A stretch of DNA of 64,000 nucleotides from a virus. Taxonomy: Duplodnaviria > Caudoviricetes. Where the stretch lies: positions 96,001 through 160,000 of the IMG/VR virus record IMGVR_UViG_3300017780_003104. One strand, written 5' to 3'. The position numbers and the translations under genes are program-made. Positions 1 through 64,000 of this stretch are shown here, piece by piece (positions within the stretch are counted from its first letter, which is position 1; every line of letters begins with the position of its first letter). The notes beneath the pieces were generated by a model, which was given only the letters and a program-made list of their open reading frames with translations, searched no databases and was not told where the DNA came from.

Positions 1-1098
1 CTGGAAGGTAAGAATGGTTGGGTTAGCGACAAGATTTTATGGAATGAGGTTCCCGGTAGAACTCAATCATGGGCGGATAAAGTTAAAAGTGGATTAGCAT
101 CTGATGAAAAATGGAGGCAGGAATATGGTTGCGAATTTATTAATTCGGGGACATCATCCTTGAATGAGCATCTTTACAATGAATTAAAGAAGCATATTAA
201 ACCACCGATTGAAACATTGATGGATGGAAAATACCTCATATGGGAACATCCAAATCCAGAACGTATGTATGTTGTTGGTGTCGATGTGGCGGAAGGTGTA
301 GGTGGTGATTATTCCGTTATTAAAGTTCTTGATATCACAGATCTAAGGGAGATAATTGAAGTTGCCGAATATTATGACAATATGATATCCGTTTCTGAAT
401 TTTCTAATAAATTATATGAAATACTTCAACATTGGGGAAATCCTTTAGTTTGTATTGAACGTAATAATCAGGGAGGTCAAGTTGCAGATAGATTAGGTTT
501 AGATTTTGGATATCCAAAAATGGTAAATTGGGGTTCTAAACTTGCAGGTAGGAAAAACTTAGAATTGTTCGGAATGGTATCGAGTAGAAATACAAAGTAT
601 TACGCATGTTCCAATGCTCGCTATTATTATAGTGATAAACAATCGGTTATTTTTAGAAATGATCATTCCCTTGAGGAACTGTTTAAAGATTTCGTAAAAG
701 TTAATGATACGTGGCAAGCTATGTCAGGAAAGCATGATGATAGGACTATGGCAATGATATGGGCATTAATGGTTCTAGATAAAGATTTATGCGAGAGATG
801 GTTCACTATTGATGAATATGATGATTGTGGTAAACCATTAAGAATATCAACATTAGATTTCGGGATCAAATATTTCGAAAATCCAACATCTATATATACC
901 AATGAACAAGTTGATAAGATCGAACACTCCCGACTTGCACCAATGGTGTTTGGTTCATTCGGAGAAGCTGATAATGAGTTGGCACAATTACAAAATGATG
1001 GATGGTCATTACTTGGTGGGGGTAGCATGCCTTATCAAGATCCTAGTAGGACATTATCAGATGATCAATATGCTGCAATGGGTAGGATATTTAGTTAA
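1..1098 (+). CDS. gp17: Terminase large subunit, C-terminal (nuclease) part; gene begins before the window
   Basis: Frame is open from base 1 (WNEVPGRTQSW...WRQEYGCEF) into the track ORF; RNase H-like motifs YVVGVDVAEGVGGDYS, CIERNNQGG and HDDRTMA. Confidence 0.9.
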   Translation: MEGKNGWVSDKILWNEVPGRTQSWADKVKSGLASDEKWRQEYGCEFINSGTSSLNEHLYNELKKHIKPPIETLMDGKYLIWEHPNPERMYVVGVDVAEGVGGDYSVIKVLDITDLREIIEVAEYYDNMISVSEFSNKLYEILQHWGNPLVCIERNNQGGQVADRLGLDFGYPKMVNWGSKLAGRKNLELFGMVSSRNTKYYACSNARYYYSDKQSVIFRNDHSLEELFKDFVKVNDTWQAMSGKHDDRTMAMIWALMVLDKDLCERWFTIDEYDDCGKPLRISTLDFGIKYFENPTSIYTNEQVDKIEHSRLAPMVFGSFGEADNELAQLQNDGWSLLGGGSMPYQDPSRTLSDDQYAAMGRIFS

Positions 1099-1107
1099 AT
1101 ATAATAA

Positions 1108-1689
1108 ATGAACATCCAACAAAGCGTTTTAAACAAGGCCCGTCAGGACAAATTTATACTTGTGTTTGACTTACCTCCTATACTAAAGCCAATCGCCAAA
1201 AAATATGACAGGAATAATAGAACAATTATACCGGATAGTGTTCAATTTTCGGTGTTTGGAACTATTATACCAGAAGTAGCCGTAAAGGGTGTCGAGAATA
1301 GATATGCGGGTTCGACCTTATATATATCATCTTTTAGTAAGGATTCCCCACCACCAGTCAATATAAAGTTCAACGTTGACTCGATGTATAATAATTATTT
1401 CACTATATGGTCTTGGTTAAATTTATTACATGATCATAAAACTGGAATATATAATGAAAGAGGATTAATACCAGAAGATGCTAATTTTAATGATTATATG
1501 ACAGATTTATCAGTATATGGTCTTGATGAATTTGGTAAAAAGAGAATACACTTCAAATACATAAAAGCTTTCGTGACAAGTCTAGATGAAATAACTTATA
1601 ATCAAAAATCAGAGCAAGGTGAAGAGATCGAATCTGGTTTTACATTCCTTTATAGCCAGATGCACGTTGAAATTTTAAACGAAAATTGA
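1108..1689 (+). CDS. Tail tube terminator / tail completion protein (T4 gp3-like)
   Basis: Tube-fold pattern (FSVFGTIIP...VNIKFNVDSMYNNY..IWSWL...FTFLYS); lies just before the sheath gene. Confidence 0.6.
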   Translation: MNIQQSVLNKARQDKFILVFDLPPILKPIAKKYDRNNRTIIPDSVQFSVFGTIIPEVAVKGVENRYAGSTLYISSFSKDSPPPVNIKFNVDSMYNNYFTIWSWLNLLHDHKTGIYNERGLIPEDANFNDYMTDLSVYGLDEFGKKRIHFKYIKAFVTSLDEITYNQKSEQGEEIESGFTFLYSQMHVEILNEN

Positions 1690-1740
1690 ATTTGTTATTT
1701 ATCTTTTGGAAAGTTTATCAATTGAAAGATAAATAACATT

Positions 1741-4164
1741 ATGGCAACTCGCACAATTTTAAGCCCCGGTGTTGAAATATTTGAAAGAGATTTATCTCTA
1801 ATAGCCCCACAAAATGTGGGAACGAATGTATTCATTGCTGGGTATGCAGCACAAGGACCAACTGATGAAGTGATTAAAATCACTACAAGAGCAGATTTGG
1901 ATCAAATTTATGGACCTCCAACTAATAGTGCTGAGAGATACTTTTACCATGGAGTTCGTGAACTTTTAAATTCACCAGCAAATATCTATACTTCAAGACT
2001 TCCATATGGATCTGGAAGTGGTGCTGGATTTGGATCTGAATATTCAGCACTGGTATATCCAGTTCAACACGTTAATGAAACTACTGTTGATAGTCTCAGT
2101 CTTGCTTCTGCATCGTTATCAGCAACTGCAATAGCTAGCTTATCTTCATCTGTTACCTCAGATCTAAATCAACTTTCTGGAACATATGTGCTAGGTGATC
2201 CAGTTCATGTAACACTTAGCGAAACTCAATATCAACTAATCCAAGAAGGTTCTCTATTTACTTGGAGTGCCAGTGCATGTGAACGAAGTCAATTAACAAC
2301 ATTTGATAATCTTGGTAGAGCTGGATTAATTATCCTTAATAAATCCCAAACAACTATCAATAGTCAATTTGAAGGTTATTATATTGGTATTGCTGATAAC
2401 ACTAATATCAACCCAGCATCTAATTATACATCGATTATTGGGGCTAAGACCGTTAGCGTATCTGCTACATATACACCAAACTTTACTAATATTCCTCTTG
2501 GAACTTTCCAATTTAGCTTAACATCTACACCAAATGGTAATTCTGGGAGTATCTCCCAAATCATGGAAAATCTTACGGATTACAACATTGATGGAAGAGA
2601 AGATGATGATTTACTTAACATTGGTATATTCAAACTTCGTAAGAGTTTCTACGCAACAGACGCTTATAAATTAGATTATGTCGTAGATAGTGCTATTGTT
2701 GGATCTATTGATAGCTTCAGAACCCGACCAAATCAATTAGGTGGTCCATTTGTATCATTTTACTTAGAGAATGAAGATAGTAACAATAGAAATGTTGAAG
2801 TCTTGGTTAATCCATATATATCTAATAAGTTTGGATCTACTGCTGTTGGTGTTGATGGAATTCCTAACAAAAAGGTTCGTATATTAACCCATGATTTGGT
2901 TAATGGTGTCAATGCTTTATACACAAACAGTGTTAATAGTTTAACAGCGACCAATCTATATGGTGTTCTTAATCCTCAAGTAGATGTATTAGTATCTAGA
3001 GTTAGTTACGCTGACAATATCTATCCAGTTGGATCATACAGTTCTGGTCAAATTACATCTAAAGTATTAGGATCGATTCCTTCTAAAATTGAGAGAGCAT
3101 TAGAAGCCGTCAAGAATGATGAGATTTATGATATAGATGTTGTCGTTGAAGCTGGTCTTGGAACCATTCATGTCATGACCAATATTCTTGGAACGGAGAA
3201 TCAATCTCTTTCAACTACATACTATGACGATACCAAATTTAGTGATGACTTAAGTAATGCCTTGGATACTATTAGAACCTCAAATCCATTAGATGAAATT
3301 GGTACAGATATTAGAAGTAATTATAGTGTGATTTTTAATGTGTTTGAAAATTTTTGTAATCTTCCATCCAATACTGGTGGTCGTGGTGACTGTATGTTTA
3401 TAGCAGACCCAATTCGTCATATCATGGTAACTGGTAAGAGTAATAAAGTTCTGTCAGATAGATCGAAGAATTTCCAAACTCATATATATTGGGCGATGAG
3501 ACATCAGTTCGAAAATGAAAATACTTCATACGCCGCAACTTATGGTAACTGGGCATTGGTTTATGATGAATTCTTAGGTGATAAAGTGTGGGTTCCATTC
3601 TCTTCAGTTGCTGGTGCAGCTTTTGCTCGTAATGATGCAGCGGAATTCCCATGGTCTGCTCCTGCTGGATACACTAGAGGTCTTGTGAGTGGAACCGTAG
3701 TTGACATTGCAATCACACCTAATCAAAAGCAACGCGATGAACTCTACAAGAGTAACATCAACCCCGTTCTTTTCTCACCATCACAAGGTATGGCAATCTT
3801 TGGTCAAAAGACTATGAGTAGAAAGCCAAGTGCCTTTGATAGAATTAATGTTCGTAGATGTTTCTTAGCTCTAGAACGTCCAACTAAAAAGGCATCTATC
3901 TTCTTCGTATTCGAACCAAACACTGAATATACTAGAACGAGATTTGTCAATACTATTAAACCAATATTTGAATATGCTAAAAATAATCAAGGAGTTTACG
4001 ACTATCTAATTGTTTGTGATGAAAGAAACAACACACCACAAGTTATTGATAGTAATGAGATGAGAGCAGATATTTATATCAAACCAGTTAGAACTGCCGA
4101 GTTTATCTTAGTATCCTTCATTGCAACTCGCACTGATGCGAATTTTGAAGAGTTGATTGGGTGA
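1741..4164 (+). CDS. gp18: Contractile tail sheath protein
   Basis: N-terminal SPGVEIFERDLS; C-terminal PWSAPAGYTRG, QRDELYKSNINPV, FDRINVRRCF and IYIKPVRTAEFI. Confidence 0.95.
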   Translation: MATRTILSPGVEIFERDLSLIAPQNVGTNVFIAGYAAQGPTDEVIKITTRADLDQIYGPPTNSAERYFYHGVRELLNSPANIYTSRLPYGSGSGAGFGSEYSALVYPVQHVNETTVDSLSLASASLSATAIASLSSSVTSDLNQLSGTYVLGDPVHVTLSETQYQLIQEGSLFTWSASACERSQLTTFDNLGRAGLIILNKSQTTINSQFEGYYIGIADNTNINPASNYTSIIGAKTVSVSATYTPNFTNIPLGTFQFSLTSTPNGNSGSISQIMENLTDYNIDGREDDDLLNIGIFKLRKSFYATDAYKLDYVVDSAIVGSIDSFRTRPNQLGGPFVSFYLENEDSNNRNVEVLVNPYISNKFGSTAVGVDGIPNKKVRILTHDLVNGVNALYTNSVNSLTATNLYGVLNPQVDVLVSRVSYADNIYPVGSYSSGQITSKVLGSIPSKIERALEAVKNDEIYDIDVVVEAGLGTIHVMTNILGTENQSLSTTYYDDTKFSDDLSNALDTIRTSNPLDEIGTDIRSNYSVIFNVFENFCNLPSNTGGRGDCMFIADPIRHIMVTGKSNKVLSDRSKNFQTHIYWAMRHQFENENTSYAATYGNWALVYDEFLGDKVWVPFSSVAGAAFARNDAAEFPWSAPAGYTRGLVSGTVVDIAITPNQKQRDELYKSNINPVLFSPSQGMAIFGQKTMSRKPSAFDRINVRRCFLALERPTKKASIFFVFEPNTEYTRTRFVNTIKPIFEYAKNNQGVYDYLIVCDERNNTPQVIDSNEMRADIYIKPVRTAEFILVSFIATRTDANFEELIG

Positions 4165-4191
4165 TAAATATAACATATACTAAATAATAAT

Positions 4192-4758
4192 ATGCCAACA
4201 AACATTAATACATTCTATAATCTTGCATCTCAAAGACAATTTGCTAGAGATTTCTTCCTGAGAGTTCACCACATTGAACTTCCCGGTATTTCACTATTCG
4301 GTGATACGGATTTAGTTTTCGCTAAAACCGCATCAATACCCGGAAGAAATATCGAGAATAAGATAGTTAATTACTCTGGACAACAATTCAATCTTAATGG
4401 TAAGTCTAGTTATCCGGGATCAGAGGCTTATAGCATTGAATTCTTTCATACTCAAGATTTAGATCTTCGTAAAAAATTAGAATATGCATCGAGACTTACA
4501 TTCGATAATGAGACTACAACGGGTCAACTTTGTATGCCGGGACCAGAATCATATATAATCCTTGATGTATTATCAGTTCCTTGTGGTCAAGGTAATCAAG
4601 GGGGTGAGGGAATGCAAGTAATTCAGCAAATCAAACTTGTTGGTGTTTCTATTAGAGAAATCGGAGAAGTCGCATATCAAATTGCTGATGGAACTGGTGA
4701 AGTTCTATCTATTCCATGCACATTCTCATATCATTGGTATGAGAATTTTTCATACTAA
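4192..4758 (+). CDS. gp19: Tail tube protein
   Basis: Follows the sheath; KTASIPGRNI...VNYSGQQFNLNG and FSYHWYE ends are typical of T4-like tubes. Confidence 0.8.
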   Translation: MPTNINTFYNLASQRQFARDFFLRVHHIELPGISLFGDTDLVFAKTASIPGRNIENKIVNYSGQQFNLNGKSSYPGSEAYSIEFFHTQDLDLRKKLEYASRLTFDNETTTGQLCMPGPESYIILDVLSVPCGQGNQGGEGMQVIQQIKLVGVSIREIGEVAYQIADGTGEVLSIPCTFSYHWYENFSY

Positions 4759-4780
4759 TAGTTTAATAAATAAATCTTTT

Positions 4781-4810
4781 AAACCCAATTAATTCATTTT
4801 AATTGGGTTT
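4781..4810 (+). terminator. Hairpin, probable intrinsic terminator after the tail tube gene
   Basis: AAACCCAATTAA-TTCATT-TTAATTGGGTTT is a perfect 12-bp inverted repeat followed by a T-rich tract. Confidence 0.55.
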
Positions 4811-4835
4811 ATTTGTTGTATGGGTAAATAATTAA

Positions 4836-5435
4836 GTGAATCCTAATATTTACGAATTTTTCGCTGCGTTCTCTTATGATCCCAAATTCTATTTACACTT
4901 ACCAGTTCTTTGGACTGTTTCAATTGATGGAGTAACGGAGAGATCAATTAATAATGTTTTACTTGATGCTGGGGAACAATGGATGGCTAAGACAGATCCA
5001 TGGAAAATGTCTAGAAGTGGAAATATATTAGTAGCACAGGAAGTATCACTACCACAAGAATCATCAAATTTCTCAGCATTAGAATTTGGTAGCGGGATGG
5101 GTGGATACTTACCGGGATATGCATTAAATAATAGAACTAATTTTTTAGATAGATCATTTTCAATTAATTTCATTGAAACTGAATTAGACATAGAACATAA
5201 TTTCTTCAGACCATGGTTAATTGCTCTTGGTGTTAAAGGGTTGATAGAATATGGACCATCACTAAAATCTAGTATAGAGATTAAACAATATACCAATGAT
5301 GGAATATTGATACGAGGATTCCGATTTAATAAAGCATTTCCAACTGCAATTGAAGGTTATACCCTTAATTATGAAAATACTGACATTCCAATTAAATCGG
5401 TAACATTTGGTTGTCAGAATTATGAACAAATATGA
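4836..5435 (+). CDS. Tail-tube-family baseplate/tube initiator (gp54-like)
   Basis: Tube-like pattern (FSINFIET..F.RPW...IEIKQY...FPTAIEGYTLNY..VTF); synteny; GTG start 5 nt after TAAATA. Confidence 0.5.
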   Translation: MNPNIYEFFAAFSYDPKFYLHLPVLWTVSIDGVTERSINNVLLDAGEQWMAKTDPWKMSRSGNILVAQEVSLPQESSNFSALEFGSGMGGYLPGYALNNRTNFLDRSFSINFIETELDIEHNFFRPWLIALGVKGLIEYGPSLKSSIEIKQYTNDGILIRGFRFNKAFPTAIEGYTLNYENTDIPIKSVTFGCQNYEQI

Positions 5436-6220
5436 TATTATCAATTCCAAGCTTATCTGAAGAATGTAATATAAACGTATCGGAATTCACATTAGAGGAT
5501 TTCAGGAATATATCATTCCTGATCGAACAGAATAATGATAATGAATTATATAAGTTTCTAATATCTAAAATAGAGACTCCATGCAATGCATATGATAAAT
5601 TCTATGTTCTTTTTAAAATGAGAATATTATTAGTAAATGAAAATATATCATTTAATAATGGAAGAGCTAATATAAAAGTAAATTTAAAATCTTGGGATAA
5701 TACGATTTTAGATAACTATAAAGATATCAAAAAGGATATAATATTTGAGGATTTTATAGCAACAGTGAATTACCCAGAGCATATGATGTACGATAATTAT
5801 GATGATTGTGTAATGGGATGTATTGCAAAAATTTCATATAAAGGTAGAGACATTAAATTCTTCGGATTGGATAAAACTGAAAAGCTTTCAATTTTGGAGA
5901 GAATACCACCATCGTTATATATTTCAATTAAGGACTATATAACTGAACATCGCATGGATAGGTTAATTGTAATGGAGTCTAAATTAGATTTACCAGAAAT
6001 CGATATAAATATTTTCAATAATAATGCATACGAATTATTAAAAATATTATATAATTACTATAAGTATGACGATATATTAGAATTGATATTTATGCTAAGT
6101 CGAAAAATCAATGATATTGGGTATTTGAATAGTAGAAATCCAAGAGATTTGGACCTTTTAATACAAATATATTCAGAAGATGTTGAAAAAACCTCCCATG
6201 ATAGTAAATCATATATATGA
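5432..6220 (+). CDS. Probable baseplate hub assembly protein (gp26/gp51-like)
   Basis: Position in the baseplate block and acidic composition; weak family assignment. Confidence 0.35.
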   Translation: MILSIPSLSEECNINVSEFTLEDFRNISFLIEQNNDNELYKFLISKIETPCNAYDKFYVLFKMRILLVNENISFNNGRANIKVNLKSWDNTILDNYKDIKKDIIFEDFIATVNYPEHMMYDNYDDCVMGCIAKISYKGRDIKFFGLDKTEKLSILERIPPSLYISIKDYITEHRMDRLIVMESKLDLPEIDINIFNNNAYELLKILYNYYKYDDILELIFMLSRKINDIGYLNSRNPRDLDLLIQIYSEDVEKTSHDSKSYI

Positions 6221-6939
6221 GTAAGAATCAATTACAAGACTTTCTTGATATTTTAGATAAATGTGAAGATAAATCCTTGAAGGTTAATGTATCATCTAAA
6301 GATCACGTATTAGTTTCACCCCTTTCCTTCAAACAACAAAAAACCTTAATAACAACTGGATTGGATGGTATAACTGGTGTTATGGTATTTGTTAAAAATT
6401 TAAATGATATCATTTTAAACAATTCGGATGATGAAAATCTGAAAATCTACGATAGGATTCCAATTGCATTAGCATTGAGAAAAAAATTATCAGATAAAAA
6501 AATAGAAAAAGATGAGATTAAAATAGATGTTGATGATTTAATTAATCAATTTAAAAAATTTGATCTAGATGAAACTAGACAAATAGAATTAGATGGTTAT
6601 TCTGTGAATCTTAGGATACCCACACTAAAACAAGAAAATAAATCATTATCGATATGTATTGAAGATCTGAAAAAAATGGACTCTGATAATATTGGTAAAA
6701 ATGTGGCATTGATCCTCTCCTACGAGCTTCCAAAATTTATCGATAGTATCATGTTCGGTGATAATGTGATAAAATTTGATGACATTCCAAATTCAGAAAA
6801 AATTAAAATAATGGATAAGTTGCCAGCAAATGTGACCAATAATATCACAGAATTCATCTTAAAAGTTAGAGAATATGATGAATCTCTCTTAACATGGTCT
6901 GGAATAACGGTAGATATTGATTCATCCTTCTTCGAATAA
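6217..6939 (+). CDS. Baseplate hub assembly protein (gp26-like)
   Basis: SPLSFKQQKTL, DRIPIALALR, VNLRIP and IMDKLP segments resemble gp26-like chaperones; synteny. Confidence 0.45.
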   Translation: MSKNQLQDFLDILDKCEDKSLKVNVSSKDHVLVSPLSFKQQKTLITTGLDGITGVMVFVKNLNDIILNNSDDENLKIYDRIPIALALRKKLSDKKIEKDEIKIDVDDLINQFKKFDLDETRQIELDGYSVNLRIPTLKQENKSLSICIEDLKKMDSDNIGKNVALILSYELPKFIDSIMFGDNVIKFDDIPNSEKIKIMDKLPANVTNNITEFILKVREYDESLLTWSGITVDIDSSFFE

Positions 6940-6961
6940 AGAATAAAGATTAAATACTAAT

Positions 6962-8740
6962 GTGGAATTAGTAGAACAATTTTTAGGAATTTTAGATAAA
7001 CAAACCAAACTCGTAGATGAACTTGCATCTATGAAGTCTGGTGGTAATACATTAGTATCTAAAAACATAATAAAATCAGATAATTCAACATTTGATTCGG
7101 ATAGTTCACAACCATCAAAACTGAATTCAAAGGAGAGAGCTAGAACCGCAGAGGCATCGTCTATCTTTATATCTAAATTCTTCAGTGAAGAAAAGAAACA
7201 TAGAAAAGATACAGCGGAGAAGACATCAATCTCTAAACTGGTAAAACCTACCCTTCAAACAAAAAGTAAATCATTAACAGGAATATCCGACAAAAAGGGT
7301 GGTGGTGGATTAATGGAAGCATTGATGGGTATGTTGGGTCTTGGATCACTTAGCAAACTAATAAAACCCGGAGCATTAATAAAATCATTATTCAAGAAAG
7401 GTCTAGCTACAATATCTAGTAAATTGAAGGGTGTTATATCTTCCATTTGGGGTGGCACTAAGAACTTAACATCAAAAATGATTACTAGTCTAAAAGATGT
7501 AACATCAAAAGCTTTAGATGGAGTTAAAGGTGTTTTTGGTTCAATTAAAGATAAAGCACTTGGAATGTTTGAAAAAGTTGGGACTAAAATATCTGGTCTA
7601 TGGGGAACTATAACTAATTCAAGTGCATATAAAACATTTTCTGGATTGATTGACGATGCTGCTTCTGCAATATCTAAAGTATTTCAAGGAGTTAAGAATA
7701 AAGTTGGAACCTTTATTGAGTCGGGTTCTAAACTAGTCTCTAAATACACACCAGAACCTATAAAGGCTGGTGCAGCTAAAGCTGGATCAGCTTTGAAGAC
7801 TGCTGGTAAAGCTACGAGTAGTTGGTTGGGTAGAGCTAGTGGATTTATTAAATCAACTGCTGGTGAAGCTGCTGGTGGTGCTGTTAAATATGGTAAGGCT
7901 GCTGGTGGTGCTGTTAAGGGTTTCAGTAAGGGTGCGGTTGATTCAGCTAAAGGATTAGTTGCATCGACATTTCAAAGTGCCATTAAGAAATCTGGTGGGA
8001 TGATAGGAATGATGGGAAAACTTACAGCCAAAAGTGCTAGAGGTGTAGCTAAAGTTCCAATTATAGGTCCAGCTATCGAAGCTGCATTTACAGCATATGA
8101 TATAGCTGAAATGAAAAAGAAAGGATTATCTGATTCTGAATTACAACAATTAGCTGGTAAACGAGTTATAAGTGGTGTAACTGGTATGATAGGTATGGCT
8201 AGTGGCTCCCTATTAGCTGGAGCATTGGGGAGTATTGTTCCCGGTGCTGGGACTGCATTAGGTGTTATTCTAGGTGGTATGGCTGGTGATGTAGCTGGGA
8301 GATTTTTAGGTGGTTTAGTGACCGATTATATAATCCCTAAAAAGTATACCAAAACTATCGGAGCTTTTGTGACAGGCACTCCACCACCCAGAGATGAAAT
8401 GCAAGACTTTATTATCAAGAATGGTAAAGTTCATAAATTTAGTAGTAAAGATGATGTCATGGGCATGAAAACAGGTGGGGCGATTGATGACTTCCTGAAA
8501 GGTGGTAGTGGTAATAATCAAACTATGCAGAAGATTGTCCAAGCTAATAATATATCCAATCAATATTTGAGAGCTATTGCTCATAATACCGCTATGATGG
8601 TTAATAAATTATCAAATAACTCATCAGGTGGGCGTCCAATTATAGTATCATCGCCACAATCGAAACCAGCACCTACAAAACAAATGGTGACAATTCCAAA
8701 TAATAGATCTGGTTACAGTGACAGTGCTTATGCATTATAA
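6962..8740 (+). CDS. Probable tape-measure / baseplate hub protein (gp29-like)
   Basis: 592 aa (T4 gp29 is about 590 aa); Ala/Gly/Lys-rich helical repeats and a glycine-zipper hydrophobic segment (GALGSIVPGAGTALGVILGGMAG). Confidence 0.5.
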   Translation: MELVEQFLGILDKQTKLVDELASMKSGGNTLVSKNIIKSDNSTFDSDSSQPSKLNSKERARTAEASSIFISKFFSEEKKHRKDTAEKTSISKLVKPTLQTKSKSLTGISDKKGGGGLMEALMGMLGLGSLSKLIKPGALIKSLFKKGLATISSKLKGVISSIWGGTKNLTSKMITSLKDVTSKALDGVKGVFGSIKDKALGMFEKVGTKISGLWGTITNSSAYKTFSGLIDDAASAISKVFQGVKNKVGTFIESGSKLVSKYTPEPIKAGAAKAGSALKTAGKATSSWLGRASGFIKSTAGEAAGGAVKYGKAAGGAVKGFSKGAVDSAKGLVASTFQSAIKKSGGMIGMMGKLTAKSARGVAKVPIIGPAIEAAFTAYDIAEMKKKGLSDSELQQLAGKRVISGVTGMIGMASGSLLAGALGSIVPGAGTALGVILGGMAGDVAGRFLGGLVTDYIIPKKYTKTIGAFVTGTPPPRDEMQDFIIKNGKVHKFSSKDDVMGMKTGGAIDDFLKGGSGNNQTMQKIVQANNISNQYLRAIAHNTAMMVNKLSNNSSGGRPIIVSSPQSKPAPTKQMVTIPNNRSGYSDSAYAL

Positions 8741-8751
8741 TAAATAAATAT

Positions 8752-9627
8752 ATGGCAATATATGATGTAGTAAAGAATTATGACTGGACCAGTGCTCCGA
8801 GAGGATCATATTACAGAAGTAATGCTCCAAAAATTTGGTTGAAATCGCATAAATTGATTTCAAATCAAATCATGTCAGCTATTAATGGATATATTGCGAT
8901 TGGTGTGAATGTTAATAAATCAGCTGAAGAATTCTACGATCAATTATATGGAGAATCTACAGAAAGGGAAGATGATTTTCTATTCCCATATTTCAGTGAT
9001 GGTGTGAGAGGTTTTGGTAATACTTTTGGTGATACTTTTCAGAGTGCTTTAGGTGGCTCTGGTGGGACATTAGCCGATGTAAATCAAGGATTTACCAAAT
9101 TCGTGGGAGGGGGTGCGGATGCGTATAATGTCGGGAAAGCTTCGTTTAATGCAGCGGGGAGTGCGGGTAAAGCATTAGGATCTATGGATTGGGGGGATGC
9201 TAAAATGCATATGTCACAAGCTCGTAGTGAATATAATGCGGGTGGGAGTCCCGGATCATATATCGAAACTCCGATGTTTTATCAATATGAAAAGAATGAT
9301 TCTACTGTTGATGTTTCTATGATTTTAGTAAACACTCTCAATGAGGATGCATACTTAGATAATATGGATTTGGTTAATAAATTAACCATTATTAATAGAC
9401 CACTAAGAAAAACCAGTATATCAGTTGAACCCCCAAGAATATATACTTTAAGAGTTCAAGGACTTCGATATATTAAATGGGCATACTGTAGTAATTTTAA
9501 TGTTAGTATGTTGGGAATGAAACGAGAAATCGATGGTGTTATAGTACCGGAAGCATATCAAATAGATATGTCATTCCAATCTCTAACAATGGAACATGCA
9601 GGATTCATGGATAGAATAATTAGTTAA
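8752..9627 (+). CDS. Baseplate tail-tube cap-like protein (gp48-like)
   Basis: Follows the tape-measure candidate; EPPRIYTL...AYCSNFNVS...PEAYQIDMSFQSL pattern. Confidence 0.45.
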   Translation: MAIYDVVKNYDWTSAPRGSYYRSNAPKIWLKSHKLISNQIMSAINGYIAIGVNVNKSAEEFYDQLYGESTEREDDFLFPYFSDGVRGFGNTFGDTFQSALGGSGGTLADVNQGFTKFVGGGADAYNVGKASFNAAGSAGKALGSMDWGDAKMHMSQARSEYNAGGSPGSYIETPMFYQYEKNDSTVDVSMILVNTLNEDAYLDNMDLVNKLTIINRPLRKTSISVEPPRIYTLRVQGLRYIKWAYCSNFNVSMLGMKREIDGVIVPEAYQIDMSFQSLTMEHAGFMDRIIS

Positions 9628-9628
9628 T

Positions 9629-10027
9629 ATGATAGAGATTGGAACATACCAAAACGATATAACAGACTTGTCAATTTTAAGTATTGAGAATTATGAACGT
9701 ATATTCAAGATATTTAAATCATCAATTGATGATAGGGATTTTTATGTTTATAATATCTTGAAAACAATCGAATTCCCGTCTATAGATGAGAAGTATATAA
9801 ATTATCATACTGTAGATTCTAAAATATCATTAACAATATTGTCTTATAAATTATATGGTGATTTGAAAAGTTGGTGGATGCTTTATCTAATGAATAAAGA
9901 TGTATTTGAAGGTGCTCCATTTTACATTAATGGTGGTGTTAAAATAAAATATATCAAAGACGAAGTTAGAACTTTAATATACAATGATATAACTAACTCA
10001 ACCATATATGGAGGTAAACATTACTAA
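9629..10027 (+). CDS. Baseplate wedge subunit (gp53-like, LysM-like)
   Basis: YHTV..ISLTILSYKLYGDLKSWWMLYLMN motif. Confidence 0.65.
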   Translation: MIEIGTYQNDITDLSILSIENYERIFKIFKSSIDDRDFYVYNILKTIEFPSIDEKYINYHTVDSKISLTILSYKLYGDLKSWWMLYLMNKDVFEGAPFYINGGVKIKYIKDEVRTLIYNDITNSTIYGGKHY

Positions 10028-11337
10028 TGGCTAATGTTTTTAAAATAAATAATGTTGATTATGATTGTGAATTTAAACTGACTAATAAAGATAAGCAGGA
10101 AATAAAATTCACAAAATCAGCTATTCGTGGAATGACGATTGTTGATAATATATTTGAACCATTCATGTCAGGTTCGATATCTATTGCGAACCCTTATGAC
10201 TTTATCGAAAATGATTTATTCATACGAGGGGATGGGACTGATGAAATTCTCATTAAGTTTAAACCTAAAGAATCTAAAGGATTTGAGGATGAGGGATTTG
10301 AACAAACTTTTGTTATTGTAGATGATTCCGATATTGTAAATCCAGAAGTTCGATCAGAAAATGTTAAAGTTTTTGCATTAGTTGTGAAGGATGCAATCCC
10401 ATTTTCTGATAAAGTCCCATATAATAAAATATATACAGGTAAAGTTGGAGATATACTCAAAAAGATATTCCAAGAAGTTGGTGTGCCAACTGGAAGATGG
10501 GCATCTGGTGATTTTGAGGTAACATATATACCTCCAGCAACATTTAGATATATGGATGTTCTGAGATATCTATTAAGATTGTTTTATGCTAAATCGTCTG
10601 GTATTCACGTTAAAGGATTTATAGATTTTAATAAGAAAACTAAAGTATATGAATTTGATTTAATTTCTAATATATTTCAAAATAATAAAAAATTAACTAT
10701 GGAGGCTTTTATTGTTGGGGATATAACTTCGGATATAAGATTTAATAATCCAAACAACCCAATCAGTGGTCCTAAATTTGGAGAGTATATAGGTCAAGTT
10801 AAAAACTTAGGTTACTCAACCCCAATGTATTCATGGTCAACTGACTTTTTCTTAAATTCATTAGTTATGGGGTATGATCAGAAAATGGGTCAGATGAGAA
10901 TGGAAAAGATCAAATTTGAAGAATTTAAAAGTGCATGGAGTGGTGTATTCTCAGAACCATTTCAATCTATTGGTGGTGGTGGTAAAACATTTGCAATTGA
11001 GAGAAATAAAGATGTATTTAAAAGATTTAAATTCCCATATCCAGTAGAAGATGGAGTTGGAATGGTCGAATCCGAGATGGCTAATGCTCTAATATTCTAT
11101 AATTTACAATTATCATTTTCGAATATAGGTAATACCTCAAGAACTTCAAATAGATTTATCGATATAGTTTCACCTAGATCCGCAAAGGATAGGGAGAGGG
11201 AAAGTTTAAAGAGCGAAGAAAAGATATTAGGTCGTTGGTATGTTACGGAACTACACCACATCTTTAGTGGTGACTTATATACTAATAATATTTTAGCAAC
11301 TAAGACTTATATAGGTCCAACATCAACAGTGATATAA
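10027..11337 (+). CDS. Probable baseplate hub protein (gp27-like)
   Basis: IVDNIFEPFMSGSISI near the N-terminus and GRWYVTELHHIF at the C-terminus, typical of hub proteins. Confidence 0.45.
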   Translation: MANVFKINNVDYDCEFKLTNKDKQEIKFTKSAIRGMTIVDNIFEPFMSGSISIANPYDFIENDLFIRGDGTDEILIKFKPKESKGFEDEGFEQTFVIVDDSDIVNPEVRSENVKVFALVVKDAIPFSDKVPYNKIYTGKVGDILKKIFQEVGVPTGRWASGDFEVTYIPPATFRYMDVLRYLLRLFYAKSSGIHVKGFIDFNKKTKVYEFDLISNIFQNNKKLTMEAFIVGDITSDIRFNNPNNPISGPKFGEYIGQVKNLGYSTPMYSWSTDFFLNSLVMGYDQKMGQMRMEKIKFEEFKSAWSGVFSEPFQSIGGGGKTFAIERNKDVFKRFKFPYPVEDGVGMVESEMANALIFYNLQLSFSNIGNTSRTSNRFIDIVSPRSAKDRERESLKSEEKILGRWYVTELHHIFSGDLYTNNILATKTYIGPTSTVI

Positions 11338-11338
11338 G

Positions 11339-12235
11339 ATGAACAATAAAATAGAAACACTCAGAGCTACTTGGTTCACGAAAGATGAATCGCCTGAGAT
11401 ACAGGGATTTGATTTCAGCGAAGATGATAAGAAATTAGTAGAAGAGTTTAAAAAAATATATGAATTAGGCATACCCCAATTACAGAAATTTATATCTATA
11501 TTGGATCAATCGGACGATACATATAATATTCTATATTTTAAAAGTGTATTAAGAAATGGTCCATTCAAAGCACAAGTAGAACCATTGATAAAAGCTTCTA
11601 AAAAGCTTAAAGATTTAAGTGATAATATGGGTAATGTTGGAATACCAGTGTATAGTATGCAGAATGTAGTTGTATTCGAAGGGACAGAATGTGGTGAGTT
11701 GTCTAAGACAGTTAGTAGTAAATTACCTAAATTTATGGATGATGTATTCAAATCATCCATAAAAGTGGCTGAAGATGTATTTAGGGGTGGTGTGACCAGT
11801 TCAGCTTCTATAGATAATACATTACCAATAGAAGATAAGAGGAACCAAGCAAGATATGGAGCGGAACCATCTGGTGGATGGACCAGTGATCCAAATGCAA
11901 ATTACATGGTAAAGGATCGTTATTTCTATTTACAGATACAAAGTATCGAAAGCCAAATAAAGGGGAAAGTTGATGCATATATACAGGAGAGAACTAAGAT
12001 CCTTGAGGATATTAAAGATTATAATCCATTCGAGAAGGATAAGAATAAATCACTAGCAGCGACCCCAAAGAAAAATAAAATAACTGAAAAGGTTGATGGA
12101 GAAGAGATGGAATTAGATCTAATGGGTGATATTATGGTTACTAAAAAACAATTAAATAAAAAAGTTAAAATATCATCTAAAACATCCAATAAGCAAATTA
12201 ATCCAAATACAAATAAGGGACAATTGGATAGTTAA
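11339..12235 (+). CDS. Hypothetical protein in the structural module
   Basis: 298-aa ORF, 1 nt after the upstream stop; no motif recognised. Confidence 0.7.
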   Translation: MNNKIETLRATWFTKDESPEIQGFDFSEDDKKLVEEFKKIYELGIPQLQKFISILDQSDDTYNILYFKSVLRNGPFKAQVEPLIKASKKLKDLSDNMGNVGIPVYSMQNVVVFEGTECGELSKTVSSKLPKFMDDVFKSSIKVAEDVFRGGVTSSASIDNTLPIEDKRNQARYGAEPSGGWTSDPNANYMVKDRYFYLQIQSIESQIKGKVDAYIQERTKILEDIKDYNPFEKDKNKSLAATPKKNKITEKVDGEEMELDLMGDIMVTKKQLNKKVKISSKTSNKQINPNTNKGQLDS

Positions 12236-12236
12236 A

Positions 12237-12254
12237 TATATATATATATATATA
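12237..12254. repeat. (TA)9 microsatellite between the late-type TAAATA motif and the lysozyme start
   Basis: GTTAAA-TATATATATATATATATA-CG-ATG. Confidence 0.9.
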
Positions 12255-12256
12255 CG

Positions 12257-12934
12257 ATGAACGAAGAACTTTTAAATGAAAAGGTTAGAGATATGGTTAT
12301 GGCGTTATTGTCAATGGCTGCTACCGCATATGAGGTTAATTACATTTCCAATTATCTAGATAGTAGACCTGAACCAATTGAACAGAAAATAGAGGCATTG
12401 AAACAAGCAGATCAGGAGATAGATAATCCAGAATTTGATAATGCTGCAAGTAAAATTTTAAAATATTATGTTAATAAAGGTAAAAAGAAGTTACAGCCAA
12501 TTGTCATAGGGCAACCATCTATAAATAATACATTAATCAATTTTATAAAAAAATATGAACAATTTTCATCAAAACCATATTGGGATTATAAGCAGTATTC
12601 AATCGGGTATGGAACGAAGGCTAAACCTAATGATAGGGTTATATCAAAGGCTGATGCAGTTAATAGATTGAATTCCGAAGTTGCAAAGCATAGAAAAAAG
12701 ACTATCGAAGATGGGAAAAGATGGGGATATAAGTGGACACCGAAACAAATCGACGCATTGACTAGTTTTAGTTACAATGTTGGAAGTTTAAGTGGTTTAA
12801 CCGATAATGGCAGTAGACCTAATAATGTCATATCTAAGAAAATATTAGAGTATAATAAAGCAGATGGTAAGCCATTACCCGGTTTAACTAAGCGTAGAGT
12901 TGCAGAACGTAATATGTTTATAGCAAAAAATTAA
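12257..12934 (+). CDS. GH24 phage lysozyme with an N-terminal extension
   Basis: FIKKYEQF...YWD...SIGYG, QIDALTSFSYNVG and GLTKRRVAERNMF. Confidence 0.85.
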   Translation: MNEELLNEKVRDMVMALLSMAATAYEVNYISNYLDSRPEPIEQKIEALKQADQEIDNPEFDNAASKILKYYVNKGKKKLQPIVIGQPSINNTLINFIKKYEQFSSKPYWDYKQYSIGYGTKAKPNDRVISKADAVNRLNSEVAKHRKKTIEDGKRWGYKWTPKQIDALTSFSYNVGSLSGLTDNGSRPNNVISKKILEYNKADGKPLPGLTKRRVAERNMFIAKN

Positions 12935-13458
12935 ATATCGATTGCTGCTGGTTCCACTGGTTCCACTACCGTATCATTCTTATCGAACAGACGTTTAACG
13001 ACTTCTTCTCTACTTAAATAGAACCCAACACCAGTGCTGTTCGATTCATTAGTAGATTTAGCATCAATATCCATTTGTTTTATTTCTTTTTGACCTTTAA
13101 TCTTATCATCAGATAATTTAAGTTTGGAGAGAGAGTCGATAGCACCTGTAACAGCTTTGACCAATTCTGCCGTAGATTCAATAATTTTAGAATCACCCCC
13201 AGCCATTACATCTAATTTTAAACTTTCAATCATTTCAATAGATGATGATACAACAGACACGGCATTATCTATAATGAATTTTTCCAAATCTTCTTTTTGG
13301 AGATCTGGTCGTTCTTTTTCGATATTTTTTAGAGATTTTCCTTGATTTTTGATTTGGGATATAATTGAATCTACATCCCGATCAATTTCAGCATCTTCGT
13401 ATTCCATAGGGATATTTACTCTTGACATGTCCACTATATTAAATAAAGTAGATGTCAA
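12931..13458 (-). CDS. Probable terminase small subunit (gp16-like); an ATG at 13428 is an alternative start
   Basis: Helical core (IESTAELVKAVTGAIDSLSKL) and C-terminal FYLSREEVVKRL recall T4-like gp16. Confidence 0.45.
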   Translation of the reverse strand: MTSTLFNIVDMSRVNIPMEYEDAEIDRDVDSIISQIKNQGKSLKNIEKERPDLQKEDLEKFIIDNAVSVVSSSIEMIESLKLDVMAGGDSKIIESTAELVKAVTGAIDSLSKLKLSDDKIKGQKEIKQMDIDAKSTNESNSTGVGFYLSREEVVKRLFDKNDTVVEPVEPAAIDI

Positions 13459-13676
13459 ATGCTAAAGACCATGTGAAATATAAGATTTCCAGACAGAATG
13501 ACGGCACTTATGCAATCTTAAAAAAAAGTATAAATGGAAAAAACGTTGACATCCATTCAACTCATGATACATATGATGAAGCGAAGGATGAATTGACTGA
13601 TATTCATCACAAACCCAATCAGGTGGAGACAATGATATTCTTAAATGACCTGAAAGATTCAATAAAAAATATATGA
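13452..13676 (+). CDS. Hypothetical protein
   Basis: ATG 6 nt after TAAATA; ATGA overlap with the next gene. Confidence 0.6.
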   Translation: MSNAKDHVKYKISRQNDGTYAILKKSINGKNVDIHSTHDTYDEAKDELTDIHHKPNQVETMIFLNDLKDSIKNI

Positions 13677-14758
13677 ACGTAAAAGAGCAAGTAATACAGG
13701 CAAGACATAATGGTTATACATATAGTCAAATAACAGACCATTTTGGTATAGCTAAGTCAACAGCCCAAGGTTGGTATGGTAAGTATATAGAAGATCTAGG
13801 TGAAAATGTGACACAAGGATATTATGAACATAGTGCTCCCGTCGTTAATGCTTATGTCAACGACAATCTCCAAAGAGATAAGCCACAGCGATTTAAAAAA
13901 AGTGAAGATGAGGTTCTCGAATTTCTTTCCCAATTAGCACCTATTAAAGTTTCACCCCGTTATGAAAAAGAGTCAAAAATGACTTTAAATGATTATGCGG
14001 TTGTTGGATCTGATTTCCATTTTGGTTGTCATGATAATAAGGCTATTGATATCTTTCTAGAGACGATCTTTCAATTGAAACCAAAGACTATTATTCTCAA
14101 TGGCGATACCATGGATTTCCTAGCGATTTCAAAGTATCCCAAAGATATGAAGCATAATTGGTCCTTACAGACTGAACGTGTTGAATATCATGCATTCTTG
14201 GATGAATTGATTAATATTTCGGGCGGTGCTGAAATATTTGAAACTGTATCTAATCACTCCGGTCAAAGTATTGGTGGTAGATGGAGACGGTACTTAGCAG
14301 ATAGAATTGGCGAACTTGCATGTTTACCAGAAATCACTGAAACATTATCATACGAAAATGTGTTTATGGGCGATTACAAAAATAGAATTAAACATGTTGA
14401 TTACGTCGATTTGAATGGATTGATTGTTACACACGGGGAAACCGTTCGAAAAAATGGTGGAGCATCTGCCAGAGGAGAAATTGATAAGTGGCACACTTCT
14501 ATATTACATGGTCATACACACAGAATCGGGGCAACTTGCCAGAGAATTCCGACAATCGCTGGAAGAGAAGAAAAACAATTAATTGGAATTGAGGGTGGGT
14601 GTTTGTGTGATTTAAAGGCACTATATGGGTCTGCCATGAATTGGCAACAAGGATTCAATATTGTATCACTTGCAGAAGATACCTTCGGGGTAGAGCAAGT
14701 TTACATCAACAATGGGGTAGCGAATATTTCCACTCTTGGGGCAACTATTAAGTCTTGA
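13673..14758 (+). CDS. HTH-fused calcineurin-like metallophosphoesterase
   Basis: N-terminal HTH (YTYSQITDHFGIAKSTAQGW); SDFH, NGDTMD, SNH, THGE and HGHTH motifs. Confidence 0.8.
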   Translation: MNVKEQVIQARHNGYTYSQITDHFGIAKSTAQGWYGKYIEDLGENVTQGYYEHSAPVVNAYVNDNLQRDKPQRFKKSEDEVLEFLSQLAPIKVSPRYEKESKMTLNDYAVVGSDFHFGCHDNKAIDIFLETIFQLKPKTIILNGDTMDFLAISKYPKDMKHNWSLQTERVEYHAFLDELINISGGAEIFETVSNHSGQSIGGRWRRYLADRIGELACLPEITETLSYENVFMGDYKNRIKHVDYVDLNGLIVTHGETVRKNGGASARGEIDKWHTSILHGHTHRIGATCQRIPTIAGREEKQLIGIEGGCLCDLKALYGSAMNWQQGFNIVSLAEDTFGVEQVYINNGVANISTLGATIKS

Positions 14759-14782
14759 CATTAATTAAAACCGAATCATGAT
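14755..14782 (+). promoter_or_regulatory. Sigma70-like promoter whose spacer is the repeated phage motif
   Basis: TTGACA-ttaattaaaaccgaat(16 nt)-CATGAT-N6-ATG(14789); same layout at 27844-27871. Confidence 0.7.
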
Positions 14783-14788
14783 CGAGAC

Positions 14789-15298
14789 ATGGAATTTTTA
14801 ATATCTAATATAGGCGAGGAGTGGATGGATCTGGTTAATGAGTTTCCAGAATTCATTCTGGAACTGTCTCCATACACCAATGAGTGGTATTGTGAACATG
14901 TATTATATGCCAAGAATTTTAATCGTATTCCACCATCAAAGGAACTTATATGTAATCTTAGATACGGATTCGAATGTGGTATTGGATGGAAAAATATTAT
15001 TCGTGACTATTTCTTTCAAATTAGAAATCTATTGAATACCGCCAAAGAGAACGGAGACGAGATTCATTATAAGACATTTATTTTTAAAGAAAAATTTGGA
15101 GAACTTCGGGATCAGGGGGATTTCTATGGACCCGCTAGGATAGAATATTGGGACGATTACGTTAAATTGGATAAAATCTTATTATCGAAGTCTGTATCGG
15201 TATGTGAAGTTTGTGGGGATGATGGTGCATTAATGAGAAGAGGTGGTCGGTTAAAAACTGTATGCCCTCAACATGCAGTTGAGAATGATTATAAATAA
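14789..15298 (+). CDS. Conserved phage hypothetical protein with a C-terminal Zn-ribbon
   Basis: CGIGW, KEKFGELR and CEVCG...KTVC motifs. Confidence 0.65.
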   Translation: MEFLISNIGEEWMDLVNEFPEFILELSPYTNEWYCEHVLYAKNFNRIPPSKELICNLRYGFECGIGWKNIIRDYFFQIRNLLNTAKENGDEIHYKTFIFKEKFGELRDQGDFYGPARIEYWDDYVKLDKILLSKSVSVCEVCGDDGALMRRGGRLKTVCPQHAVENDYK

Positions 15299-15321
15299 TA
15301 TATTAAATATTAAATATATTA

Positions 15322-16215
15322 ATGATTCCATTTAATTTATTCTTAGAACGAAAACAAAGAAATCCTCTTAGGAAAGAGGAATTGGCTGCGTCTGGAAGCG
15401 AAGATATTATGTCACCGAAATTCTGGGAGACATATAGAACATATTATAGAAAATATCCAGTAGAATCTATGCCAGATCCTTCTGACCAAGTTATTAAGAG
15501 AAAATATGATGATTTATTTAAATCATCAGAAGCTTTAGCCGAAAAGTATTTGGATTCTGAGATAATGAAAATTATCAATAAACTCAAAAGACCAACCACT
15601 AAGGAATATAAAAAGGTATATGAGTATCAAGGAGTTCAAGTATTTGTAGATGAGGTAAATGTCGAAGATACTAATTATGCTCCGGGGTCATATAATTATA
15701 GAATGGTTAAACATAATGTATTAGTCATGTTGACATATGTTAGGGATATATTGCCAAATAGAAAACCTAGAATAGTTATAACTAGTTTAGCAAAAAACCC
15801 ACACACAAAAGATTCATATGATCCAAGCAATCCATCTGCTGGTATGGCATATAGTAAATTAATTTATATTGATGAGAACCATATGGATGATTCTGTATAT
15901 TATGTACATGAATATGCTCATTGGGTTGCTGATCTAATACCCGCACAAACACAAGAAATGCTAATTAAAGCATTTAAGAAATTTATCGATTTATATTATA
16001 AGAAACAAAATCTTAAAAAGTCTCAAGATAGACAAAAAGAATTAACGGATTCTCAGAGAATTAAGATTGCAGCAAAGTTAGGATTCCCCGAATACGGACT
16101 GACCAACCATGATGAATTCTTTGCAGTATTAATTGAAAATTGGAAACAATTACCTAATAATAAAATGACATATAAATTTAAATCTTTGGTTAAGAATGTA
16201 ATAACAAGGCTATAA
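15322..16215 (+). CDS. Zincin-like metallopeptidase, possibly a head-internal protein
   Basis: HEYAH (HExxH) plus downstream YGLTNHDEFFA; TAAATA-N5-ATG start. Confidence 0.6.
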   Translation: MIPFNLFLERKQRNPLRKEELAASGSEDIMSPKFWETYRTYYRKYPVESMPDPSDQVIKRKYDDLFKSSEALAEKYLDSEIMKIINKLKRPTTKEYKKVYEYQGVQVFVDEVNVEDTNYAPGSYNYRMVKHNVLVMLTYVRDILPNRKPRIVITSLAKNPHTKDSYDPSNPSAGMAYSKLIYIDENHMDDSVYYVHEYAHWVADLIPAQTQEMLIKAFKKFIDLYYKKQNLKKSQDRQKELTDSQRIKIAAKLGFPEYGLTNHDEFFAVLIENWKQLPNNKMTYKFKSLVKNVITRL

Positions 16216-16219
16216 TAGA

Positions 16220-16411
16220 ATGAAAGTAATACACGAAGGAGTAATTGGAAGTCATAGTTTCCAAATGGTAGATAATACAACGATTGAGGTTTGGAGTGAT
16301 TTTGATAACGATCAACCAGAATCTTACATATTTGTAAATGAGGGGGCTGTAAATGATGAAAAGTCATTTCATGCGGAAATTTCATATTGGTACATGAAAA
16401 ATGTGGGGTAA
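16220..16411 (+). CDS. Hypothetical protein
   Basis: Short ORF tightly packed in the operon. Confidence 0.55.
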   Translation: MKVIHEGVIGSHSFQMVDNTTIEVWSDFDNDQPESYIFVNEGAVNDEKSFHAEISYWYMKNVG

Positions 16412-16616
16412 ATCATCAACTGAATCTTGGTATATTGAGGAGAATGAAAAACTCCGAGAATATTTAAAATGGACACTTGAAATGTTGAAACATTTTCCCA
16501 TGGAAGCTTCTCATGAAGGTGGTTGCTCTCCACCAATGACTCCTTGCGATGGGGGATGTTCAGCCGCATACCATTTCCATAAAACTATTAATGAAATTGA
16601 GGATATGTTGAATTAA
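16401..16616 (+). CDS. Hypothetical protein with a Cys/His cluster
   Basis: HEGGC...CDGGC...YH; stop merges into the repeated motif. Confidence 0.55.
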   Translation: MWGKSSTESWYIEENEKLREYLKWTLEMLKHFPMEASHEGGCSPPMTPCDGGCSAAYHFHKTINEIEDMLN

Positions 16617-16640
16617 TTAAAACCGAAATATCGTAGGCCC

Positions 16641-17555
16641 ATGAACTTGGACCTAAAACAAACACCATTTATGAAGGTGTCGGATATTGTAATACCTGAC
16701 ACCTTCTATAATAGGCTTAAAACGGGCATAGATGCGCTTGATAACATATTTGGTATGGGATTACTTCCCGGATCAACAATCACGCTCAAGGCACTACCGG
16801 GAGTCGGAAAGAGTGTATTCTCTTTAACTCTATCTGAGATGCTTACCGATTGTGGTTATAAAGTTGGATATACTTCGGGCGAGGAGGATATTCGTCAACT
16901 TGCGTATAATTGTAAGAGACTTGGGATTGAAAATACTGAAATTAGCAATATCACTGATATTGACGAAATTTTAAGTATAATGCCAGATAAGGATTTCATG
17001 GTTATTGATTCATTTCAAACATTAACGACAACTAGAAAATTAAATTCTAGAGAAAGGATCAAATATTTCAATGACAATCTTGTAAGAGTCGCTAAGGAAC
17101 ACGAATGCACCATATTATTCGTCGTTCAAGAATTGGCCGATGGAACGATCAGAGGTGGCACTTCCCTATTATATGCGGTGGATGTCAATATGCAGATATT
17201 AAAAAACAAGGAAGATAAAAATTCTAGAATTTTTGATGTTTACAAGAATAGATTTGGTGCTACAATGCAACACGAAGCGAGATTCGGACCTTCAGGTTAT
17301 GAATTTGTGGGTGAATATAGCGAAACAGAAGATATGGAAGACGAAAAAACTAAGAAAGCCCCAGTAAAGGAGAGTCGAAAATCCGATATCCTTAGTATGG
17401 ATGAGCCACCATTAATTACCGTTAAACGTGTAATGGATGAATTAGATATCAAAGAACAAACTGCAAAATTGCTCCTATCTGAACTTGAGAATGATATGAA
17501 ACTTATCAAGTATGGTAGAGGGATGGATGCTATTTGGAAATTTTATAAACAATGA
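16641..17555 (+). CDS. RadA/Sms-like RecA-fold ATPase
   Basis: TGIDALDNIFG, Walker A ALPGVGKS, YTSGEE, VIDSFQ and KNRFG. Confidence 0.85.
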   Translation: MNLDLKQTPFMKVSDIVIPDTFYNRLKTGIDALDNIFGMGLLPGSTITLKALPGVGKSVFSLTLSEMLTDCGYKVGYTSGEEDIRQLAYNCKRLGIENTEISNITDIDEILSIMPDKDFMVIDSFQTLTTTRKLNSRERIKYFNDNLVRVAKEHECTILFVVQELADGTIRGGTSLLYAVDVNMQILKNKEDKNSRIFDVYKNRFGATMQHEARFGPSGYEFVGEYSETEDMEDEKTKKAPVKESRKSDILSMDEPPLITVKRVMDELDIKEQTAKLLLSELENDMKLIKYGRGMDAIWKFYKQ

Positions 17556-17773
17556 GTGATATAACACTACCAATAGAAATGGCTCAATTATCAGTTGAGG
17601 AAATTGGCTCAATTTTCTTAGTTATGGCTATGCCTAAGTTATCCGAGGAAACTAGAATCAGATTATCCAAGGATGAGGTTTTTACCAAAACACTAAAATC
17701 AATGATAGAGGAAGAAATTATAATCATCAATGAAGATGGTGGTGGTGTAGATATAGATTTAACTTGGTTATGA
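17552..17773 (+). CDS. Hypothetical protein
   Basis: ATGA overlap with the upstream gene. Confidence 0.55.
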   Translation: MSDITLPIEMAQLSVEEIGSIFLVMAMPKLSEETRIRLSKDEVFTKTLKSMIEEEIIIINEDGGGVDIDLTWL

Positions 17774-18309
17774 GCAATGAATGGCACGGCGGTAAGGGTA
17801 GTAAATCTAGAGTGTCTGATATGAAGTCATATTGGAATAGTTCACTTTGGGATAAAAGTAATACAGAAAAAAAAGATATGACAGAAATAAAAAGATTCTT
17901 ATTTTTAGATGATGTGAGAGATGTGCCACATGCATATCTATGGGATGATAATATATCGTTATTATCTAAATCTGGAATTCCTGCTTATAAATGGGATATC
18001 GTAAGATCTTACGATGAATTTGTAAGTTATATTGATTTAAAGGGAATACCAGATGTTGTTAGTTTTGATAATGATTTGTGGGATGTTTCACATGAACTTG
18101 CTACAAATCCTAGTAGTGAAGAACTCACAAAACAATTCTTGATGGAAGGTTGGGAAGACTTTTCAATTAAAACCGGAGCACACTGCGCGGAGTATTTGGT
18201 GGCTGCGTGTAAATTAAAAAATACTCCAATACCAACTTACTATGTCCATTCTGCGAATGGAACTGCAAGACCAATAATTAGAAAGATTTTAGAAAATGGG
18301 AAATTATAA
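17764..18309 (+). CDS. Cyclic-phosphate processing receiver-domain protein
   Basis: LFLDDVR, VRSYDEF, VSFDNDL, KTGAHCAEYL and VHSANG match this receiver-like family. Confidence 0.75.
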   Translation: MVMSNEWHGGKGSKSRVSDMKSYWNSSLWDKSNTEKKDMTEIKRFLFLDDVRDVPHAYLWDDNISLLSKSGIPAYKWDIVRSYDEFVSYIDLKGIPDVVSFDNDLWDVSHELATNPSSEELTKQFLMEGWEDFSIKTGAHCAEYLVAACKLKNTPIPTYYVHSANGTARPIIRKILENGKL

Positions 18310-19024
18310 ATTTAGATCAAATGAAATAATATTACTTGGGGATACTCATAGTACGAGTGTTGTTCGGGATATAATTGCAACAAGAATCCCAGATGGGAGC
18401 GATATCATTCATTTGGGTGATGTTGGTCTTGGATTTGGAGACTTGTCATATTCTATCGATAACGCACTATCATGGCTTGGTATTTTCAATAAGCTATGTA
18501 GTAAACTTAACATTAATCTATACCTAATTCGCGGTAATCATGATAATACATCATTGAAGATTTGGGACTCTAAGTGGTCTAATGTCTTTTTGATCCATAA
18601 CAATGCCTATGCAACTTTCCCGAATGGAAAGAAGGTATTGTTTCTTGGTGGTGGTATAAGTATTGATAGAATTATAAGAACTCTCGATAATGATTATTGG
18701 GTCGATGAAGCTACACATCCCATTGAGACTGTTGAAAAATGTGATATCATATTTTCTCATGATTGTCCAGAAATCTTCAATCACTCATCTCATACTATTC
18801 CAACTCATTGGAAGACATATAATGACAAAGATGTGACATTATATGATGATTGCGTTAATCAACGTAAAGTGATAGGTGATATAGTGAATAAATCGGAAGC
18901 GTCTACTATATTTTATGGACATTTCCATAACCGGATCAGACAACAAATAGACGGTGTATACGCTCGTTGTGTGGATATAAACGAATTGGAATTTTTTGAT
19001 GCTAACAAAACATACACGATATGA
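18296..19024 (+). CDS. Calcineurin-like metallophosphoesterase
   Basis: GDTH, GDVG, RGNHD, FSHDCP and YGHFH. Confidence 0.85.
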   Translation: MGNYKFRSNEIILLGDTHSTSVVRDIIATRIPDGSDIIHLGDVGLGFGDLSYSIDNALSWLGIFNKLCSKLNINLYLIRGNHDNTSLKIWDSKWSNVFLIHNNAYATFPNGKKVLFLGGGISIDRIIRTLDNDYWVDEATHPIETVEKCDIIFSHDCPEIFNHSSHTIPTHWKTYNDKDVTLYDDCVNQRKVIGDIVNKSEASTIFYGHFHNRIRQQIDGVYARCVDINELEFFDANKTYTI

Positions 19025-19593
19025 AAAAGAAATTATTTTTAGATTTTGATAATACATTGGCACACTCGCTATATGCTTCCAATAAAAAACATGCAGATGA
19101 TTTAATTTACGAGTATGGTGAGGTGTTTGAAGGTGAAAAATTCCATCTTAGGGGTGATGGGTGGATGACTACATTTAAAAGATCATGGACTGACGAACTT
19201 CTAAGATTCTCTAGAGAATTATACGGTGAGGATAATGTATATATTTTAACAACTGGAACAGTAGACTACATCGGATGGTGTAATGTTGTATTAAAATTGG
19301 AATTTGATCCTAATACGAATATTTTCGGTAGAGAGGATATAGTCAGACAAGATATTCATCCAAAATTCGTAGATACATTCAATGTATTAGTCGATGATCT
19401 GTTATACTATGATCATAGTATAGGTGATAGGTGTAAGGTAAATTTCCTAAACAAGATACCACCAGAACAATTCATTAACGTGGAGTATTTTAGTGTGCAT
19501 CAAACATCAACCCTAATAAGTGATAAGGATTATATCAAAGAACTCAAATGTAGAATTGTAGAAGCATTCGAATCAATTAAAACCGAAATATAA
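19021..19593 (+). CDS. HAD-superfamily phosphatase
   Basis: LFLDFDNTL (DxDxT), ILTTG and LVDD. Confidence 0.7.
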   Translation: MKKKLFLDFDNTLAHSLYASNKKHADDLIYEYGEVFEGEKFHLRGDGWMTTFKRSWTDELLRFSRELYGEDNVYILTTGTVDYIGWCNVVLKLEFDPNTNIFGREDIVRQDIHPKFVDTFNVLVDDLLYYDHSIGDRCKVNFLNKIPPEQFINVEYFSVHQTSTLISDKDYIKELKCRIVEAFESIKTEI

Positions 19594-19600
19594 TTGCGAC

Positions 19601-19789
19601 ATGATCAAAGAACTATTACGAGAAATTAAGGAAACTTGGGGATATGAGACTGAGGAGTTGAATGATATCCGAGAAAAAATGGAAGAAGTAGGACATTCAT
19701 ATTTTTGGATGGGTTATGGTGAACGAACAGAGGAAATGCGAGAAGCTTCTGTATTTACAGGATACGGAAAACCGGAAGACTTTGAATAA
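19601..19789 (+). CDS. Hypothetical protein
   Basis: ATG 6 nt after a repeated motif. Confidence 0.65.
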   Translation: MIKELLREIKETWGYETEELNDIREKMEEVGHSYFWMGYGERTEEMREASVFTGYGKPEDFE

Positions 19790-20019
19790 TGAGTGCTAAG
19801 AAAAAAACCAAAACTATGGTTAACGAGGATTTATATGAACAGGATGAAACCTTGATAGCTTTGAAAGAGAGATATTTCAAACTTCTACGACAAGAGAATT
19901 ATCCAAAGACTAAGCAACTAACAAACACATTAGATAAATTGGAAGTCGCTATAAATTCAAGAAAATTAGAAATTGTCACAAACAAGGGAAAGGAAACAAT
20001 ACCAGATGAAATTACCTGA
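19789..20019 (+). CDS. Hypothetical protein
   Basis: TAATG overlap with the upstream gene. Confidence 0.55.
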   Translation: MSAKKKTKTMVNEDLYEQDETLIALKERYFKLLRQENYPKTKQLTNTLDKLEVAINSRKLEIVTNKGKETIPDEIT

Positions 20020-20401
20020 ACTCACCGGAAGAATATATAAACCATTTGATATATACGGTTGGGTCATGTGTATTCTTGGATTATCACTACTCTGTAAATT
20101 TGGAGGGGTTGGTTGGTTATTCGGAACCGATAAAAATTGGTGGTTATTCGCCTTTACCTTCTTTATTTTTATGGAATTCGCACTCCGAGTCGCATTGGGG
20201 AGAATTTATAAATTTGTTTATTATGATACTATTTTAAATGACATGTATGAATTGGATATTTCCGGCGAGCAATTCTTCGTATGTGCGGCTGGTTTAGACG
20301 AACTGAATTTATATATGGAAACAATACATCCAACACTAGAATATAAGATTGTGAATGATACTTTAGTTGAATCATTCGTAAAAACAGAACAACACCAATG
20401 A
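20006..20401 (+). CDS. Hypothetical membrane protein
   Basis: Two hydrophobic segments; ATG at 20006 is in frame with track ORF 19973. Confidence 0.55.
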   Translation: MKLPELTGRIYKPFDIYGWVMCILGLSLLCKFGGVGWLFGTDKNWWLFAFTFFIFMEFALRVALGRIYKFVYYDTILNDMYELDISGEQFFVCAAGLDELNLYMETIHPTLEYKIVNDTLVESFVKTEQHQ

Positions 20402-20943
20402 AAAATTTTAAAGGAGATTTATTAGAATCTAATTGTGATATGCTTGTACATTGTGCCAATTTATATCATACGTTTGGATCGGGAATCGCTTATTTCATTA
20501 AGAGGAAATTCCCAGAGGCTTATCAAGCTGACCTAGAAACTGAAAACGGCTGTGAAAGTAGATTAGGGACATATTCCAAAGCGAGTATATCCAATAACAG
20601 AGTTCTCTATAATTTGTATGCTATGGTTGGTATTGGTAACTCAGGACATCCAATAGATAGAAATCTATCATATGACCATTTTTATAATGGTTTATATAAT
20701 GTTTGTGTCGATGCTATGCATAGTTATAAAGGTATCACACCACTTGTAGTGGGAGTCCCAAAATATATAGGATGTGCTAGGGCTGGTGGTAATTGGACTA
20801 TTGTTGAAACTATTCTAAATGAAATCGAAAGTGAATTTGAAGATAAAATTGAGATTCATGTATATGAACTAGAGGAACCGGAGGTGAACCCTAAAAGCAC
20901 CTTGCCACAAAATTTTAATCCAAATCTTGGTATTTTTTACTAA
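20398..20943 (+). CDS. Macrodomain protein (ADP-ribose binding/hydrolase)
   Basis: KGDLL, LVHCANLYHTFGSGIA and VPKYIGCARAGGNW. Confidence 0.85.
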   Translation: MKNFKGDLLESNCDMLVHCANLYHTFGSGIAYFIKRKFPEAYQADLETENGCESRLGTYSKASISNNRVLYNLYAMVGIGNSGHPIDRNLSYDHFYNGLYNVCVDAMHSYKGITPLVVGVPKYIGCARAGGNWTIVETILNEIESEFEDKIEIHVYELEEPEVNPKSTLPQNFNPNLGIFY

Positions 20944-20951
20944 GCCGAATT

Positions 20952-21221
20952 ATGAAAATTAACATAAGTCCGACTAGTGGTGATATAACTATATTTGCTG
21001 AATCTAGTGATTCCTTTAATAGTTTTGGTGGGGAGTATTGGGATGATATATCACATTATGCTGAATATGGCTTAGATTTAGGTGATATATCAATCAATAG
21101 CATATCACCTAAGCAATTTAAACAGTTGGCGATTTCTATGATCAATCATCTCATGATTAATGGTCATGATTTTTCAATTGGTGATGATGTAAATGGATCA
21201 TATATTAGATCCATTAATTAA
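20952..21221 (+). CDS. Hypothetical protein
   Basis: 89-aa ORF. Confidence 0.6.
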   Translation: MKINISPTSGDITIFAESSDSFNSFGGEYWDDISHYAEYGLDLGDISINSISPKQFKQLAISMINHLMINGHDFSIGDDVNGSYIRSIN

Positions 21222-21241
21222 AACCGAAGTATACTATACCC

Positions 21242-22345
21242 ATGAGATTACCCACACTTTATTCCCGAACAAATACCGGAGCAGTCCAAACATGGACAGT
21301 TGAAATCCAAGGCGACTCATATAGAACCATTCATGGTCAATTAGATGGTAAATTACAAATCACTGAGTGGACTGTTTGTATTGTCACTAATGAAGGTCGT
21401 GCTAATGAGAGAAATCCCGAGCAACAGAGTATATTCGAATCTACTGCGATGTTCACTAAAAAGAAAGATACTGGATACTTTGAAAGACTTGAAGATATCG
21501 ATACATCTTTTTATGTTGAACCCATGCTTGCTAAAAAGTGGGAAGATCGTAAAGACAAGGTAAAATTTCCTGTATATTGTCAACCAAAACTTGATGGTAT
21601 GCGAGCAGTTATCACTAGAAATGGTGCTAAGTCTCGTAATGGTAAACCTTGGGTGACTATTCCACACATTTTAGAAGCATTAGAACCTGTCTTTGACAAG
21701 TATCCAGACTTGGTATTGGATGGTGAACTATATAACCATGATTTGAAGTTTGACTTTAATAAGATTTCGTCTTTGATTAAGAAGACGAAACCAACGCCAC
21801 AGGATTTGGAAGAAAGTGCTAAACTTGTGCAATTCTGGTGGTATGATACAGCTAGTGATAAACACACATTTACTCAACGTGCTAGTTGGATTAATACTTT
21901 ACATGATCGTTATGAATTGGATGAGTGTATTCAAATGGTATGCACCCATAAAGTGAGAGATAATAGTGAACTTGATGCATGGTATGATACATATCTCGCA
22001 CATGGCTATGAAGGTCAAATGATTCGTCTTGATACACCTTATGAATTTAAGCGTTCTGCCAATCTTCTCAAGAGAAAAGAGTTTCAAGATGAAGAGTATA
22101 AGATTCTCGATATCGTGGAAGGTGTTGGTAATCGTGCGGGATTAGCTGGTGCTATGGTTTTTGAAAATGAACTAGGACACCAATTCAATTCCAATATTAA
22201 GGGGGATAGAAAATATCTAAAAGAATTGTTGGTATATGCAGATTCATATATTGGGAAATTGGCAACAGTTGTATTCTTTAATAAAACTCCCGATAGGCAA
22301 ATTCCACGTTTCCCATTCGTTCATAGTATCCGCGATTTTGAATAA
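21242..22345 (+). CDS. ATP-dependent DNA ligase
   Basis: EPMLA, QPKLDGMR, LDGELY, YEGQMIR, LLKRK and PRFP. Confidence 0.93.
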   Translation: MRLPTLYSRTNTGAVQTWTVEIQGDSYRTIHGQLDGKLQITEWTVCIVTNEGRANERNPEQQSIFESTAMFTKKKDTGYFERLEDIDTSFYVEPMLAKKWEDRKDKVKFPVYCQPKLDGMRAVITRNGAKSRNGKPWVTIPHILEALEPVFDKYPDLVLDGELYNHDLKFDFNKISSLIKKTKPTPQDLEESAKLVQFWWYDTASDKHTFTQRASWINTLHDRYELDECIQMVCTHKVRDNSELDAWYDTYLAHGYEGQMIRLDTPYEFKRSANLLKRKEFQDEEYKILDIVEGVGNRAGLAGAMVFENELGHQFNSNIKGDRKYLKELLVYADSYIGKLATVVFFNKTPDRQIPRFPFVHSIRDFE

Positions 22346-22381
22346 ATGTGGAAATCTTGGTATCTGAGACTAAATAGTTTC

Positions 22382-23104
22382 ATGGCCAAGAAAAAATATG
22401 ATCATATATTAATAGAAGACGTAATCAAAGAATATGTAGAAGACTTATACTCCACCATTCAACTAGCAGAGAAATATAATGTTAGTGAATGGTGGATAGC
22501 TGATAGGTTGAAAAAAGCTGGAGTAAAAATAAGAAACCGTGGAGGTGGAGTTCATATGGTGGATATATCTGGAGAACGATTCGGATATTATACAGTAATA
22601 AACAAATTAGAAAAGGAGAATAATAATAGAGGTGCAATATGGCAGGTAGTATGTGACTGTGGTAATGTTCGTGAGGTTCTTAGTTATCACCTAAGATCTG
22701 GAGAATCGAAATCATGTGGAGATTGTTTAGAACATCATAATTGGAAAGGTGTTGGTGAGATGAGTGGAAATGATTTCGCTAATATTCGAAGAGGCGCAGA
22801 GAAACGAAATATGATATTTGATATAAGTAAGGAATATGTATGGGACTTATATTTAAAACAAGATAAAAAATGCGCTTTAACTGGATTAGATATAAGATTT
22901 GTGAGAGGATATGAAAACCATAGGAAAGCAGCAAAAACAGCATCTCTAGATAGAATAAATTCAAAATTGGGATATGTCAAGGGTAATGTTCAATGGATTC
23001 ATAAAGTGGTGAATATTATGAAATGGCACTTGGATGAAGATTACTTTATAGAAATGTGTAGAAAAGTAGTAGAATATAACGAAAGTGAAATCTCTATTAA
23101 TTAA
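22382..23104 (+). CDS. HNH-type homing endonuclease (start moved from 22346 to the ATG 5 nt after TAAATA)
   Basis: CDCG...SKSCG; ASLDRINSKLGYVKGNVQWIHKVVNIMK. Confidence 0.8.
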   Translation: MAKKKYDHILIEDVIKEYVEDLYSTIQLAEKYNVSEWWIADRLKKAGVKIRNRGGGVHMVDISGERFGYYTVINKLEKENNNRGAIWQVVCDCGNVREVLSYHLRSGESKSCGDCLEHHNWKGVGEMSGNDFANIRRGAEKRNMIFDISKEYVWDLYLKQDKKCALTGLDIRFVRGYENHRKAAKTASLDRINSKLGYVKGNVQWIHKVVNIMKWHLDEDYFIEMCRKVVEYNESEISIN

Positions 23105-23124
23105 AACCGAAATACAATATCGAT

Positions 23125-23751
23125 ATGGTAGAATACCCATCAATACAGAATAGTTCAAAAGCCCCCCGTAAAGAATGTATAGCATTCGATAAACTTGATG
23201 GGTCTAATTTTAGAGCTAAATGGACTAAGAAACAAGGATTCTCTACGTTTGGAACTAGAACACAGTTGATAGATGAAACTACACCTTTTTGGTGTGATAT
23301 GGTTTATCGATTTAAGAATAATCTTAGCGAAACTTTAGAGAAGCTTATTCTTAAGGAATATCAAAATGAAAGAGAAGTGATAGTATTCGGTGAATATTTC
23401 GGGGAAAATAGTTTCGCTGGGAGGCACGAAGAAGAAGACCATAAAATTGTAGTATTCGATGTTTTAGTAGGACATAAGAATCGAAAATTTATTAAACCTA
23501 GAGATTTTGTAAAATTACTTTCAGATAAGATTGAGATACCTAGAATAGTTTATGAGGGTAATCTAAATGATGATCTTATTAAGAGAGTCAGATCAGATGA
23601 ATTTAATACCTTTGAGGGAGTTATCTGTAAAGGAACACAATCGGTAGGCAATGCTATGGGTGGTATATGGATGGCTAAGATTAAAACACAAAAATACCTA
23701 GATAGTCTTAAAACTAGATTTGGAGAAGATTGGGTGAAATACGCAGAATAA
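23125..23751 (+). CDS. RNA ligase family (Rnl2-like nucleotidyltransferase core)
   Basis: YPSI, KLDGSN, FGEYFG, FDV, EGVICK and AKIK. Confidence 0.75.
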   Translation: MVEYPSIQNSSKAPRKECIAFDKLDGSNFRAKWTKKQGFSTFGTRTQLIDETTPFWCDMVYRFKNNLSETLEKLILKEYQNEREVIVFGEYFGENSFAGRHEEEDHKIVVFDVLVGHKNRKFIKPRDFVKLLSDKIEIPRIVYEGNLNDDLIKRVRSDEFNTFEGVICKGTQSVGNAMGGIWMAKIKTQKYLDSLKTRFGEDWVKYAE

Positions 23752-23972
23752 AAAATATGAGAAAATTAGAAACGACTAAGATGGAGTGGATTTCTGTAGA
23801 AGATGGATTACCGCCAAATTATGAAAGAGGTGGTGGATTTAAATATTATCTAGTTAGACTTGATGAATATTATCCAAATTTTGATAGAGGAATTTTGATA
23901 GATGGTGAATGGTGTCCCGATTTCACTATGATCTTTAAAACTAAGGTTACTCATTGGTGTGATGTTCCATGA
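23730..23972 (+). CDS. DUF551-like hypothetical protein
   Basis: MEWISVEDGLP...VTHW. Confidence 0.55.
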   Translation: MGEIRRIKNMRKLETTKMEWISVEDGLPPNYERGGGFKYYLVRLDEYYPNFDRGILIDGEWCPDFTMIFKTKVTHWCDVP

Positions 23973-24151
23973 TGGAAACCGATCCATACAAACTCAAAAG
24001 AATCTACGCAAAACGCTTGATGAATGCCAAGGGTTATGTTATGTTTTGGGAGATTCATGTCAAAAAGCATCCAGATACATTTGCACTTAATATGCTGGAA
24101 GTGGCTAAAAAAATATTACTAAAAACAGAAAAGGAAATAGATAAACTATGA
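23969..24151 (+). CDS. Hypothetical protein
   Basis: ATGA overlaps on both sides. Confidence 0.55.
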   Translation: MMETDPYKLKRIYAKRLMNAKGYVMFWEIHVKKHPDTFALNMLEVAKKILLKTEKEIDKL

Positions 24152-24387
24152 TTATAAATTCAATATCAGGGGATGACAATATCAATAAAGTTTTAAACGC
24201 ATCTTTATATGCCACCTTAAAGACATTAACTGCCGAAAAATATATAACTCCCGAACAGTCGAAGGAATTTGGGGAAAATTACGTTGCGGTCTTTGTAAAG
24301 AAGGACGGAGGATTTGTTGAATGGATGAAAGCTAAATTTGGAAAAACTTCTGATATGGTTGTAGTGATGAAAACGTTTGTTGATTAA
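24148..24387 (+). CDS. Hypothetical protein
   Basis: ATGA overlap. Confidence 0.55.
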   Translation: MIINSISGDDNINKVLNASLYATLKTLTAEKYITPEQSKEFGENYVAVFVKKDGGFVEWMKAKFGKTSDMVVVMKTFVD

Positions 24388-24407
24388 AACCGAAATATAA
24401 TCGCACC

Positions 24408-24626
24408 ATGAAAAGAAGTTTTTGGTTCCATTATAATAAGCCTGAATCCCGTAAAGTGGGAAAGCCTCAGATTACCGTTCACTATATGGGTGCTTGTCAC
24501 ATAGTTGACAATTTAAAATGTAATGTTCCAATAGCTGGAAAGCTTAGAAAGACACAACCCTTTTGGGTTATAGCTGGGAAAACATCTTCCATCGAATTTG
24601 AAGATGGATTAGCAACTATTAATTAA
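24408..24626 (+). CDS. Conserved phage hypothetical protein
   Basis: FWFHYNKP...ITVHY..C pattern; motif-headed. Confidence 0.65.
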   Translation: MKRSFWFHYNKPESRKVGKPQITVHYMGACHIVDNLKCNVPIAGKLRKTQPFWVIAGKTSSIEFEDGLATIN

Positions 24627-24646
24627 AACCGAAATATAATCACACT

Positions 24647-26029
24647 ATGAAATTGAAAATCACAGAAGGAGCAGATCCAAATTATTTGGCAACTGTTGTA
24701 AAAGTTCCCACTATTAAGGAACATCCAAATGCTGATAAATTGGAAATTGTCGATGTTTTTGGTAATTCTATTATTATTGGTAAGGGTTCTTACACTGAAG
24801 GTGAACTCGTTGTTTACTTTCCAATCGAGAGTGCCATTTCTCTTAAGTTTTTGTCTTGGGCAAACCTAAGAGATAGTGCCGAAATGAATGCAGATGGTAA
24901 GACTAAGGGTTTCTTTGGAAAACATGGCCGAGTCAAGGCTATTAGTCTTAGAAGCATTCCATCACAAGGCTTTCTATTTAAAGTATCTGAACTAGTAAAA
25001 TATTATGAAATTGATGAAAACACGTTTAATCTTGGGGATACTTTTGATACTGTCGGTGATGATATCTTGGTTAAGAAATATATTAAAGGAACCGACAGAG
25101 GACAAGGTGAACAAAACGTAAAGAAGACCCGTGTTCCGAAATGGTTAGATAAGACCATTGGAGTTATGCCAAGACCTATTCGTAGAAATGCTTATATTTT
25201 TATTAATTCTTGGTATAATCGAAATAGCGAAGGTATTAAATCTCAAATCGTAGATGGAGAATTTAGATTCCACTACAAGACAGAACAACTTGGCCGAAAT
25301 ATTTTCATATTGAAGCCTGAAGATTCTATAACTATATCTAGTAAGATGCATGGAACTTCTGCAATCTTATCTAATATCGTTTGTAAGAAACCATTCAATC
25401 CAATTAGAAGTATTGGAAATAAATTTGGTGCGAAGATTCCATCGACTGAATATAAATTTGTGTATAGTTCAAGGTCTGTATTGAAAAATCGTCGTGATGG
25501 AAAATTTACAGACGATGTTTGGGGTATTATTGCGTCTGAATTAAAGGATGAAATTCCAGAAGGTTATACTGTATATGGCGAAATTGTGGGGTATACTCCC
25601 GGTGGTGCTATGGTTCAGAAGAATTACGATTATGGTATAACTAGGGGTAAGTGTGAATTTTTTGTATATCGAATCACATATAATCTATCCGATGGAAAGG
25701 TTAAGGAATTGGAATGGTATGAAATCGAAGAATTTTGTTATGAGCATGGTATGAGGAATGTTAAGGTTTATTACAATGGTTTGGCAAGTGATCTATTTGA
25801 TATTCCACTTGATAATGATTGGCATGAAACCTTTTTATCTAAACTCAAAGATAATCACCTTGATAATGTTTGTGAACAATGCACCACAGGTTCTATTAAT
25901 GAGGGTATTGTTCTTAGAATTGAAAGTAGTGAAAAGAAAACTGCATTAAAATTTAAAAGTCCTAAGTTCTTGATTCAAGAGTCGGCAGCAAGAGATAATA
26001 ACGAGGAAGACATGGAGGACGATAGTTAA
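24647..26029 (+). CDS. RNA ligase with an N-terminal OB-like domain (DRB0094/Rnl5-like)
   Basis: HPNADKLE, SQG, KMHGTS, YGEIVG, EGIVLR and KFKSPKF. Confidence 0.8.
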   Translation: MKLKITEGADPNYLATVVKVPTIKEHPNADKLEIVDVFGNSIIIGKGSYTEGELVVYFPIESAISLKFLSWANLRDSAEMNADGKTKGFFGKHGRVKAISLRSIPSQGFLFKVSELVKYYEIDENTFNLGDTFDTVGDDILVKKYIKGTDRGQGEQNVKKTRVPKWLDKTIGVMPRPIRRNAYIFINSWYNRNSEGIKSQIVDGEFRFHYKTEQLGRNIFILKPEDSITISSKMHGTSAILSNIVCKKPFNPIRSIGNKFGAKIPSTEYKFVYSSRSVLKNRRDGKFTDDVWGIIASELKDEIPEGYTVYGEIVGYTPGGAMVQKNYDYGITRGKCEFFVYRITYNLSDGKVKELEWYEIEEFCYEHGMRNVKVYYNGLASDLFDIPLDNDWHETFLSKLKDNHLDNVCEQCTTGSINEGIVLRIESSEKKTALKFKSPKFLIQESAARDNNEEDMEDDS

Positions 26030-26133
26030 AATTATGATAGAACAAATTATTAGAGGATTATTTGGATGTATAGGTGCAACAATTACATTGTATTGCTTAT
26101 GTACAGTATATACAAAACATATAAAGAAAGAGG

Positions 26134-26724
26134 ATGATGAAATCTGAAGATTACGGATATATAGTGAAGAATAACTTGTGCCTTTTTCAAAAAGGTCCAC
26201 TATCTCAATGGTGGGGCGGTTTTAAAGGACAGGATTCATCTTTTAAGGTTGATATAAATGAATTATATAGTTATTATACTGGTGACAATAGTGGATTACT
26301 AAGTAATATCTCAAGGGAATATAAACACTTATATTTTAATTGTTGTGAGCAATGGATGATGGCATGTAAGGCTATTTTATTTGATGATGTTGATACCTTT
26401 AAATTGATAATGGATGAAAAATCACCATCTAAACAGAAAAATTTAGGCAGAGTCGTATCAAACTATGATCAAGAAGTTTGGGAGATTTATAAATACAGTA
26501 TTGTTCTCCGAGGTAATGAACATAAATTTGAACAAAATCCAGAATTGAAAGAATTCTTAATGAGTTTCAATTATTTTACTATATTTGCCGAAGCTGCGCC
26601 ATGGGATAAAGTTTGGGGAATTGGTCTAGGTCCAGAAGACCCCAAATCATTAGATATTAATACATGGCAAGGTGAGAATCTTTTAGGTAAAGTATTAATG
26701 GATGTGAGACGTAGTATTGATTAA
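26134..26724 (+). CDS. NADAR-family protein
   Basis: LSQWW, CCEQWMMACKA..FDD, KNLGR, KFEQN, EAAPWDKVWGIG and GENLLGKVLM. Confidence 0.92.
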   Translation: MMKSEDYGYIVKNNLCLFQKGPLSQWWGGFKGQDSSFKVDINELYSYYTGDNSGLLSNISREYKHLYFNCCEQWMMACKAILFDDVDTFKLIMDEKSPSKQKNLGRVVSNYDQEVWEIYKYSIVLRGNEHKFEQNPELKEFLMSFNYFTIFAEAAPWDKVWGIGLGPEDPKSLDINTWQGENLLGKVLMDVRRSID

Positions 26725-26744
26725 AACCGAATTATAATAACGAT

Positions 26745-27434
26745 ATGAGTGAAGTATATCAAATAATTACAGACGAAGCAGCCCTTCGAGAATATATCGA
26801 ATGGTTGCCTGATTGTAAAGAAAACGAGCAGTTTTATTTGACACTGTTTTCCCGAAAGAAGTATTGTCCAGAGATGCCTTGGATCAAAAGTGACAAAGGA
26901 CAACTTGCTAGAAAGACTAGTTCTAAAGATTATCTTTATGATAAGATCGCTCAAATGGAGTGTAAGGTTGGTGCTTATAGAATGGAGGGCAATCCCGTTC
27001 CACAAAAAGCACTGGCTTGTTATGTATCAGTGAATCCGAGAGACTTGTGGAGAGCTACGCTTCGTAGTATCGGTAAGTTGGCTACGGTGCTGGAATGTGG
27101 TGGTAGGAACTCCAATCCCCATCAAGAAGTAATGTCTGAAATTCAGAAGAACACGGGTACACGTAAGTATATCGGATTTGATATCGATGATAAAGACGAA
27201 ACACTAATTCGGAATTGTATCGATACCGCTAGTGGTATGTGTGATGTGGTAGAAACCCGTGGTGGTTATCATCTATTTGTCCATAAGGATAAAGTTGATA
27301 AGATCAAGGGTAAGAACACTTGGTATCAGGAGTTGTCTAAACATTCTGATGTTCAAGGTGATATCATGTCACCTCCTTGTGGAACATACCAAGGTGGGCA
27401 TACGGTCAGGTTTAAATATAGGTGTAAAGACTAA
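26745..27434 (+). CDS. Archaeo-eukaryotic primase (AEP/PrimPol) superfamily protein
   Basis: IGFDID (DxD), ETRGGYH and a downstream D, the AEP catalytic motif order. Confidence 0.55.
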   Translation: MSEVYQIITDEAALREYIEWLPDCKENEQFYLTLFSRKKYCPEMPWIKSDKGQLARKTSSKDYLYDKIAQMECKVGAYRMEGNPVPQKALACYVSVNPRDLWRATLRSIGKLATVLECGGRNSNPHQEVMSEIQKNTGTRKYIGFDIDDKDETLIRNCIDTASGMCDVVETRGGYHLFVHKDKVDKIKGKNTWYQELSKHSDVQGDIMSPPCGTYQGGHTVRFKYRCKD

Positions 27435-27438
27435 AGTT

Positions 27439-27837
27439 ATGACCATTAAAGAACATTTAGAAAAAATCAAGAGTTTGTCCGAAGAAATAGACACTCTCAA
27501 AGATAAAATAGATTCCCATGTAGTAGATGTGGCCTATAGATTCTCTAGAGTGAATCCAAACGAGCATAATAGACCATCATCCAAGGAAAATTTTGGAGAT
27601 TGGTATATTGGGGAAAATACGGTTATATGTAATTGGATTAATTTTTGGTCTTATGGTGGGTATGATGAAGGGACTGTTAGTGTTCCGATTGATTATATCT
27701 ATGATAATGAGAGATTCGAAGAGTTTATACACCAGTGCGAAATCACTAAAAAAACTCAAAAATTACTATCAGAAAGACATGTGTTACAACAGAAAAGGTT
27801 GTTTTTTGATCAATTGAAAAGGGAGTTGGGTCAATAA
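27439..27837 (+). CDS. Hypothetical protein
   Basis: ATG at 27439 is in frame with track ORF 27259. Confidence 0.6.
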   Translation: MTIKEHLEKIKSLSEEIDTLKDKIDSHVVDVAYRFSRVNPNEHNRPSSKENFGDWYIGENTVICNWINFWSYGGYDEGTVSVPIDYIYDNERFEEFIHQCEITKKTQKLLSERHVLQQKRLFFDQLKRELGQ

Positions 27838-27884
27838 TCTAGCTTGACATTAATTAAAACCAAATTACAATACGAGTCATCCTT

Positions 27885-28226
27885 ATGAAAATATATGATA
27901 TTGAAGCTTATATGGCCCCACCTATCGATAAGTGGTCAAAACTTATAGGGTTTCAATATATGAGAAAATCATATGCTGAAGGTGCATGGGCTATGCTTAA
28001 ATCGCATTATAACCAAAGGACTGAACATCGTCTATTATGTGATGGTGTGGCTGTTGAACAGGTTGGTAAACAAACAGTAAAGGTTAATTCTGTGGTTGTT
28101 GATATCAAAGTTTGTGAAAATTGCTTTCAAAAAGTTAATATAGATGATAATACTGGACACGGTATGTATTGCGACTATGTATATGGGCGAAGAGGGTGGC
28201 GACAATTAGGGGCATACGACGGTTAA
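27885..28226 (+). CDS. Hypothetical protein
   Basis: Downstream of a TTGACA plus motif promoter. Confidence 0.6.
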   Translation: MKIYDIEAYMAPPIDKWSKLIGFQYMRKSYAEGAWAMLKSHYNQRTEHRLLCDGVAVEQVGKQTVKVNSVVVDIKVCENCFQKVNIDDNTGHGMYCDYVYGRRGWRQLGAYDG

Positions 28227-28231
28227 TTTAT

Positions 28232-28672
28232 ATGAACACAAAACAGGTAATAGTAATTCGAAAAGACCTCAATATGAGGAAGGGTAAGATGTGTGCTCAA
28301 GCTAGTCACGCATCTATGTCATTTTTAACAAAAGATGGATACCCTAAACATGACGTTGAATATGGTTCTGGGCATGAAAATGATTTTCATGCATTCTACT
28401 TCGCCAATTATTCTCTTCAAATAGAAAAACATTTTTATGAAATTGATCATTGGATTAAAAACTCCTTCCGTAAAATCTGCGTCTATGTAAATTCTGAAGA
28501 GGAATTAGATGCCCTTCACCAAAAGGCTCTTGACAAAGGACTCATATCACATATGATTATTGATAATGGAGTGACTGAATTCAATGGAGTTGCAACAAAG
28601 ACTTGTCTAGCAATCGGTCCCCATGAAGACTCCAAGTTTATTGGTTTGACTGACCATCTTCCTCTTCTTTAG
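28232..28672 (+). CDS. pth2: Peptidyl-tRNA hydrolase 2 (Pth2)
   Basis: KQVIVIRKDLNMRKGKMCAQASHA, RKICVYV, IIDNG.TEF..TCLAIGP. Confidence 0.93.
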   Translation: MNTKQVIVIRKDLNMRKGKMCAQASHASMSFLTKDGYPKHDVEYGSGHENDFHAFYFANYSLQIEKHFYEIDHWIKNSFRKICVYVNSEEELDALHQKALDKGLISHMIIDNGVTEFNGVATKTCLAIGPHEDSKFIGLTDHLPLL

Positions 28673-29342
28673 GTTTCCAACCTTTATGAGATTTATGTCT
28701 ATCGGGTTTGGTGAAGAGTCTATGTATTATTCGGGCATTTAAATGATATTTGCGTGCAAATTCACACATATTTTCTCCGACGATAATATCTCCAAAATCC
28801 TTATGGGTCAAAACTCTTGTTTTTCTATTAAATTCAGATTCTGGGTATGATATATTGGCCGAGCACCACCCCTTCATCTGTTTCTTTTTCCCTTTAAGTA
28901 TCTTAGACATGGAAGATCGATCAACTCCGATATAATTAGAAGCCTCTGTCATCGAAGCAAAACTTATAATCTCACCAGTCTGAATATTTTTAATAGCACA
29001 GGGAATTTTTAATAATTCTGAACATCTATATTCATTTCCGAGGGTCATGTTGAAATTGGGTTTAATATTTGCGTTATATCTTTTAATATAAACTTCTTCT
29101 TTCAAAGCAATTTCATTATCTGTCAAATATGATAATTCCTCTATTATAGTGTAAATAAAATCAGACTTCCCATATTTATTGTAATGATTTTGTAGATATG
29201 GATTTTTATGTTTGTTGGTTTTAAGATAATATCTATGATTGCTCCATCTAATTTTTATATTTGTGGAATATCCGATATAAATTCTTCCCGTCGATACACT
29301 TTTAATATGATAAATTCCTCGAATTTGGGGTCCAATAGCCAT
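28638..29342 (-). mobile_element. Free-standing GIY-YIG homing endonuclease
   Basis: GIYHI...YIGYS..IKIRWSNH; ATG at 29342 lies 5 nt after TAAATA on the - strand. Confidence 0.88.
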
Positions 29343-29374
29343 ACATTTATTTAGTCTTGACACTCATTAAAACC

Positions 29375-29428
29375 ATGATAAAATATGAAAAATTTGAAGA
29401 AGTCACAGATCACTTACCACTATTATGA
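29375..29428 (+). pseudogene. Displaced original 3' end of pth2
   Basis: Encodes (M)IKYEKFEEVTDHLPLL*, versus the current pth2 end SKFIGLTDHLPLL*; its TGA overlaps the ATG of the next gene. Confidence 0.8.
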
Positions 29429-29877
29429 GTATGTTCGACAAATATAAATTTCTACATGGATTACCATTAGAAGGTCAAAAAATAATCTTTAAAAGATGTC
29501 CTATGAGTTGGTTTACCAATGTAGTAGAGGATTCTAAAAGATTGGTAATTGATCAGGAATACACGGTCAGGAAAACCCAATTAAACTCTTCATCTACGTA
29601 TGTTTGGTTAGAGGAGTTTCCAAATATTTTTGATCCTAATGATCTTAATGATGGAAGGGATCAACCATTTTTTTGTATGAGTAGTTTTGAGTGGATTAAG
29701 CCCGAACCTAAATTAGAGGATTTAATAGGATTTAATGTTAGAGACTTAGCAACCATTAATAATATTTTTGGATGGGGTGTTGAACTAGATGGTAAAGTTT
29801 GGTTATGTGGTGATCCCATGTTAATAATTGAATATGGAATTCATAACACTGTTGTAACAGCTAAATTTAAAGAATAA
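29425..29877 (+). CDS. Hypothetical protein
   Basis: 150-aa ORF. Confidence 0.65.
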   Translation: MSMFDKYKFLHGLPLEGQKIIFKRCPMSWFTNVVEDSKRLVIDQEYTVRKTQLNSSSTYVWLEEFPNIFDPNDLNDGRDQPFFCMSSFEWIKPEPKLEDLIGFNVRDLATINNIFGWGVELDGKVWLCGDPMLIIEYGIHNTVVTAKFKE

Positions 29878-29881
29878 TAAT

Positions 29882-30076
29882 ATGAATATGATTAGTGAAA
29901 TGTGTGAAAATAGTAAACCAACACCGGAACAAATTTCGGAATATAAAAATGAGAGTGATCATGATAAGAGGATTGAATTAGCTTATGAATATCAAATCTC
30001 TAAAGCGGATTTGTGTTCGGAAGATTACATTGAAATCTTAGATGATATGTATAAAGCTTTAAATGAAACATTATAA
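29882..30076 (+). CDS. Hypothetical protein
   Basis: 64-aa ORF. Confidence 0.55.
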   Translation: MNMISEMCENSKPTPEQISEYKNESDHDKRIELAYEYQISKADLCSEDYIEILDDMYKALNETL

Positions 30077-30763
30077 ATCTAAATCCCTTTTTATTTCCAT
30101 GATTAATGATTGTATGTTGTCGATATTGATCCTATTACCTTTGGATATATTCTCTTTAGCCCACATGGGTTGTAGGTTTTTATAGTAAAAACATATTTTT
30201 TGATGATCATCTTTGGTGAAATCAAAAAAACTACAAGGGATAATGTGATCTATATGCCAACCATCATGACCATAATTATCCCATGACATTCCCATAGTAA
30301 ATTTAGACTCTAAATTTATTTTCAATTCTTCAAATGAGATACCAGTCATATTAAGAGTGGATTCCTTTTTACTTCTTCCCTTTAATGCAGATCTCATCCT
30401 ATCTCTCATATTTTTAGCGATTTTGTTGGTAGGATTTTTTAGCCAGTTATTTCTTTGTATTCTTGCTTTAATCTTATAATCTTCGGATGAAGATCTTTTC
30501 CTTTTTTCGATTAAAAATTTTTCTCTATATTCAGGATCAGTTGACATTCTTAGTTTAAAATATGCATTAGTTTTTTTAATTTCTTCTACGGTCTTTTTCT
30601 TTATTTTTTCTGGATGATTTGATCTATATTTCTTAATACTAAGTTGATTACAGGATTTACAATAACTCCTGATACCACTTTTTCCTAATTTTTGTTTGCT
30701 AAAATTATCCAACGTTTTCTCTATCTCACATTGACTACATCGCTTGACATTTACTTCACACAT
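30071..30763 (-). mobile_element. Free-standing HNH homing endonuclease
   Basis: CSQC...CKSC; WHIDHIIP...NLQPMWAKENISKGN; TAAATA-atagc-ATG. Confidence 0.85.
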
Positions 30764-30813
30764 GCTATTATTTAATATATTCGGTTCGAAAACCGAAGGA
30801 AATACTCAAAATT

Positions 30814-31479
30814 ATGAACTTATTTATTATTCGTCACGGTGAGTCTGTTGGAAACAAGTCACCATCGGTTTATTTTGAAAAACTTGATTGTCAAATTGAG
30901 TTGACTGAAAAAGGAGAAGAAGATGCGGGAAGCGCATACAATTCTATATTAAGTATTTGTGATCAACTTTGGTTAGATAAATATCAAGACAATCCAATTT
31001 TACGAGAACCGATACATTTTAATATGTATTATAGTCCATATGTTAGATCACAGCAGACTGCTAATATCATTTGTAATAAGATTAGCACAACTCCGGGATA
31101 TACGGTAAATCAATATATAGAAAGTCCATTATGCAGAGAACGCGAATGGGGCGGTCTTAGAGATATTGTGAATATGGGTAAGAAAACGGAAGACCATTTT
31201 AATTTCTTCTATAGACCTACCAATGGAGAATCATTTGCTGATTGCTTTCAAAGAGTTGCGATATTTCACCAATGGCTATCGAGCAATACCAAATATGAAA
31301 ATAATATTATAGTAGCTCATGGGGAATTTAATAAATTATATTTGATGTATTTGCTTGGGTGGGATGTTGAAGAGTTTAATAAATGGAAGACCCCCAGAAA
31401 TGGCGAAGTGTATTTGATACGAGATGGGGTTCTGAGTAGTATAACACCGTTGACCCATAAATATATAAATGGAAAATAA
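30814..31479 (+). CDS. Histidine phosphatase (phosphoglycerate mutase family)
   Basis: IIRHGES, SPYVRSQQT, EREWG, GESF and VAHG. Confidence 0.9.
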   Translation: MNLFIIRHGESVGNKSPSVYFEKLDCQIELTEKGEEDAGSAYNSILSICDQLWLDKYQDNPILREPIHFNMYYSPYVRSQQTANIICNKISTTPGYTVNQYIESPLCREREWGGLRDIVNMGKKTEDHFNFFYRPTNGESFADCFQRVAIFHQWLSSNTKYENNIIVAHGEFNKLYLMYLLGWDVEEFNKWKTPRNGEVYLIRDGVLSSITPLTHKYINGK

Positions 31480-32008
31480 AAGATATTATGCTGGGATCGG
31501 GTCTAGATCGGCCCCAACAAATATTCAAAAGGTTATGACCGAATTAGCCAGTGAACTATGTGATATGGGATACTGGCTAAGATCTGGAAATGCCGATGGA
31601 AGTGATCAAGCTTTTGCTAAAGGTGTTTACGATAAAAAAGCTCAGATATGGCTACCGTGGAAAGATTTCAATTTTACATTTCAATTAGCTCATCCTAAAC
31701 ATACATATAAAGTTATTAGAGATGATGATTCGGACGCATTTAAATCGATAGAGAAGTTTCATCCCAAACCATCGAGATTAGGTGGTTTTGGTATTAAGCT
31801 TATGGCTAGAAATTATAGACAAATGATTGGAGAAAACGAACCCGATTCACAATTTGTTATATGTTGGACTACTGATGGAAATATGGTCGGTGGAACGGGA
31901 CAAGCATGGAGAATTGCTTTACATTCCAAAATTCCAGTGTATAATCTTCACGATATGTCGAAGGATCAAGTGATCAAAGAGATTCAAAAATTAAACTTAT
32001 TAAATTAA
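31469..32008 (+). CDS. SLOG-superfamily (DprA/Smf-like) protein
   Basis: YAGIGSR, LRSGNADGSD, ARN and ICWT..G...GGTGQA. Confidence 0.7.
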   Translation: MENKRYYAGIGSRSAPTNIQKVMTELASELCDMGYWLRSGNADGSDQAFAKGVYDKKAQIWLPWKDFNFTFQLAHPKHTYKVIRDDDSDAFKSIEKFHPKPSRLGGFGIKLMARNYRQMIGENEPDSQFVICWTTDGNMVGGTGQAWRIALHSKIPVYNLHDMSKDQVIKEIQKLNLLN

Positions 32009-32015
32009 TATAATT

Positions 32016-32333
32016 ATGGGAGCATGTAGAGAAAGTAGTAGAATGGAAAGAGCATTAGATAAATTCTTATCTCAGGTAAGAAATACAGATAAAGTTCTTT
32101 GGAGTTACGGCGGTAAAAATATCGAAAAGGAGGAATATCCAATTATTTCTTTTTCTTGGGTTGATGAAGAGATTGAAGATTCACATAGATTGTGGATGGA
32201 CTTCATGAATGAGAGATTGAATGAGAAGAAAAGGGTCATCAAACTTAATAACATTAAACATCCAGTCAAAGATGCCATCCCTAAGAAAGAGAGTATAGGT
32301 GAGGCTATGTTCCCCATTCTTTATAAAAATTAA
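32016..32333 (+). CDS. Hypothetical protein
   Basis: 105-aa ORF. Confidence 0.6.
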   Translation: MGACRESSRMERALDKFLSQVRNTDKVLWSYGGKNIEKEEYPIISFSWVDEEIEDSHRLWMDFMNERLNEKKRVIKLNNIKHPVKDAIPKKESIGEAMFPILYKN

Positions 32334-32357
32334 TTAAAACCGAAATATAATTTCCCC

Positions 32358-32795
32358 ATGTTACAAGCTATGGGGAAAATTTCTGTGGAACCGAACCGTG
32401 GACGTATTGTTCTCGATGTGTCTCCCGATTTTGTTAAGCTTTATAAATACTTTATCGAGAAGCACTATTGGATTCGTATGGGTTCGCCTCTACATGGAAG
32501 TCATATTACTATTTTCTCGCAAAAGCATCACGCTAAAGTAAATTGGGGAAAAGCTGTGTGGTATGATAAAAAGATAATTGAATTTACATATGATCCTTAT
32601 ATAATCGAAGGTGGTTATCGTAAAGGATTTCTGATGTATTACCTCAAAGTTTTTTCCGCTGAAATTGATCAGATGAAAAAGAAATTGGGTATTGTTGATG
32701 GAGAAGCCTATAGGGGGCTGCATTTGACTATATCTAACGGGAAGAACAATTCAGTCTTTCCTGATTGGCCTAAAATGATCGAAATTAAGAAATGA
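32358..32795 (+). CDS. 2H phosphoesterase (Acb1/gp57B-like or RNA 2',3'-cyclic phosphodiesterase)
   Basis: Two HxT motifs: SHITI and LHLTI. Confidence 0.7.
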   Translation: MLQAMGKISVEPNRGRIVLDVSPDFVKLYKYFIEKHYWIRMGSPLHGSHITIFSQKHHAKVNWGKAVWYDKKIIEFTYDPYIIEGGYRKGFLMYYLKVFSAEIDQMKKKLGIVDGEAYRGLHLTISNGKNNSVFPDWPKMIEIKK

Positions 32796-33070
32796 AACCA
32801 TACGGTAAAAAACCTAAGAAGTCTAAACTCGGAATTCATAGTTCTGATGCATGTGGATGTGAAGTCTGTAATACTCATGGATGGAAAGTATCCAAATCTA
32901 GAGAACGTCAAGATATCACCGAAGAGATTCAAACTCTTTATATGAAAGGTGGTGGATGCTGGGTCGGATACTACAAACCTCTGGGTATATCTGTTATAGG
33001 AGAAACAGAGGGGATTGTTATGGATGGAGTTCAAGAGGCATACGATTCATACTTAACAAAAGATAGTTAA
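32792..33070 (+). CDS. Hypothetical protein
   Basis: ATGA overlap; HxxxxCxCxxC cluster. Confidence 0.55.
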   Translation: MKPYGKKPKKSKLGIHSSDACGCEVCNTHGWKVSKSRERQDITEEIQTLYMKGGGCWVGYYKPLGISVIGETEGIVMDGVQEAYDSYLTKDS

Positions 33071-33071
33071 T

Positions 33072-33389
33072 ATGAAAGCCATTATAACAAAAATTACAAC
33101 CGTTGAGTTCGATCTTGATGTAGAACGCAAACTTGTTAAAGAGTGTTTCAAAAAGAAAAAGGAGAAGCTTTATAGGGATGCTCTTTTAAACGTTATCGAT
33201 GTTTTTGAAAAGGATGGGTATTCCAAAGCTTACGATGCTTACGATGATCTACCTTATAATGAAATCGATGAATATCCGTTACAAGAATCCATGGGGTTCT
33301 GGTGGTATCAAATTAGTGGGTGGAACTTTCAATATAAAGAAAATGTGTCCCATACACTGAAAACCGAAATAATTAAAACCGAAATATAA
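33072..33389 (+). CDS. Hypothetical protein
   Basis: TAA-T-ATG junction. Confidence 0.6.
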   Translation: MKAIITKITTVEFDLDVERKLVKECFKKKKEKLYRDALLNVIDVFEKDGYSKAYDAYDDLPYNEIDEYPLQESMGFWWYQISGWNFQYKENVSHTLKTEIIKTEI

Positions 33390-33396
33390 TCACATT

Positions 33397-33798
33397 ATGA
33401 AACGAAGAAATTGCATAATTCTAAGGGGCTGCTCGGGCGCAGGTAAGACTACTTTCTGTAATCTCATGCCCAATGCCTTAGTATGTTGTGCTGATGATTA
33501 TTTCACTGATAAGGATGGTAATTATAATTGGTATTCACAAGGTTTGGGCGAAGCACATGCTTATTGTTGGAATCAATTTGTAGATGCTTTGGGAACCGAT
33601 AAAGATATCATCATTGCTAATGTTAATGCTAAAGCTGCGGATTGGAACAAGTATGTCGATCAGGCTAAGAATCTTGGATTTATTGTAACCTTCGTTGTGC
33701 TTGAAAACAGGCATGGTGGTAAGGATGTACATAATGTACCTGAAGTTACTCTAGAGAGACAAGAGAAAACCATTAGAGAGAACCTTAAATTGAGATAA
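33397..33798 (+). CDS. P-loop kinase (AAA_33 / polynucleotide-kinase-like)
   Basis: ILRGCSGAGKTT, CADDYF, AHAYC and HNVP. Confidence 0.8.
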   Translation: MKRRNCIILRGCSGAGKTTFCNLMPNALVCCADDYFTDKDGNYNWYSQGLGEAHAYCWNQFVDALGTDKDIIIANVNAKAADWNKYVDQAKNLGFIVTFVVLENRHGGKDVHNVPEVTLERQEKTIRENLKLR

Positions 33799-33799
33799 T

Positions 33800-34033
33800 A
33801 TGCCAGCAAAAAAGAAAGCAGCGAAAAAAGTCGAAAAGACTCCTGTTAGAATTAAAAAAGGATCTTTAGAATGTTCATATGTCCCAGTTTCATATGTGGT
33901 TGAAAGACTTATAAAAGATTGGAAATTTACACTTGAGGATCTTGAAAAAACTTCAATTGATTTTGATTACAGTGGGTGTTATTATGAAAGTGATACGCCG
34001 AGTATATCTGTAGAGTGGGATGATATTTTATGA
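33800..34033 (+). CDS. Hypothetical protein
   Basis: TAA-T-ATG junction. Confidence 0.55.
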   Translation: MPAKKKAAKKVEKTPVRIKKGSLECSYVPVSYVVERLIKDWKFTLEDLEKTSIDFDYSGCYYESDTPSISVEWDDIL

Positions 34034-34089
34034 AAATTGAAAATATAGATAGGTTGATTAATTAATTAAAACCGAAGTATAATAACCAC

Positions 34090-35181
34090 ATGAAGTTACC
34101 CGATCCAGAACAATTCAAATTCAAAGACTGTGTTATAGCAGGAGATGAATGTTGGTTGATTAATCCCGTCGATATGTCTACTAAGTGGGATGATGATAAT
34201 GCACGATTTTGTTCATGTATTGTTCGTAAGTCCGATAACTTTGTAGTATCGCAGGGATTTGGTAAGTTTACTAATTTCGGGGAACGTCCTGATTTTCAAC
34301 CATGGGATAACTCATGGAAGATTGAAGCAAGAATGAAATTAGATGGTTCTTTGCTTATCATATCCAAGTATAAGGGTGAACTTATCTGTAGAACCCGTGG
34401 AACTATTGATGCTCGTCAAATGGCTAATGGATATGAAATAGATTTTCTTCTTAAGAAGTATAATTTATTTTTTGAAACAGTAAAGAGGGGACCAGAAGAT
34501 CATCATATTTCTTATCTATTTGAATGGACCACACCAAATAATATTATCGTGTTGAGGGAACATAACGAACCGACCCTAACTTTAGTTGGGGCTGTAGTGA
34601 ACAACTATTATTACGAGTATGCGACCCAATCTTATTTGGATGACTTGGCTAGGGTGTATGGGCTTAATCGTCCACAAAAGTATGAATACAACTCTATCGA
34701 AGAATGTATTCTTGATGTTGCTGCTTGGAGAGGTAAAGAAGGTGTAGTGTTATATTCACCCGATGGTCAAACTCTTAAGAAGATCAAGGCTGACGAATAC
34801 TGTGAGCTTCACAAACTCGCAACTGGTATCAAAGGTATCAAGCAAGTTCTTGATGTGTTTATGGCATCACCTAAGTTTGTTGAACCTGATGATTTTTATA
34901 AGTATATCGAGACTACTCTTGATTTTGAGATAGCTGAAAAGTGTAAGGATTTTATCTATGATATATGTCTAGCGTATGGGAAGTATGTGGTTAAATCCAA
35001 TATAATCAAATCCGAGATTACCGACTATATCAAACCTCTGGATACTCGTAAAGAACAGGCTATAGCAATAACTACCAAGTTTAAGGGTTGGCAAACGTCT
35101 TTGGCGTTTTGTTTACTTGATGATAAGATCGTTGAAGATAAACTTATGCGTACAGCGTTAGACCAACTATTAGAACTATGA
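34090..35181 (+). CDS. T4 Rnl1-like RNA ligase
   Basis: FGKFTNFGE, KLDGSL, FEW, EGVV and KKIKADEY. Confidence 0.8.
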   Translation: MKLPDPEQFKFKDCVIAGDECWLINPVDMSTKWDDDNARFCSCIVRKSDNFVVSQGFGKFTNFGERPDFQPWDNSWKIEARMKLDGSLLIISKYKGELICRTRGTIDARQMANGYEIDFLLKKYNLFFETVKRGPEDHHISYLFEWTTPNNIIVLREHNEPTLTLVGAVVNNYYYEYATQSYLDDLARVYGLNRPQKYEYNSIEECILDVAAWRGKEGVVLYSPDGQTLKKIKADEYCELHKLATGIKGIKQVLDVFMASPKFVEPDDFYKYIETTLDFEIAEKCKDFIYDICLAYGKYVVKSNIIKSEITDYIKPLDTRKEQAIAITTKFKGWQTSLAFCLLDDKIVEDKLMRTALDQLLEL

Positions 35182-35753
35182 TTGATTATTCACAAGACTT
35201 AAAAAACAAGTGTAAACGGTGGCATATATCGGAATATACCGATCCCGTATTGACAGATCCAAAATTTGAATATTGGTCTGGTTCTGGTAGTTCTATACAC
35301 CATCATTATGGTGATGGTGGGCTACTTAAACACACTCATGAAGTCTTTACTTACTGTGAAGTGATATCACAACAACATAATTCGACTTGTCATGGAGATA
35401 AAAGACTTAATCATAAGGAATTATTAATTAGTGCTATTTGGCATGATTATGGTAAGATTTGGGATTATCAAAAAGACGATAATGGTGTTTGGGGAAAGCA
35501 TAATAACCATGCTCGACAAATTCATCACATTTCAAGATCCGCGATCCAATTTCAGACTTGGTATTACTCAAGACTGACCACACCAATCCACGATATAGTT
35601 GCAGATAATATTACTCATAATATTCTAGCACATCATGGTATGAGAGAATGGGGGAGTCCTGTTGCTCCTGCTACGAGAGAAGCATGGGTGTTGCATCTTG
35701 CTGATAACCTATCTGCAAGACTTGACGATTTAGATAAACACGATAGATTTTAA
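35178..35753 (+). CDS. HD-domain phosphohydrolase (YhaM-like)
   Basis: HHHY..GGLLKHT, HDYGK, HI, HHG and ADNLSA. Confidence 0.85.
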   Translation: MIDYSQDLKNKCKRWHISEYTDPVLTDPKFEYWSGSGSSIHHHYGDGGLLKHTHEVFTYCEVISQQHNSTCHGDKRLNHKELLISAIWHDYGKIWDYQKDDNGVWGKHNNHARQIHHISRSAIQFQTWYYSRLTTPIHDIVADNITHNILAHHGMREWGSPVAPATREAWVLHLADNLSARLDDLDKHDRF

Positions 35754-35781
35754 TTAATTAAAACCGAAATACAATAACGGC

Positions 35782-36243
35782 ATGAACAAAATGAAACTAG
35801 TATTGGGTGATTGGTCAAAAGATGGACATAATCAACATGAAACGATTATGGTTGAAACCAATAAAACGGTAGAAGAAATTCAACAAGGGTATAAAGACTC
35901 TTGTAAATTAACTACGGTGTCGTTTAATCATAATGAGGATTACACAGGAGTTGGGAGACACTATAGTATTTCCGATGATTACGAAATAGCTACTAATTAT
36001 GAGGAACGTCAAATTCCAGATAAAGCGAAAGAAATTTTGGAAAAATATAATGGATTTGATGAGATTTATGAGTTCTATAGTGAAGAAGCCAGTGAAGATA
36101 ATTTTACAAAACTTTGGTTCTGGTTTGTGAGTCTTTCAATTCCAGATTTGGTTTGGAATAAAATTGAAGATGATGCTCCAGTCATTAATGGGTTTTGGAA
36201 TAAGAACTTAAATGTTCAATTTGGATATGGTTTGTATTGGTAA
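35782..36243 (+). CDS. Hypothetical protein
   Basis: Motif-headed; GDWSKDGH...GYGL. Confidence 0.65.
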   Translation: MNKMKLVLGDWSKDGHNQHETIMVETNKTVEEIQQGYKDSCKLTTVSFNHNEDYTGVGRHYSISDDYEIATNYEERQIPDKAKEILEKYNGFDEIYEFYSEEASEDNFTKLWFWFVSLSIPDLVWNKIEDDAPVINGFWNKNLNVQFGYGLYW

Positions 36244-36267
36244 TTAAAACCGAACTATAATAGCGGC

Positions 36268-37500
36268 ATGGCAACTGAAAAAGTAAGACTAGTATTTTCT
36301 GACTTGGGATGTAATAGTTACAAGTATTGGGATGGTGAGCTACACGATGATGGTCGAGTAATATCAACTTTTGGCGTTGTTGGTGCAAAGAACCCACAAT
36401 CAAAGGATTTTGGTATTGTTGGTAGATCGTTCTTTGATAAGAAGATTCGTGAGAAGGAACGTAAGGGATATGAACGCGCTAAAGTACTAATGGAAGGTGC
36501 CACTACAGTAGTCAACAAATCATCCCTTGCTGATATCGCATTAAGTCAAATTAAACTGTCTGATACCAGTCTTAAAACTCTTGTTAAACGACTGGCTGAT
36601 AGCAATGTCCATAAGATCACTAATTCGACCAGTATTAGTTTTGATAATGGAATGTTCCAAACCCCATTGGGTATTGTTACCAAAGAGGGGATATCCGATG
36701 CTAGACTGTTACTGGATTTCTTCTTCAAAAATATTAAGAAGAATGGTCAAGATGATTTCAATGAAAAGATTGATTCATATCTTCGAATTATCCCAAGACC
36801 TAAAGGTAATGGATTACACTATGAAGACATTTTTCCGACATTGGAATCCGTCCAAAAAGAATCAGATGTTTTGGATGCTCTTGATAATAGTGTTGAACTT
36901 GCCATGAAACCAAAGGACGATGGAACGTCGAAGGTGGAAAGTGTGTTTAACCTTAATATGGCTATCGTGGAAGATGATAAGATTATCAAAGCGATTAAAG
37001 ATTGGTATACTAGGACCAATAAGGCAATGCATAATTACACATCGATCAAAATTGCTAATATTTACGGTGTCGATATCGTAGATTACAATAAGAATTTTAA
37101 ACAAGATGATAAAAACATCATTGAAGTTTGGCATGGTAGTGGTCAATCAAATATTCTTAGTATCTTGAAGTCTGGATTGTTCTGTAGCCCACCTAGTACT
37201 GCCGCTATTGCTGGTAAGATGTTTGGTAATGGTGTATACGGTTCCAAAACATCATCTAAAAGTTTAGGATATAGTCTTGGTAGATGGGGTCAGGGAAAAG
37301 GTGAAAGTGGTTGGCTTTTTGTTTGCGACTTCGCTATGGGAAATCCGTATTACCCGAATACCAGAGGTGGCTTAAACAAGATTCCTGATGGATATCATAG
37401 TTGTTGGGCATTACCTGAAAAAACAGGCTTGCTAAATGATGAACTCATCGTATACTCCGAAAAGCAGATCAAAATTAAATTTCTCGTAGAACTAAAATAA
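36268..37500 (+). CDS. WGR-domain PARP-like ADP-ribosyltransferase
   Basis: N-terminal WGR-like domain, helical regulatory region, catalytic H-Y-E triad (WHGS, FGNGVY, NDELIVY). Confidence 0.88.
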   Translation: MATEKVRLVFSDLGCNSYKYWDGELHDDGRVISTFGVVGAKNPQSKDFGIVGRSFFDKKIREKERKGYERAKVLMEGATTVVNKSSLADIALSQIKLSDTSLKTLVKRLADSNVHKITNSTSISFDNGMFQTPLGIVTKEGISDARLLLDFFFKNIKKNGQDDFNEKIDSYLRIIPRPKGNGLHYEDIFPTLESVQKESDVLDALDNSVELAMKPKDDGTSKVESVFNLNMAIVEDDKIIKAIKDWYTRTNKAMHNYTSIKIANIYGVDIVDYNKNFKQDDKNIIEVWHGSGQSNILSILKSGLFCSPPSTAAIAGKMFGNGVYGSKTSSKSLGYSLGRWGQGKGESGWLFVCDFAMGNPYYPNTRGGLNKIPDGYHSCWALPEKTGLLNDELIVYSEKQIKIKFLVELK

Positions 37501-37504
37501 AATT

Positions 37505-38044
37505 ATGAAACAAATAAACGCAATTACAGCAATCCTATTAGCACTTAAGAATATTAGAAACGTGCAATTTTCGATATATAATATCACCCTCGAAATTCGT
37601 GATCAGATGTATCTCGGAACCTACCAAATAGATTACACCAATTTCATTTCCCATGCGGAAGTCAAGAAGAATTTTGAGGAATTGGAATTGATGGGTCTTT
37701 TAGATGATTACACAGTAAGTCATAATGTTGATGGTTATAGACTGTATCAATTGAAACAAGAAATGGTAAACATTCCAGATGCTTCTGTGCCAACTCCAAT
37801 ACAATCCGCATTGGTTAGAGTTCAAGCAATTAGTCGTGCTAGTGTTATCCCAATGGATATTCAGAAGAAAATTTATACATACCTTAAAGGTAATGGATCG
37901 GTTTCCATGAAGCAGATTCAATCTCGCCTCAAGAATCAACCTTATACATGTAAGGATATTAAAAACTTTTTGGCCCAATTACAATTGATTGATCCTAATA
38001 CTACATCACTACCTGATAGCCAAGCTAAAACAATTAAAATCTAA
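37505..38044 (+). CDS. Hypothetical protein
   Basis: 179-aa ORF. Confidence 0.65.
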   Translation: MKQINAITAILLALKNIRNVQFSIYNITLEIRDQMYLGTYQIDYTNFISHAEVKKNFEELELMGLLDDYTVSHNVDGYRLYQLKQEMVNIPDASVPTPIQSALVRVQAISRASVIPMDIQKKIYTYLKGNGSVSMKQIQSRLKNQPYTCKDIKNFLAQLQLIDPNTTSLPDSQAKTIKI

Positions 38045-38230
38045 TATTATGAGAAACCTTAAAAAAAGATGGAGTGATCTCATATGGTATGAAAAGTTAG
38101 CAGCGACTCCCGGTGTTATTATCGTTGGATGTTCAGTAGTTGCAATATCACCAGTCTTGCTTTTTATGTATTGTATAATTATTACATTTGAATTACTGGA
38201 TTTTAGATGATTGTATGAGAGGATAATAAT

Positions 38231-38677
38231 ATGATTACGAAAATTAATGATGAATTGAAACAGGCAATGCGCGACAAGAACACGACTAAGTTGAATGTTC
38301 TTCGCGCATTGAAAACAGCTATTATGAATGCTTCTCTACAGAAGGGTAACGTAAATGAACCGTTATCGGAAGTTGAGGTTATTGGTATTATTAGGAAACA
38401 ACTATCACAACGACAAGATTCTATAGCTCAATTTGTTACTGCACAACGTAATGATTTAATTGCTACAGAAGAAGCAGAAGTAGAAGTCCTCAAAGAGTTT
38501 ATACCAGAGGATTTGTCGGATTTACAGTTAGAAACATACATCATCAATACAATTTCTGAGTTAGGTGCTACTAGTAAAAAGGATATGGGGAACGTTATCA
38601 AACGGGTTGCTCATATTGTTAATGGTCGTGCTGATAATAAGAAAATATCTAAAATGGTGGGTGAGAAATTACAATGA
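38231..38677 (+). CDS. GatB/YqeY-domain protein
   Basis: LKQAMRDKN...LRALKT, RQDSIAQF..AQR.DL and KDMGNVIK. Confidence 0.9.
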   Translation: MITKINDELKQAMRDKNTTKLNVLRALKTAIMNASLQKGNVNEPLSEVEVIGIIRKQLSQRQDSIAQFVTAQRNDLIATEEAEVEVLKEFIPEDLSDLQLETYIINTISELGATSKKDMGNVIKRVAHIVNGRADNKKISKMVGEKLQ

Positions 38678-38967
38678 AATATATCCTCTTTCTTAATAAA
38701 GCATGGGGGGTTGATTTCATGTTAATCCGAAGACTTGAACGTGAAAAAATTGAGTATGATTATGTATCCTTATCTGATGAAGGACATGTGGACACCGAGT
38801 TGTATACTAAGTATGGGATAAGATCTACACCTTGTCTTTTGATTCTTGACAACGATGAGGTGAGTGATAAACTCAGTTCAACAGACGAAATCGTAGAATA
38901 TTTAAAAAATGTACAAAATACTAAAATTCCCGTGGGAACAGAGGACCAAACACTTCTGGGCAAGTGA
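38674..38967 (+). CDS. Thioredoxin/glutaredoxin-fold protein lacking CxxC
   Basis: YDYVSL...KYGIRSTPCLLI; KAWG sits where CxxC is expected. Confidence 0.55.
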   Translation: MKYILFLNKAWGVDFMLIRRLEREKIEYDYVSLSDEGHVDTELYTKYGIRSTPCLLILDNDEVSDKLSSTDEIVEYLKNVQNTKIPVGTEDQTLLGK

Positions 38968-39568
38968 TTGGCATAACTTCCATGACCCTAAAACTTGGAC
39001 TTCCCCTATTTGGGAAATGCGGGGATATAGCAATGCTGAAGAGGCATTAGAACAAACTCTCAGGACAACCAATGAAAAGGTTGGTGTGGATGATACCTTG
39101 TGGTATCTTGGTGATGGATTTCTTAATGCCACAGATGATCAATGCATTAATTGGTTGAGTAGAGTGAATTGCCAAAATATTTACTATTTGTTTGGTAATC
39201 ACGAATCCAATATGTATAGGATCTATAAGGAACAGGTCGCGGAACAATATGGGATTGGTGATGCTGAGATTTATCCCTTGAAGTATAAGAATGTCACATT
39301 CTTAGGAAATCATCAAGAAATTCAAATTGGTAAACAGATGATTACCATGAATCATTTCCCTTTAAGAATTTGGCACAAGGATAACCGTAGTGCTTGGATG
39401 CTTAGTGGGCATTCCCACTTACAAGATAAAGGTCGTAGACCAGATGCACCTTTTCAAAAAGGTCTTGATTGTGGTTGTGATTATAAAGTGGTGTGGAGTT
39501 TTTTGGAAATTGAAGATGTAATGTCAACCAAATCGATTCAAATTTTAGACCATAATAGGACTAGTTAA
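38909..39568 (+). CDS. Calcineurin-like metallophosphoesterase (RNA-repair-associated type)
   Basis: ASDWH..H, YLGD, FGNHE, NHFP and GHSH. Confidence 0.85.
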   Translation: MYKILKFPWEQRTKHFWASDWHNFHDPKTWTSPIWEMRGYSNAEEALEQTLRTTNEKVGVDDTLWYLGDGFLNATDDQCINWLSRVNCQNIYYLFGNHESNMYRIYKEQVAEQYGIGDAEIYPLKYKNVTFLGNHQEIQIGKQMITMNHFPLRIWHKDNRSAWMLSGHSHLQDKGRRPDAPFQKGLDCGCDYKVVWSFLEIEDVMSTKSIQILDHNRTS

Positions 39569-39570
39569 AT

Positions 39571-39792
39571 ATGACAGATGATGAATATGAAATGCGAATG
39601 GGTAAAGTCCGTAACAAGATGACGCAATTAAGAGAGGTTGAGAATTCTATGGAATCGACATTTCCAGATATTGACATTTCAAAAGAGTGGCGTAAACTGG
39701 CTTTAGAAGTAGAGGACATGATAAATGAAATCGAAGTGGATGATTTTCTCGTAAATGGTGCGGGAAATACTAGTATAGATATAATAGAATAA
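39571..39792 (+). CDS. Hypothetical coiled-coil protein
   Basis: 73-aa ORF. Confidence 0.55.
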   Translation: MTDDEYEMRMGKVRNKMTQLREVENSMESTFPDIDISKEWRKLALEVEDMINEIEVDDFLVNGAGNTSIDIIE

Positions 39793-39801
39793 CAGAATAA
39801 T

Positions 39802-40032
39802 ATGAACGTAAATAAGCAAAAAAACAAACAGTGGATGAGAAATCGTGATCAATTGAAAAACCCAAAGGTATTCAATGTAACTATGGTTCGTAATCCAGAT
39901 GGAACATTCCACATGATTGGTGGGCAGAGTAAGGTTCTTGTTCGCAAGAATCAACACTCTAGCGAATGGGTAAACGTTGATACACGCGATCTTACTTGTG
40001 AGATGCGTAATAGTCGAATCTCTTCTTTCTAA
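39802..40032 (+). CDS. Hypothetical basic protein directly upstream of an ncRNA cluster
   Basis: 76-aa ORF. Confidence 0.6.
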   Translation: MNVNKQKNKQWMRNRDQLKNPKVFNVTMVRNPDGTFHMIGGQSKVLVRKNQHSSEWVNVDTRDLTCEMRNSRISSF

Positions 40033-40043
40033 GAAGAGATTAT

Positions 40044-40108
40044 AGAACCGAAGCAATAACACTGATAAAGTTAAGGTGCTTTTTCACCATTCGATATGGT
40101 GCGGTTCT
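40044..40108 (+). ncRNA. D-armless tRNA-like RNA with an Ile(GAU)-type anticodon loop
   Basis: Acceptor AGAACCG/CGGTTCT; T-arm CACCA-TTCGATA-TGGTG; AAGCA/TGCTT plus TAAC/GTTA stems leading to a CTGATAA loop. Confidence 0.6.
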
Positions 40109-40112
40109 CTAT

Positions 40113-40250
40113 TGTGGTGGGGAAGCAGTTCCCCCTAGTAGGTAATGAGACTTAGCTCTTAATGGTGAAGACCGATAATAATAACGTTTAAACATCGGGA
40201 TAAACTACAGACGCATCTATTAAGAGTTTCTTGCGGATAAGTCTACCACA
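40113..40250 (+). ncRNA. Multi-stem structured RNA, unknown class
   Basis: TGTGGT/ACCACA, GGGGAA/TTCCCC, AGACTTA/TAAGTCT, AGCTCTTAAT/ATTAAGAGTT and CCGAT/ATCGG. Confidence 0.6.
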
Positions 40251-40255
40251 TTAAT

Positions 40256-40394
40256 TTTAAGGAAGTCCAAATAGGTAGCGGTTACACTCAAGCGCGATGA
40301 GTGTGAGAGAAAAGAATGACAATACTCTTAGTATTATATCAACTTTCGAAACGGTGAAAATCGTAAATTGCGGGTTCAAGTCCCGCTCCTTAAA
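40256..40394 (+). ncRNA. Enlarged tRNA-like RNA
   Basis: Terminal TTTAAGGA/TCCTTAAA; T-arm GCGGG-TTCAAGT-CCCGC; 9-bp TTACACTCA/TGAGTGTGA hairpin with a 7-nt loop. Confidence 0.65.
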
Positions 40395-40398
40395 TCTT

Positions 40399-40606
40399 TG
40401 AAGTGTCGATGTTGAAGGAAACATATCGAAGTTTGTAAGATAGTTATGGAAAGGCGCATGGCCGAACCACTAAGAAAGTTGAGAAATCTTAACTAGGTTG
40501 GTAGCCTAGACTTACCATGTAGCCCATACGGAGTAATTGTCTAAACCTAATCTCGCCAGAGAAAAGTTACGGACTCCATAGTTGGTATCAAGCCCAACAC
40601 ACTTCA
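40399..40606 (+). ncRNA. Enlarged tRNA-like RNA with a multi-helix insert
   Basis: Acceptor GAAGTGT/ACACTTC; D-like ATGTT/AACAT; T-like GTTGG-TATCAAGC-CCAAC; internal TATGG/CCATA, CATGG/CCATG, CTAGG/CCTAG and GGAGT/ACTCC. Confidence 0.6.
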
Positions 40607-40634
40607 TAATTTTTAATTAAAACCGAACTATAAT

Positions 40635-41066
40635 TTGGTTATGAAACGAGACGAGTTACAAAAAATTCTAAGAGCATATATGGAAGAACATGGTGCTATG
40701 GAATTTCTATGGACTGTTGATGATGAACTTCTACGTCCAACTATTCATAAGAATAGACATGAAATGATTTGTTCGACTGGAGATTTTAGAGGTAACTTTG
40801 ATTATGATCGTGGGTTCTTGGTAGTTTCCATTTCAGTATATTGGGAAAGGGATGAATTATATTCCGTTAATATGCCTATTTTCAATATCGATGATGGTAT
40901 TTGGAGAGCTGTTTCTAAGAATTTTGACACTAAAGAAGAGGCTCAAGAATTAGCAGATAAAGTGGCTTCAGGTTTTGTTAAAAACTTTGGAACTAAGCTT
41001 CCAACCGAAGATGAACTAAATGAATTTCTTCGTCCCTTTGGTATGTATGGTCATTCAGAAGGTTAA
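40635..41066 (+). CDS. Hypothetical protein
   Basis: Motif-headed; the ATG at 40641 is the likely start. Confidence 0.65.
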   Translation: MVMKRDELQKILRAYMEEHGAMEFLWTVDDELLRPTIHKNRHEMICSTGDFRGNFDYDRGFLVVSISVYWERDELYSVNMPIFNIDDGIWRAVSKNFDTKEEAQELADKVASGFVKNFGTKLPTEDELNEFLRPFGMYGHSEG

Positions 41067-41090
41067 TTAAAACCGAAGTATAGTAGTGAT

Positions 41091-41324
41091 ATGAAAATCA
41101 TCACCACACGCCTTAGAGTCATGCGATACAATTATCGAAATGATTGGAAAGCTGTTCAAATTCTACTCAAATATTATTATATTTTTGGCTTTAAATTTTT
41201 CGAAGTAGAATTAGATAGGGAAGATGTTCCAAGGCATGTGGTTCTTGCCAATGCATGTTTTGGCGATACGAGTGGATGGACTTCAAAATTTATGCCCTTT
41301 GAAAAAGGAGGATGGAAAGACTAA
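41091..41324 (+). CDS. Hypothetical protein
   Basis: Motif-headed. Confidence 0.6.
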   Translation: MKIITTRLRVMRYNYRNDWKAVQILLKYYYIFGFKFFEVELDREDVPRHVVLANACFGDTSGWTSKFMPFEKGGWKD

Positions 41325-41325
41325 A

Positions 41326-41961
41326 ATGCAAACTCGTTATAAATACAACAGAACAAAACATCTTCCATGGTCCCCCGGTGCAACTTCAGATGATAAGATT
41401 CTTAAGGACACTTCTTGCTTTAATGGTAAGACGGTAATCATTACTGAGAAGATGGATGGTGAAAATTCCACTCTTTATAGTGATTATTATCATGCACGTT
41501 CATTAGATGGTAGGGATCATCCTTCACGTTCATGGATTAAACAGTTTCATGCATCTATTAAGAATGACATTCCAGAAGGATGGCGTATATGTGGTGAAAA
41601 CCTTTATGCAAAACATTCCATTGGATATGATAAGCTAAAATCATATTTCTATTGTTTCAGTATTTGGGATGATACTAACTATTGTTTATCTTGGAAAGAC
41701 ACTGTAGAGTTTTGTCAGTTGTTAGGTATTGAACATGTTAAGGTTTTTAAGACTTTGAAGTGGGACGAATTAACAGTAAAGAATTTCTTAATTGATTCTG
41801 AAAAAGAGGAAGGTTATGCTGTTCGTAATGTTGGTGGATTTCTATATGAAGACTTTGGAAGTAACGTAGCGAAATGGGTAAGACCAAATCACGTAACCAC
41901 TTCGACCCATTGGCTACATTCGGAAGTGATACCAAACAAGTTAATTAAAACCGAAGTATAA
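41326..41961 (+). CDS. RNA ligase family protein
   Basis: KYNRTKHLPWSPG, TEKMDGEN, CGEN, EGYAVR and AKWVR; ATG at 41326 is in frame with track ORF 41224. Confidence 0.8.
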   Translation: MQTRYKYNRTKHLPWSPGATSDDKILKDTSCFNGKTVIITEKMDGENSTLYSDYYHARSLDGRDHPSRSWIKQFHASIKNDIPEGWRICGENLYAKHSIGYDKLKSYFYCFSIWDDTNYCLSWKDTVEFCQLLGIEHVKVFKTLKWDELTVKNFLIDSEKEEGYAVRNVGGFLYEDFGSNVAKWVRPNHVTTSTHWLHSEVIPNKLIKTEV

Positions 41962-41968
41962 TCACTAT

Positions 41969-42556
41969 ATGAACATTTTTGTATTAGACGAACATCCCCA
42001 ACAAGCTGCACAATGGCATTGTGATAAGCATGTAGTTAAAATGATTCTTGAGTCTGCACAATTAATGTGTTCAGTGTATCATCTTAATGATATTGAAGCA
42101 CCATATAAGCTAACTCATAAGAATCATCCTTGTGCTATTTGGGCTAGAGAGTCTTTAGGTAATTTTAAATGGTTGTTGAGACATTCCAAGGCATTGACCG
42201 AAGAATATTATGAGCGTTATAATAAAATTCACAAAAGTGAAACTGTCATTAGATGGTGTGAAGAAAATATCAATAAGTTAAAATTTCCTAGAGAACACAT
42301 GACACCTTTTGCTCTGGCTATGCCTGACGAATATAAACGTGCTACACCAGTTCAATCATATAGAGAATACTACAAAGAAGGTAAAAAACATTTACATAGT
42401 TGGAAACGCAATCATCCACATTGGATTGACAAGTATATGGATAAGGAAACATCTGAAATGCTTTGGAGTGCAGATCCCAATTGTGAACATGTTTATGACC
42501 CTTATAATTATTCGGGTATAAAATGTAAAAAATGTAATGGGTGGTATTGTTTATGA
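41969..42556 (+). CDS. Pyrimidine-dimer DNA glycosylase / endonuclease V-like protein
   Basis: MNIFVLD..P, CDKHVVKMILESAQ, THKNHPCAIWAR and YREYY. Confidence 0.75.
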   Translation: MNIFVLDEHPQQAAQWHCDKHVVKMILESAQLMCSVYHLNDIEAPYKLTHKNHPCAIWARESLGNFKWLLRHSKALTEEYYERYNKIHKSETVIRWCEENINKLKFPREHMTPFALAMPDEYKRATPVQSYREYYKEGKKHLHSWKRNHPHWIDKYMDKETSEMLWSADPNCEHVYDPYNYSGIKCKKCNGWYCL

Positions 42557-42957
42557 ATCTTTTAAAGAAAATGAATCCAGAATATTTGCCAGAAAATGAT
42601 ATCTATATGTTTAGGTATGATGTGGATACATACTACAATCACAACACTAGTTTAGGATGTAGGGTATTTATAATTTCTTCAAAAACACCTAAAGGAGTTT
42701 GGGTGGTTCCTGATTGGACTAATTTACATAATGAAGAAGATGTTAAAAGATATCGTAAATTTGTTCGCAATGATGGTGTAAAAAGATTCGCATACGAAAC
42801 TAGAGAACTTGCAAGACATTCATTCTTATGTAGGAAAAGACGACATATTGAGATTCTAAAATCACAACTAAAGAAAGCAGAAGATGGGTATGTTCTTGCT
42901 GGTGGGACATTACCTATAGCAACTAGATATAGAACTTGGTTCAACGAATACGATTAA
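42553..42957 (+). CDS. Hypothetical protein
   Basis: KTPKGVW...KRFAYET..A..SF..RK pattern common in phage proteins. Confidence 0.6.
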   Translation: MNLLKKMNPEYLPENDIYMFRYDVDTYYNHNTSLGCRVFIISSKTPKGVWVVPDWTNLHNEEDVKRYRKFVRNDGVKRFAYETRELARHSFLCRKRRHIEILKSQLKKAEDGYVLAGGTLPIATRYRTWFNEYD

Positions 42958-42982
42958 TTAAAACCCGAACTACAATACAGAC

Positions 42983-43327
42983 ATGAAACTTGAATTTAAA
43001 TCAACTAAGGACATTTTACCAAAGGATCGTGAATTTATTCTCTGTATTAAGACAGATAGAAGTCTTTATTATGAGGACTCCCCACTTCCAGAATTTTATG
43101 AATGTGAGTGGTCTTGGTCTGATGGTGAAGGTGGACAACTATGCCATTCTGATGAATATTCTTTAGAAAATCCTCCAGAAGACTATCCATATCTTTTAAT
43201 TTTAAATGGTGAGGGATTTGTCATCTGGACGAATGAAATCAATAAATGGAATCCAGATATTCAACATTTATGGTGGGTTTTTCAGGAAGAGTTTAACACC
43301 ATTTGGAGAAACGCCAAACACGTTTAA
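42983..43327 (+). CDS. Hypothetical protein
   Basis: Motif-headed. Confidence 0.6.
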   Translation: MKLEFKSTKDILPKDREFILCIKTDRSLYYEDSPLPEFYECEWSWSDGEGGQLCHSDEYSLENPPEDYPYLLILNGEGFVIWTNEINKWNPDIQHLWWVFQEEFNTIWRNAKHV

Positions 43328-43354
43328 TTAAAACCGAACTACAATTAGACCACG

Positions 43355-45292
43355 ATGAAAACGGGAATCCTCACAACAAAGACCATCGCATCCGACGATA
43401 TCAAAGATAACAAGAGTATAATGGGTATGTCTGCTAAGGGCATGGAGATGGCACAATATTTTCTTCGGGATAAGATTTATTCTGATAAGGTTTTAGCTGT
43501 CGTTCGTGAATACATTTGTAATGCACAAGATGAACATATAAAGTATAATATCGACAAGAATGTTGATGTTAAATTGACCAAAGTTGATTCCAAATGGGTA
43601 TGGTCCGTTCGTGATTATGCTATGGGACTGAATGAATATGATATCCGAAATGTATTCGGTATGTATTTTGAGTCCACTAAGTCAAACGAAAATGATTCTG
43701 TTGGTGGATTTGGAATTGGGGGAAAGGCCGGATTCTCCTATACGGATACATTCTATGTCAATTCCCATTACAATGGAACTAAGAGTTGCTACGTATGCAC
43801 ACTTGGATCTGGAACTAAGGGTATTCCAGTTGGGGAGATTTATAAAATCTCTGAGGAACCTACTACCGAACAAGGTATTGAAATCAGTTTGGATGTTGAT
43901 AAGGATGTTAGTCAGTTCTCAAGGAAAACTCATAATTTGGTTGAATTCTATCTACCAAATGCCAACATACTATTCGAAAACGAATACTATTCTAAGGTAT
44001 ATGCACCTCTACAACCAGATACCGTAAAAACTGTTGGGGATTATGTCTTCAATACCTATACTTCACACCCATATGAGATATATAGTAATGATAAGTTCTT
44101 GATCCGAATGGGGGGTGTCATATATCCATATAAGTCATCATCAGTGAGAGTTGGATCATATGCAAAATGTATTATAGTTGATGTTCCAATTGGAATGCTC
44201 AGTATTCCTATCTCAAGAGAAAGTATTGAAAACACTCCACTCAATGAAAAAGTGTTTGTTGATATCAATAAGTGCTTAGATCTTATAAATGAAGAAGAAG
44301 GGTCCACAATCACTGTTCCAAAATTTGGTGCTGTATGCACGGGAAACGAAGAGTTTAATAAGACCTGTACAGGAGAATGGTTCATTCATCAGTATAGAAC
44401 TCGTTTTGAACTGACGAATACTTGGCAACGTCATATTGGACGTATTGGTAGTGGAGATGATTGTGATCATACATATGGGAAGGTATCGAAAGGTCCGGTT
44501 CATATCGTGTATCTGGTCCCAGATATTAAAAATATTAAGAATTGGCTGAAACGTATTCACCAAACATGTAAGAAAATTCAAGGTGTAGATTTCATTGGGT
44601 TTTCTTACATGAAGATTACAGACTATAATAAAATGATTGCTAGTATCCCTGCGGGAGATACCACTATCGACTTATCTGATTGTGTATTTGTTGATGTTAA
44701 AACTCTTAAACTTCCAAAGCTTGATAAAGGTAAAGTTGATGATACGACCTATTTGGTATATGACCAACATGGATATAAGACATATCACACTGCTGAGTCA
44801 CTCGATGCTATCGTAAGGAAACAACATTTCAATGATGAAGATCTTGAAGATGATTGGTATAACGATTGTAATGGTATGGATAAAGTTAGACTCAGAACCA
44901 TTGGCCGAGTATCCGATTATGGAACTAGGTCAAGTTTTTTCACTGTGAATAGTGTGAAGATGGTCGATTCTCTTGTAGAGCTTGGTTGGTTGACACCTAC
45001 TAGTCCTGAATATGTTTCAATCAAGGCTAAATTTGACGATGAGTATCGTATTAAACGAGAGATTGCTTGTGCGAGTAATTTGTTAAATACTATTTATTTT
45101 GGCACTAATGTCAAGGATAAGGTTAGGAAATACATTGAGAAGAGTCCACATAAGATCACTAGATTTGAAAGGGTCAAAGCTGCCATTCTTGGTGAGAATT
45201 CTGCCCGTGGTCGTATTTTGAAGTCTCTTCAATCCTATGATCGAGCTATTACACGAACAGATCTTCGCAAAATCCTAATGATGAAAGACTAA
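43355..45292 (+). CDS. rIIA: rIIA-like protein (GHKL ATPase N-terminus)
   Basis: IYSDKVLAVVREYICNA.D, RDYAMGL, STK..ND.VGGFGIGGKAGFSY; upstream of rIIB. Confidence 0.9.
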   Translation: MKTGILTTKTIASDDIKDNKSIMGMSAKGMEMAQYFLRDKIYSDKVLAVVREYICNAQDEHIKYNIDKNVDVKLTKVDSKWVWSVRDYAMGLNEYDIRNVFGMYFESTKSNENDSVGGFGIGGKAGFSYTDTFYVNSHYNGTKSCYVCTLGSGTKGIPVGEIYKISEEPTTEQGIEISLDVDKDVSQFSRKTHNLVEFYLPNANILFENEYYSKVYAPLQPDTVKTVGDYVFNTYTSHPYEIYSNDKFLIRMGGVIYPYKSSSVRVGSYAKCIIVDVPIGMLSIPISRESIENTPLNEKVFVDINKCLDLINEEEGSTITVPKFGAVCTGNEEFNKTCTGEWFIHQYRTRFELTNTWQRHIGRIGSGDDCDHTYGKVSKGPVHIVYLVPDIKNIKNWLKRIHQTCKKIQGVDFIGFSYMKITDYNKMIASIPAGDTTIDLSDCVFVDVKTLKLPKLDKGKVDDTTYLVYDQHGYKTYHTAESLDAIVRKQHFNDEDLEDDWYNDCNGMDKVRLRTIGRVSDYGTRSSFFTVNSVKMVDSLVELGWLTPTSPEYVSIKAKFDDEYRIKREIACASNLLNTIYFGTNVKDKVRKYIEKSPHKITRFERVKAAILGENSARGRILKSLQSYDRAITRTDLRKILMMKD

Positions 45293-45293
45293 T

Positions 45294-45542
45294 ATGAAAG
45301 ACACAAAATTCGCTATAAGACATAAAGAGTCTAAGAAATGGGTTAAGATATGGTTTGGTATTGGATTGGAAGGATATGTTCATTTGATGAATGAATTTCA
45401 CTCCGATGTTCTCTATTCCTCTAAGAATCTTATCGAAGAAGACTTATCATATGCCCATTGGGGCGATGGTCGTAAAGGATTTGTTGATCCTAAAGAATTT
45501 GAAATCATGACTATTGAGATAACCTACAAGCTGCCTGATTAA
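45294..45542 (+). CDS. Hypothetical protein
   Basis: TAA-T-ATG junction. Confidence 0.55.
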   Translation: MKDTKFAIRHKESKKWVKIWFGIGLEGYVHLMNEFHSDVLYSSKNLIEEDLSYAHWGDGRKGFVDPKEFEIMTIEITYKLPD

Positions 45543-45615
45543 TTAAAACCGAATTATAATGACCCTGTTGACAAATTGAAAGAATAGATTAAACTAATAA
45601 ACAGAAAATAAAAAT

Positions 45616-45639
45616 ATGACATACCTGACTAAAAGTTGA
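45616..45639 (+). pseudogene. Stranded original 5' end of rIIB (MTYLTKS*)
   Basis: ATG ACA TAC CTG ACT AA versus the current rIIB start GTG ACG TAT TTA ACT AA. Confidence 0.75.
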
Positions 45640-45661
45640 AGCGTTTGGACTAAATAATAGA

Positions 45662-46279
45662 ATGGGAATACATTCTAAATATCCGAATAACGCTGGAATA
45701 TACAAATTAACATGCACCAACAATAATAAAATATATATCGGAAAATCTCTCAGTTTAAATCGAAGACTTAATGTATATAAAAACTATAAAGTTCATTGTA
45801 GAGCTACTGGATATTTAAAAAATACCATATTAAAATATGGTTGGGATTCATTCAAAGTTGAGATTTTAGAAAATTTTGATATTCAAAACAAAGAACTAGA
45901 TAATCAATATCTATTAGATCGAGAATCATACTATATTGAGTTATACGATTCCACCAATCCCGATATAGGGTTTAACGTGTGTAAGTATTCTTTTGATGCC
46001 ACAGGGAGAACAATGCCAGAAGATTTCAAAATAAAAACCGGATTGAGAATGCGTGGAAATACTATAAATAAAGGACGAGTAATGTCCGAGGAACATAAAG
46101 AAAAACTTAGACAATCCAATCTTGGGAAACCAACTTCAGAAGAGACTAAAGAAAAAATTAGAAAGGGTAATATTGGAAGAATCCATAGACCCGAATCTAT
46201 AGAAAAAATGAGAAAAGCGAAGACCCTTATGTGGGAAGAAAAAAGAAAACAAAAAGAAAATAAACAAATAGAAAACTAA
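45662..46279 (+). mobile_element. Free-standing GIY-YIG homing endonuclease with NUMOD3 repeats
   Basis: AGIYKL...KIYIGKS, RESYYI and GFN; SEEHKEKLR, SEETKEKIR and PESIEKMR. Confidence 0.9.
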
Positions 46280-46284
46280 ACATC

Positions 46285-47286
46285 GTGACGTATTTAACTA
46301 ATGCAAGTGCCATCATCCTTTTCCTATCTAATGGAGAAAAGGCCCGAGTCGAAAAGACTGATAAAAATTATGCGAAGATTCTTAAGACCTTTGAATTGCC
46401 AAAGGATGAACAAGAGTCTGCGGTTCGTGAAGTTCTTAACCCTGTTACAGTCATTAAGGCTGATATTCGTGGTAAGGATGGATTTGAAGTGGTTGGAGAA
46501 ACCGTATTTTATAAAGGTGAAGAACTTCCTGCCGCATTGGTGACAAAGGTTCTCTCCATCATCAAGGATGGTCTTCCTCTTGAACACTTTGAAAAGTTCT
46601 GGGAACGTCTTGAAAAGAATCCGAGTGCCGCATCAGTTAATCAACTGATTGACTTCCTTTCATATAAGGAATTACCGATTACCGAGGATGGTCACTTTAT
46701 CGCTTATCGTGGTGTTAATTCCGATTATTACTCCGTGCATGGAAACCTTAAGACAAAGGTTCTACAAGGCAAGGTGGACAGTCAAGGACGTATCCTTAAT
46801 GAGATTGGAGCAACTATTGAAGTTCTTCGTCGTGAAGTTGATGATAATCGTGATGTTGGCTGTTCATTTGGTCTTCATGTTGGTTCTCTTAATTACGCTA
46901 CTAGTTGGGGACCGAAGGTTATTGTCGTTAAAATCGATCCTGCTGATGTTGTGTCAGTTCCAAAGGATTCGTCTTGTCAAAAGTGTCGTGTTTCCAAGTA
47001 TGAAATCCTCTATGATTTCGTAGGTGAAATCACTTCGTCTGTAGTGACGGAAGATGGCGAAGATGATCTTGTCACTAATGACGAAAACGAACGCCAAGAG
47101 TTCATTACTAAGGTTTGCGCGTATCTTGAAAAGAAAACCGATGATGGATATTCTGAGGTTACTGTTCGTCAGATTCAAAATAGTTTCTCACCAATTTGGC
47201 CTAGTAAGGAATCCGTTCTAGATGCACTACAAGACTTGTGGTATGAATGGGATGAAGAAACCTTCGTTGTGAGTTTGGAAGATTAA
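46285..47286 (+). CDS. rIIB: rIIB-like protein
   Basis: KFWERLEKNPS, LPITEDGHFIAYRGV, CSFGLHVG, VKIDPADVVSVP and KCRVSKY. Confidence 0.9.
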   Translation: MTYLTNASAIILFLSNGEKARVEKTDKNYAKILKTFELPKDEQESAVREVLNPVTVIKADIRGKDGFEVVGETVFYKGEELPAALVTKVLSIIKDGLPLEHFEKFWERLEKNPSAASVNQLIDFLSYKELPITEDGHFIAYRGVNSDYYSVHGNLKTKVLQGKVDSQGRILNEIGATIEVLRREVDDNRDVGCSFGLHVGSLNYATSWGPKVIVVKIDPADVVSVPKDSSCQKCRVSKYEILYDFVGEITSSVVTEDGEDDLVTNDENERQEFITKVCAYLEKKTDDGYSEVTVRQIQNSFSPIWPSKESVLDALQDLWYEWDEETFVVSLED

Positions 47287-47307
47287 TAGATGTTGTTGTG
47301 GTTGGTC

Positions 47308-47341
47308 AGAACGGGTAGTGTGAAATATCGCTACCCGTTCT
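47308..47341 (+). terminator. Hairpin after rIIB, probable terminator
   Basis: AGAACGGGTAGTG-TGAAATAT-CGCTACCCGTTCT. Confidence 0.65.
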
Positions 47342-47354
47342 TCATTAGAAAAAT

Positions 47355-47732
47355 ATGAACGAAATATTATTAACTATACTAATTCTTCTTTTGTGGTATA
47401 ATGTATTACAAATATGTACAGGAGCATTTGATTACGGGGTATCACAGTTTCGGGAAGTATCAACTCTTCTAACAATAATTATATTTGGGTTTGGGTTGAT
47501 CTTCTCTATTGTTTTACCAACAGGGTATGATAAAATCACAATGTATCCTGCCACTAACACAAGAGTTGGTGATCAACTGATAATTCAAGCCGAGAACGTC
47601 CCAACACAAATATCATCTGATATTTCATTGATTAATAAACCAGTTCAAATCAAAAAAATATCAGAAAATAATGCGTGGGGTGGTTGTTTGCAGGTCAAAT
47701 ACGAAATAGAAATAATTAAAACCGAACTATAA
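47355..47732 (+). CDS. Hypothetical membrane protein
   Basis: Two hydrophobic N-terminal segments. Confidence 0.65.
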   Translation: MNEILLTILILLLWYNVLQICTGAFDYGVSQFREVSTLLTIIIFGFGLIFSIVLPTGYDKITMYPATNTRVGDQLIIQAENVPTQISSDISLINKPVQIKKISENNAWGGCLQVKYEIEIIKTEL

Positions 47733-47739
47733 TACGAAC

Positions 47740-48657
47740 ATGCGACAACATATCCTCTGGAAAACTACCACTGAATATCCTTACATTCTAAACTTAGATT
47801 TAGGGTTCACACCTTATAAAAAAGGGTTGGATCTCTTATATAAGAAATTTGAATTTAAGGGTGGTGAACCACATTTTCAAATTACCACCCCTTGTGAGTA
47901 TGCTGCACAATCTCATCTTATCATCACACAACGATATAACACGGTCGGTGATCTATTTGATATCATTCTTGCTAACGATGCTGCTCGACGTATGGGCTTT
48001 AGGAACATTAAGTTGATCCTACCATACTTCCCTGCTGCTCGTCAAGATCGAGTATGTAATGAAGGCGAACCTTTGACAATTAAGGTCTTTACTGATATGA
48101 TTAATGGTTGCGGGTTTGATGAAGTAGTTATCCTATGCCCGCATAGTGAAGTGACACCCGCATTGATTAATAATGTTACAGTTCTTGATGAGCATGAATA
48201 TATAGAGAAGGCACTGGAAACTTATAACCATGATCAGATCAATATCGTATGTCCTGATGCTGGTGCTGGTAAGCGTGTGGGTAAAATTGTAGAATTTCTA
48301 TCGAACGGTCCAAAGAAATTCAAGACAGTAAACCTTATTCGCTGTGAAAAGGTTCGTGACGTTAAGGATGGAAGTCTTAAGGGTTTCTTTGTTCAAGCAG
48401 ATGACCTTGGTGGTTGGCCCACTCTCATTTGTGATGATATTGTATCTCTTGGTGGAACCTTCATTGGGCTTGGAGAAGTTCTTAAGACTAAGAATTGTGG
48501 TAAGCTTATGTTGTTTACTGCTCACGCTGATTGTATCGAGGGTCTTGATAAGATGGCGAATTACTTTGACCATTTCTATACAACAAATTCTAAGCGTAAT
48601 TGGGGAGAACTATCCTTGTCTCCCAATAAGGTGACTTGTTTTGATATTAACTTATGA
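47740..48657 (+). CDS. Ribose-phosphate pyrophosphokinase-like protein (Adps candidate)
   Basis: FKGGEPH, LPYFPAARQDR, HSEV, VCPDAGAGKR and ICDDIVSLGGTF. Confidence 0.9.
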   Translation: MRQHILWKTTTEYPYILNLDLGFTPYKKGLDLLYKKFEFKGGEPHFQITTPCEYAAQSHLIITQRYNTVGDLFDIILANDAARRMGFRNIKLILPYFPAARQDRVCNEGEPLTIKVFTDMINGCGFDEVVILCPHSEVTPALINNVTVLDEHEYIEKALETYNHDQINIVCPDAGAGKRVGKIVEFLSNGPKKFKTVNLIRCEKVRDVKDGSLKGFFVQADDLGGWPTLICDDIVSLGGTFIGLGEVLKTKNCGKLMLFTAHADCIEGLDKMANYFDHFYTTNSKRNWGELSLSPNKVTCFDINL

Positions 48658-48660
48658 AAA

Positions 48661-49437
48661 TCAAACCGCATCTATTCTATCCCACTTCCTATTCATATAG
48701 GGAATATTAGAATTAGTGATTAGTGATTTTAAAATTCTAGAATCCTTTTTCGGAACAGTCAAAATAACCCAACTATCTTTAGTAATTCTTATAGTTGAAT
48801 TTATATCGTAAAATGTTTTGAGATTGTGGGATATTGCTTTAAGATTATCTGTCCAATTTGGGTGTATTTTAATCTTAATATTTTGATTAGTCTTATCCAC
48901 ATACCCATCCCCATCTATTAATCCAGTTATGAAATATTTCAACTTATCAGGTGTTAAAAATTCAATTATGTTAAATGGATTATATGTCTTTTTCGGAACG
49001 ATAGAAAACCTTTCAATCAATCTTCCCAAAGTATAATAATCATTTATAGCAATTCTACTCATTGTATAACCATCAACATTCCAACCATTTTCTCTATACA
49101 CATCAACAATATCACAATTTGTTAATTTTGAAAATCTTTCTAGATGTTGTTTATCGTGAATACTAATCGATAATATCAACTGTTTTTGGGTTATACAACC
49201 ATCTGCGGTAATGAATCCCCACCAATAACAATTCTCATCAATATCTAGGTTTTCCAACCATGTTATATCTTTTTTACTTTTGGTAACTTTTTTATGCAAC
49301 TTATACGTTTTAGCCTTCCATCTAATTTGATCATTAGTTTTATCCTTTAGATGTGTCACTAAATCGTGAGTTTTCATAAACTCATAATTTTCAATAAGAA
49401 ACTGTTCTTGTTCTCGACTCCATTTTCTTTCCTTCAT
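48661..49437 (-). mobile_element. Free-standing LAGLIDADG homing endonuclease
   Basis: Two motifs, YWWGFITADG and FITGLIDGDG; TAAATA-atagt-ATG. Confidence 0.88.
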
Positions 49438-49492
49438 ACTATTATTTAGTAAAGAGGTTTCTTTTTACGAGGAATAAATTAAAATAAATTAT

Positions 49493-50998
49493 ATGATTAC
49501 AAATCCCTTAACACAAACAGATGCTTATAAATTATCTCATCACGGGTTTATGGACCCATTGACGGAATATATTTACGCTAACCAAACACCAAGAGGTAGT
49601 AGTTACCTACCAGTTCTGAAACAATTTTATGATGATAAGTCCGTGATCTTCGGGTTACAACATTTCATCATTGATTTCCTAATTAATGATTATAACACTG
49701 GATTCTTCAATCTCCCAAAGGAGACTGTGATCAAGAAATTCAAACGTAGGTGTGATGCATATCTAGGAAAGGATAATGTTGATATGACTCGTTTTGAAGA
49801 ATTACATGATCTTGGATATCTTCCAATTCGTATCAAGGCACTACCAGAGGGTAGCAGAGTTAATGTTAAAGTTCCATATTTTACCATTACTAATACTCAC
49901 CCTAAATTTGCTTGGCTTACTAATTATCTTGAAACTATTATTTCCTGTGAAACTTGGAAACCGATTACCAATGCCACTATCGCATTTGAATTCCGTAAGA
50001 TGTTTAATAAGTTTGCTATGGAAACAGTTGGAAATACCGATGGTGTCTGTTTTCAAGGACATGGATTTGAATTTCGTGGTATGAGTGGGAGACACGATTC
50101 TGCTATTAATGGTGCGGCATTCCTTTTAAGCTTTATGGGAACAGATACTATTCCTGCTATTGATTTACTTGAAGATTATTATAATGCTGATGCCGATAAA
50201 GAACTTATTGCTGCTTCTGTTCCAGCATCCGAACATAGCGTAAGTAGTCTTGGAACTGCATTAACAGGGGAGTTGGATTTCTTTAGAGATGCCATCACAA
50301 AACATTATCCAACTGGTATCGTTAGTCTTGTTAGTGACACCTACGACTACTTTAAAGTCATCACTGAGTATGCAACAATTCTTAAAGATGATATCTTAAA
50401 TCGTCAACCCAATGAACTTGGATTAGCTAAAGTTGTATTTAGACCTGATAGTGGAAATCCGGTCAATATTATTTGTGGTGATCCTAATGCTCCTATTGGT
50501 AGTAATGAATACAAAGGCTCCGTTGAGTGTTTATGGGAAATCTTTGGAGGGACTGTATCTGAACAAGGTTATAAGACATTAAACCAAAGGGTGGGATTAA
50601 TCTATGGAGATTCTATCACTCAACAAAGAGCGTATGATATTTTAACTCGTCTCAAAGAAAAAGGATTTGCATCTAATAATATTGTATTCGGGGTTGGGTC
50701 TTATACTTTAAATCTATTAACGCGTGATTGTTTGGGTATGGCTATTAAGGCTACTTGGGCGCAAGTTGATGGTGTGGGTTACGATATTTATAAAGATCCT
50801 ATCACTGATGATGGTCTTAAAAAGTCTGCCAAAGGTCGTCTTAGGGTTGATCTAATTGATGGTGAATATGTTTTGAAAGATCAATGCACGGAAGAAGAAG
50901 AATCTGGAGGAGAACTCAAGACAGTTTTTCTTGATGGTAAATTGATTGTTGATCAAACACTTACTGAGATTCGTGCAAGAGTCGCAACACAATTCTAA
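49493..50998 (+). CDS. Nicotinamide phosphoribosyltransferase-like protein (Namat/Nampt)
   Basis: TDAYKLSH, HGFEFRG, ASEHSV, SLVSDTYD, FRPDSGNP, YGDSIT and KKSAKG. Confidence 0.93.
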   Translation: MITNPLTQTDAYKLSHHGFMDPLTEYIYANQTPRGSSYLPVLKQFYDDKSVIFGLQHFIIDFLINDYNTGFFNLPKETVIKKFKRRCDAYLGKDNVDMTRFEELHDLGYLPIRIKALPEGSRVNVKVPYFTITNTHPKFAWLTNYLETIISCETWKPITNATIAFEFRKMFNKFAMETVGNTDGVCFQGHGFEFRGMSGRHDSAINGAAFLLSFMGTDTIPAIDLLEDYYNADADKELIAASVPASEHSVSSLGTALTGELDFFRDAITKHYPTGIVSLVSDTYDYFKVITEYATILKDDILNRQPNELGLAKVVFRPDSGNPVNIICGDPNAPIGSNEYKGSVECLWEIFGGTVSEQGYKTLNQRVGLIYGDSITQQRAYDILTRLKEKGFASNNIVFGVGSYTLNLLTRDCLGMAIKATWAQVDGVGYDIYKDPITDDGLKKSAKGRLRVDLIDGEYVLKDQCTEEEESGGELKTVFLDGKLIVDQTLTEIRARVATQF

Positions 50999-50999
50999 T

Positions 51000-51470
51000 A
51001 TGAAACATATAGTAATTAAAGCACCAGAAAGAAAGCACATTCACCAAGATATACTTAGCGTATTTTTAGCTGGTTCTATCGAAATGGGAACCGCTGAAAA
51101 CTGGCAAGATAAAGTTATTGATGGGCTTTCTATTCATCATCGTATAGCGTTCTTAAATCCTCGTAGGGATGATTGGGATAGCACATGGACACAAGACCTC
51201 AATAATCCACAATTTTATGATCAAGTGACTTGGGAGCTTAACATGTTGAATAAGGCGGATATTATAGTGATGTATTTCGATCCAAACACTAAGTCTCCTA
51301 TCAGTCTTCTTGAACTTGGATTGTATGCAGGTAGTGGAAAACTTATTGTGTGTTGTCCTGATGGATTCTGGAGAAAGGGTAACGTTGATATCGTATGTCA
51401 ACGTTTCAACATTCCAGTATTCACCAATATTGAAACTCTTTTAATGGAAGTGAAGAATCAAATTAATTAA
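51000..51470 (+). CDS. Nucleoside 2-deoxyribosyltransferase-like protein
   Basis: VFLAGSIEMG...WQ, NPRRDDW, QVTWEL, SPISLLELG and GNVDIVC; ATG at 51000. Confidence 0.85.
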   Translation: MKHIVIKAPERKHIHQDILSVFLAGSIEMGTAENWQDKVIDGLSIHHRIAFLNPRRDDWDSTWTQDLNNPQFYDQVTWELNMLNKADIIVMYFDPNTKSPISLLELGLYAGSGKLIVCCPDGFWRKGNVDIVCQRFNIPVFTNIETLLMEVKNQIN

Positions 51471-51490
51471 AACCGAAGTATAATAAACAT

Positions 51491-51829
51491 ATGAAACAAG
51501 TAATGCTAAAAGAATATATTCGCAATCCAGAAACCCAACAACCCCGTGGTATTGCGCTCGCAATTCGTAAAGATGATGAAGTCCTTTATGGTTTCTCTCT
51601 TTTGAATACTAAGATGGATCGTTTTGATAAGACTGTCGGATTCAACATTGCACTTAACCGTGCTTTGTCTGATTCTTACACTCTTCCTGATACTCCTGAT
51701 CGTGAAGCTATGGTTCTAGGGGCTTTCAATCGTTTGGAACAACGCGCATTGAAATACTTTAAGGATATTGATCCTGCTAAGGTTAAGCTTTGCCCATCCA
51801 ATATCGAAAGTCCTTATCTTGAAAATTAA
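51491..51829 (+). CDS. Hypothetical protein
   Basis: Motif-headed. Confidence 0.65.
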   Translation: MKQVMLKEYIRNPETQQPRGIALAIRKDDEVLYGFSLLNTKMDRFDKTVGFNIALNRALSDSYTLPDTPDREAMVLGAFNRLEQRALKYFKDIDPAKVKLCPSNIESPYLEN

Positions 51830-51830
51830 T

Positions 51831-52079
51831 ATGAAATATCTAATTATACTGGTAATCGGAATCGTTTCACTATCATGCACTGATGCTGAACGTTCAAAGA
51901 TTGGTGGATATGGTGATAAGTTTAAGGTAGAAATGTATTCCGGTGGTCAAAAGGTTCGTGAATGGACTTCCAGTGGAAAAGTATTATCAGAAAATGGTTC
52001 TGATGGTTACTATTTTAATGATAATGAAACCGGAAAACTCATTGAAGTTAGTGGTGATGTAGTTATCACTAAACTGTAA
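51831..52079 (+). CDS. Small lipoprotein
   Basis: MK-hydrophobic-VSLS|C lipobox; ATG at 51831. Confidence 0.7.
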   Translation: MKYLIILVIGIVSLSCTDAERSKIGGYGDKFKVEMYSGGQKVREWTSSGKVLSENGSDGYYFNDNETGKLIEVSGDVVITKL

Positions 52080-52105
52080 ACAAAACATCTTTTACATTAT
52101 AAATA

Positions 52106-52420
52106 TCCGGTGTTCGAATCATCGGTCTTGGAAGGCCCGCCTACCTAACAGGGCTGATAGCTTAATGGAAACTAAAAGCGTTATAATGTGAAAACTCAGT
52201 GGATAGGTTGTAACATCCCACTTTTTAAGTAGAAAACAGAAGTGTAAGCTGTAAATGATTCCACAAATATTCTAGATGATAAGTTGTGGATGTGTTCTCA
52301 CCTATTGGCTCATAACTGATAGAACTAGTGGGGTTGGAGTAACGACCAACTACTTAATCTTGTATAGAGAGTAAGAATCTTTTTCATGCGGAGTTTTCGG
52401 TCCCGTTCTTATAACCGATA
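52106..52420 (+). ncRNA. About 310-nt structured RNA upstream of thg1
   Basis: Follows TATAAATA (52098-52105); T-loop hairpin CCGGTG-TTCGAAT-CATCGG; GTTATAA/TTATAAC, TTAAGTAG/CTACTTAA, TCCACAA/TTGTGGA and GTTGG/CCAAC. Confidence 0.6.
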
Positions 52421-52432
52421 CATTTTAATATT

Positions 52433-53230
52433 ATGAATAACAAAGACGGACTAGGAGACAGAATAAAAAATTACGAAAGTATTTCAGAGCATTACTTTCT
52501 ACCAAAGACTCCGATTATTATTCGCGTTGATGGTAAAAGTTTTCATACGTGGACTAAAGGTTGTCAAAGACCTTTCGATCAAACGCTGATCACTTGTATG
52601 TTTGAGTCTGCTAAAGAAGTAGCTAAACAAATGCAAGGTTGTAAAGCTTTGTATGCTCAATCGGATGAAGTAACATTTGTTCTTACTGATGATACTACTC
52701 TTGATTCACAACAATGGTTTGGCGGTAGACAGAACAAGATTGAAAGTGTTACTGCTGCAATGATGACAGCATACTTTAATAAGAATTGGTTACATTCTGT
52801 TCCTAGACATATGGTTGATTATGATTTTCACGTAGATTACACCCCCGCTATCTTTGATGCCCGTGCTTTTCAATGTCCTAAAGATGATGTTGCTAATGTC
52901 TTTCTATGGAGAGTAAAGGATTGGGAACGTAATAGTCTCAATATGTATTGTGAACAGTTCTTCTCTCATAAGGAACTGCAAGGTCAAGGTCGTGCTGATA
53001 GACATGAAATGCTTCATAAGATTGGACATAATTGGGCTACTGAATGCACCGATCAACAAAAGAATGGTTCGTGGTATTCTCCGGGAAAACCTGATAAGTT
53101 CAACCTCACTAATTACTATGATATCGATGATTATATCTTTCGTGACGGTATTGCTTATGTAATGTCAAAGAAGATGCAATCAGAGGATTTAAGTTGGATG
53201 AGTAAAATGATTGTAAAGAGAATGGGTTAA
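52433..53230 (+). CDS. thg1: tRNA-His guanylyltransferase / Thg1-like 3'-5' polymerase
   Basis: RIKNYE, IIRVDGKSFH, YAQSDEV, FDAR and WRVKD.ERNS. Confidence 0.92.
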   Translation: MNNKDGLGDRIKNYESISEHYFLPKTPIIIRVDGKSFHTWTKGCQRPFDQTLITCMFESAKEVAKQMQGCKALYAQSDEVTFVLTDDTTLDSQQWFGGRQNKIESVTAAMMTAYFNKNWLHSVPRHMVDYDFHVDYTPAIFDARAFQCPKDDVANVFLWRVKDWERNSLNMYCEQFFSHKELQGQGRADRHEMLHKIGHNWATECTDQQKNGSWYSPGKPDKFNLTNYYDIDDYIFRDGIAYVMSKKMQSEDLSWMSKMIVKRMG

Positions 53231-53259
53231 TGAATCATTAATCAAAATATAATAGCGAT

Positions 53260-53547
53260 ATGATGACAATAAAATTGGATACAAGTATTTTAGATAAATT
53301 TCTCGAATACTTCGAAAACGATAATAAGTTCATCGAATGTAACTTCAATTTTCAAATCTCTGGGAAAGATGATGGTGAGGATTTCATGTTGAATGATTCC
53401 GCGTCATTTATTAAAGATAGTAATGGGAACCTTCAGGTTTCTTATAATGGGCAACTATACAACCTACAGTTTTGGCTTGATGGTTGGGATTATGACGATG
53501 CTAATATTGACGCTATCTATATCACAACTATAACTAAAAGATATTAA
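53260..53547 (+). CDS. Hypothetical acidic protein
   Basis: 95-aa ORF. Confidence 0.6.
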   Translation: MMTIKLDTSILDKFLEYFENDNKFIECNFNFQISGKDDGEDFMLNDSASFIKDSNGNLQVSYNGQLYNLQFWLDGWDYDDANIDAIYITTITKRY

Positions 53548-53571
53548 TTAAAATCAAAATACCATACTGGT

Positions 53572-53772
53572 ATGGAACACGACGAATTTATCAGTCAGTT
53601 GAAAGAAAAGTTCTACAATAAGAATACTTGGCTTAAACCATCATATGCTTTACAAGATGCAGTTCTCGATACAATCAAATCATTTCTTCTGAAAAAGAAT
53701 CTCGTTATTATATCTAGATCTGATCTTTCTAAATTGGAAAATAAGGCAGCTAATATTCCTGAAAATTATTGA
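53572..53772 (+). CDS. Hypothetical protein
   Basis: Motif-variant-headed. Confidence 0.55.
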   Translation: MEHDEFISQLKEKFYNKNTWLKPSYALQDAVLDTIKSFLLKKNLVIISRSDLSKLENKAANIPENY

Positions 53773-53773
53773 T

Positions 53774-53950
53774 ATGAAAGTAACTGTTAAAAACTGTATC
53801 AAACGTCTCGAAAAAGAGAAAGACCTTCTCGCTAAGAGACGAGATTCTATTAGAGAATATCTTGATGAACTTCAAGAACTTGATGATAATTGTAATAGTG
53901 CAATTGAAGATATTGAATGTGCTATTGATAAACTAAGTGAACTTGTATGA
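53774..53950 (+). CDS. Small coiled-coil protein (below the track cutoff)
   Basis: MKVTVKNCIKRLEKEKDLL...IDKLSELV*, 58 aa; ATGA overlap with the next gene. Confidence 0.6.
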   Translation: MKVTVKNCIKRLEKEKDLLAKRRDSIREYLDELQELDDNCNSAIEDIECAIDKLSELV

Positions 53951-54603
53951 AAATTACTAAGAAAAAGGTAACTACTGTTACTGAGACTATTACCTATAAC
54001 ATTCATCCGAATGTTAGAATTATGGATGTTATTGTTAATGGTAAAGCTAGTCCAAGACAAATATTTAAGCATGGTAAGATCGTTAAAGATGGTGATTATA
54101 CGGTTGATTTTTGGCCTATCTATGATCCTGATTTAACATATCTTGAAGAAACTAATCCATTTTGGCGTCACAATAAAACAAAAGATTCTAAATGGTTTGA
54201 AGGTAATCCTCTTCCAGATGATGTGAATGATATTGATGTATCCAAGATCGTCTTTACAAGTGGTTATGATCATTCCTTTTGGACTGTAGACTTGGAACCA
54301 ATTCCTGTAGTGTTTTATGGAGACTATATTGATGCTGGTATTCGGTCGGGTAGGTTTGACCTTAAAAAATTACACAAACATCTTTCAAAACATAAACAAG
54401 TCAAAACCATTTCGGAAATAGAAATGATCCCATGGTATAATAATGATGGTTCAGAGACATATTTCACTATAACAGTATTACCAACAGTTAAACAGTTAAA
54501 GGAATTGAAAAAAAATAAACAACGAAGAGGAGAGTTTTTCTACAAACCTTGGAATGAAACTGATTACTTGGGAGTGAAGAAGTTCTACATCGGAAAAGAT
54601 TAA
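53947..54603 (+). CDS. Hypothetical protein
   Basis: 218-aa ORF. Confidence 0.65.
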   Translation: MKITKKKVTTVTETITYNIHPNVRIMDVIVNGKASPRQIFKHGKIVKDGDYTVDFWPIYDPDLTYLEETNPFWRHNKTKDSKWFEGNPLPDDVNDIDVSKIVFTSGYDHSFWTVDLEPIPVVFYGDYIDAGIRSGRFDLKKLHKHLSKHKQVKTISEIEMIPWYNNDGSETYFTITVLPTVKQLKELKKNKQRRGEFFYKPWNETDYLGVKKFYIGKD

Positions 54604-54673
54604 TTAAAACCGAAATATAATTGCGACATCGAAAGTCGCTTGACAAATCAAAAAACTAAACTAAGATAAACAC

Positions 54674-56329
54674 ATGTTTGAGAATAAAAGAAACGCAGAA
54701 GTCGTGACTGTTAAATCAGTTACTCGTAAGGAAGTTAACGCATTCCTAAACAATGCTAAAGCAGAATCATCCAAGACTCGTTCTGGTAACGGGGCATTGA
54801 AATTCAGTTCAAGTGGTGATTCGTTTACCGATCAGTTTACTAAGGCTGGTAAGTATAAGGAACCTCGTAAGTTCTCTCAAATCGCACAAGATTGTGAAAT
54901 GTTGTGGGGTGAAGACCCTCTCAAGTGTGTGAAGTTCGCATTGTTTCTTCGTACTATTCCTCGCGTAGTTAATCTTCCTGATGGAAGTAAGACTGAACTT
55001 CCTCAAAAGGGAACCGAGTTGAAGCATGAAGCAATTATGCGTATGCTTTGGTTGAGTGATAAGTCTCCTCAAGCATTCTGGAATAACATTCTATTGTTTG
55101 TTTCTCTTGGATCTTGGCACGATGTTTTCACTATGCTTCAATATGATCTTAGCTACAACGGTTGGAATAATCGTAAGCTTGATTGGGATAAGTTTGGTGA
55201 GTTGATTCTTGCTGGTCTTAACAATAAGAACACCTGTGATCTTATTAAGAAGTATCTTCCTCAAATCAAGTCTCGTAGTCAAGCTACGACTATTGATGCT
55301 CAATCCAACAATGCTATTGCTAAGTGGATTTGCTCTCTAGTCTTTGGTAACAAGGAAAGCGCATCTTCATACAAGGCTTATCGTAAGATCAAGACTAGTG
55401 GAACCGCGCATGATTGGCAAAAGCTTATCTCCCAAAAGAGAATGAGTGAATTGGATTTCAATAAAATTCATGGTCGTGCTCTATCAATTCTTGTTAAGAG
55501 TAAGTTCTTAAAGAACCAAGGACTTAGCGATAAGTATGCATCTTGGATTACTGCACCTACCACCAAGGAAGTTAAGTATACTGGATTCGTCCATGAACTC
55601 TTCGAAGGTAACTGGAAGAACGATAAGAACAACGAAGCAACTATCAATAAGCAATTCGATACTCTTGTTCAAAAGGCAAGAACTAATGAAGTTACTGATT
55701 TGATTGTCGTTCGTGATACTTCTGGATCGATGTCTTCAATTTGTCCCGGCACTAAGTCTTCATGTCTTGATGTTGGAAAGGCAATCGCTCTATACTTTAG
55801 TGAATTCCTTCAAGGAACCTTTGCGGGTCATTGGATTGAATTCAACTCTGATGCTAAACTTCAAAAATGGGTTGGTCAAACTCCCGTTGATAAGTGGAAG
55901 AATGATAAGTCAAGCTTTTATGGTGGAACTAACTTTCAAAGTGTTGTTAATCTTCTCGCTAAGATGAAGAAAGAGGGAACACCTGAAAGTGATTTCCCTA
56001 GCGGTATCCTTTGCATTTCCGATGCAGAATTCAATCCTACTTCATTAGGTAAAACTAATGTTGAGACTGCGTTGACTACTCTTCGTAATGCTGGATTCTC
56101 CAAGGCTTATGTTGATAACTTTGTGATTATTCTTTGGAACCTTCAAAATAGTTATTATGGTAAAGGGTCTGGTGAAAAGTTTGAGACTGGTAAAGAAGTA
56201 AACAACGTTTACTATCTGGGTGGGTATAGTGCCTCCGCAGTTAGTTTCCTTTCAGCTAAGATCAAGACAACCTATGATCTAATCAACGAGTGTCTTAATC
56301 AGGAAGTTTTGAATATGGTTGAGATTTAA
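54674..56329 (+). CDS. Ro60/TROVE-like (DUF2828-type) RNA-binding protein with a C-terminal vWA domain
   Basis: Helical N-terminus (KFALFLR, GSWHD, KYLP) and vWA MIDAS elements VVRDTSGSM, GGTNF and ISDAEF; TTGACA-16-TAAGAT-N6-ATG upstream. Confidence 0.72.
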   Translation: MFENKRNAEVVTVKSVTRKEVNAFLNNAKAESSKTRSGNGALKFSSSGDSFTDQFTKAGKYKEPRKFSQIAQDCEMLWGEDPLKCVKFALFLRTIPRVVNLPDGSKTELPQKGTELKHEAIMRMLWLSDKSPQAFWNNILLFVSLGSWHDVFTMLQYDLSYNGWNNRKLDWDKFGELILAGLNNKNTCDLIKKYLPQIKSRSQATTIDAQSNNAIAKWICSLVFGNKESASSYKAYRKIKTSGTAHDWQKLISQKRMSELDFNKIHGRALSILVKSKFLKNQGLSDKYASWITAPTTKEVKYTGFVHELFEGNWKNDKNNEATINKQFDTLVQKARTNEVTDLIVVRDTSGSMSSICPGTKSSCLDVGKAIALYFSEFLQGTFAGHWIEFNSDAKLQKWVGQTPVDKWKNDKSSFYGGTNFQSVVNLLAKMKKEGTPESDFPSGILCISDAEFNPTSLGKTNVETALTTLRNAGFSKAYVDNFVIILWNLQNSYYGKGSGEKFETGKEVNNVYYLGGYSASAVSFLSAKIKTTYDLINECLNQEVLNMVEI

Positions 56330-56918
56330 ATATCTTAAACTTTCTATCTAAAAAGAGAGTGGAGTCTTTGTAAATAAAGTTTCCGATGCGACCAACTTTA
56401 TCTAGAATCAATAGACAAGCCGACTGATTTGGAAAAATTTACAATGACAATAATAACAGCAAAATTAGAAGAGGTTGACAAATCTAAATTTCATGATTAA
56501 ATAAAGATCCGATGAGGTTTCGGTAGCTTCCTATGGCGAACAAATAAAACTACCAATAAGATTGCTTCAGCAAATATATTTTTATTTAAGGAAAAACAAA
56601 AGCAATCTGATAAGAGGACAAACTACAAATACAAAAAATCAAACGTCCTCTGATAAGAATAAGTAACAGCAAAAACAATAAAAAATAAAAGCAAATATGC
56701 TAAACGATGAAAGTCGTCCGGGTATCCTCACCATATTAGAGGTTGTAATATGGAGCTTAGAAGGGAGTCAATCTTAACTTATTCTGATAAAGTCATAAAC
56801 TGCAAATAAAAATACTATTATGCAAAATAGCCTGTCGGTGGGTCCGAGGTAACTAAAACGGTTCGATTCCGTATCTATGACTTGCATAAAATCTCTTCAG
56901 CAAATAACGGAACGTAAA

Positions 56919-56996
56919 ACTCCCATACGTGTGGTTCAAATCCCGCTGCTCACACTTTATTAAAAAGTGGGTATAGCCAAGTGGTAAGGCAGGAGT
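56919..56996 (+). ncRNA. Circularly permuted tRNA-like domain (unit 5)
   Basis: 3' half ACTCC-CATAC-T arm-TGCTCAC precedes 5' half GTGGGTA-TAGCCAAGTGGTAAGGC-A-GGAGT. Confidence 0.8.
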
Positions 56997-57048
56997 CCAA
57001 AAACAATGAGATTTAATAGAAATACTCCAGCAAATAACGCAACAAGGA

Positions 57049-57127
57049 ACCGTGTGTCGAACGTTCGATTCGTTCTCTCCCACCATATAAGTAAAATGGG
57101 AGGTAGCTCAGTTGGTAGAGCAACGGT
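57049..57127 (+). ncRNA. Circularly permuted tRNA-like domain (unit 6)
   Basis: ACCGT-GTGTC-GAACG TTCGATT CGTTC-TCTCCCA-CCA precedes TGGGAGG-TAGCTCAGTTGGTAGAGC-A-ACGGT. Confidence 0.88.
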
Positions 57128-57462
57128 AAGCAAAAAACATAGTATTTCGATAGGATTATATTCAGCAAATATACTACTCAACTGTTAATTGAAAAAAGTA
57201 AAAGTAATCCGATAAGAATTTCAGCAGCATAATATCGTAACTATAACGACTCTAAGGTAGCTTAGGTTTGGGAAACCAATACGGCGATGGTAGATAGGTA
57301 AACTAAGTTCTTTATAGAATATGTAAACCCTACGGGACGAACGATTGAATATTTATATATTCTTTAATGTGTCAGTGAAAGATGAAATTCTGATAAAATT
57401 AGCAACAGCAAACCAAACAAAAATTTGACTTTTAATCAAACAATAAAATGCTAATTTGATAC

Positions 57463-57741
57463 ATGGAAATATTTTATATCATAACACTATCATTCATATT
57501 GAATGTATTATGGTCAATGATGGGTAGAGCTAGAAATAGAAACAACCTCATTTATCATGGTGTATTAGTATTTCTATCAAATCTATTATGGATTCTTTTT
57601 ATGAAAAAGTTAATGACTTCCGATACGGAATCTTTAATATATGGAAGTATTGGTGGGACTATTGGTGCCATTTGTGGACAACCATTATCAATGTTTATTG
57701 AACGTGTGTTGAATGCTAAGAGTGATGATCACATAGAATAA
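57463..57741 (+). CDS. Small membrane protein
   Basis: Three hydrophobic segments; starts 2 nt after the RNA array. Confidence 0.65.
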   Translation: MEIFYIITLSFILNVLWSMMGRARNRNNLIYHGVLVFLSNLLWILFMKKLMTSDTESLIYGSIGGTIGAICGQPLSMFIERVLNAKSDDHIE

Positions 57742-57742
57742 T

Positions 57743-58042
57743 ATGGAAGACTACTGGACAAAAAATAATCTAATCAAACCCGCATCAAGGATCGTATGTG
57801 CTGCTAATAGGCATAAAGAATCTGGTAGGATTGTCTGTGGTGCTCGTCATTGGGATAATGTAATGCGTTCACAAAAACTTGAATCAGAAACCTTTAATAA
57901 TTGGGATCAAGGATTCATCAATCAATTTGGTGAATGGTTGAATAGAGAAGAAGCGTGGGTAATTGCCGAAGAGCAGGGACAGATTAGAAATCTTTGTTAC
58001 GACAAACAGACGGGTTACTTATTCAGCGAAAATTTATACTAA
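57743..58042 (+). CDS. Conserved phage hypothetical protein
   Basis: RIVCAANR..RIVCGARHWD, QGFINQ and LFSENLY. Confidence 0.7.
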   Translation: MEDYWTKNNLIKPASRIVCAANRHKESGRIVCGARHWDNVMRSQKLESETFNNWDQGFINQFGEWLNREEAWVIAEEQGQIRNLCYDKQTGYLFSENLY

Positions 58043-58043
58043 G

Positions 58044-58355
58044 ATGGAAGAATATTATGTATTTATAACACCCGACAATGTAATATGGGGGGTGGGACTT
58101 TCTAAGAAAGAAACAGTAGAGGATGCTCTTAAAAATATTAATGATTATCCCGATTGGGATTCTAAGCCAAAGAGTGGTAAGATTGTGAGAGCTACATATG
58201 AACTAGCATGGGAAATCTGGGATAATGGATTCAATGAAGATGTGTGGGACTTAGAGAAGAATGGTGAAATGTGGTTAGCTATATTAAAGGATAATAATCC
58301 AGATGATCATTATACTCAACTTACTATAAAGGAAACAAAACTAAAATACAATTAA
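58044..58355 (+). CDS. Hypothetical protein
   Basis: ATG at 58044 is in frame with track ORF 57963. Confidence 0.6.
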   Translation: MEEYYVFITPDNVIWGVGLSKKETVEDALKNINDYPDWDSKPKSGKIVRATYELAWEIWDNGFNEDVWDLEKNGEMWLAILKDNNPDDHYTQLTIKETKLKYN

Positions 58356-58379
58356 TTAAAACCGAACTATAATAACAAT

Positions 58380-58844
58380 ATGAAGAACATGAACATCGCA
58401 ACCGCATTGAAAGAGAAAAATCGAATCACGGGACGCATTAGTGTATTGCAAGCACAAGTCTATAAGTTTAATACCTATACTAAAGGAGTTGATCAAGACT
58501 TCAATTCGAATGATCTTTTAGTAAAACTACAAGAAGAGTGGGCATTCCTAATTGATCTTAAGACTAAGATCACAAAGGCCAATGTTGGTATTACTGACAA
58601 GTTGGTGCGACTCACAGAATCCAAGGCTGAACTTTCCTTCTGGAATAGCTTTAGGAATACTGGATCAAGTGAGACTAAGAGTAATGAACGCAAGTATATT
58701 GACGGTGAGTGGGCATATGTTGAGGTTGCAACCGTCAATACCATCAATAGTAAAACCGTTCAAGAGAACGTTGATCGTGTTCAAAAGCAAATTGAAGATC
58801 TCCAAGATGAGATTGACAATTATAACGGGACCACAAAGATTTAA
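58380..58844 (+). CDS. DIP1984/DUF6847-like coiled-coil protein
   Basis: MNIATALKEK, LIDLKTKITKAN and IEDLQDEIDNYN. Confidence 0.7.
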   Translation: MKNMNIATALKEKNRITGRISVLQAQVYKFNTYTKGVDQDFNSNDLLVKLQEEWAFLIDLKTKITKANVGITDKLVRLTESKAELSFWNSFRNTGSSETKSNERKYIDGEWAYVEVATVNTINSKTVQENVDRVQKQIEDLQDEIDNYNGTTKI

Positions 58845-58850
58845 ACAATT

Positions 58851-59138
58851 TGGATAGTCCGATCTGTAGTAAGTGAAAGAGGGCGCGACCCCCTCAATTG
58901 GGGCTTAGTCAGTCGTAGGATGACAACCTACCTATCCATAATAATTTCCGGGAGTAAGTAAGGACATTCAACATTTAGTGATTTCACTAAAACACCGAAC
59001 TTTGATAATGTTACTGATAATATTTCCTATTTTCGAATAGGAATAAAACTTAAGGTTTAAAACTTAGTAGTTTAAAATTCAAACATTAAAGTTTAAAATT
59101 TAGTTATGTTGAATAGAAGCTATTGAAACCGGAATCCA
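58851..59138 (+). ncRNA. Two-domain structured RNA with a heptamer repeat tract
   Basis: TGGATAG/CTATCCA enclosing GAGGG/CCCTC and GTAGG/CCTAC; TTCCGG/CCGGAA enclosing ATTCAACAT/ATGTTGAAT, TTTAGTG/CACTAAA, TTCCTATT-TTCG-AATAGGAA and eight AAAnnTT-like units (59045-59101). Confidence 0.65.
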
Positions 59139-59172
59139 TTTTTTATAATAAACTTAAAATACTGATAAATTT

Positions 59173-59682
59173 ATGAAAACTACAACTTTTAATTGGGATG
59201 ATGATACTATTGATTCCCGTGATATTATTGAACGACATGAGGAACTACAAGAAGAATTCGATTCTCTTGTAGAAGCCTTGGAAGAGGCAGAATCAGACTT
59301 CAGATTTGTGAATGATAGTGATGAATCATCACTATATGAATATCAAGATGCTGAGAATACCATTAGCTTGGCTCAAGATGCTATTGAAGATTTCAATCTA
59401 TCAGATAATAGGGAGGAACTCGATTTATTGAATAAAGTGATCGCTCAAGGTGAGGATTCTCCTGATTGGCATCATGGCGAAACTCTTATTCATGAATCGT
59501 ACTTCACAGAATACATTAAGAATTTGATCGTTGATTGTTATGATTTCCCATCCGAATTAACTGATGGGAAATGGCCGTTTAACCACCTAAATTTCGACTT
59601 TGAAGGAGCGGCAGAAGAAGCTAAAGTGGATTATTCTACTATTGAAGCTGGTGGAGAAACTTATTATATTAGAAGCGTTTGA
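59173..59682 (+). CDS. Highly acidic protein, ArdA-like DNA-mimic candidate
   Basis: Very D/E-rich; C-terminal YFTEY...WP...DFEGAAEE..DY...TYYIR. Confidence 0.4.
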   Translation: MKTTTFNWDDDTIDSRDIIERHEELQEEFDSLVEALEEAESDFRFVNDSDESSLYEYQDAENTISLAQDAIEDFNLSDNREELDLLNKVIAQGEDSPDWHHGETLIHESYFTEYIKNLIVDCYDFPSELTDGKWPFNHLNFDFEGAAEEAKVDYSTIEAGGETYYIRSV

Positions 59683-59757
59683 CTAGGTAGAAAACATTCC
59701 GAAGAGATTAAACAAAAAATGAGAGAAGCTAGACAAAGAATTTCTAATGATGATTAA
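59683..59757 (+). pseudogene. Orphan NUMOD3 fragment of a lost homing endonuclease
   Basis: Translates to LGRKHSEEIKQKMREARQRISNDD* with no start. Confidence 0.7.
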
Positions 59758-60058
59758 TTATAAGACATTAACAGTTCAAGAACTAAAAAAGGATTACTCT
59801 GAAAGACATGGATTTATTTTCCAAGGTCCAAATAGATCATCTGATAAAGCTATTGAACATCTTTGTAATACATTGATTCAACATAATATCACTAAGGAAT
59901 ATCCAGAATTTGTTGTTAGATTGGATGATCTTAATTTAGTCTTTGTATATCAAGACGATTTCGATGCTCCTCCATTTTTCCATAAGGCTGATATTGCAAC
60001 TCAAATGGGTATCTGTAAAATAGAATCCTTATCAATCTTCTTAAAAAAACAACCCTAA
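59747..60058 (+). CDS. Hypothetical protein
   Basis: 103-aa ORF. Confidence 0.6.
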   Translation: MMINYKTLTVQELKKDYSERHGFIFQGPNRSSDKAIEHLCNTLIQHNITKEYPEFVVRLDDLNLVFVYQDDFDAPPFFHKADIATQMGICKIESLSIFLKKQP

Positions 60059-60064
60059 AATAAT

Positions 60065-60295
60065 ATGTATGAACTAATTAATCCCATGACTTATGGGCAA
60101 GCGGCAGATGTCCTCAATAGATGTGATGAAGATGATATTCCAATCTATATTGTATTGACAGACTTGAATAAAAACATTACCAAATTTCCAATTGATAACT
60201 TCCAAATGTTTAAGGAAGTTACTGGACATGACATTAATGAGATGTTTCCCTTTAGCTTTTCCAAAGATGATGATGCCGTATATATCGGTAATTAA
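60065..60295 (+). CDS. Hypothetical protein
   Basis: 76-aa ORF. Confidence 0.55.
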   Translation: MYELINPMTYGQAADVLNRCDEDDIPIYIVLTDLNKNITKFPIDNFQMFKEVTGHDINEMFPFSFSKDDDAVYIGN

Positions 60296-60315
60296 AACCG
60301 AAATACACTTTGGGT

Positions 60316-61020
60316 ATGACAAGACAAAGACTTCTCACAGCGTATAATCCGAAGATTGCTAAGAATGAAAAGTATGGATGGAAGTCATTTGGCTTACATC
60401 TTGCACCTCACAAACTTGGTGGTAAGAACATCTGTTGTAATGCTAGTGCTGGTTGTATCAAGGCTTGCTTGAATACAGCGGGACAAGGTGTATATAATAG
60501 GGTTCAACAATCTCGCATTAAGAAGACTGAGTTCTTCCATTCAAACCGTGAAGAGTTCCTCCGCAATCTTTATAGGGAAATCAATGCCAAAGTAAATACT
60601 GCGGCTAAGACTAATGAGAAAGTTAGCTTTCGTCTTAACCTTACTTCCGATGTTGCATGGGAAACTGTTAAGCTTGATGGTAAGAACTTCATGGAACATT
60701 TCCCAACAGTTCAATGGTATGATTACACTCCTAATCTAAAGAGAGTTCTTAACTTTCTTACTGGTAAGTTTCCAAAGAACTATCACCTCACGTTCTCTCG
60801 TAAAGAAGATAACCAATCTGATGTAGAGATCGCTATGGGTTGCGGTGCAAACGTGGCAGTAGTCTTTGATGAGAAACTTCCTAAGACTTGGATGGGTAAG
60901 AAAGTCATTGATGCTACTAAGCATGACCTTCGCTTTCTTGATAAGAAAAATACCATTGCTGGTCTTATCGCTCTTGGTAAAGCCCGTAGAGATACCAGTG
61001 GATTCGTAGTGAAAGCATAA
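60316..61020 (+). CDS. GP88-family protein
   Basis: LAP..., CCNASAGCIKACLNTAG, RLNLTSD, YDYT, YHLTFS, NVAVVF, DLRFLD and GKAR. Confidence 0.75.
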   Translation: MTRQRLLTAYNPKIAKNEKYGWKSFGLHLAPHKLGGKNICCNASAGCIKACLNTAGQGVYNRVQQSRIKKTEFFHSNREEFLRNLYREINAKVNTAAKTNEKVSFRLNLTSDVAWETVKLDGKNFMEHFPTVQWYDYTPNLKRVLNFLTGKFPKNYHLTFSRKEDNQSDVEIAMGCGANVAVVFDEKLPKTWMGKKVIDATKHDLRFLDKKNTIAGLIALGKARRDTSGFVVKA

Positions 61021-61021
61021 T

Positions 61022-61225
61022 ATGATAACTAGTATATTTGAAACAATACATCCTTGGCTAATGACAGATCATTGTCTTAGGGAAATGGATGGAGAAGAAC
61101 ACCAATGTTGTAATGATCACACTGGTTGTATATGGAATGATGGTCATAACACTTGTATGTTTGATATCCCGTCTATTAAACGATATGACTCTCCCCTTCT
61201 AAAGATTAAAACCAAAATACAATAG
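61022..61225 (+). CDS. Small Cys-rich hypothetical protein
   Basis: TAA-T-ATG junction. Confidence 0.5.
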   Translation: MITSIFETIHPWLMTDHCLREMDGEEHQCCNDHTGCIWNDGHNTCMFDIPSIKRYDSPLLKIKTKIQ

Positions 61226-61229
61226 CAAC

Positions 61230-61475
61230 ATGATTAAGAAAGAAAAGAGTGGCATTAAAAAGCTGATCCACAACACCAAATGTCTTTTGATTAAAGACTA
61301 TGAGGCAAAGTTGGAATCCTCTCGGCTTACTAGGAAGATGATCTTAGAATCTACTCGCGGATCTATTAACCATTTCTATAACATGGATGGTGTTCAGATT
61401 CGTGGATACTATAAGCGTTCTACTCGTTTTAATAATGTTCTTCCTACCCATCCTCTACTTGTAAGATACAAATAA
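61230..61475 (+). CDS. Hypothetical protein
   Basis: Motif-headed. Confidence 0.55.
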   Translation: MIKKEKSGIKKLIHNTKCLLIKDYEAKLESSRLTRKMILESTRGSINHFYNMDGVQIRGYYKRSTRFNNVLPTHPLLVRYK

Positions 61476-61476
61476 T

Positions 61477-61719
61477 ATGAAACGTGGTCTTACTCTACTG
61501 GAAGTTGTAATTGGATGTGTAATCACATTAATTATTGCAACTCTCATGTTTTCTATAGTATCTAATATATTATCTAGCGAGCATCCTGACACTGATTTTG
61601 ATTATACCTATATCAATCCACAACTCGAAACCGCAAAGCAACAAAGGAAAATGGTGGAAGAACTCAAACGTCAAAATGATTTGATGGAAGAACGTATGCA
61701 CCGATTGGAACAGAAGTAA
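61477..61719 (+). CDS. Small prepilin-like protein (class III signal peptide)
   Basis: MKRG|LTLLEVVIGCVITLIIATLMF: basic leader, G at -1, E at +5, hydrophobic helix. Confidence 0.7.
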   Translation: MKRGLTLLEVVIGCVITLIIATLMFSIVSNILSSEHPDTDFDYTYINPQLETAKQQRKMVEELKRQNDLMEERMHRLEQK

Positions 61720-61720
61720 T

Positions 61721-61903
61721 ATGAAATACACTAAAGAACAAATCTCTAGCTATGTCTTGGGTTGGCTTAGTGCTGGTAATGAGACTCATGATTTCAATGA
61801 TGTCTTTGCTGCTATCAAGAATGCGGCTTTAATGGTAGATGATGCCCAAGATGGTATTGAGTCTTATGTTGAGAGGTTCCAATTGTATAATCAAAGGGAC
61901 TAA
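61721..61903 (+). CDS. Hypothetical protein
   Basis: TAA-T-ATG junction. Confidence 0.55.
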   Translation: MKYTKEQISSYVLGWLSAGNETHDFNDVFAAIKNAALMVDDAQDGIESYVERFQLYNQRD

Positions 61904-61927
61904 TTAAAACCGAAATATAATAAAGCC

Positions 61928-62326
61928 ATGTTGGAATCCAAAGATAAAAGATTAACTCGAAATATTAACCTTGCCAATAAAGAAGTTGAACTGTTTGTTG
62001 GATACTGTGACATACTTCTTAAGAAGAAGTTGAACCATACATCTTTGGGTGTTACAGATGCTGATGGTAACAAATTTTGGGATGTAAACTTCGATGGTGT
62101 TGGAATTATAGCCAATGAAGACTTTAATGAGTTTGAAGTTGGGCATGAAGTTTATTATCCCGGTAATTACTATGAACCAGAGTCTTCAGACTATGCGGAA
62201 GATGGTAAGTATTCGACATTAAGAGAAGCACTATGGGCAGTTCTTACTATCTGGTTGAAGTATGATTATAATAACTTTTTAGAATCACAATGGGCGGAAG
62301 AATGTGCAGGAGAATTAGAAGAATAA
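61928..62326 (+). CDS. Hypothetical acidic protein
   Basis: Motif-headed. Confidence 0.65.
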   Translation: MLESKDKRLTRNINLANKEVELFVGYCDILLKKKLNHTSLGVTDADGNKFWDVNFDGVGIIANEDFNEFEVGHEVYYPGNYYEPESSDYAEDGKYSTLREALWAVLTIWLKYDYNNFLESQWAEECAGELEE

Positions 62327-62333
62327 TAATTAT

Positions 62334-62699
62334 ATGGGATACTATACACTAATAACAATTGTCGTTTGTCATTTCGTTTTTGACTTTTTCTTGCAAACAT
62401 CAGAGATGGCTAAAAATAAAAGCTCATCTAATGAGGCTTTATCTAGTCATGTTATGGTTTATTCCGCTGGACTTTCCTTAATGGTAATGTTAAATTTTCC
62501 ATTGATTCATGAATGGGGATTCTTATTCATTATCATTAATGCTATTGCACACTTTGTCACTGATTGGGTAACAAGTAGGGCATCATCCGCTCTATATAAA
62601 GAAGAACGTTATCATGAATTCTTTACAGTAATTGGAGTGGATCAAATGGTTCACTATATCACACTATTCGGAACTTTCATCTGGTTAACAAACATATGA
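62334..62699 (+). CDS. DUF3307 membrane protein
   Basis: HFVFDFFLQT..MAKNK, HV.VY, HFVTDW and GVDQMVH. Confidence 0.8.
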   Translation: MGYYTLITIVVCHFVFDFFLQTSEMAKNKSSSNEALSSHVMVYSAGLSLMVMLNFPLIHEWGFLFIIINAIAHFVTDWVTSRASSALYKEERYHEFFTVIGVDQMVHYITLFGTFIWLTNI

Positions 62700-62890
62700 T
62701 ATTTAATATCACCAAAACTGTTAAATGTAGGATTTGTGGAAAGAAGGGTAAGACCACTTCTAAGGCATCAGTGGTAAGATCTCAGCTAAATAATAACATT
62801 ATTACAATGTGGCAACATGATGGTAGTAAAGCTGGATGGGAATGTAATGATGGGTTTGGTTGTAAGAAGTTAATTAAAACCAAACTATAA
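62696..62890 (+). CDS. Small Zn-ribbon hypothetical protein
   Basis: CRICG ... CNDGFGC. Confidence 0.5.
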   Translation: MIFNITKTVKCRICGKKGKTTSKASVVRSQLNNNIITMWQHDGSKAGWECNDGFGCKKLIKTKL

Positions 62891-62897
62891 TCTGGGT

Positions 62898-63221
62898 ATG
62901 GCTGCTACTTATACAATCATTACAGAATTTGAAATGGATACTTTATTCAAGTCTGAGAAGAATTGGAATAAAGTAATTGAAGGTGGTGAATATGTTTACA
63001 CCTTTGTTCCTAAGAAGAATCCAGATACACTTGTTAAAGTGTTTTCATCTGTAACTCCTAATGGAGTATCAAGGAAATGTGGTGGTGATGCAATTAGGAT
63101 TTGTGCTATCAATACAAAGACTAATAAAGGTATCCTTAAAACTGGTCGTGTTAATAGAACTGCTGGTTGGGATGACCGTGTAAAGAATAAGGTGTTGGAA
63201 ACAATTAACAAGATTTGGTAA
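62898..63221 (+). CDS. Hypothetical protein
   Basis: Motif-headed; SRKCGGDAIR...RVNRTAGW. Confidence 0.65.
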   Translation: MAATYTIITEFEMDTLFKSEKNWNKVIEGGEYVYTFVPKKNPDTLVKVFSSVTPNGVSRKCGGDAIRICAINTKTNKGILKTGRVNRTAGWDDRVKNKVLETINKIW

Positions 63222-63222
63222 T

Positions 63223-63441
63223 ATGAAAAAGAGATACATTCGGTTCTGGCATGGGTTTAGCCCTAATGATAAATTAGTTCAAAAGATTGCCACCTTTTGC
63301 CATCTGGAATTACATGACGGTAAGGAGTTTTATGCATATGATGGATCATTAGATGATTTCGAAAAGCTATATAATAGTAAGTTCATCGTCTTTGATGATT
63401 ACATTGCAGTAACTCAACGCAATACATTTGGACAACGTTAA
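63223..63441 (+). CDS. Hypothetical protein
   Basis: TAA-T-ATG junction. Confidence 0.55.
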   Translation: MKKRYIRFWHGFSPNDKLVQKIATFCHLELHDGKEFYAYDGSLDDFEKLYNSKFIVFDDYIAVTQRNTFGQR

Positions 63442-63523
63442 AGTCCTAATTAAAATCGAAATATAATTACGAAATGATTACTCCATATCTAGTAATGTAA
63501 CATTTCTATTATAAATAACTTTT

Positions 63524-63549
63524 GGGTCTTTCGTTCAACGGATAGGACT
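63524..63549 (+). pseudogene. Truncated tRNA 5' fragment (acceptor 5' strand plus D-arm only)
   Basis: GGGTCTT-TC-GTTC-AACGGAT-AGGAC-T then AT-rich sequence; follows TATAAATA at 63510-63517. Confidence 0.45.
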
Positions 63550-63562
63550 TTATTATATTAAT

Positions 63563-63637
63563 GGCATCGTAGCTCAATGGAAGAGCAACACCCTTCTAAG
63601 GTGTGGGTTGAAAGTTCGAGTCTTTCCGGTGTCACCA
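63563..63637 (+). tRNA. tRNA-Arg(UCU) with encoded CCA
   Basis: GGCATCG/CGGTGTC acceptor, GCTC/GAGC D-arm, ACACC-CTTCTAA-GGTGT anticodon arm, GAAAG-TTCGAGT-CTTTC T-arm, ACCA. Confidence 0.95.
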
Positions 63638-63642
63638 TCTAT

Positions 63643-63798
63643 ATGAAACTGGAAACACTTATACTTCAAACATTAGCTAAAGTTCGTGACCATGAGCTTA
63701 ATGTAATGGAAGCATTTGATATTCTTAGTAAAAGACTCAGTGATGAGTTTGATGAAATACATGATAAGTGGTTAGAAGAAATAGAAAACTTTGATTAA
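63643..63798 (+). CDS. Small hypothetical protein
   Basis: ATG at 63643, downstream of the tRNA. Confidence 0.5.
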   Translation: MKLETLILQTLAKVRDHELNVMEAFDILSKRLSDEFDEIHDKWLEEIENFD

Positions 63799-63802
63799 TA
63801 TT

Positions 63803-63988
63803 ATGGCATTAGGTAAACCAGAACAAATAGAACATGCTTGGGATAGAACTAAGCGTGGTGGTGAAAAACGTAAATCTGCTTATCGTAAAGCTAATAAGAA
63901 AAATAATATTCGTGGAGAAAGACGTAGAGCTAATGCTGATCTAGAATATCATCCTGAGTATCGAAAATATGAAGGATGGGAGTATTAA
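63803..63988 (+). CDS. Small basic hypothetical protein
   Basis: Lys/Arg-rich; ATG at 63803. Confidence 0.55.
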   Translation: MALGKPEQIEHAWDRTKRGGEKRKSAYRKANKKNNIRGERRRANADLEYHPEYRKYEGWEY

Positions 63989-64000
63989 TTAAAACCGAAA

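Follow-up and report, generated by a model that had tools for sequence, protein, structure and literature searches.

An RNA array behind a 76-aa gene

The window analyzed here is a 64,000-nt stretch (G000:C1:96001-160000) of a 211.7-kb record from an uncultured lake phage with direct terminal repeats and ~34% G+C. It includes a neighborhood that is rich in RNA-repair genes, with an Rnl1-type ligase at 34090, a PARP-like gene at 36268, a YqeY/amidotransferase-like gene at 38231, a metallophosphoesterase at 38909 and an Rnl2-type ligase at 41224. Between the last two lies a gene for a basic 76-aa protein (39802..40032, + strand), whose family marks the slot of the element described below in related phages. 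The 76-aa protein had no sequence match in Pfam, PHROG or PDB and, by tblastn, none in deposited phages. Its AF2 model was confident (pLDDT 81.7), with no fold match in Foldseek (best E 0.34) or VIA (best Z 2.7). Our alignment of the family (A4) holds 21 members.

The 76-aa gene is followed by a noncoding gap of 609 nt without ORFs (40033-40641), flanked on the other side by a gene for a 141-aa protein (40641-41066). A perfect 11-bp hairpin with a 3-nt loop and no U-tract (AATCTCTTCTT / AAGAAGAGATT; 40015..40039, + strand) spans the stop codon of the 76-aa gene and ends 4 nt 5' of a 65-nt element on the + strand (40044-40108), with which the gap begins. Read directly from the sequence, this element is the first of four closed-stem RNAs in tandem on the + strand. 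RNA 2 (40113..40250) is a multi-stem structure closed by TGTGGTGG / CTACCACA, with counterparts in two related loci, L078 and L001, that have closing stems of 15-16 bp. RNA 3 (40257..40394) combines a 7-bp acceptor (TTAAGGA / TCCTTAA) and a canonical T-arm (GCGGG-TTCAAGT-CCCGC) with a large insert; it was called by ARAGORN at a lowered threshold only and has a homologue with a covarying acceptor in L078. RNA 4 (40400..40606) has a closing stem GAAGTGT / ACACTTC and a T-like arm. The 3' limit of the gap is a promoter-type motif, TTAATTAAAACCGAA-n-TAnAAT (40613..40643, + strand), with the start codon (ATG) of the next gene 6 nt beyond it.

The units of the array are separated by spacers of 4-6 nt in the window and of 3-5 nt in L001 and L078. 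Their number differs among phages: units 1-3 are present in L078 and units 1-2 in L001, and a third locus, L080, has a minihelix only. The array is therefore built of separate modules and is not a single large RNA. No intrinsic terminator was found in 39000-41400, and no full copy of the promoter motif, which occurs 66 times in the genome in a very regular form (ATTAATTAAAACCGAA-n-TAnAAT, with the core AACCGAA), lies between 36259 and 40613. Given this, the array RNAs would need to be excised from a long transcript, and the simplest route to them, judged from these signals, would be for transcription to run on from the upstream operon and for an endonuclease then to cut them out. An intrinsic terminator was also considered as an identity for the element itself and rejected, as no terminator-like site was found in 39000-41400, its long arm is A+U-rich and the L001 homologue has no U-run.

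Of the 22 tRNA genes of the phage, only tRNA-Arg at 63563 falls within the window, and the main tRNA cluster is ~50 kb from the element. A normal tRNA-Ile(GAT) is part of the set, as is a CTA suppressor, and an encoded CCA is missing in 15 of the 22. The phage also encodes a PF01743 nucleotidyltransferase of the CCA-adding family (91.6 bits). The suppressor raised the idea of TAG recoding, which we rejected since reading TAG as sense gave no marked gain in ORF length.

Fold of the 65-nt element

A first-pass annotation of the locus had described a 7-bp acceptor, a 5-bp T-arm with a TTCGATA loop and a long arm carrying CTGATAA, and all three were recovered at the positions it gave. The acceptor-like stem P1 is formed by AGAACCG (40044..40050) and CGGTTCT (40102..40108) through 7 Watson-Crick pairs. 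Its 3' strand is stacked directly, with zero spacer, on the T-arm-like hairpin P3 (40085..40101), a 5-bp stem CACCA / TGGTG with a 7-nt loop, UUCGAUA, at 40090-40096, and P1 and P3 together make a 12-bp acceptor/T-type stack. Because the 34 nt between the P1 5' strand and P3 form a single arm, P2 (40051..40084), and not two, the element is without a D-arm; a UUU linker lies between P2 and P3. An encoded CCA is also missing, as had been claimed: the bases 3' of P1 are CTAT, a 4-nt spacer (40109..40112) that may comprise a discriminator C plus a trailer before RNA 2. The missing CCA says little, because most tRNAs of this phage also lack an encoded one.

The minimum-free-energy fold is a Y shape of -19.7 kcal/mol (z = -3.64), with 0 of 200 shuffles equally stable. 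The bare 7+5 shape by itself is not statistically special: a descriptor of 7 Watson-Crick pairs stacked on a 5-bp Watson-Crick stem with a 7-nt loop found 6 sites in the genome, including 2 true tRNAs, where 20 dinucleotide shuffles gave 2.6 on average. By an arithmetic estimate, requiring the T-loop consensus TTCRA as well reduces the expected number ~500-fold. It is the T-loop-type loop, together with conservation and covariation in relatives, that sets the element beyond chance.

The long arm is less well defined. P2 is A+U-rich (-5.1 kcal/mol, z = -0.95). Its lower helix, AAGCA/UGCUU, has pairing probabilities of 0.8-0.99 in the partition function of the window sequence; above it come an internal loop and an apical helix, which is weak and has two possible registers. 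In one, UAAC/GUUA with an A.A closing mismatch presents the 7-nt loop CUGAUAA (CTGATAA at 40062-40068); in the other, a 3-bp ACU/AGU helix closes a 5-nt GAUAA loop. The two folds are 1.2 kcal/mol apart, the pentaloop taking P ~0.85 of the ensemble and the 7-nt loop ~0.13, and RNAalifold also chose the pentaloop.

The element was not called by ARAGORN at default, -ps95 or -ps80, nor in the default mitochondrial modes (-mt / -mtmam), while the mitochondrial search at -ps90 returned 11 low-quality calls in the gap, 0 of them matching 40044-40108. No Rfam family, including RF00005, mascRNA-menRNA and Y RNA, matched the element at the gathering score, nor did any at E <= 10 in a scan of 36000-46000, which takes in the whole gap (40033-40641). 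All three homologous elements described below have a 7-bp acceptor stacked without a spacer on a 5-bp T-stem, and all three have one arm between acceptor and T-arm, where a cloverleaf also has a D-arm. The loop conforms to UUCRANN in the window and L078; as discriminator base, two of the three homologues would have C (the window among them) and L001 would have A. ARAGORN's mitochondrial modes, the ones that allow for D-armless tRNAs, gave no call for the element even at the lowered threshold.

The first-pass annotation had also related the element to a Ro60 array, as a possible further decoy outside it, a link that found no support. The Ro60-like candidate, a 551-aa protein at 54674, 14.6 kb away, has a Pfam match to DUF7788 only, and no TROVE domain (PF05731) was detectable in the genome at E <= 0.001. 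A covariance model (R1), built from the three-way alignment introduced below, found no copy of the element near 54674-57460.

Conservation in related phages and variation of the slot

The same element lies in the same slot, after the conserved 76-aa gene, in two further phage lineages, one comprising L078 and L079, whose elements are identical, and the other L001, from the closest complete relative (G001; 206.6 kb, syntenic, with an RNA ligase 78% identical). The conservation in related phages that the first-pass annotation had looked to is thus borne out, with the fold kept in both lineages. In L078 the element stands directly 3' of the 76-aa gene and reads GAAACCG...TATGA-TTCGATA-TCATA-CGGTTTC. 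In L001 (L001:3647-3709) it reads GGAACCG...TGTTG-ATCATTA-CAACA-CGGTTCC, and a LAGLIDADG endonuclease gene is inserted between the 76-aa gene and the element. That gene suggested a group I intron, an idea we dropped because there was no Rfam intron match and the array consists of 1 to 4 separable units, depending on the phage.

In the three-way alignment of the window, L078 (= L079) and L001 (A3), 36 of 36 stem cells are paired, and compensatory changes on both sides occur in 7 of 12 pairs (2 of 7 in P1 and 5 of 5 in P3), statistics that come from three sequence variants on a very small tree. None of 500 shuffles reached this level of pairing and covariation, and slid registers paired in 33-47% of cells. 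Since related lineages keep the fold through matching base changes, we regard the element as a real small RNA element, and on the evidence of the alignment it is a genuine, conserved and minimal tRNA-like one.

Stems and loops vary in different ways. Between the window and L078, differences fall in 3 of the 5 pairs of P3 and 2 of the 7 of P1, and the loops UUCGAUA and CACUGAUAA are identical, which suggests that in this lineage a partner may bind the conserved loops. Both loops differ in L001, whose P3 loop is AUCAUUA; across the three homologues the equivalents of positions 54:58 are U.A, U.A and A.U (swapped in L001), and U55, C56 and R57 are kept. AACCG is the only part of the stems without variation, and with the two bases that follow it, as AACCGAA (40046-40052), it is invariant in all three. 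The invariance may reflect recognition of the acceptor stem at the RNA level, the obvious alternative to a promoter role.

The long arm, to judge from the same comparisons, is lineage-specific. The helix that presents the 7-nt loop is paired in 9 of 12 cells and the pentaloop helix in 8 of 9 among the three homologues, with one compensatory change each. In the window and L078 the CUGAUAA loop is closed by A.A or A.G and fits the pattern of U33, anticodon and purine 37, and the phage's tRNA-Ile(GAT) has CUGAUAA as its anticodon loop, although the remainder of the two RNAs is unlike. L001 has an unrelated loop without U33, and L080 has lost the whole P2 arm. Of the earlier proposal that the arm displays an Ile(GAU) anticodon loop, the 7-mer identity and its retention in L078 therefore stand, while the loop is absent from L001 and belongs to the less-favored fold.

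Searches for further copies indicated that the element family is real yet small, as far as the databases sampled here reach. The covariance model R1 found no second copy in the phage's own genome or among 87 fetched loci; one own-genome match, at G000:80168 (E = 0.2), looks unrelated to the element. An exact-pattern scan of IMG/VR with the full 3' half of the element gave no match, and the pattern CTGATAA..TTCGATA..CGGTT recovered L078/L079 and one other locus, L129, where it is a chance match in G+C-rich coding sequence. A blastn search (word 11) of 39500-41200 against 50,697 deposited phage records, T4 among them, found no match. One metagenome scan with the protein alignment contributed more cloverleaf tRNA-like RNAs and terminators in the slot and gave no new close homologue of the 65-nt form. 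With blastn and nhmmer the whole gap matched nothing but the promoter motif in 69 loci, as did a whole-record search of four relatives.

What occupies the slot more widely was surveyed in 47 fetched loci with the 76-aa gene family. Several findings emerged. First, a cloverleaf tRNA-like RNA is found in the slot of L086/L114/L118, L095/L113/L124, L106, L103, L116 and L083. The tRNA-like slot RNAs are ~57-76 nt long, follow the stop codon directly and share the 7+5 stack plus a D-like hairpin, and the 'anticodon' loops of the cloverleaf forms are non-decoding (e.g., the 5-nt GUGAA or a 9-nt loop). The slot RNA of L103 scored 40.7 bits on the Rfam tRNA model, and ARAGORN labeled those of L103/L104 and L106 'tRNA-???'. 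Second, a strong hairpin or a true U-tract terminator fills the slot in L087, L101, L096, L105, L112, L108, L084, L097, L098 and L107. Third, L080, the closest relative by flanking protein (77%), has a 13-bp minihelix there, the equivalent of P1 fused to P3 with P2 lost, and because L080 keeps only this minihelix, the acceptor/T stack looks like the core of the element. Fourth, T-loop-type loops, UUCGAUA and UUCAAGA/U, recur among the slot RNAs. Lastly, stop-spanning hairpins equivalent to the one in the window occur 5' of the tRNA-like element in L078, L080, L086 and L118.

The alternation of tRNA-like RNAs and terminators in one slot, together with the L080 minihelix, is the main reason for proposing a role at the transcript end. 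The same alternation could instead reflect an insertion hot-spot and not equivalent function.

A putative tRNA-like processing module and its alternatives

The element belongs, as a new member, among phage tRNA-like stable RNAs and tRNA-like processing modules. The more specific explanation that it acts as a tRNA-like processing module and a small stable RNA, marking a cut site in a long transcript, is the leading one, and we give it an even chance. The element keeps only the 'top half' of a tRNA, with one long arm replacing the D and anticodon arms. The four-RNA array would be transcribed by read-through from the upstream operon, from the PARP-like gene through the 76-aa gene, and the acceptor/T minihelix would recruit the host tRNA-processing machinery. 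A cut by RNase P on the 5' side of the element, at 40043/40044, would have two products. The upstream mRNA would be left ending in the 11-bp stop-spanning hairpin, which may cap and stabilize its 3' end without a terminator, and a stable RNA of ~65-70 nt would be freed. The 3' end of the latter may be set by a cut before RNA 2 and exonucleolytic trimming of a 3-5-nt spacer, and CCA may then be added by the phage's own CCA-adding-family enzyme or by that of the host.

Several observations argue for this processing model: the covariation across three lineages (36/36 cells, 7/12 pairs compensated), the fixed position after the 76-aa stop in all of them, and the placement of the acceptor/T minihelix directly 3' of the stop-spanning hairpin, a layout that recurs in relatives. 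The few-nt spacers between array units point the same way, as do the lack of a terminator in 39000-41400 and of a full promoter motif in 36259-40613. The PF01743 nucleotidyltransferase gene, together with the 15 of 22 tRNAs without an encoded CCA, is consistent with the addition of CCA, and phage T4 offers a precedent for one precursor holding an mRNA, tRNAs and small stable RNAs. Against the model, the alignment holds only three sequence variants, and the invariance of AACCGAA, the core of the promoter motif, is left unexplained. Moreover, the tRNA elbow is incomplete without a D-loop, and such minihelices are poorer substrates for bacterial RNase P. Nor can recognition through the T-loop be taken for granted, the L001 loop AUCAUUA being non-canonical.

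In T4, a precursor of ~1.75 kb carries the segB mRNA, eight tRNAs and the species I/II RNAs, with a homing endonuclease in the region (PMC2330249). The species I/II RNAs (RNA C / RNA D) resemble the element in being small phage RNAs in tandem with tRNA(-like) genes, and the homing endonuclease of the T4 region has a parallel in the LAGLIDADG gene beside the element in L001. The T4 RNAs are excised from an mRNA-bearing precursor, an excision that for the element we infer from sequence, and they lie in a tRNA gene cluster, whereas the element follows a protein gene in an RNA-repair neighborhood. With a length of ~120-140 nt, species I/II RNAs are also far larger than the element, which is only 65 nt long, has one arm only and shows no sequence similarity to them.

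Two non-phage systems work in the manner proposed above for the element, with a tRNA-like structure at a transcript end. At the 3' ends of MALAT1 and NEAT1, the ~60-nt tRNA-like mascRNA/menRNA lies directly 3' of a stabilizing structure, and in that system RNase P, by its cut, both generates the 3' end of the upstream transcript and frees the small RNA, to which CCA is then added (PMC8457004, PMC11693755). That system is eukaryotic and its sequence unrelated; it has a triple helix where the phage has a plain hairpin as cap, and in the phage the processing is a prediction. Plant mitochondrial t-elements, which consist mainly of acceptor and T-type stems, are processing signals that set mRNA ends in polycistronic transcripts (PMC1920247). 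They are organellar and served by other enzymes, whereas the phage element retains a third arm that is long and conserved, and it is one unit of an array with other structured RNAs. We regard both mascRNA and the t-elements, by this comparison, as analogues of the phage element and not as relatives.

Two further classes share parts of its architecture. D-armless mitochondrial tRNAs, such as metazoan tRNA-Ser(AGY) and nematode tRNAs, likewise consist of an acceptor, a T-arm and one further arm in ~55-65 nt. These molecules decode and have a proper 5-bp anticodon stem and 7-nt loop, whereas the apical helix of the element is weak, ambiguous in register and not conserved in L001. Bacterial and phage Y RNAs of the YrlA type carry a tRNA-mimicking module and are bound by Ro60/Rsr (review PMC7824862). 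They resemble the element as non-coding RNAs with such a module, here in an RNA-repair-rich genome, and differ from it in that the element has no Ro-binding stem, no Rfam Y RNA/YrlA match and no TROVE domain in its genome at E <= 0.001.

Phage non-coding RNAs are poorly charted, and the role of tRNA-like stable RNAs has been open since T4 species I/II. The element is a very small covariation-backed example, an acceptor/T minihelix plus one arm. The slot series suggests that phages may use tRNA-shaped modules as terminator-free transcript-end signals, a counterpart in bacterial viruses of MALAT1/mascRNA, and this natural series provides defined constructs for studying recognition by RNase P and the CCA enzyme.

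Among the alternatives, a purely cis-acting structure survives best, though we consider it unlikely. The Y fold and the hairpin would then stabilize or delimit the upstream mRNA 3' end, e.g., as a barrier to 3' exonucleases or a target for RNase E or RNase III, with neither tRNA enzymes nor a released functional RNA. The element's lack of a CCA and a D-arm is consistent with this reading, and so are the plain strong hairpins and terminators that fill the slot in many relatives, the 13-bp hairpin of L080 included. The exact zero-spacer 7+5 geometry, however, is kept in the three homologues and in distant cloverleaf forms, T-loop-type loops recur, and the tandem packing with 3-5-nt spacers resembles tRNA operons.

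It is decidedly unlikely that the element is an anticodon-loop decoy, a released RNA that shows a tRNA-Ile(GAU)-type stem-loop on an arm of tRNA length and titrates a host enzyme specific for that loop, such as an anticodon nuclease or a modification enzyme. CUGAUAA does match, base for base, the loop that carries the anticodon in this phage's tRNA-Ile(GAT), and L078 retains it despite the divergence of the neighboring stems; one compensatory change, A-U to G-C, falls in the 7-nt-loop register; in that register the arm would have ~11 layers by our own count, like the D/anticodon stack of a tRNA; and Rnl1-like and Rnl2-like ligases and a phosphoesterase are encoded nearby. But a 7-mer match is weak evidence, and the loop is closed by a purine-purine mismatch and populated at P ~0.13 against 0.85 for the 5-nt loop. 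Its helix is paired in only 9 of 12 cells, the L001 loop is unrelated and without U33, L080 has no arm, and a nuclease specific for tRNA-Ile(GAU) is not known to us, nor did this analysis identify one. The wider proposal that the 65-nt RNA is a purpose-built decoy, a CCA-tailed minihelix that bears the tRNA-Ile(GAU)-like loop on a tRNA-length arm and soaks up a host tRNA-targeting defense nuclease or a tRNA-modifying enzyme, strikes us as quite improbable. If true, it would mean an RNA-level counter-defense working alongside the phage RNA-repair enzymes, and should the conserved CUGAUAA loop be functional, the element would have a bearing on such counter-defense.

We find it very improbable that the element is a decaying pseudogene, a former tRNA(-like) gene that has lost its D-arm and become neutral DNA, notwithstanding the fuller cloverleaf genes in the same slot of distant relatives and the silence of the tRNA finders. 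The first-pass annotation had mentioned a degenerate tRNA, and the alignment contradicts it: neutral decay would break pairs, so conserved pairing counts against it, and there are 0 mismatches in 36 stem cells despite 7 changed pairs. The loops, moreover, are identical between the window and L078 while the flanking protein is only 77% identical.

Highly improbable, lastly, is a DNA-level signal in which AACCGAA and a weak TAnAAT-like hexamer form a degenerate phage promoter driving RNAs 2-4, a reading compatible with an RNA role: AACCGAA is the core of the 66-copy motif and AACCG the sole invariant part of the stems, but the match is confined to the 7-nt core, TTAATTAA is missing upstream of it, none of the three homologues' -10-like hexamers ends in T, and core-only matches occur at about chance level (32 found, 27 of them within full motifs, against 6.45 expected). 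Because pairs 1-2 of P1 covary, the P1 5' strand would in any case be present in the RNA.

The slot and RNA 2 in related phages

The site directly after the 76-aa gene varied in content among the related phages. In L001, the locus of the closest complete relative, a LAGLIDADG homing-endonuclease gene (L001:2857-3639; PF14528, E = 1.5e-9) follows the 76-aa gene and precedes the tRNA-like element, an arrangement reminiscent of segB within the tRNA cluster of T4. In L080, the closest locus by flanking protein, the same site holds a 13-bp hairpin alone, with a 7-nt loop (L080:~2740-2775), which is equivalent to a fusion of the acceptor stem with the T stem and is directly followed by the promoter motif described below. 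Counterparts of RNA 2, the second of the four arrayed RNAs, were found in L078 (3312-3404) and L001 (3713-3969), where near-perfect closing helices of 15-16 bp have AATAGAAG in common and are long enough to be potential RNase III substrates; by comparison, the closing stem of RNA 2 in the window has only 8 bp.

A promoter-type motif

The motif ATTAATTAAAACCGAA-n-TAnAAT occurs in 66 copies across the whole genome, examples in the window being 34062-34092, 40613-40643 and 41063-41093. In 47 of the 66, exactly 6 nt separate the motif from a downstream ATG, and some tRNA genes are also preceded by the motif. It appears to be a phage-specific promoter class that would yield leaderless or near-leaderless mRNAs. 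Three copies have TTGACA immediately 5' of the motif, which therefore forms the spacer there.

Phage tRNA genes and a CCA-adding family enzyme

Outside the window, the phage record (G000:C1) encodes on its minus strand a tRNA with anticodon CTA (196159-196232), an amber suppressor labeled 'Pyl' by ARAGORN. There was no sign of genome-wide TAG recoding, since open reading frames gained only slight length when TAG was read as sense. The tRNA genes for Met (94 nt, 166640-166733), Asn (91 nt, 195989-196079), Glu (87 nt, 199097-199183) and Pro (80 nt, 195896-195975) are oversized, suggesting insertions or introns. A nucleotidyltransferase of the CCA-adding/poly(A) polymerase family, also encoded outside the window (183209-183574; PF01743, 91.6 bits, within a 499-aa open frame), is relevant here, given that CCA is not encoded in 15 of the phage's 22 tRNAs.

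Protein genes in the window

A PARP-like protein (36268-37500) has a strong PARP catalytic domain match (E = 7.5e-25) and weak WGR and PARP-regulatory matches; its gene is the first of an apparent operon ending in the RNA array. For the 551-aa protein (54674-56329), Pfam returned no TROVE match, its sole match being DUF7788 (E = 5e-10, residues 344-525). The Rnl2-type ligase reading frame (41224-41961) overlaps a 77-aa reading frame (41091-41324) by ~100 nt, and its homology to the ligases of relatives does not set in before residue 38; the actual ligase start probably lies close to 41335, past the small gene.

Follow-up and report, generated by a model that had tools for sequence, protein, structure and literature searches.

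Phage T4 encodes two tRNA-like stable RNAs, RNAC (species 1 RNA, 139 nt) and RNAD (species 2, 119 nt), which lie beside the T4 tRNA genes and whose roles are unknown (PMC3014915; PMC9697503). Phage T5 has a comparable pair, RNA1 (144 nt) and RNA2 (125 nt), annotated in AY543070 as 'tRNA-like stable RNA with unknown functions'. None of these four RNAs has an Rfam family. A similar layout has been engineered: in the 'tRNA scaffold' of Ponchon and Dardel, a tRNA frame carries an inserted RNA in its anticodon arm, and bacteria process the product correctly and do not degrade it (PMC3753655). A further point of comparison is offered by the YrlA-type Y RNAs of bacteria and phages, which are non-decoding mimics of tRNA with D and T arms. 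Some of them are cut by RNase P and have CCA added. Y RNAs of this type are present in phages that encode Ro60; near the 5' end, they carry the motif GNCGAAN0-1G for the binding of Ro60/Rsr (PMC4201824).

The locus described here belongs to an uncultured lake phage, whose IMG/VR record is 211.7 kb long and has terminal repeats; the window that we analyzed is a stretch of 64,000 nt, bases 96001-160000 of that record. Nearly all of the genes in the window are on the plus strand. A gene for a 76-aa protein stops at position 40032 and the next gene starts at 40641; the gene-free gap of about 600 nt that separates them contains four structured candidate RNAs, R1 to R4, on the coding strand (Table 1). 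They follow one another in the order R1-R2-R3-R4 with spacers of 4-5 nt. Spacers of this kind resemble those of phage tRNA operons. The original prediction had placed two enlarged tRNA-like RNAs, of 139 and 208 nt, at 40256-40606. Both the coordinates and the sizes were correct, and the comparisons below support the view that R3 and R4 are genuine, conserved, noncoding and tRNA-framed.

The sole open reading frame in the gap (40257-40424) is on the minus strand and is not kept among relatives. The length shifts in the variable hairpin of R3 are not multiples of three, which speaks against coding. On these two grounds, we read R3 and R4 as noncoding. Their T-loop motifs and many G-U pairs are compatible with the plus strand alone, and all of the genes here are also on that strand.

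Table 1. Window positions of the four array RNAs, their structural elements and the neighboring promoter-like motifs.
Feature	Position	Strand	Basis and remarks
Promoter-like motif, nearest upstream copy	36244..36261	+	Putative start of the array-ending transcript
R1, first array RNA, D-armless and tRNA-like	40044..40108	+	Three copies; 7 pairs changed on both sides in acceptor and T stems
R2, second array RNA, closed by a terminal stem, without T arm	40113..40250	+	Two copies; 6 pairs changed on both sides
R3, whole gene, 139-nt tRNA-framed RNA	40256..40394	+	Fold, covariance-model relatives, covariation
R3 acceptor helix, 5' strand (partner 40387-40394)	40256..40263	+	8 pairs, all formed in each of 6 sequences; two-sided changes in 4
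R3 D-arm region, conserved GG, leucine-tRNA type	40264..40281	+	Aligns with D loops of the phage's own tRNA-Leu(UAA) and T4 tRNA-Leu
R3 elongated 'anticodon' arm, predicted non-decoding loop	40282..40306	+	9 bp in this copy (family range 7-10 bp); two-sided changes in 5 of 10 pairs
R3 hairpin of variable length (first of the two extra arms)	40318..40340	+	Present in 6 of 6 copies; about 12-50 nt, sequence unalignable
R3 short conserved hairpin at the class II variable-arm position (second of the two extra arms)	40351..40364	+	5 pairs, 100% paired
R3 T arm, 5-bp stem and canonical 7-nt T loop	40370..40386	+	3 of 5 pairs changed on both sides; T-loop consensus fits all copies
R3 acceptor helix, 3' strand; CCA not encoded	40387..40394	+	Sequence, covariation alignment
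R4, whole gene, 208-nt tRNA-framed RNA	40399..40606	+	Fold; one homologue, in L011
R4 acceptor helix, 5' strand (partner 40599-40606)	40399..40406	+	8 bp; pair probabilities in both copies
R4 D-like hairpin with GG-containing loop	40407..40428	+	Pair probabilities 0.45-0.85
R4 long stem (40430-40437 with 40568-40575) and enclosed insert of about 130 nt, in the place of the anticodon arm	40430..40575	+	Stem probability 0.8-0.9
R4 hairpin shaped like an anticodon stem-loop	40493..40509	+	Predicted; 5-bp stem, 7-nt loop, U at position 2, purine at position 6
R4 variable hairpin	40549..40563	+	9 of 10 differences from the L011 copy; three stem pairs swapped with full compensation
R4 T-like arm, 5-bp stem and 8-nt loop	40581..40598	+	Pair probability 0.9-0.98; identical in both copies
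Downstream promoter-like motif, assigned to the next gene, 11 nt past R4	40617..40634	+	Motif scan

Neither R3 nor R4 fits a known Rfam family: the stretch 40256-40606 gave no match at the gathering score or at E values up to 10, and nothing was found when the locus of the R4-bearing relative L011 was searched as well. Rfam and ARAGORN do recover the 22 tRNAs of this genome, including a tRNA-Arg at 63563. BLAST searches of GenBank phages and E. coli genomes with the array, or with a distant copy of R3, also returned no match. The folding z-scores are modest (R3, -2.6; R4, -2.4). In a scan of the full 212-kb genome for an enlarged frame made of an acceptor and a T arm, 0.15 occurrences were expected per shuffled genome; here, R3 adjoins R4, and both are inside the gene-free gap.

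The predicted fold of R3 has the frame of a tRNA. Its 8-bp terminal helix is continuous with the 5-bp T stem, so that the stack of acceptor and T stem has 13 bp, compared to the canonical 12. The D stem has 4 bp in distant copies and 2-3 bp in the window copy. The loop of the elongated arm that takes the place of the anticodon arm reads AGCGCGA in the window copy, with G at position 33, and UUCGCGG in two others; the distant copies have a 9-nt loop. The phage's own tRNA-Leu(UAA) (G000:165917-165999), a class II tRNA, shares its D-loop sequence, T arm and part of its acceptor with R3, and both have a hairpin in the variable region. R3 departs from tRNA-Leu in several ways: it lacks a leucine anticodon, its anticodon arm is 7-10 bp long, its acceptor has 8 bp, position 8 is A instead of U, and there is a further long hairpin. 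Given its resemblance to this tRNA and to T4 tRNA-Leu in the D loop, in the T arm and in a portion of the acceptor, R3 is most simply read as a leucine-type (class II) tRNA frame that would have lost decoding and gained an arm.

The search for homologues yielded five distinct relatives of R3, all from uncultured phages of the same clade, and one of R4, in L011. A covariance model built from three copies of R3 reached more distant phages, where it detected full-length relatives elsewhere in the genome (G023, 54.7 bits; G018, G020 and G021, 46 bits); the G023 copy is a solitary RNA flanked by two genes. The extra arms of R3 are kept at these other positions, amid other flanking genes. Across the six distinct sequences, window included, 99.4% of the cells are paired and 13 of the 32 pairs have changed on both sides, in an alignment that was fitted to the model and in which three of the six sequences are mutually close. 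When the partner columns were slid, pairing was only 33-44%, and no shuffle reached the observed values. One match to the R3 model (63327-63443, minus strand) lies inside a plus-strand open reading frame and has no T arm; it was rejected. A pairing between a loop of R3 and R4 was also dropped: it is not kept in L011, and L019 carries R3 without R4.

R4 is larger, and its middle is occupied by an insert. As in R3, the terminal helix of the predicted fold is continuous with a 5-bp T-like stem; the T-like loop is one base longer than a T loop, and recognition by tRNA enzymes is therefore less certain. The pairs of the frame have probabilities of 0.8-1.0 overall in both known copies. In the acceptor, the six inner pairs are at 1.0 in both copies and the two outermost at about 0.54. 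The long stem that opens the insert has 8-9 bp. The interior has two competing folds, and the window copy alone prefers the one that differs from the consensus; the consensus fold is a rod of about 27 bp with a three-way tip, from which the variable hairpin emerges as a side branch. For the predicted hairpin at 40493-40509, the L011 copy gives a probability of 0.9, the window copy 0.1-0.5. In the layout first proposed for R4, a 7-bp acceptor, a D-like hairpin and a T-like arm frame an insert with at least five helices. The frame stands, with an acceptor of 8 bp; of the inner helices, only the hairpin at 40549-40563 has any comparative support.

The evidence on R4 comes from a comparison of two copies. 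L011 is syntenic with the window (L011, L017 and L022, found by DNA-pattern scans, are one contig), and the two R4 sequences differ at 10 of 208 positions (95.2% identity). Nine of these differences fall in the hairpin at 40549-40563, whose loop differs by one base; the tenth is in a loop of the consensus fold. Outside the hairpin, 192 of 193 positions are identical. Because both copies are identical in the frame, the latter shows no covariation. By comparison, R3, R2 and R1 are 70%, 61% and 80% identical between the window and L011, and the flanking genes have 70-73% DNA identity, with 71-73% for the two genes upstream of the array (protein identity is 70% for the 76-aa protein and 72% for the phosphoesterase). 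Two causes could account for the near-identity of R4: constraint may be very strong, or the cassette may have passed recently from one phage to the other. Under constraint and transfer alike, the hairpin at 40549-40563 is the one part that has been remodelled.

No further copy of R4 was detected. In the DNA-pattern scans of viral contigs, L011 was the only true relative, and the covariance model rejected seven matches from the last scan; a pattern scan of metagenomes returned the L011 contig again and five chance matches in GC-rich DNA, and the scans of genome contigs returned none. The R4 model and BLAST, applied to 24-27 related phage records, found no R4 outside the window. BLAST matches to the D-like hairpin in G018 and G021 lie inside coding sequence and were set aside.

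The four RNAs do not travel as a block. In L011, one extra RNA separates R1 from R2, and two others lie between R2 and R3, which R4 follows. In L019 and L020, R1 is followed by the first extra RNA of L011, by R3 and then directly by a gene, and R4 is missing. From this pattern of presence and absence, it follows that the array RNAs are swapped as separate cassettes between related phages. We surveyed the site more broadly by aligning 37 homologues of the 76-aa protein, which led to 26 viral loci. The position 3' of the 76-aa gene is a hot spot, and many of these phages have no gap there. Elsewhere, the site holds a tRNA-Gly and a tRNA-like RNA (L021), an uncharacterized RNA of about 220 nt and a tRNA-Thr (L039 and L071), an odd tRNA (L041), or seven tRNAs in a nearby run (L043). 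A phage-like contig that was binned with a Flavobacterium MAG has other RNAs at the same site. Locus searches with single flanking proteins returned relatives of 55% identity without an RNA gap.

Can R3 and R4 serve as tRNAs? ARAGORN reported no tRNA in the array, including at a relaxed threshold and in mitochondrial mode, and the Rfam tRNA model (RF00005) gave no match. Neither RNA has a canonical anticodon arm, in which a 5-bp stem carries a 7-nt loop with U33 and, at position 37, a purine. Other tRNA features are present: a 7-nt T loop stacked on the acceptor, together with GG in the D loop, occurs in all six copies of R3 and in part in R4, given its 8-nt loop. R3 and R4 cannot be modelled as tRNAs and are, by these models, non-decoding. 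They were also considered as tmRNAs. ARAGORN detected none, Rfam gave no match, and the third acceptor pair of R4, like that of R3 in its window copy, is A-U, not G3-U70; we rejected that assignment.

As to expression, a promoter-like motif occurs in 31 copies in the window, versus 0.57 expected, and none of them lies between 36261 and 40617. No terminator-like site was found in 38500-41300. Because the last motif before the array is the one at 36244, the next comes after R4, and no terminator intervenes, the array probably forms the 3' end of a transcript of 4.4 kb, on which a YqeY-like protein and a metallophosphoesterase are also encoded. Neither R3 nor R4 encodes a CCA end. This is true of 15 of the 22 phage tRNAs as well, and the phage encodes a protein of the PF01743 (CCA-adding/poly(A) polymerase) family at G000:183209.

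We consider it probable that R3 and R4 encode small RNAs that have a tRNA frame and do not decode; that with R1 and R2 they make up a four-cassette array at the end of an RNA-metabolism operon; and that the frame is a scaffold for a payload. What we infer about the transcription, processing and stability of the array RNAs, and about any binding partner, can be put as follows. The array would be transcribed as the tail of the long transcript that starts at the promoter-like site at 36244. The helix formed by acceptor and T arm in each cassette would be read by the tRNA-processing machinery, with RNase P cutting on the 5' side; each such cut would also free the 4-5-nt 3' trailer of the preceding cassette for trimming. 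CCA might then be added by a host enzyme or by the phage protein of the nucleotidyltransferase family. By analogy with the engineered tRNA scaffold, the frame would provide processing and stability. The payload would be the enlarged arms, namely the long arm and two extra arms of R3 and the rod of about 130 nt and variable hairpin of R4, and it would most probably bind a protein that acts on tRNA or RNA.

What might that payload do? An attractive possibility, albeit an unlikely one, is that the array RNAs are decoys or sponges, which would offer tRNA-like surfaces to defense nucleases or tRNA-modifying toxins and so protect the real tRNAs. It is a specific version of a payload function and not a strict alternative to the scaffold reading. 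The array sits among tRNA and RNA-repair genes: YqeY-like, metallophosphoesterase and RNA ligase genes lie within 1-2 kb, the RNA ligase gene less than 700 nt downstream. Loops of 7 nt in which position 2 is U and position 6 a purine occur in R1, in two of the three close R3 copies and in one R4 hairpin, and the only part of R4 that changes fast is a small hairpin, which would fit a specificity element. However, the loop of the long arm of R3 is not kept as an anticodon mimic, with no U33 in the window copy and nine nucleotides in the distant ones; the look-alike hairpin of R4 is a prediction that is weak in the window copy; and for this uncultured host, there is no known target among defense nucleases. 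RNA ligases, moreover, are present in every relative checked, with or without R3, and co-occurrence with R3 is therefore uninformative. The same observation bears on the functional link that had been suggested between these RNAs and the repair enzymes. Genomic neighborhood is what remains as the basis for that link; co-occurrence lends it no signal.

A bolder form of the idea, on which we would place a distinctly small wager, is that the array consists of exchangeable, tRNA-scaffolded "bait" RNAs directed against host defenses that target tRNA. The variable hairpin of R4, on a body of 193 nt that hardly varies otherwise, would be the specificity element, and the leucine-tRNA top half of R3 might even be charged or tagged with CCA, so that R3 would enter a tRNA pathway without decoding. 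If this were so, it would provide a general answer to the 50-year-old puzzle of T4 RNAC and T5 RNA1, in that tRNA frames would carry anti-defense RNAs. R4, near-invariant apart from its compensated hairpin and known from two copies only, presents a concrete element to mutate.

tRNA-like elements serve as RNase P punctuation in mitochondria and for some long non-coding RNAs. The folds in the array might likewise do no more than direct the RNase P cuts that end and stabilize the upstream mRNA, the released RNAs being functionless; the position of the array at the end of an operon that has no terminator would suit such a role. We regard this as improbable. A single small fold would suffice for punctuation, and here there are four different cassettes totalling 560 nt, the 130-nt insert of R4 is nearly invariant, and the extra arms of R3 are conserved at other genome positions and between other genes.

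The original prediction also raised a possible connection with the RNA array that follows a Ro60-like gene in the same genome. Such a connection would make R3 and R4 Y-RNA-like partners of the phage Ro60-like protein, and the tRNA mimicry of bacterial YrlA RNAs (PMC4201824) lends the idea some appeal. The two sets of RNAs are alike in being non-decoding, in the case of R3 and R4 by prediction, and in having tRNA-like arms. They differ in topology: the ends of YrlA form the Ro-binding stem and its 'acceptor' is a closed stem-loop, while the ends of R3 and R4 form the acceptor, as in a normal, unpermuted tRNA. The motif GNCGAAN0-1G is absent from R3, and the nearest stretch in R4 has A in place of its first G. 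The Ro60-like gene is at 54674, which is 14 kb from R3 and R4 and not within the 4 kb expected of a YrlA-type RNA; the repeated motifs of the array beside it are absent from both RNAs, and neither RNA has an Rfam match. We examined co-occurrence with the window's own Ro60-like protein as the query, because the Pfam TROVE model does not match that protein. G018 and G023, which are complete or nearly complete genomes, have R3 without a Ro60-like gene, and the complete genome G009 has the reverse. The proposed connection thus found no backing, and we deem a partnership with Ro60 highly improbable.

Least credible of all is that R3 and R4 are true tRNAs whose inserts are spliced out, or decaying tRNA pseudogenes: the tRNA-Leu-like D and T arms of R3, the several RNA ligases of the phage and a tRNA-Leu in the related phage L056, whose 44-nt anticodon-loop insert ARAGORN models as an intron, could be cited in its favor, but ARAGORN, with introns allowed and the threshold relaxed, models no tRNA in the window array, Rfam matches no group I intron in the array, the phage genome has no tRNA splicing endonuclease (PF01974), no cut of R3 or R4 yields a 5-bp stem with a standard loop, and neither compensatory changes nor 99.5% identity would be expected of pseudogenes. 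The splicing to a mature tRNA that had been put forward for examination was accordingly not borne out.

How, then, does the array compare with the systems described at the outset? R3 and R4 were initially thought to be a new class of RNA. That was not supported: the kind is already on record in RNAC and RNAD of T4 (PMC3014915) and RNA1 and RNA2 of T5. Homology to the T4 genes was not apparent: an unfiltered cmsearch of the T4 tRNA region with the R3 and R4 models gave, at rnaC, T-arm fragments or noise of 8-10 bits, and pairwise alignment with T4 RNA was not convincing. Both covariance models likewise gave no full-length match at the T5 genes (L057:3502-3645 and 5960-6084). Since neither model detects the T4 or T5 RNAs, and none of those has an Rfam family, R3 and R4 are two new sequence families of an old, unexplained kind, the tRNA-like stable RNAs of phages.

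The likeness to the T4 RNAs is one of arrangement and shape. RNAC and RNAD form a tandem series with genes of the tRNA type, sharing their strand and separated by a few nucleotides; R3 and R4 are arranged likewise. RNAC is the size of R3, and in its predicted fold, the canonical T arm carries the terminal helix and is preceded by a long arm and an extra hairpin. That fold lacks a D arm and has a single extra hairpin, in contrast to the leucine-type D arm and the pair of extra arms of R3. R4 is much larger than either T4 RNA. The window array also contains no ordinary tRNA, the main tRNA cluster of this phage being elsewhere.

RNA1 and RNA2 of T5 share with R3 and R4 a tRNA frame with an enlarged middle. 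RNA1 has a D loop of the leucine-tRNA type, as R3 does, and the D-like hairpin of RNA2, with its G-rich loop, resembles that of R4. RNA1, however, has one variable arm to the two of R3, and R4 differs from the T5 RNAs in its 8-nt T-like loop and in an insert that is two to three times larger. The T4 and T5 RNAs have gone for decades without an assigned function, and R3 and R4 add two unrelated families to them.

The engineered tRNA scaffold keeps the acceptor, D and T arms of a tRNA and replaces the anticodon stem-loop with a foreign folded RNA, and the layout of R4 is identical. The scaffold is man-made; from this correspondence, we infer that the phage RNAs may use the same principle. Together with the similar RNAs of other phages, R3 and R4 suggest that the tRNA frame is a general means by which phages make stable small RNAs.

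The first two members of the four-RNA tandem array (R1 and R2) were compared with their counterparts in related phage loci. In R1, compensatory changes among the copies in the window, L011 and L019 affect seven base pairs of the acceptor and T stems, and six compensated pairs were found in R2. The R1 loop carries a conserved heptamer, CUGAUAA; the same heptamer is found again in the RNA-array repeats beside the Ro60-like gene (56604-57417). Sister phages differ by gain and loss of cassettes in this array: that of L011 contains three extra cassettes that do not occur in the window (L011:456-645 and about 780-880), one of which is an 80-nt tRNA-like RNA.

Features of the array and of related phage loci
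Feature	Location	Strand	Description
R1	window 40044-40108 (65 nt)	+	tRNA-like RNA without D arm; conserved, with copies at L011:882-946 and L019:3243-3304
R2	window 40113-40250	+	multi-helix RNA; terminal stem closes the ends, no T arm; conserved
Promoter-like motif (example copies)	window 36244, 40617, 41067, 54604, 63450	+	upstream of many genes
CCA-adding enzyme/poly(A) polymerase family protein (PF01743)	G000:183209-183574, outside window		499-aa ORF
tRNA-Leu-like gene	L056:1501-1632 (phage record G004)	-	44-nt perfect hairpin within anticodon loop

An 18-nt promoter-like motif, TTAAAACCGAAnTATAAT, occurs 31 times in the window (0.57 copies expected by chance), and it is also kept in L011 and L019. 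In two other related loci, the site of the array is occupied by a conserved RNA-like stretch of ~220 nt (L039:3230-3460 and L071:3205-3435), which had no match in Rfam and is followed by tRNA-Thr(UGU). The L071 contig was binned with a Flavobacterium MAG, a weak hint as to the host group.

When the genome was searched in six frames, the Pfam TROVE model failed to match the Ro60-like protein (window 54674-56329). Close homologues of this protein (76–85% identical) are present in the related phage genomes G009 and G004, and are absent from G018 and G023.

ARAGORN's model of the tRNA-Leu-like gene of G004 is a tRNA-Leu(CAA) whose intron lies at position 34. At 44 nt, the insert is far too small to be a group I intron. 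A search for a splicing endonuclease covered the window's own genome and gave no hit there.

That genome (G000) harbors 22 tRNA genes (G000:165917-199183, outside the window), the majority in a minus-strand cluster. CCA is encoded in only seven of them. The phage-encoded PF01743 protein has counterparts in four of the five relatives that were checked. Several of the tRNAs (Met at 94 nt, Asn at 91 nt, Glu at 87 nt and Pro at 80 nt) are longer than is usual for tRNAs of these types. Because its anticodon is CUA, one of the tRNAs resembles an amber suppressor.

Follow-up and report, generated by a model that had tools for sequence, protein, structure and literature searches.

The window analyzed here is a 64,000-nucleotide stretch (positions 96,001–160,000 of the IMG/VR record IMGVR_UViG_3300017780_003104) of a 212-kb Caudoviricetes phage genome from a freshwater source. 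It contains a gene for a 551-residue protein of the DUF2828/DUF7788 family, followed on the same strand by an array of nine RNA-like units (Table 1). A megablast search of the locus against phage records returned no match. The gene family is extensive (456 phage records; 1,574 protein clusters at 50% identity). A Thg1-like gene lies upstream, as it does upstream of the DUF2828 gene in the related loci L011, L012 and L013, and is best regarded as syntenic context. The genome also encodes a CCA-adding-type enzyme and has three genes with RNA-ligase domains. It lacks RtcB, which adjoins the DUF2828 gene in Listeria phage P100 and in the bacterial locus L016. One amoebozoan homologue of the DUF2828 protein is fused to a 2H-phosphoesterase.

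Table 1. Features of the locus (positions are those of the window).
Feature	Position	Strand	Details
Thg1-like gene	52433..53230	+	tRNA-His guanylyltransferase / 3'-5' polymerase family; Pfam PF04446, E 1.6e-31
Promoter-like site ahead of protein gene	54640..54667	+	TTGACA-16-TAAGAT; 10/12 consensus matches (consensus scan only)
551-aa DUF2828/DUF7788 protein gene	54674..56329	+	Ro60-like helical-repeat ring and vWA domain with MIDAS DxSxS motif
Candidate dedicated array promoter	56478..56506	+	TTGACA-N17-TAAATA, read directly; putative
Leader	56512..56558	+	hairpin GGTAG...CTACC, AATA end, directly ahead of unit 1; read directly
Unit 1	56559-56608	+	stem AGATTGCTT/AAGCAATCT
Unit 2	56613-56651	+	stem AGAGGAC/GTCCTCT
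Unit 3	56656-56785	+	stem AGAATAAGT/ACTTATTCT
Unit 4	56790-56883	+	stem AAGTCATA/TATGACTT
Unit 5	56889-57014	+	stem AAATCTC/GAGATTT
Unit 6	57019-57148	+	stem GAAATACT/AGTATTTC
Unit 7	57153-57210	+	stem GGATTAT/GTAATCC
Unit 8	57215-57391	+	stem AGAATTTCA/TGAAATTCT
Unit 9	57396-57457	+	stem AAATTAGCA/TGCTAATTT

The AF2 model of the 551-residue protein has a pLDDT of 91.4 (a single-sequence model with a pLDDT of 39 was discarded) and consists of a closed HEAT-like helical-repeat ring followed by a vWA domain with the MIDAS motif, as in Ro60/TROVE proteins. The best 12 Foldseek matches in the PDB are all Ro60/TROVE structures, and the best structural matches in the Swiss-Prot AFDB are Rsr, Ro60 and telomerase p80. 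Ro60 is also the best match in a profile search against the PDB (E 8e-4). The Ro60 fold proposed for this product is thus borne out. However, sequence identity to the Ro60 structures is 10–14%, and hmmscan at E<=1 returned DUF7788 as the sole Pfam match (E 5e-10; 39.5 bits against a cut-off of 27.1), with no match to Pfam TROVE (PF05731); PF11443 is also present in close homologues. The likeness to Ro60 is therefore structural, and the first-pass label of a "TROVE/vWA gene" holds for the fold but not for membership in the Pfam TROVE family. Unlike Rsr and Ro60, the phage protein belongs to the DUF2828/DUF7788 family. Ro60/TROVE proteins bind Y RNA on the outer surface of the ring and the ends of misfolded RNAs in the central hole.

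On re-reading, all nine abutting units and their closing stems were found where the first-pass annotation had placed them. That annotation had divided the whole 1.1 kb after the gene into units, whereas the first 229 nt, from the stop codon to unit 1, contain the candidate promoter and leader instead. No credible open reading frame was found in the array, the overlapping frames being only 51–77 codons long and located over the tRNA-like inserts. Seven of the eight junctions are 4 nt long and one is 5 nt (GCATA, between units 4 and 5); the other linkers are GATA (six) and AATA (one). The CAGCAAA motif reported after the 5' strand is exact in units 1, 3, 5, 6, 7 and 9, and is replaced by variants in the remaining three (CTGCAAA in unit 4, CAGCATA in unit 8 and a degenerate CTACAAA in unit 2). 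A unit detector recovered nine units and eight abutting junctions from the array, compared to a mean of 0.35 units (maximum 2) and zero abutting junctions in 300 dinucleotide shuffles, and at most one unit in each of the 54 other 1.1-kb tiles of the window.

The spacing and hexamers of the candidate array promoter are repeated ahead of the first unit in L002, L003 and L004, and with a TAAGTT hexamer in L005 (TTGACA-N17-TAAGTT); a similar leader is found in L002. At the other end, the trailer of unit 9 (GATAC) runs directly into the ATG of the next open reading frame (57463). Contigs identical to 56184–56406 and 56807–57069 are present in one metatranscriptome library and lend weak support to transcription of the array, since this library has only five short contigs across 20 kb and DNA carry-over is possible. 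Strain variants in run X3 skip stretches of 155 nt and 113 nt within the array, each about one unit in length.

The units share a handle that consists of a closing stem of 7–9 bp, a single-stranded (U)ACAGCAAAU and a 3' CUG(A/U). Pairing in the 7-bp stem reaches 98.4% over 26 short units, against 32–41% in slid controls, with compensatory changes at all seven pairs. The 65 units collected from 10 loci have 53 different stems, and the base after the 3' strand is G in 62 of them; about half of these units are short and carry no mimic. Ten related loci, of metagenomic or cyanophage origin, have the handle on the strand of the DUF2828 gene and no more than ~1 kb from it. Leptolyngbya phage Lbo-JY46 is among the isolates that have the system. 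An RNA model of the handle (R1) also has matches, for units left out of model building, beside the DUF2828 gene and on the same strand in Felixounavirus, Listeria P100, Klebsiella FBKp34, Campylobacter Los1 and Bacillus Skywalker phages, and in two Bacteroidota chromosomes. All 11 R1 matches at E<=0.05 in five complete phage genomes (647 kb) lie within ~1 kb of a DUF2828 gene, and strong matches in the 212-kb genome of the present phage are confined to the array. The stem and ACAGCAA were thus recovered, by a model search near DUF2828 loci, as a conserved, covarying scaffold that travels with the gene family, as the earlier reading had anticipated.

The pairing of handle and gene has exceptions. 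R1 yielded no handle next to the DUF2828 gene in Enterococcus phage EFDG1 or in an Erwinia jumbo phage, and its match near that of Lewinella was weak; either the pairing is not general or these loci have a diverged handle. In many phages, units also adjoin tRNA genes, lying within or beside tRNA arrays in Felixounavirus, Klebsiella and Bacillus phages, so the RNAs could be members of tRNA operons rather than partners of the protein. The units would then be structured RNAs or processing cassettes of a tRNA/RNA-maintenance region, working by way of a host factor or some other phage protein, with the adjacency to DUF2828 reflecting shared synteny, which the three exceptional loci would also fit. 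We consider this unlikely. Here, the array abuts the DUF2828 gene despite a tRNA island ~36 kb away on the opposite strand, and the association spans cyanophage-like, enterobacterial, Firmicute and Campylobacter phages as well as bacterial chromosomes, whose neighborhoods are otherwise unrelated.

Within the handles, the inserts differ from unit to unit. Unit 1 (50 nt; R1 53.6 bits) is a short, "empty" handle RNA whose minimum-energy fold retains the closing stem. Units 7 and 9 are likewise short handle RNAs: unit 7 (58 nt; R1 59 bits) has a conserved small hairpin (CAACTGTTAATTG) and orthologues in L011, L012, L013 and L003, and unit 9 (62 nt) scores 46.2 bits with R1. Unit 2 (39 nt) is decayed, with a mutated motif and an internal deletion; its orthologue in L011, a relative with 95% protein identity, is intact (57 nt) and contains ATTCAGCAAAT. 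Unit 3 carries a conserved structured cargo of three or four hairpins, kept in L011, L012 and L002 with four covarying pairs. The cargo of unit 4, a bulged hairpin and a T-arm-like hairpin (ACGG-TTCGATT-CCGT), is kept in seven loci under six different closing stems, with covariation in both hairpins. Unit 8 holds a conserved 150-nt multi-helix cargo, for which a four-sequence alignment predicts 43 pairs, 15 of them with compensatory changes. Neither the unit 3 nor the unit 8 cargo matches any Rfam family, even at E<=10. A by-eye resemblance of unit 8 to 5S/23S rRNA (CUAAGGUAGC, GAUGGUAG) was dropped, as the unit alone has no Rfam match at this threshold. The modular cargo of the first-pass annotation is supported, as orthologous cargos occur under different stems and in different order, and units have been gained, lost or decayed among relatives.

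Units 5 and 6 each enclose a circularly permuted tRNA-like body. In unit 5 (R1 23.5 bits), the 3' half comes first, followed by the loop-closed acceptor and a 5' half whose D-loop is long; L011 has an orthologue. Unit 6, which is missing from this 95%-identical relative, has a 7-bp acceptor stem and an encoded CCA, and its minimum-energy fold places a cloverleaf body within the closing stem. ARAGORN calls a tRNA in both once the halves are re-joined or un-permuted in silico, as it does in 13 un-permuted units overall and in none of four control units; it found no ordinary tRNA within any array. Both bodies have the layout of the YrlA (RF02553) module, with a T-arm, a loop-closed acceptor, a D-arm and an anticodon-like stem that runs on into the terminal stem. 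Unit 6 matches the Rfam YrlA model with 33 bits (E 5.6e-5; model positions 23–85) and a unit of L005 matches it over its full length with 46 bits, both below the gathering score of 69 bits. The proposal that the units mimic translation RNAs therefore stands for the tRNA-like units 5 and 6, on fold, YrlA model and ARAGORN, but not for rRNA, given the absence of Rfam matches for units 3 and 8.

The bodies of units 5 and 6 might instead be circularly permuted tRNA genes that are rearranged to working tRNAs, the other units being processing remnants. In favor of this, the 3' half comes ahead of its 5' counterpart, none of the four stems is missing and the CCA of unit 6 is encoded. The reading is nevertheless very improbable, as neither unit has a 7-nt anticodon loop or a bulge-helix-bulge junction, the handle motif lies in a 23-nt/10-nt internal loop into which the anticodon-like stem opens, the phage already encodes 22 normal tRNAs, and the architecture equals that of YrlA rather than a tRNA precursor (PMC4201824).

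More than 250 bacteria and phages have a Ro60 gene beside Y RNA genes, one of which is tRNA-like; in M. smegmatis, YrlA undergoes RNase P cleavage and acquires CCA (Chen et al. 2014, PMC4201824). The present locus resembles the bacterial and phage Ro60 (Rsr)-YrlA/YrlB systems in that a gene for a ring-plus-vWA protein adjoins small RNAs (PMC4201824; Thermus phage phiLo Ro60, PMC12135203). In both, the RNAs are closed by a terminal stem, one class has a permuted tRNA-like body with a loop-closed acceptor, further RNAs are short or present a T-arm alone, and RtcB RNA-repair genes are often near. The handle, in contrast, is a short stem with the single-stranded ACAGCAAAU, not a bulged Ro-binding helix, and its sequence differs from the GNCGAAN0-1G motif of the Ro60-binding stem (PMC4201824). 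Moreover, instead of one or two RNAs, there are nine abutting units here and 12–13 in L002, with fixed 4-nt linkers.

A homologue has been studied genetically. Bas63 gp130 of a Felixounavirus, which counters the Ppl defence, has been called Ro60-like and lies upstream of tRNA genes, some of which were suggested to be Y RNAs (PhageMaP preprint, PMC11482910). It belongs to the same protein family as the 551-residue protein (Felixounavirus homologues are ~23% identical). In place of the tRNAs suggested in the preprint, the candidate partners are the unannotated handle RNAs between them, of which Bas63 has four; the array of the present phage is far larger and free of tRNAs. On the first-pass view that nothing alike had been described, the handle and the arrays do not appear in PMC11482910, but the Ro60-like homologue of the protein was named there. 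No description of the handle RNA family was found in the literature searched.

The tRNA-like bodies and T-arms of some units, together with the counter-defence phenotype at the locus of this Felixounavirus homologue, could also be read as an array of free RNAs acting as decoys or sponges for host defence nucleases that target tRNA or rRNA, with the protein uninvolved in presenting them, or as a variant of a type III toxin-antitoxin array. ToxI/ToxN has the corresponding layout, in which tandem RNA units beside a protein gene are presumed to be cut singly and bound by the protein. However, its repeats are near-identical and its toxin is an endoribonuclease, whereas every phage unit differs and the adjoining protein has the fold of a Ro60-like ring with a vWA domain. 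The first-pass suggestion of decoys for anticodon nucleases finds no support, as the tRNA-like modules lack the anticodon loop and do not mimic the usual target; nor does that of decoys for rRNA nucleases, as Rfam, its rRNA models included, yields no match to cargo 3 or cargo 8. About half of the units are short and mimic-free, and the published phenotype maps to the protein gene. Thus, we regard a decoy or toxin-antitoxin function as quite unlikely.

Overall, we consider it probable that the nine units are genes for partner RNAs of the Ro60-like DUF2828/DUF7788 ring, forming a phage version of the Ro60/Y-RNA system with a different protein lineage and handle. A single precursor would be transcribed from the conserved putative promoter at 56478, and cuts in the 4-nt G(A/U)UA linkers would release stem-closed RNAs ending in CUG(A/U). 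The closing stem and the single-stranded (U)ACAGCAAAU may then dock each RNA on the ring, as suggested by their strict co-occurrence and conservation, and the variable insert would set what the particle touches. By analogy to YrlA, units 5 and 6 could use a complete tRNA body devoid of an anticodon loop as a tether to tRNA-handling enzymes or as an RNase P substrate. The other units would present T-arms or unassigned folds, and the short ones may simply gate or occupy the ring. The system likely functions in RNA repair, RNA quality control or counter-defence during infection, which would fit the RNA-repair genes near such loci and the anti-Ppl phenotype of the E. coli phage homologue.

The short units also resemble the Class I RNAs of Dictyostelium (RF01414; Kjellin et al. 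2021, PMC7919456). These RNAs are likewise 50–60 nt long, with a short stem joining the 5' and 3' ends, a conserved UACAGCAA directly 3' of the 5' strand, a variable A-rich loop and a 5' G that pairs with the C of the 3' CUG(U) tail. Twelve phage or bacterial units align over the whole length of the Rfam Class I model with 26–39 bits, all below the gathering score of 41.5 (unit 1 scores 30.2 bits over the full model length). The UACAGCAA core and stem are present in the phage units, and the G-C pair and CUG(A/U) in most. In contrast to Class I RNAs, the stem of the phage units is longer by one A-U pair, placed outside the G-C pair, and the units are polycistronic with a bacterial-type promoter, rather than dispersed genes each with a DUSE promoter. 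The likeness may reflect homology or convergence.

DUF2828 genes occur in four amoebozoan transcriptomes and on a metagenomic contig with eukaryote-type neighbors. The eukaryote-like contig L021 yielded no handle RNA, which is uninformative, since eukaryotic RNA genes may be unlinked to the protein gene. [quoted passage not shown] We found no support in the literature or supplements searched for DDB_G0281243 being a DUF2828 protein, and identified no dictyostelid DUF2828 protein in the Swiss-Prot AFDB, AFDB clusters listed without organism names, the ESM Atlas, two amoebozoan-seeded homologue searches or the literature. It is conceivable, though less likely than not, that handle RNAs and Class I RNAs are one ancient family with DUF2828/DUF7788 as the conserved partner, in a second Ro60/Y-RNA-like lineage spanning phages, Bacteroidota and Amoebozoa. 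If so, the 20-year-old question of Class I RNA function would become approachable via the DUF2828/DUF7788 protein.

Ro60/Y-RNA particles play a central part in RNA quality control and human autoimmunity. Those known from bacteria and phages comprise one or two RNAs and a single protein family, to which this locus adds a second widespread Ro60-like lineage with its own handle. This lineage has expanded into arrays in which one putative docking element is combined with many interchangeable inserts, a natural modular "scaffold plus cargo" RNA system, and it is tied by published genetics to escape from the Ppl defence (PMC11482910). It also assigns unannotated RNA genes in common model and therapeutic phages, such as the Felix O1 types and Listeria P100. 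If the Class I likeness is homology, an orphan eukaryotic RNA class would gain a candidate partner and function.

The 551-residue protein encoded directly upstream of the array resembles Ro60. Its sole Pfam match is DUF7788 (E 5e-10), and PHROG 850, annotated as "RNA-binding protein", matches it with an E of 3e-30. An AlphaFold2 model computed from a 75-sequence alignment has a pLDDT of 91.4 and a pTM of 0.89. All of the top 12 PDB matches in Foldseek are Ro60/TROVE structures, among them Xenopus and human Ro60, the Ro60 of Thermus phage phiLo and D. radiodurans Rsr, and the MIDAS DxSxS residues (D348, S350 and S352) are invariant. By its modelled fold, the protein thus has a Ro60 architecture, at a sequence identity of 10–14%. 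The Ro60/TROVE-like label of the first-pass annotation therefore stands for the predicted fold but not for sequence-level TROVE membership, where Pfam gives DUF7788 only. By tblastn, 456 phage records contain a homologue; Felixounavirus, Listeria P100-like, Enterococcus, Campylobacter and Bacillus phages are among them. An exhaustive HMMER search returned 1,574 clusters at 50% identity.

The 1.13 kb that follow the gene hold only ORFs of 51–77 aa, which overlap the GC-richer inserts of the array, in agreement with the earlier reading of this stretch as lacking a credible ORF. All nine closing stems proposed there match exactly. Each unit begins with a 5′ strand of 7–9 nt (mostly starting AGA, AAG or AAA), followed after 0–3 nt by CAGCAAA(U), a variable insert (the cargo), the complementary 3′ strand, a G and a 4-nt linker; we refer to the stem, the motif and the 3′ trailer as the handle. 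The motif is exact in six of nine units; unit 2 has the degenerate form CTACAAA, and units 4 and 8 read CTGCAAA and CAGCATA, respectively. The linkers are GATA (six), GCATA (one) and AATA (one). A detector that looks for the motif plus a stem of 7 bp or more picks out nine units and eight abutting junctions in the array; 300 dinucleotide shuffles gave a mean of 0.35 units, a maximum of two and no abutting junctions, and 54 other tiles of the window gave at most one unit each. The nine-unit array is real and far beyond chance. A tenth CAGCAAA at 56457 (window 56440–56470), upstream of the array promoter, lacks a detectable closing stem and may be the relic of a unit.

Features of the locus, its genome and related loci
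Feature	Location	Strand	Details
Ro60-like DUF2828/DUF7788 protein gene	54674–56329	+	ORF, 551 aa
Nine-unit array	56559–57457	+	nine closing stems, direct parse
Array promoter candidate, TTGACA-N17-TAAATA	56478–56506		53 nt before unit 1; sequence read
Thg1-like gene (tRNA-His guanylyltransferase / 3′-5′ polymerase family)	52433–53230		PF04446, E 1.6e-31
Three RNA_ligase (PF09414) genes and one CCA-adding/poly(A) polymerase family gene	window 23173–23646, 25328–25954, 41431–41880; genome 183209–183574
WYL regulator, RtcB, five tRNAs, DUF2828, three handle RNAs, SSB, RecA	L016 (8-Mb bacterial contig) 1021–7060
Handle units	Escherichia phage adrianh (Felixounavirus)		two R1 matches, two by eye
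Handle units	Listeria P100, just upstream of gp165		three units, behind promoter
Handle units	Klebsiella FBKp34		three units
Handle unit	Campylobacter Los1		one unit
Handle units	Bacillus Skywalker		two units
Handle units	L016, Bacteroidota chromosome		three units, after DUF2828 gene
Handle units	L015, Bacteroidota chromosome		two units, T-run after each

The handle defines an RNA family that accompanies the gene. In the closest isolate, Leptolyngbya phage Lbo-JY46, the homologue (43% identity) is followed by five units of identical grammar, and arrays of about 4 to 12–13 units are present in five IMG/VR loci (L002–L006, 43–85% protein identity) and three metagenomic loci (L011–L013, 76–95%). 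In an alignment of 26 short units, the 7-bp stem is 98.4% paired, a figure that is partly circular because possession of a stem was a criterion for choosing the units, with compensatory changes at 7/7 pairs; sliding the partners by 1–3 columns reduced pairing to 32–41%. That circularity does not touch the constant register, the linkers or the way in which the units tile. The 65 units from 10 loci show 53 distinct stems; 62 of the units have a G after the 3′ strand, and 31 carry CAGCAAAU, the commonest handle motif. A covariance model of the handle (R1), a search the first-pass annotation had proposed for the surroundings of TROVE/DUF2828 genes, detects the conserved scaffold in the lineages listed in the table as carrying handle units, all outside its training set, where every match adjoins a DUF2828 gene on the same strand. 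As a control for specificity, R1 was run on both strands of five complete phage genomes (647 kb); 11/11 matches with E≤0.05 fell no more than about 1 kb from such a gene, and the three strong matches in the phage's own genome are all in the array. The handle was not detected beside the DUF2828 genes of Enterococcus EFDG1 and an Erwinia jumbo phage, and the Lewinella locus gave a weak match only. An array of free decoys, or one resembling type III toxin–antitoxin arrays, is a less likely explanation than RNAs that work with the protein. In L013, two ORFs (4712–5795), one of them LAGLIDADG-like, are inserted between gene and array.

The cargos include mimics of tRNA. In unit 6, the closing stem encloses an anticodon-like stem (ACCGU/ACGGU), a T-arm, an acceptor and a D-arm; the 7-bp acceptor (UCUCCCA-CCA ... 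UGGGAGG) is closed by a loop. Unit 5 is of the same kind, with a long D-loop. The Rfam YrlA model aligns to unit 6 with 33 bits (E 5.6e-5), short of its gathering score of 69. When the halves were joined in silico via a synthetic anticodon loop, ARAGORN recognised a tRNA in units 5 and 6 as well as in 11 comparable units from relatives, and in 0/4 other T-loop-containing or control units. The anticodon loop is absent from all of these modules, a design shared with YrlA (PMC4201824), and we consider it less probable that they are true permuted tRNA genes. One of the two adrianh units seen by eye also bears a permuted tRNA-like body. The earlier suggestion of mimics of translation RNAs holds for tRNA alone; the structured inserts of units 3 and 8, each conserved in four loci (unit 8 with 15 covarying pairs), match no Rfam family. 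Unit 4 combines a bulged hairpin and a T-arm-like hairpin, both covarying in seven loci, and units 1, 7 and 9 are short.

The units also turn over as modules. The unit 4 cargo occurs under six different closing stems, and unit order varies among relatives. Unit 2 is a decayed copy with an intact 57-nt counterpart in L011, a 95%-identical relative that lacks unit 6, and freshwater metagenome strain variants skip array stretches of 155 and 113 nt, each roughly one unit. This reshuffling, loss and decay bears out the predicted conserved scaffold with swapped cargo. In L006, a normal-order tRNA straight after the DUF2828 gene (2702–2817, Rfam 56.8 bits) has its anticodon-loop region interrupted by a roughly 44-nt insertion with the handle motif AACAGCAAAUAUAC inside, and is not called by ARAGORN.

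The promoter candidate recurs at the same position in L002, L003 and L004. Metatranscriptome contigs are 100% identical over 56184–56406 and 56807–57069, the latter spanning units 4–6; their library derives from the same sample as the DNA run containing 95% of the locus's sampled words, and they may be DNA carry-over, since the library yields no more than five short contigs across 20 kb. In unit 9, the trailer GATAC is immediately followed by the start codon (ATG) of a hydrophobic 92-aa ORF (57463–57741; junction at window 57457–57465), whose mRNA would be nearly leaderless if the linker were cleaved.

The phage genome is complete (211.7 kb, freshwater, 34% GC) and has 22 tRNAs by ARAGORN. Nearly all lie in an island (189–199 kb of the genome) about 36 kb from the array and on the opposite strand; proximity to a tRNA cluster therefore does not explain why the array sits beside the Ro60-like gene. 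ARAGORN finds no ordinary tRNA inside any array. The adrianh units are hidden among annotated tRNAs. That the unit RNAs belong to a tRNA operon and use another factor is a less likely reading. One tRNA with anticodon CTA, which would read TAG (196159–196232 of the whole genome, outside the window), may be an amber suppressor and hint at stop-codon reassignment in part of the genome.

RNA-repair genes are a recurrent theme of DUF2828 gene contexts, as in the bacterial rsr–Y RNA–rtcBA neighbourhoods. The Thg1-like gene, 1.4 kb upstream of the Ro60-like one, is syntenic in L011–L013, and the ligase and CCA-adding-type genes constitute a large RNA-repair toolkit. No RtcB gene is present in the phage genome; RtcB adjoins the DUF2828 gene in P100 and L016, and the L016 arrangement either mirrors the rsr/Y-RNA/rtcB neighbourhood on a bacterial chromosome or, possibly, sits in a prophage. 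A transcript of the amoebozoan Rhizamoeba saxonica (P0230, 843 aa) encodes DUF2828/DUF7788 with a C-terminal 2H phosphoesterase (PF13563), a fusion that ties the family to RNA end-healing chemistry.

In the literature searched, only the PhageMaP preprint (PMC11482910) connects the protein family with Ro60, the handle is not mentioned, and none of the families in Rfam 15 represents it. Among Rfam models, YrlA and Dicty_Class_I_RNA alone touch handle units; the latter spans 12 units from one end to the other, with scores of 26–39 bits (gathering score 41.5). Dictyostelium Class I RNAs share with the units a 5′ G, the stem, UACAGCAA, an A-rich loop and a 3′ CUG; they are reported as unique to dictyostelids, with a function that is not understood (PMC7919456). 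Four amoebozoan transcriptomes contain DUF2828 genes, three of which form a clade (support 95/86); a sister gene has eukaryote-type neighbours (ZZ, Ras/Arf and JmjC) on its contig. No dictyostelid homologue was found in Swiss-Prot AFDB, in the ESM Atlas or in searches seeded with the amoebozoan proteins. [quoted passage not shown] Homology between handle and Class I RNAs is plausible, though less likely than not.

The array and its protein are a real feature, a variant of the Ro60/Y-RNA kind. The locus quite probably encodes a ribonucleoprotein of this type, whose RNAs would each dock on the ring by their handle and owe their choice of partner to the insert. The precursor would be cleaved within the linkers, units 5 and 6 might be processed by RNase P or CCA addition, and the handle would bind the Ro60-like ring. 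The only genetic datum for the family is that Bas63 gp130 counters Ppl (PMC11482910), and the particle may act in RNA repair or counter-defence.

Follow-up and report, generated by a model that had tools for sequence, protein, structure and literature searches.

Permuted tRNA-like modules in a tandem array of small RNAs beside a Ro60-like phage gene, probable tRNA mimics of the Y RNA kind

The locus described here lies in a single-contig genome of 211.7 kb (34% G+C), which we read as that of a large tailed phage. The window, that is, the whole 64-kb stretch of DNA that was analysed, corresponds to bases 96001-160000 of this genome and contains, among other genes, a tail sheath gene, rIIA, three RNA ligase genes, a Thg1-like gene, NAMPT and a PARP-like gene. 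DNA near-identical to the window is present in freshwater and sediment metagenomes. Elsewhere, the genome also carries 22 ordinary tRNAs. Directly 3' of a gene encoding a 551-aa protein begins a 1.1-kb stretch (56330-57460) without a credible open reading frame, and this stretch holds a tandem array of small structured units. Scanning the window as it stands with ARAGORN and Rfam revealed a single tRNA, a tRNA-Arg at 63563, and none in the array. Similarly, Rfam at its gathering thresholds gave no match in the array, and comparing the array at the DNA level with 50,697 phage records gave none either. The main features are as follows.

54674-56329, plus strand: gene for a 551-aa protein, Ro60-like by predicted fold (DUF7788/DUF2828 family), the presumed partner of the array (Pfam, PHROG, AlphaFold2 model, Foldseek)
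56475-56503, plus strand: candidate sigma-70-type promoter of the array, with TTGACA, a spacer of 16-17 nt and TG-n-TTAAAT (read from the sequence)
56559-57457, plus strand: tandem array of nine scaffold units (sequence reading and scaffold scan)

The only sequence matches of the 551-aa protein are Pfam DUF7788 and phrog_850 ('RNA-binding protein'). A Pfam scan returned DUF7788 without a match to TROVE (PF05731), and phmmer against PDB sequences found nothing relevant, the solved Ro60 structures included. A tblastn search with the protein matched 456 phage records, several of them annotated as DUF2828, including Listeria P100-type, Enterococcus, Bacillus, Campylobacter and Felix O1-type phages (the last at less than 30% identity); the closest match is Leptolyngbya phage Lbo-JY46, with 43% identity. 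The AlphaFold2 model, built from an alignment of 57 homologues (pLDDT 80.7), was compared at full length with the PDB using Foldseek, and the Ro60 of Thermus phage phiLo (9kop) was the best match, with 1yvp, 2i91 and 2nvo also found; the matched structures comprise phiLo Ro60, Xenopus and human Ro60 and Deinococcus Rsr (E 1e-7 to 1e-3, probability 1.0, TM 0.4-0.55), and the alignment to Ro60 spans about 550-600 columns. Among Swiss-Prot models, the top five matches are RO60 proteins, followed by telomerase p80, with TEP1 lower down. As in Ro60 and other TROVE proteins, the predicted fold is a ring of helical repeats closed by a vWA domain with a metal site, and the metal-site motif DxSxS is invariant among the 57 homologues. 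Because the protein has neither a Pfam TROVE match nor a sequence match to solved Ro60 structures, it is called Ro60-like by predicted fold only, an assignment resting on TM values of about 0.4-0.55.

Each unit of the array follows one plan, namely a closing stem (P1) of 7-9 bp, a CAGCAAA-type motif (the handle), a variable cargo and the 3' strand of P1, and successive units are joined by 4-nt linkers of GAUA type. CAGCAAA occurs seven times in 1.16 kb here, versus 13 times on the plus strand of the whole window. A perfect TTGACA stands at the same position ahead of the arrays in related loci L001-L004, L308 and L310 and in phages P100, EFDG1 and Skywalker, and the promoter call rests on this conservation, judged by eye. 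A consensus scan for promoters and terminators showed no enrichment and no terminator; the candidate at 56475-56503 was absent from its list because the candidate falls outside the -10 hexamer rule. Exact contigs cover 56184-56406 and 56807-57069 in one metatranscriptome, whose sample contains the DNA as well. These two are among only five small contigs across 20 kb, too thin a basis for a call of transcription, which was dropped; the contigs could be DNA carry-over. As a separate observation, other cargoes resemble anticodon stem-loops, with CUGUUAA in unit 7 and CUUUUAA in unit 9, and similar loops recur in relatives.

The cargoes of units 5 and 6 are tRNA-like. The first-pass annotation of the sequence had claimed that in both units a tRNA 3' half comes before its matching 5' half, and each element that it named was located at its stated coordinates. 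Unit 6 lies on the strand of the 551-aa gene, starts 690 nt downstream of it and is made up as follows.

57015-57148, plus strand: unit 6 with its upstream 4-nt linker, a 134-nt cassette (P1 57019-57026 with 57141-57148; handle 57028-57034)
57049-57127, plus strand: cargo of unit 6, a near-perfect permuted tRNA-like body of tRNA-Phe type (R2 model, Rfam YrlA, RNAfold)
57049-57053 with 57123-57127, plus strand: anticodon-like stem, ACCGT as the 3' strand and ACGGT as the 5' strand (5/5 pairs)
57054-57058, plus strand: variable loop, GTGTC
57059-57075, plus strand: T arm, GAACG/TTCGATT/CGTTC, with a 5-bp stem
57076-57082 with 57097-57103, plus strand: acceptor, TCTCCCA as the 3' strand and TGGGAGG as the 5' strand (7 pairs, one of them G-U)
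57083-57096, plus strand: linker of 14 nt, opening with CCA (57083-57085)
57106-57121, plus strand: D arm, GCTC, AGTTGGTA, GAGC, with TA before it and A after it, then ACGGT

Unit 5 begins 560 nt downstream of the gene, also on its strand, and its elements stand in the same order.

56889-57014, plus strand: unit 5 (P1 56889-56895 with 57008-57014; handle CAGCAAA 56898-56904)
56919-56996, plus strand: cargo of unit 5, a permuted tRNA-like body whose T stem is bulged and whose D arm is of Cys/Gln type (R2 model)
56919-56923 with 56992-56996, plus strand: anticodon-like stem, ACTCC with GGAGT
56929-56946, plus strand: T arm with one bulged T
56947-56953 with 56967-56973, plus strand: acceptor (7 pairs, two of them G-U)
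56954-56966, plus strand: linker of 13 nt, without CCA
56976-56990, plus strand: D arm

Neither unit has a loop at the end of its anticodon-like stem. Instead, the strands of the stem open into a single-stranded region with CAGCAAA on its 5' side and an A-rich run on its 3' side, and P1, here of 7-8 bp, closes the whole. The flanks of the stem are thus a handle-bearing strand of 14-21 nt and an A-rich strand of 11-13 nt. The first-pass description of an acceptor end closed by an AT-rich linker, with the scaffold in place of the anticodon loop, therefore applies to both units. The CCA that it reported as retained in unit 6 is indeed there, only one base early: because it directly follows the seventh acceptor pair, it occupies positions 73-75 rather than 74-76, and the discriminator base is absent.

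In the strongest test of the observation, a covariance model (A3, R2) was trained only on modules of related loci, with the window left out. Run over both strands of the 64-kb window, R2 gave unit 6 a score of 66.6 bits (E 2e-15) and unit 5 a score of 51.3 bits (E 2e-11); the next-best match in the window scores 27 bits and corresponds to the 3' portion of the genuine tRNA-Arg. RNAfold of the whole of unit 6 returned the proposed architecture exactly as the minimum-energy fold (z -2.2). Unit 5 is the weaker case, because its minimum-energy fold differs from the cloverleaf (z -0.4), leaving it thermodynamically marginal. The two also differed when their halves were rejoined in silico and given to ARAGORN: unit 6 was called a tRNA with all five of the dummy anticodon loops, and unit 5 with only one of the five.

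Homologues of the 551-aa protein in IMG/VR contigs, GenBank phages and Logan/JGI contigs have the same kind of array beside the gene (loci L001-L067 and L308-L310). The arrays lie on the strand of the gene, downstream of it in relatives of the window and upstream in Herelleviridae and Bacillus phages, and the linkage of gene and array extends from 95% to about 25% protein identity, taking in Leptolyngbya, Listeria, Enterococcus and Bacillus phages. A scaffold scan, which looked for CNGCAA with the preceding strand pairing with a downstream strand that is followed by a G-W-W-type linker, found 248 units on the plus strand versus 34 on the minus strand in 63 sources. A further model, R1, gave 41 matches of at least 35 bits in 26 sources, all on the plus strand and about a dozen of them outside its training set. 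CNGCAA stands within 60 nt upstream in 33 of these 41; among the other eight are some with a CAGCAT variant and several junctions of tandem tRNA genes, which leaves about 40 of the matches as real modules.

Across the 38 modules that were aligned, G10, U8, A14, G53, T54, T55, A58 and C61 are invariant and C56 is found in all but one. The Levitt pair 15:48 covaries (G:C in 22, A:U in nine), and double changes are seen in all seven acceptor pairs and in four of the five T-stem pairs, G53:C61 never varying. The modules had been selected beforehand for pairing, which biases the counts of pairing covariation towards structure; less weight is therefore given to these counts than to the leave-out model, the matches outside the training set and the invariant tertiary bases. 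Conserved tertiary bases together with covarying pairs are features that would be expected if selection keeps a tRNA-like L shape. The first-pass suggestion of an intact D/T-loop elbow without an anticodon loop is supported by the family, in which the nucleotides of the tertiary contacts are kept throughout the 38 members. Linkers in these modules are either short closing loops of 2-8 nt or long and AU-rich, of 13-26 nt, and three further modules have structured linker inserts of 68-84 nt. The linker opens with N-CCA in nine of the 38, versus 0.4 expected from base composition, a count that includes orthologous modules and corresponds to about six independent cases; N-CA opens it in 10 more. 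This enrichment fits descent from CCA-encoding tRNA genes, or use of the end after cutting. A search of the literature on DUF2828, phage YrlA, permuted phage tRNAs and TROVE/Y RNA in phages found no description of the RNA family; these handle RNAs are widespread and apparently undescribed.

With regard to the origin of the cargoes, the phage's own 22 tRNAs were considered as a source of units 5 and 6 and rejected, the best match being 51 of 65 positions and driven by universal bases. A pattern made of the D arm, the first four anticodon-stem pairs and the variable loop of unit 6 has at least 120 matches in bacterial genome contigs, and 115 of the 117 natural tRNA matches that were read carry the anticodon GAA. 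The body of unit 6 is therefore of tRNA-Phe type. The D arm of unit 5 matches natural tRNA-Cys (99 of 121 matches) and tRNA-Gln (21 of 121). The acceptor of unit 6, TCTCCCA/TGGGAGR, is not a Phe acceptor; it recurs (as TCTCCCA with TGGGAGA) in arrays whose Ro60-like protein is only 49-61% identical, and the T stems there differ and covary. A recent capture of a host tRNA was consequently rejected for unit 6, with its Phe-type body, non-Phe acceptor and a module type common to distant arrays. Because the acceptor recurs at such distances, we read unit 6 as probably belonging to an old class of modules and not as a fresh capture.

Near-identical relatives nevertheless show recent change of another kind. 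L308 and L309 are contigs from other samples whose protein is 95% identical to the 551-aa protein, and across units 5 and 7 they differ from the window by a few bases at the left edge, one substitution and one indel. In unit 5, the T at 56950 is replaced by C, which turns G4-U69 into G4-C69. The indel is clean and 134 nt long: window positions 57015-57148, the linker plus unit 6, are missing from both contigs between otherwise identical flanks. Thus whole units are gained or lost cleanly. More distant relatives have other sets of cargo, at times on a similar closing stem, and DNA contigs of another sample have alternative joints within the array. The first-pass statement that units 5 and 6 are recently captured real tRNAs is hence not supported as to capture, the phage's own tRNAs not being copied and the acceptor being shared with distant arrays, and survives as to recency only in the presence or absence of the whole of unit 6 between 95%-identical relatives.

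The closest known design is that of YrlA (RF02553), a Y RNA of bacteria and mycobacteriophages encoded near a Ro60 gene, with a GNCGAA(N)G motif near its 5' end and a tRNA-like domain in which variable region, T arm, acceptor-like stem-loop and D arm follow in this order (PMC4201824). YrlA is bound by Rsr and has tRNA-like modifications, and that of M. smegmatis, with an acceptor stem of 7 bp, is cut by RNase P and has CCA added in vivo; in addition, Ro60 with Y RNA tethers PNPase in bacteria (PMC4201824). As in YrlA, a terminal stem surrounds the tRNA-like domain of the present units, the tertiary nucleotides are kept and 15:48 covaries, and units 5 and 6 lie within about 4 kb of a Ro60-type gene, on its strand, although the gene here is Ro60-like by predicted fold. 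The YrlA topology recognized at first pass is borne out by the order of the elements and by the Rfam YrlA model, positions 23-85 of which align to the core of unit 6 (33 bits, E 8e-5). This score is well short of the gathering score of 69, and unit 5 was not matched by the model. Among relatives, the model reached 46 bits over its full length in L004 and 45 (full length) and 34 bits in L009, all below 69, and in the full-length alignment of L004 the motif positions of the model fall on unrelated A/U-rich sequence.

Further differences from YrlA are evident. The handle of both units is CAGCAAA, not GNCGAA(N0-1)G, whereas the known partners of Ro60 have GNCGAA(N)G or CGAA. As partner there is a DUF2828/DUF7788 protein, whose likeness to Ro60 is limited to its predicted fold. 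There are nine tandem units with one scaffold, unrelated cargoes and 4-nt linkers, and in many members of the family a long AU-rich linker comes after an encoded (N)CCA. Units 5 and 6 are therefore described as probably working like YrlA and are kept out of RF02553, because they lack the GNCGAA motif and score below the gathering threshold.

Among phage systems, the Ro60 of Thermus phage phiLo binds two neighbouring Y-like RNAs and, with them, forms ternary complexes with host PNPase in gel shifts (PMC12135203). The phiLo system (Ro60/Yrl1/Yrl2, PDB 9KOP) resembles the present locus in having a phage Ro60 homologue, the top structural match of the 551-aa protein, and adjacent Y-like RNAs. However, its RNAs have a CGAA motif and lie upstream of the gene, and neither permuted tRNA-like cargo nor an array is reported there (PMC12135203). 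Phage Bas63, of the Felix O1 type, encodes the Ro60-like protein gp130, for which a role in countering the ppl defence system was shown by experiment; the authors of that work guessed at Y RNAs among the neighbouring 'tRNAs' but did not identify the RNAs (bioRxiv 10.1101/2024.10.10.617714). Gp130 is likewise a Ro60-like phage protein beside tRNA-like genes, likened here by description and not as an established homologue of the 551-aa protein. In jumbo phages, TROVE proteins are found among RNA-repair genes (PMC7824862).

An ordinary tRNA gene (RF00005, ARAGORN) differs from units 5 and 6, which have no contiguous cloverleaf and no 7-nt anticodon loop. The permuted tRNA genes of C. merolae and T. 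pendens share with them a 3' half upstream of the 5' half and a linker between the acceptor ends. In those genes, end-joining at a bulge-helix-bulge restores a normal anticodon loop, whereas in units 5 and 6 the anticodon stem runs on into the conserved handle and the closing stem. For the scaffold only, Dictyostelid Class I RNAs (RF01414; PMC7919456) offer a further likeness, with a short stem joining the ends, a motif containing CAGCAA after its 5' strand, a variable interior and a UG tail. The Rfam Class I model RF01414 matched eight cargo-poor units from seven sources at 30-39 bits, all below its gathering score of 41.5, and did not match units 5 and 6; only the CAGCAA part of its 11-nt motif is in common, and the organisms are unrelated.

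Taken together, units 5 and 6 are best explained as the cargo of Y-RNA-like small RNAs encoded beside a Ro60-like gene, and they are probably tRNA mimics rather than working tRNA genes, since they belong to a set of handle RNAs beside a Ro60-like protein. The fold, the family and its linkage to the Ro60-like gene have been established computationally. The units cannot decode, because the anticodon loop is absent while the elbow and the 7-bp acceptor helix are kept. The design is that of YrlA with a different handle, repeated in tandem.

Other explanations start from the same features. If cut by RNase P and trimmed at the 3' end, the modules might become two-piece, CCA-ended, anticodon-less tRNA-like molecules that are aminoacylated or bound by a synthetase or EF-Tu, in the manner of tmRNA and viral tRNA-like structures. 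A 7-bp acceptor with a long AU-rich linker in both units speaks for such a fate, and YrlA of M. smegmatis, cut by RNase P and gaining CCA in vivo (PMC4201824), sets a precedent. The excess of N-CCA (9/38 against 0.4, with the 10 N-CA modules besides) points the same way. As we read the alignment, the modules with N-CCA are mostly built on type-II-like bodies, which have long variable arms, and Ser and Leu synthetases are not known to need the anticodon. Against this, the CCA of unit 6 is out of register by one, with no discriminator, and unit 5 has none. The body of unit 6 is of Phe type without the GAA anticodon on which PheRS relies, the identity of tRNA-Phe depending on the anticodon. Moreover, many family members close the acceptor with a loop of 2-8 nt, which makes a free end impossible, the N-CCA modules shrink to about six independent cases once orthologues are counted, and the CCA may be mere inheritance from ancestral tRNA genes that encoded it. 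We regard charged or synthetase-bound products as an improbable account of these units, for which processing is plausible and charging unlikely. The units might instead be free decoys or sponges for host tRNA-directed defence factors, with the Ro60-like protein not involved and the handle only a signal for processing or stability. The cargo resembling anticodon stem-loops in units 7 and 9 and in relatives, the rapid turnover of cargo by cassette, and the three RNA ligase genes and the Thg1-like gene in the window would all suit this proposal. However, units 5 and 6 lack the anticodon loop, the target of most known tRNA nucleases, and a protein partner is suggested by the linkage of handle array and Ro60-like gene, which is strict and strand-specific even in very distant phages. 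Protein-free decoys, too, are given only a slim chance.

Two further readings are less probable still. If the units were true circularly permuted tRNA genes of the Cyanidioschyzon/Thermofilum type, decoding tRNAs would arise by joining of the transcript ends, for which a phage RNA ligase might serve. The order of the halves, the matching acceptor and anticodon stems and the three RNA ligases encoded in the window are in keeping with this, but the flanks of the anticodon stem run into a conserved handle and, in unit 6, an 8-bp P1. By eye there is no bulge-helix-bulge, and joining the flanks gives no 7-nt loop with U33. In addition, many family members have an 'anticodon' stem of only 3 bp or a tight acceptor hairpin, and the phage already has 22 ordinary tRNAs. 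Such genes are accordingly very improbable here. Chance or debris, in the form of junctions of tandem tRNA genes or decayed tRNA halves, is hardly credible at all. Dimeric tRNA junctions do score weakly with the models (in L010 and at window position 63597; at most 33 bits), and the Rfam tRNA model gives a chimeric match of 21.9 bits that combines the 5' half of unit 5 with the 3' half of unit 6. Within each unit, however, the acceptor strands pair at seven of seven positions and the anticodon-stem strands at five of five, no complementary halves flank the units, and the scores of 51-67 bits come from a model built without them. Further, unit 5 is conserved in relatives, with a single change that preserves a pair.

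Returning to tRNA mimics of the Y RNA kind, the following course of events can be proposed. Transcription of the array would start at a promoter of its own, directly behind the Ro60-like gene, and the Ro60-like protein would bind the handle and the terminal stem, as Ro60 binds the 5' strand of Y RNA near its terminal stem. The tRNA-shaped cargo may then present its elbow and acceptor end to proteins that recognize tRNA, among which RNase P, the CCA-adding enzyme, modification and RNA-repair enzymes and host defence factors directed at tRNA are candidates. Such proteins could thereby be tethered to the particle or sequestered. RNase P might plausibly cut units like unit 6, in which a 7-bp acceptor is combined with a long AU-rich linker, and would then leave a nicked module. 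In evolution, cargo units come and go as whole cassettes. A bolder version, which we consider unlikely, has RNase P nick the acceptor linker and expose an encoded or added CCA, giving anticodon-less, possibly aminoacylated pieces on a Ro60-like particle, the exchangeable cassettes serving to capture or mislead host defence proteins that handle or target tRNA.

Ro60-like proteins are common in large phages, and one of them, Bas63 gp130, counters a bacterial defence, yet their RNA partners are undescribed. RNAs of the type of units 5 and 6, in which a conserved handle bears tRNA-shaped modules, are precise candidates for such partners, and they give clear predictions regarding binding, cutting by RNase P and the structure of the ends. 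What is new relative to YrlA is the handle, the tandem cassette array and the divergent Ro60-like partner gene. The idea behind YrlA, a tRNA mimic mounted on a Y RNA, is thereby extended to a second and much larger protein family and to a tandem, cassette-like format. Since gain and loss of cargo are visible between near-identical phages, these arrays also provide a new setting for YrlA-style mimics.

Repeated matches to the Rfam model of the Dictyostelium Class I RNAs were obtained with cargo-poor scaffold units, in the window and in related loci carrying the homologous Ro60-like gene and array (L001, L002 and so on), with scores of 30-39 bits against a gathering score of 41.5. In every case the match lay on the array strand, as follows:

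Class I RNA model (Rfam) matches to scaffold units
Window 56559-56608, array strand, one match
L007 5734-5791, array strand, one match
L004 5758-5810, array strand, one match
L002 5944-6006, array strand, one match
L003 5462-5515, array strand, one match
L001 5772-5823 and 5977-6033, array strand, two matches

Class I RNAs and cargo-poor units have in common a short stem joining the ends, CAGCAA immediately 3' of the 5' strand of this stem, an A-rich 3' portion and a UG tail. Class I RNAs have been reported in dictyostelids only (PMC7919456).

DNA contigs from another freshwater sample (run X3) contain joints at 56646/56802 and 57122/57236 (window coordinates), which omit 155 and 113 bases, respectively. 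Strains in which the array is composed of other units would account for such joints, which point to variants of this kind.

The gene neighbourhood in the window is rich in RNA-repair and NAD genes, namely:

24647-26029, 34090-35181 and 41224-41961, RNA ligases (two with Pfam RNA_ligase, one T4 Rnl1-type)
52433-53230, Thg1-like 3'-5' polymerase
36268-37500, PARP-like protein
49493-50998, NAMPT

T-arm-like hairpins are also present in two non-coding stretches, 52080-52430, immediately upstream of the Thg1-like gene, and 40300-40635, where R2, the covariance model of permuted tRNA-like modules built from relatives, scored 18 and 25 bits, respectively. In Listeria phage P100 (L008), the handle-RNA units and the DUF2828 gene are immediately preceded by a ROOL RNA match (1468-2019; 86 bits, gathering score 99.1), and an RtcB-type ligase gene is found about 1.3 kb downstream of the DUF2828 gene.

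The Rfam tRNA model gave a sub-threshold match of 21.9 bits (gathering score 29) at window 56967-57082, which combines the 5' half of unit 5 with the 3' half of unit 6. Because the acceptor strands of this chimera are mismatched, the match is regarded as an artefact of neighbouring permuted modules. In some relatives, P1 carries the tRNA-like body directly (L019 4665-4750, L066 1177-1264 and L022 2655-2741), with the anticodon stem replaced by P1 and the variable region by the CAGCAAA handle. This layout hints that the handle adjoins the tRNA core.

The cargo of unit 4 (56790-56883) has a clean T arm, ACGG-TTCGATT-CCGT, preceded 5' by a G/C-rich hairpin, and lacks a D arm and an acceptor. A T-arm-only module comparable to YrlB is one possible reading of this cargo, which is conserved at:

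L001 6036-6125
L003 5604-5691
L007 5795-5888
L308 and L310

Unit 8 (57215-57391) holds a large structured cargo containing GTAACTATAACG followed by TAAGGTAGC, retained in L001, L308 and L309; no rRNA match was found among Rfam models at E up to 10.

Short cargoes in unit 7 (57153-57210; TCAA-CTGTTAA-TTGA, Asn-like) and unit 9 (57396-57457; TTTGA-CTTTTAA-TCAAA, Lys-like) resemble anticodon stem-loops. Loops of the CUUUUAA/CUUUUAU and CUGUUAA types recur in relatives (the L007 5795-5888 region, L003 5215-5264, L308 and L310). Thus, the anticodon arm missing from units 5 and 6 appears, from this resemblance, to be carried by some of the other units.
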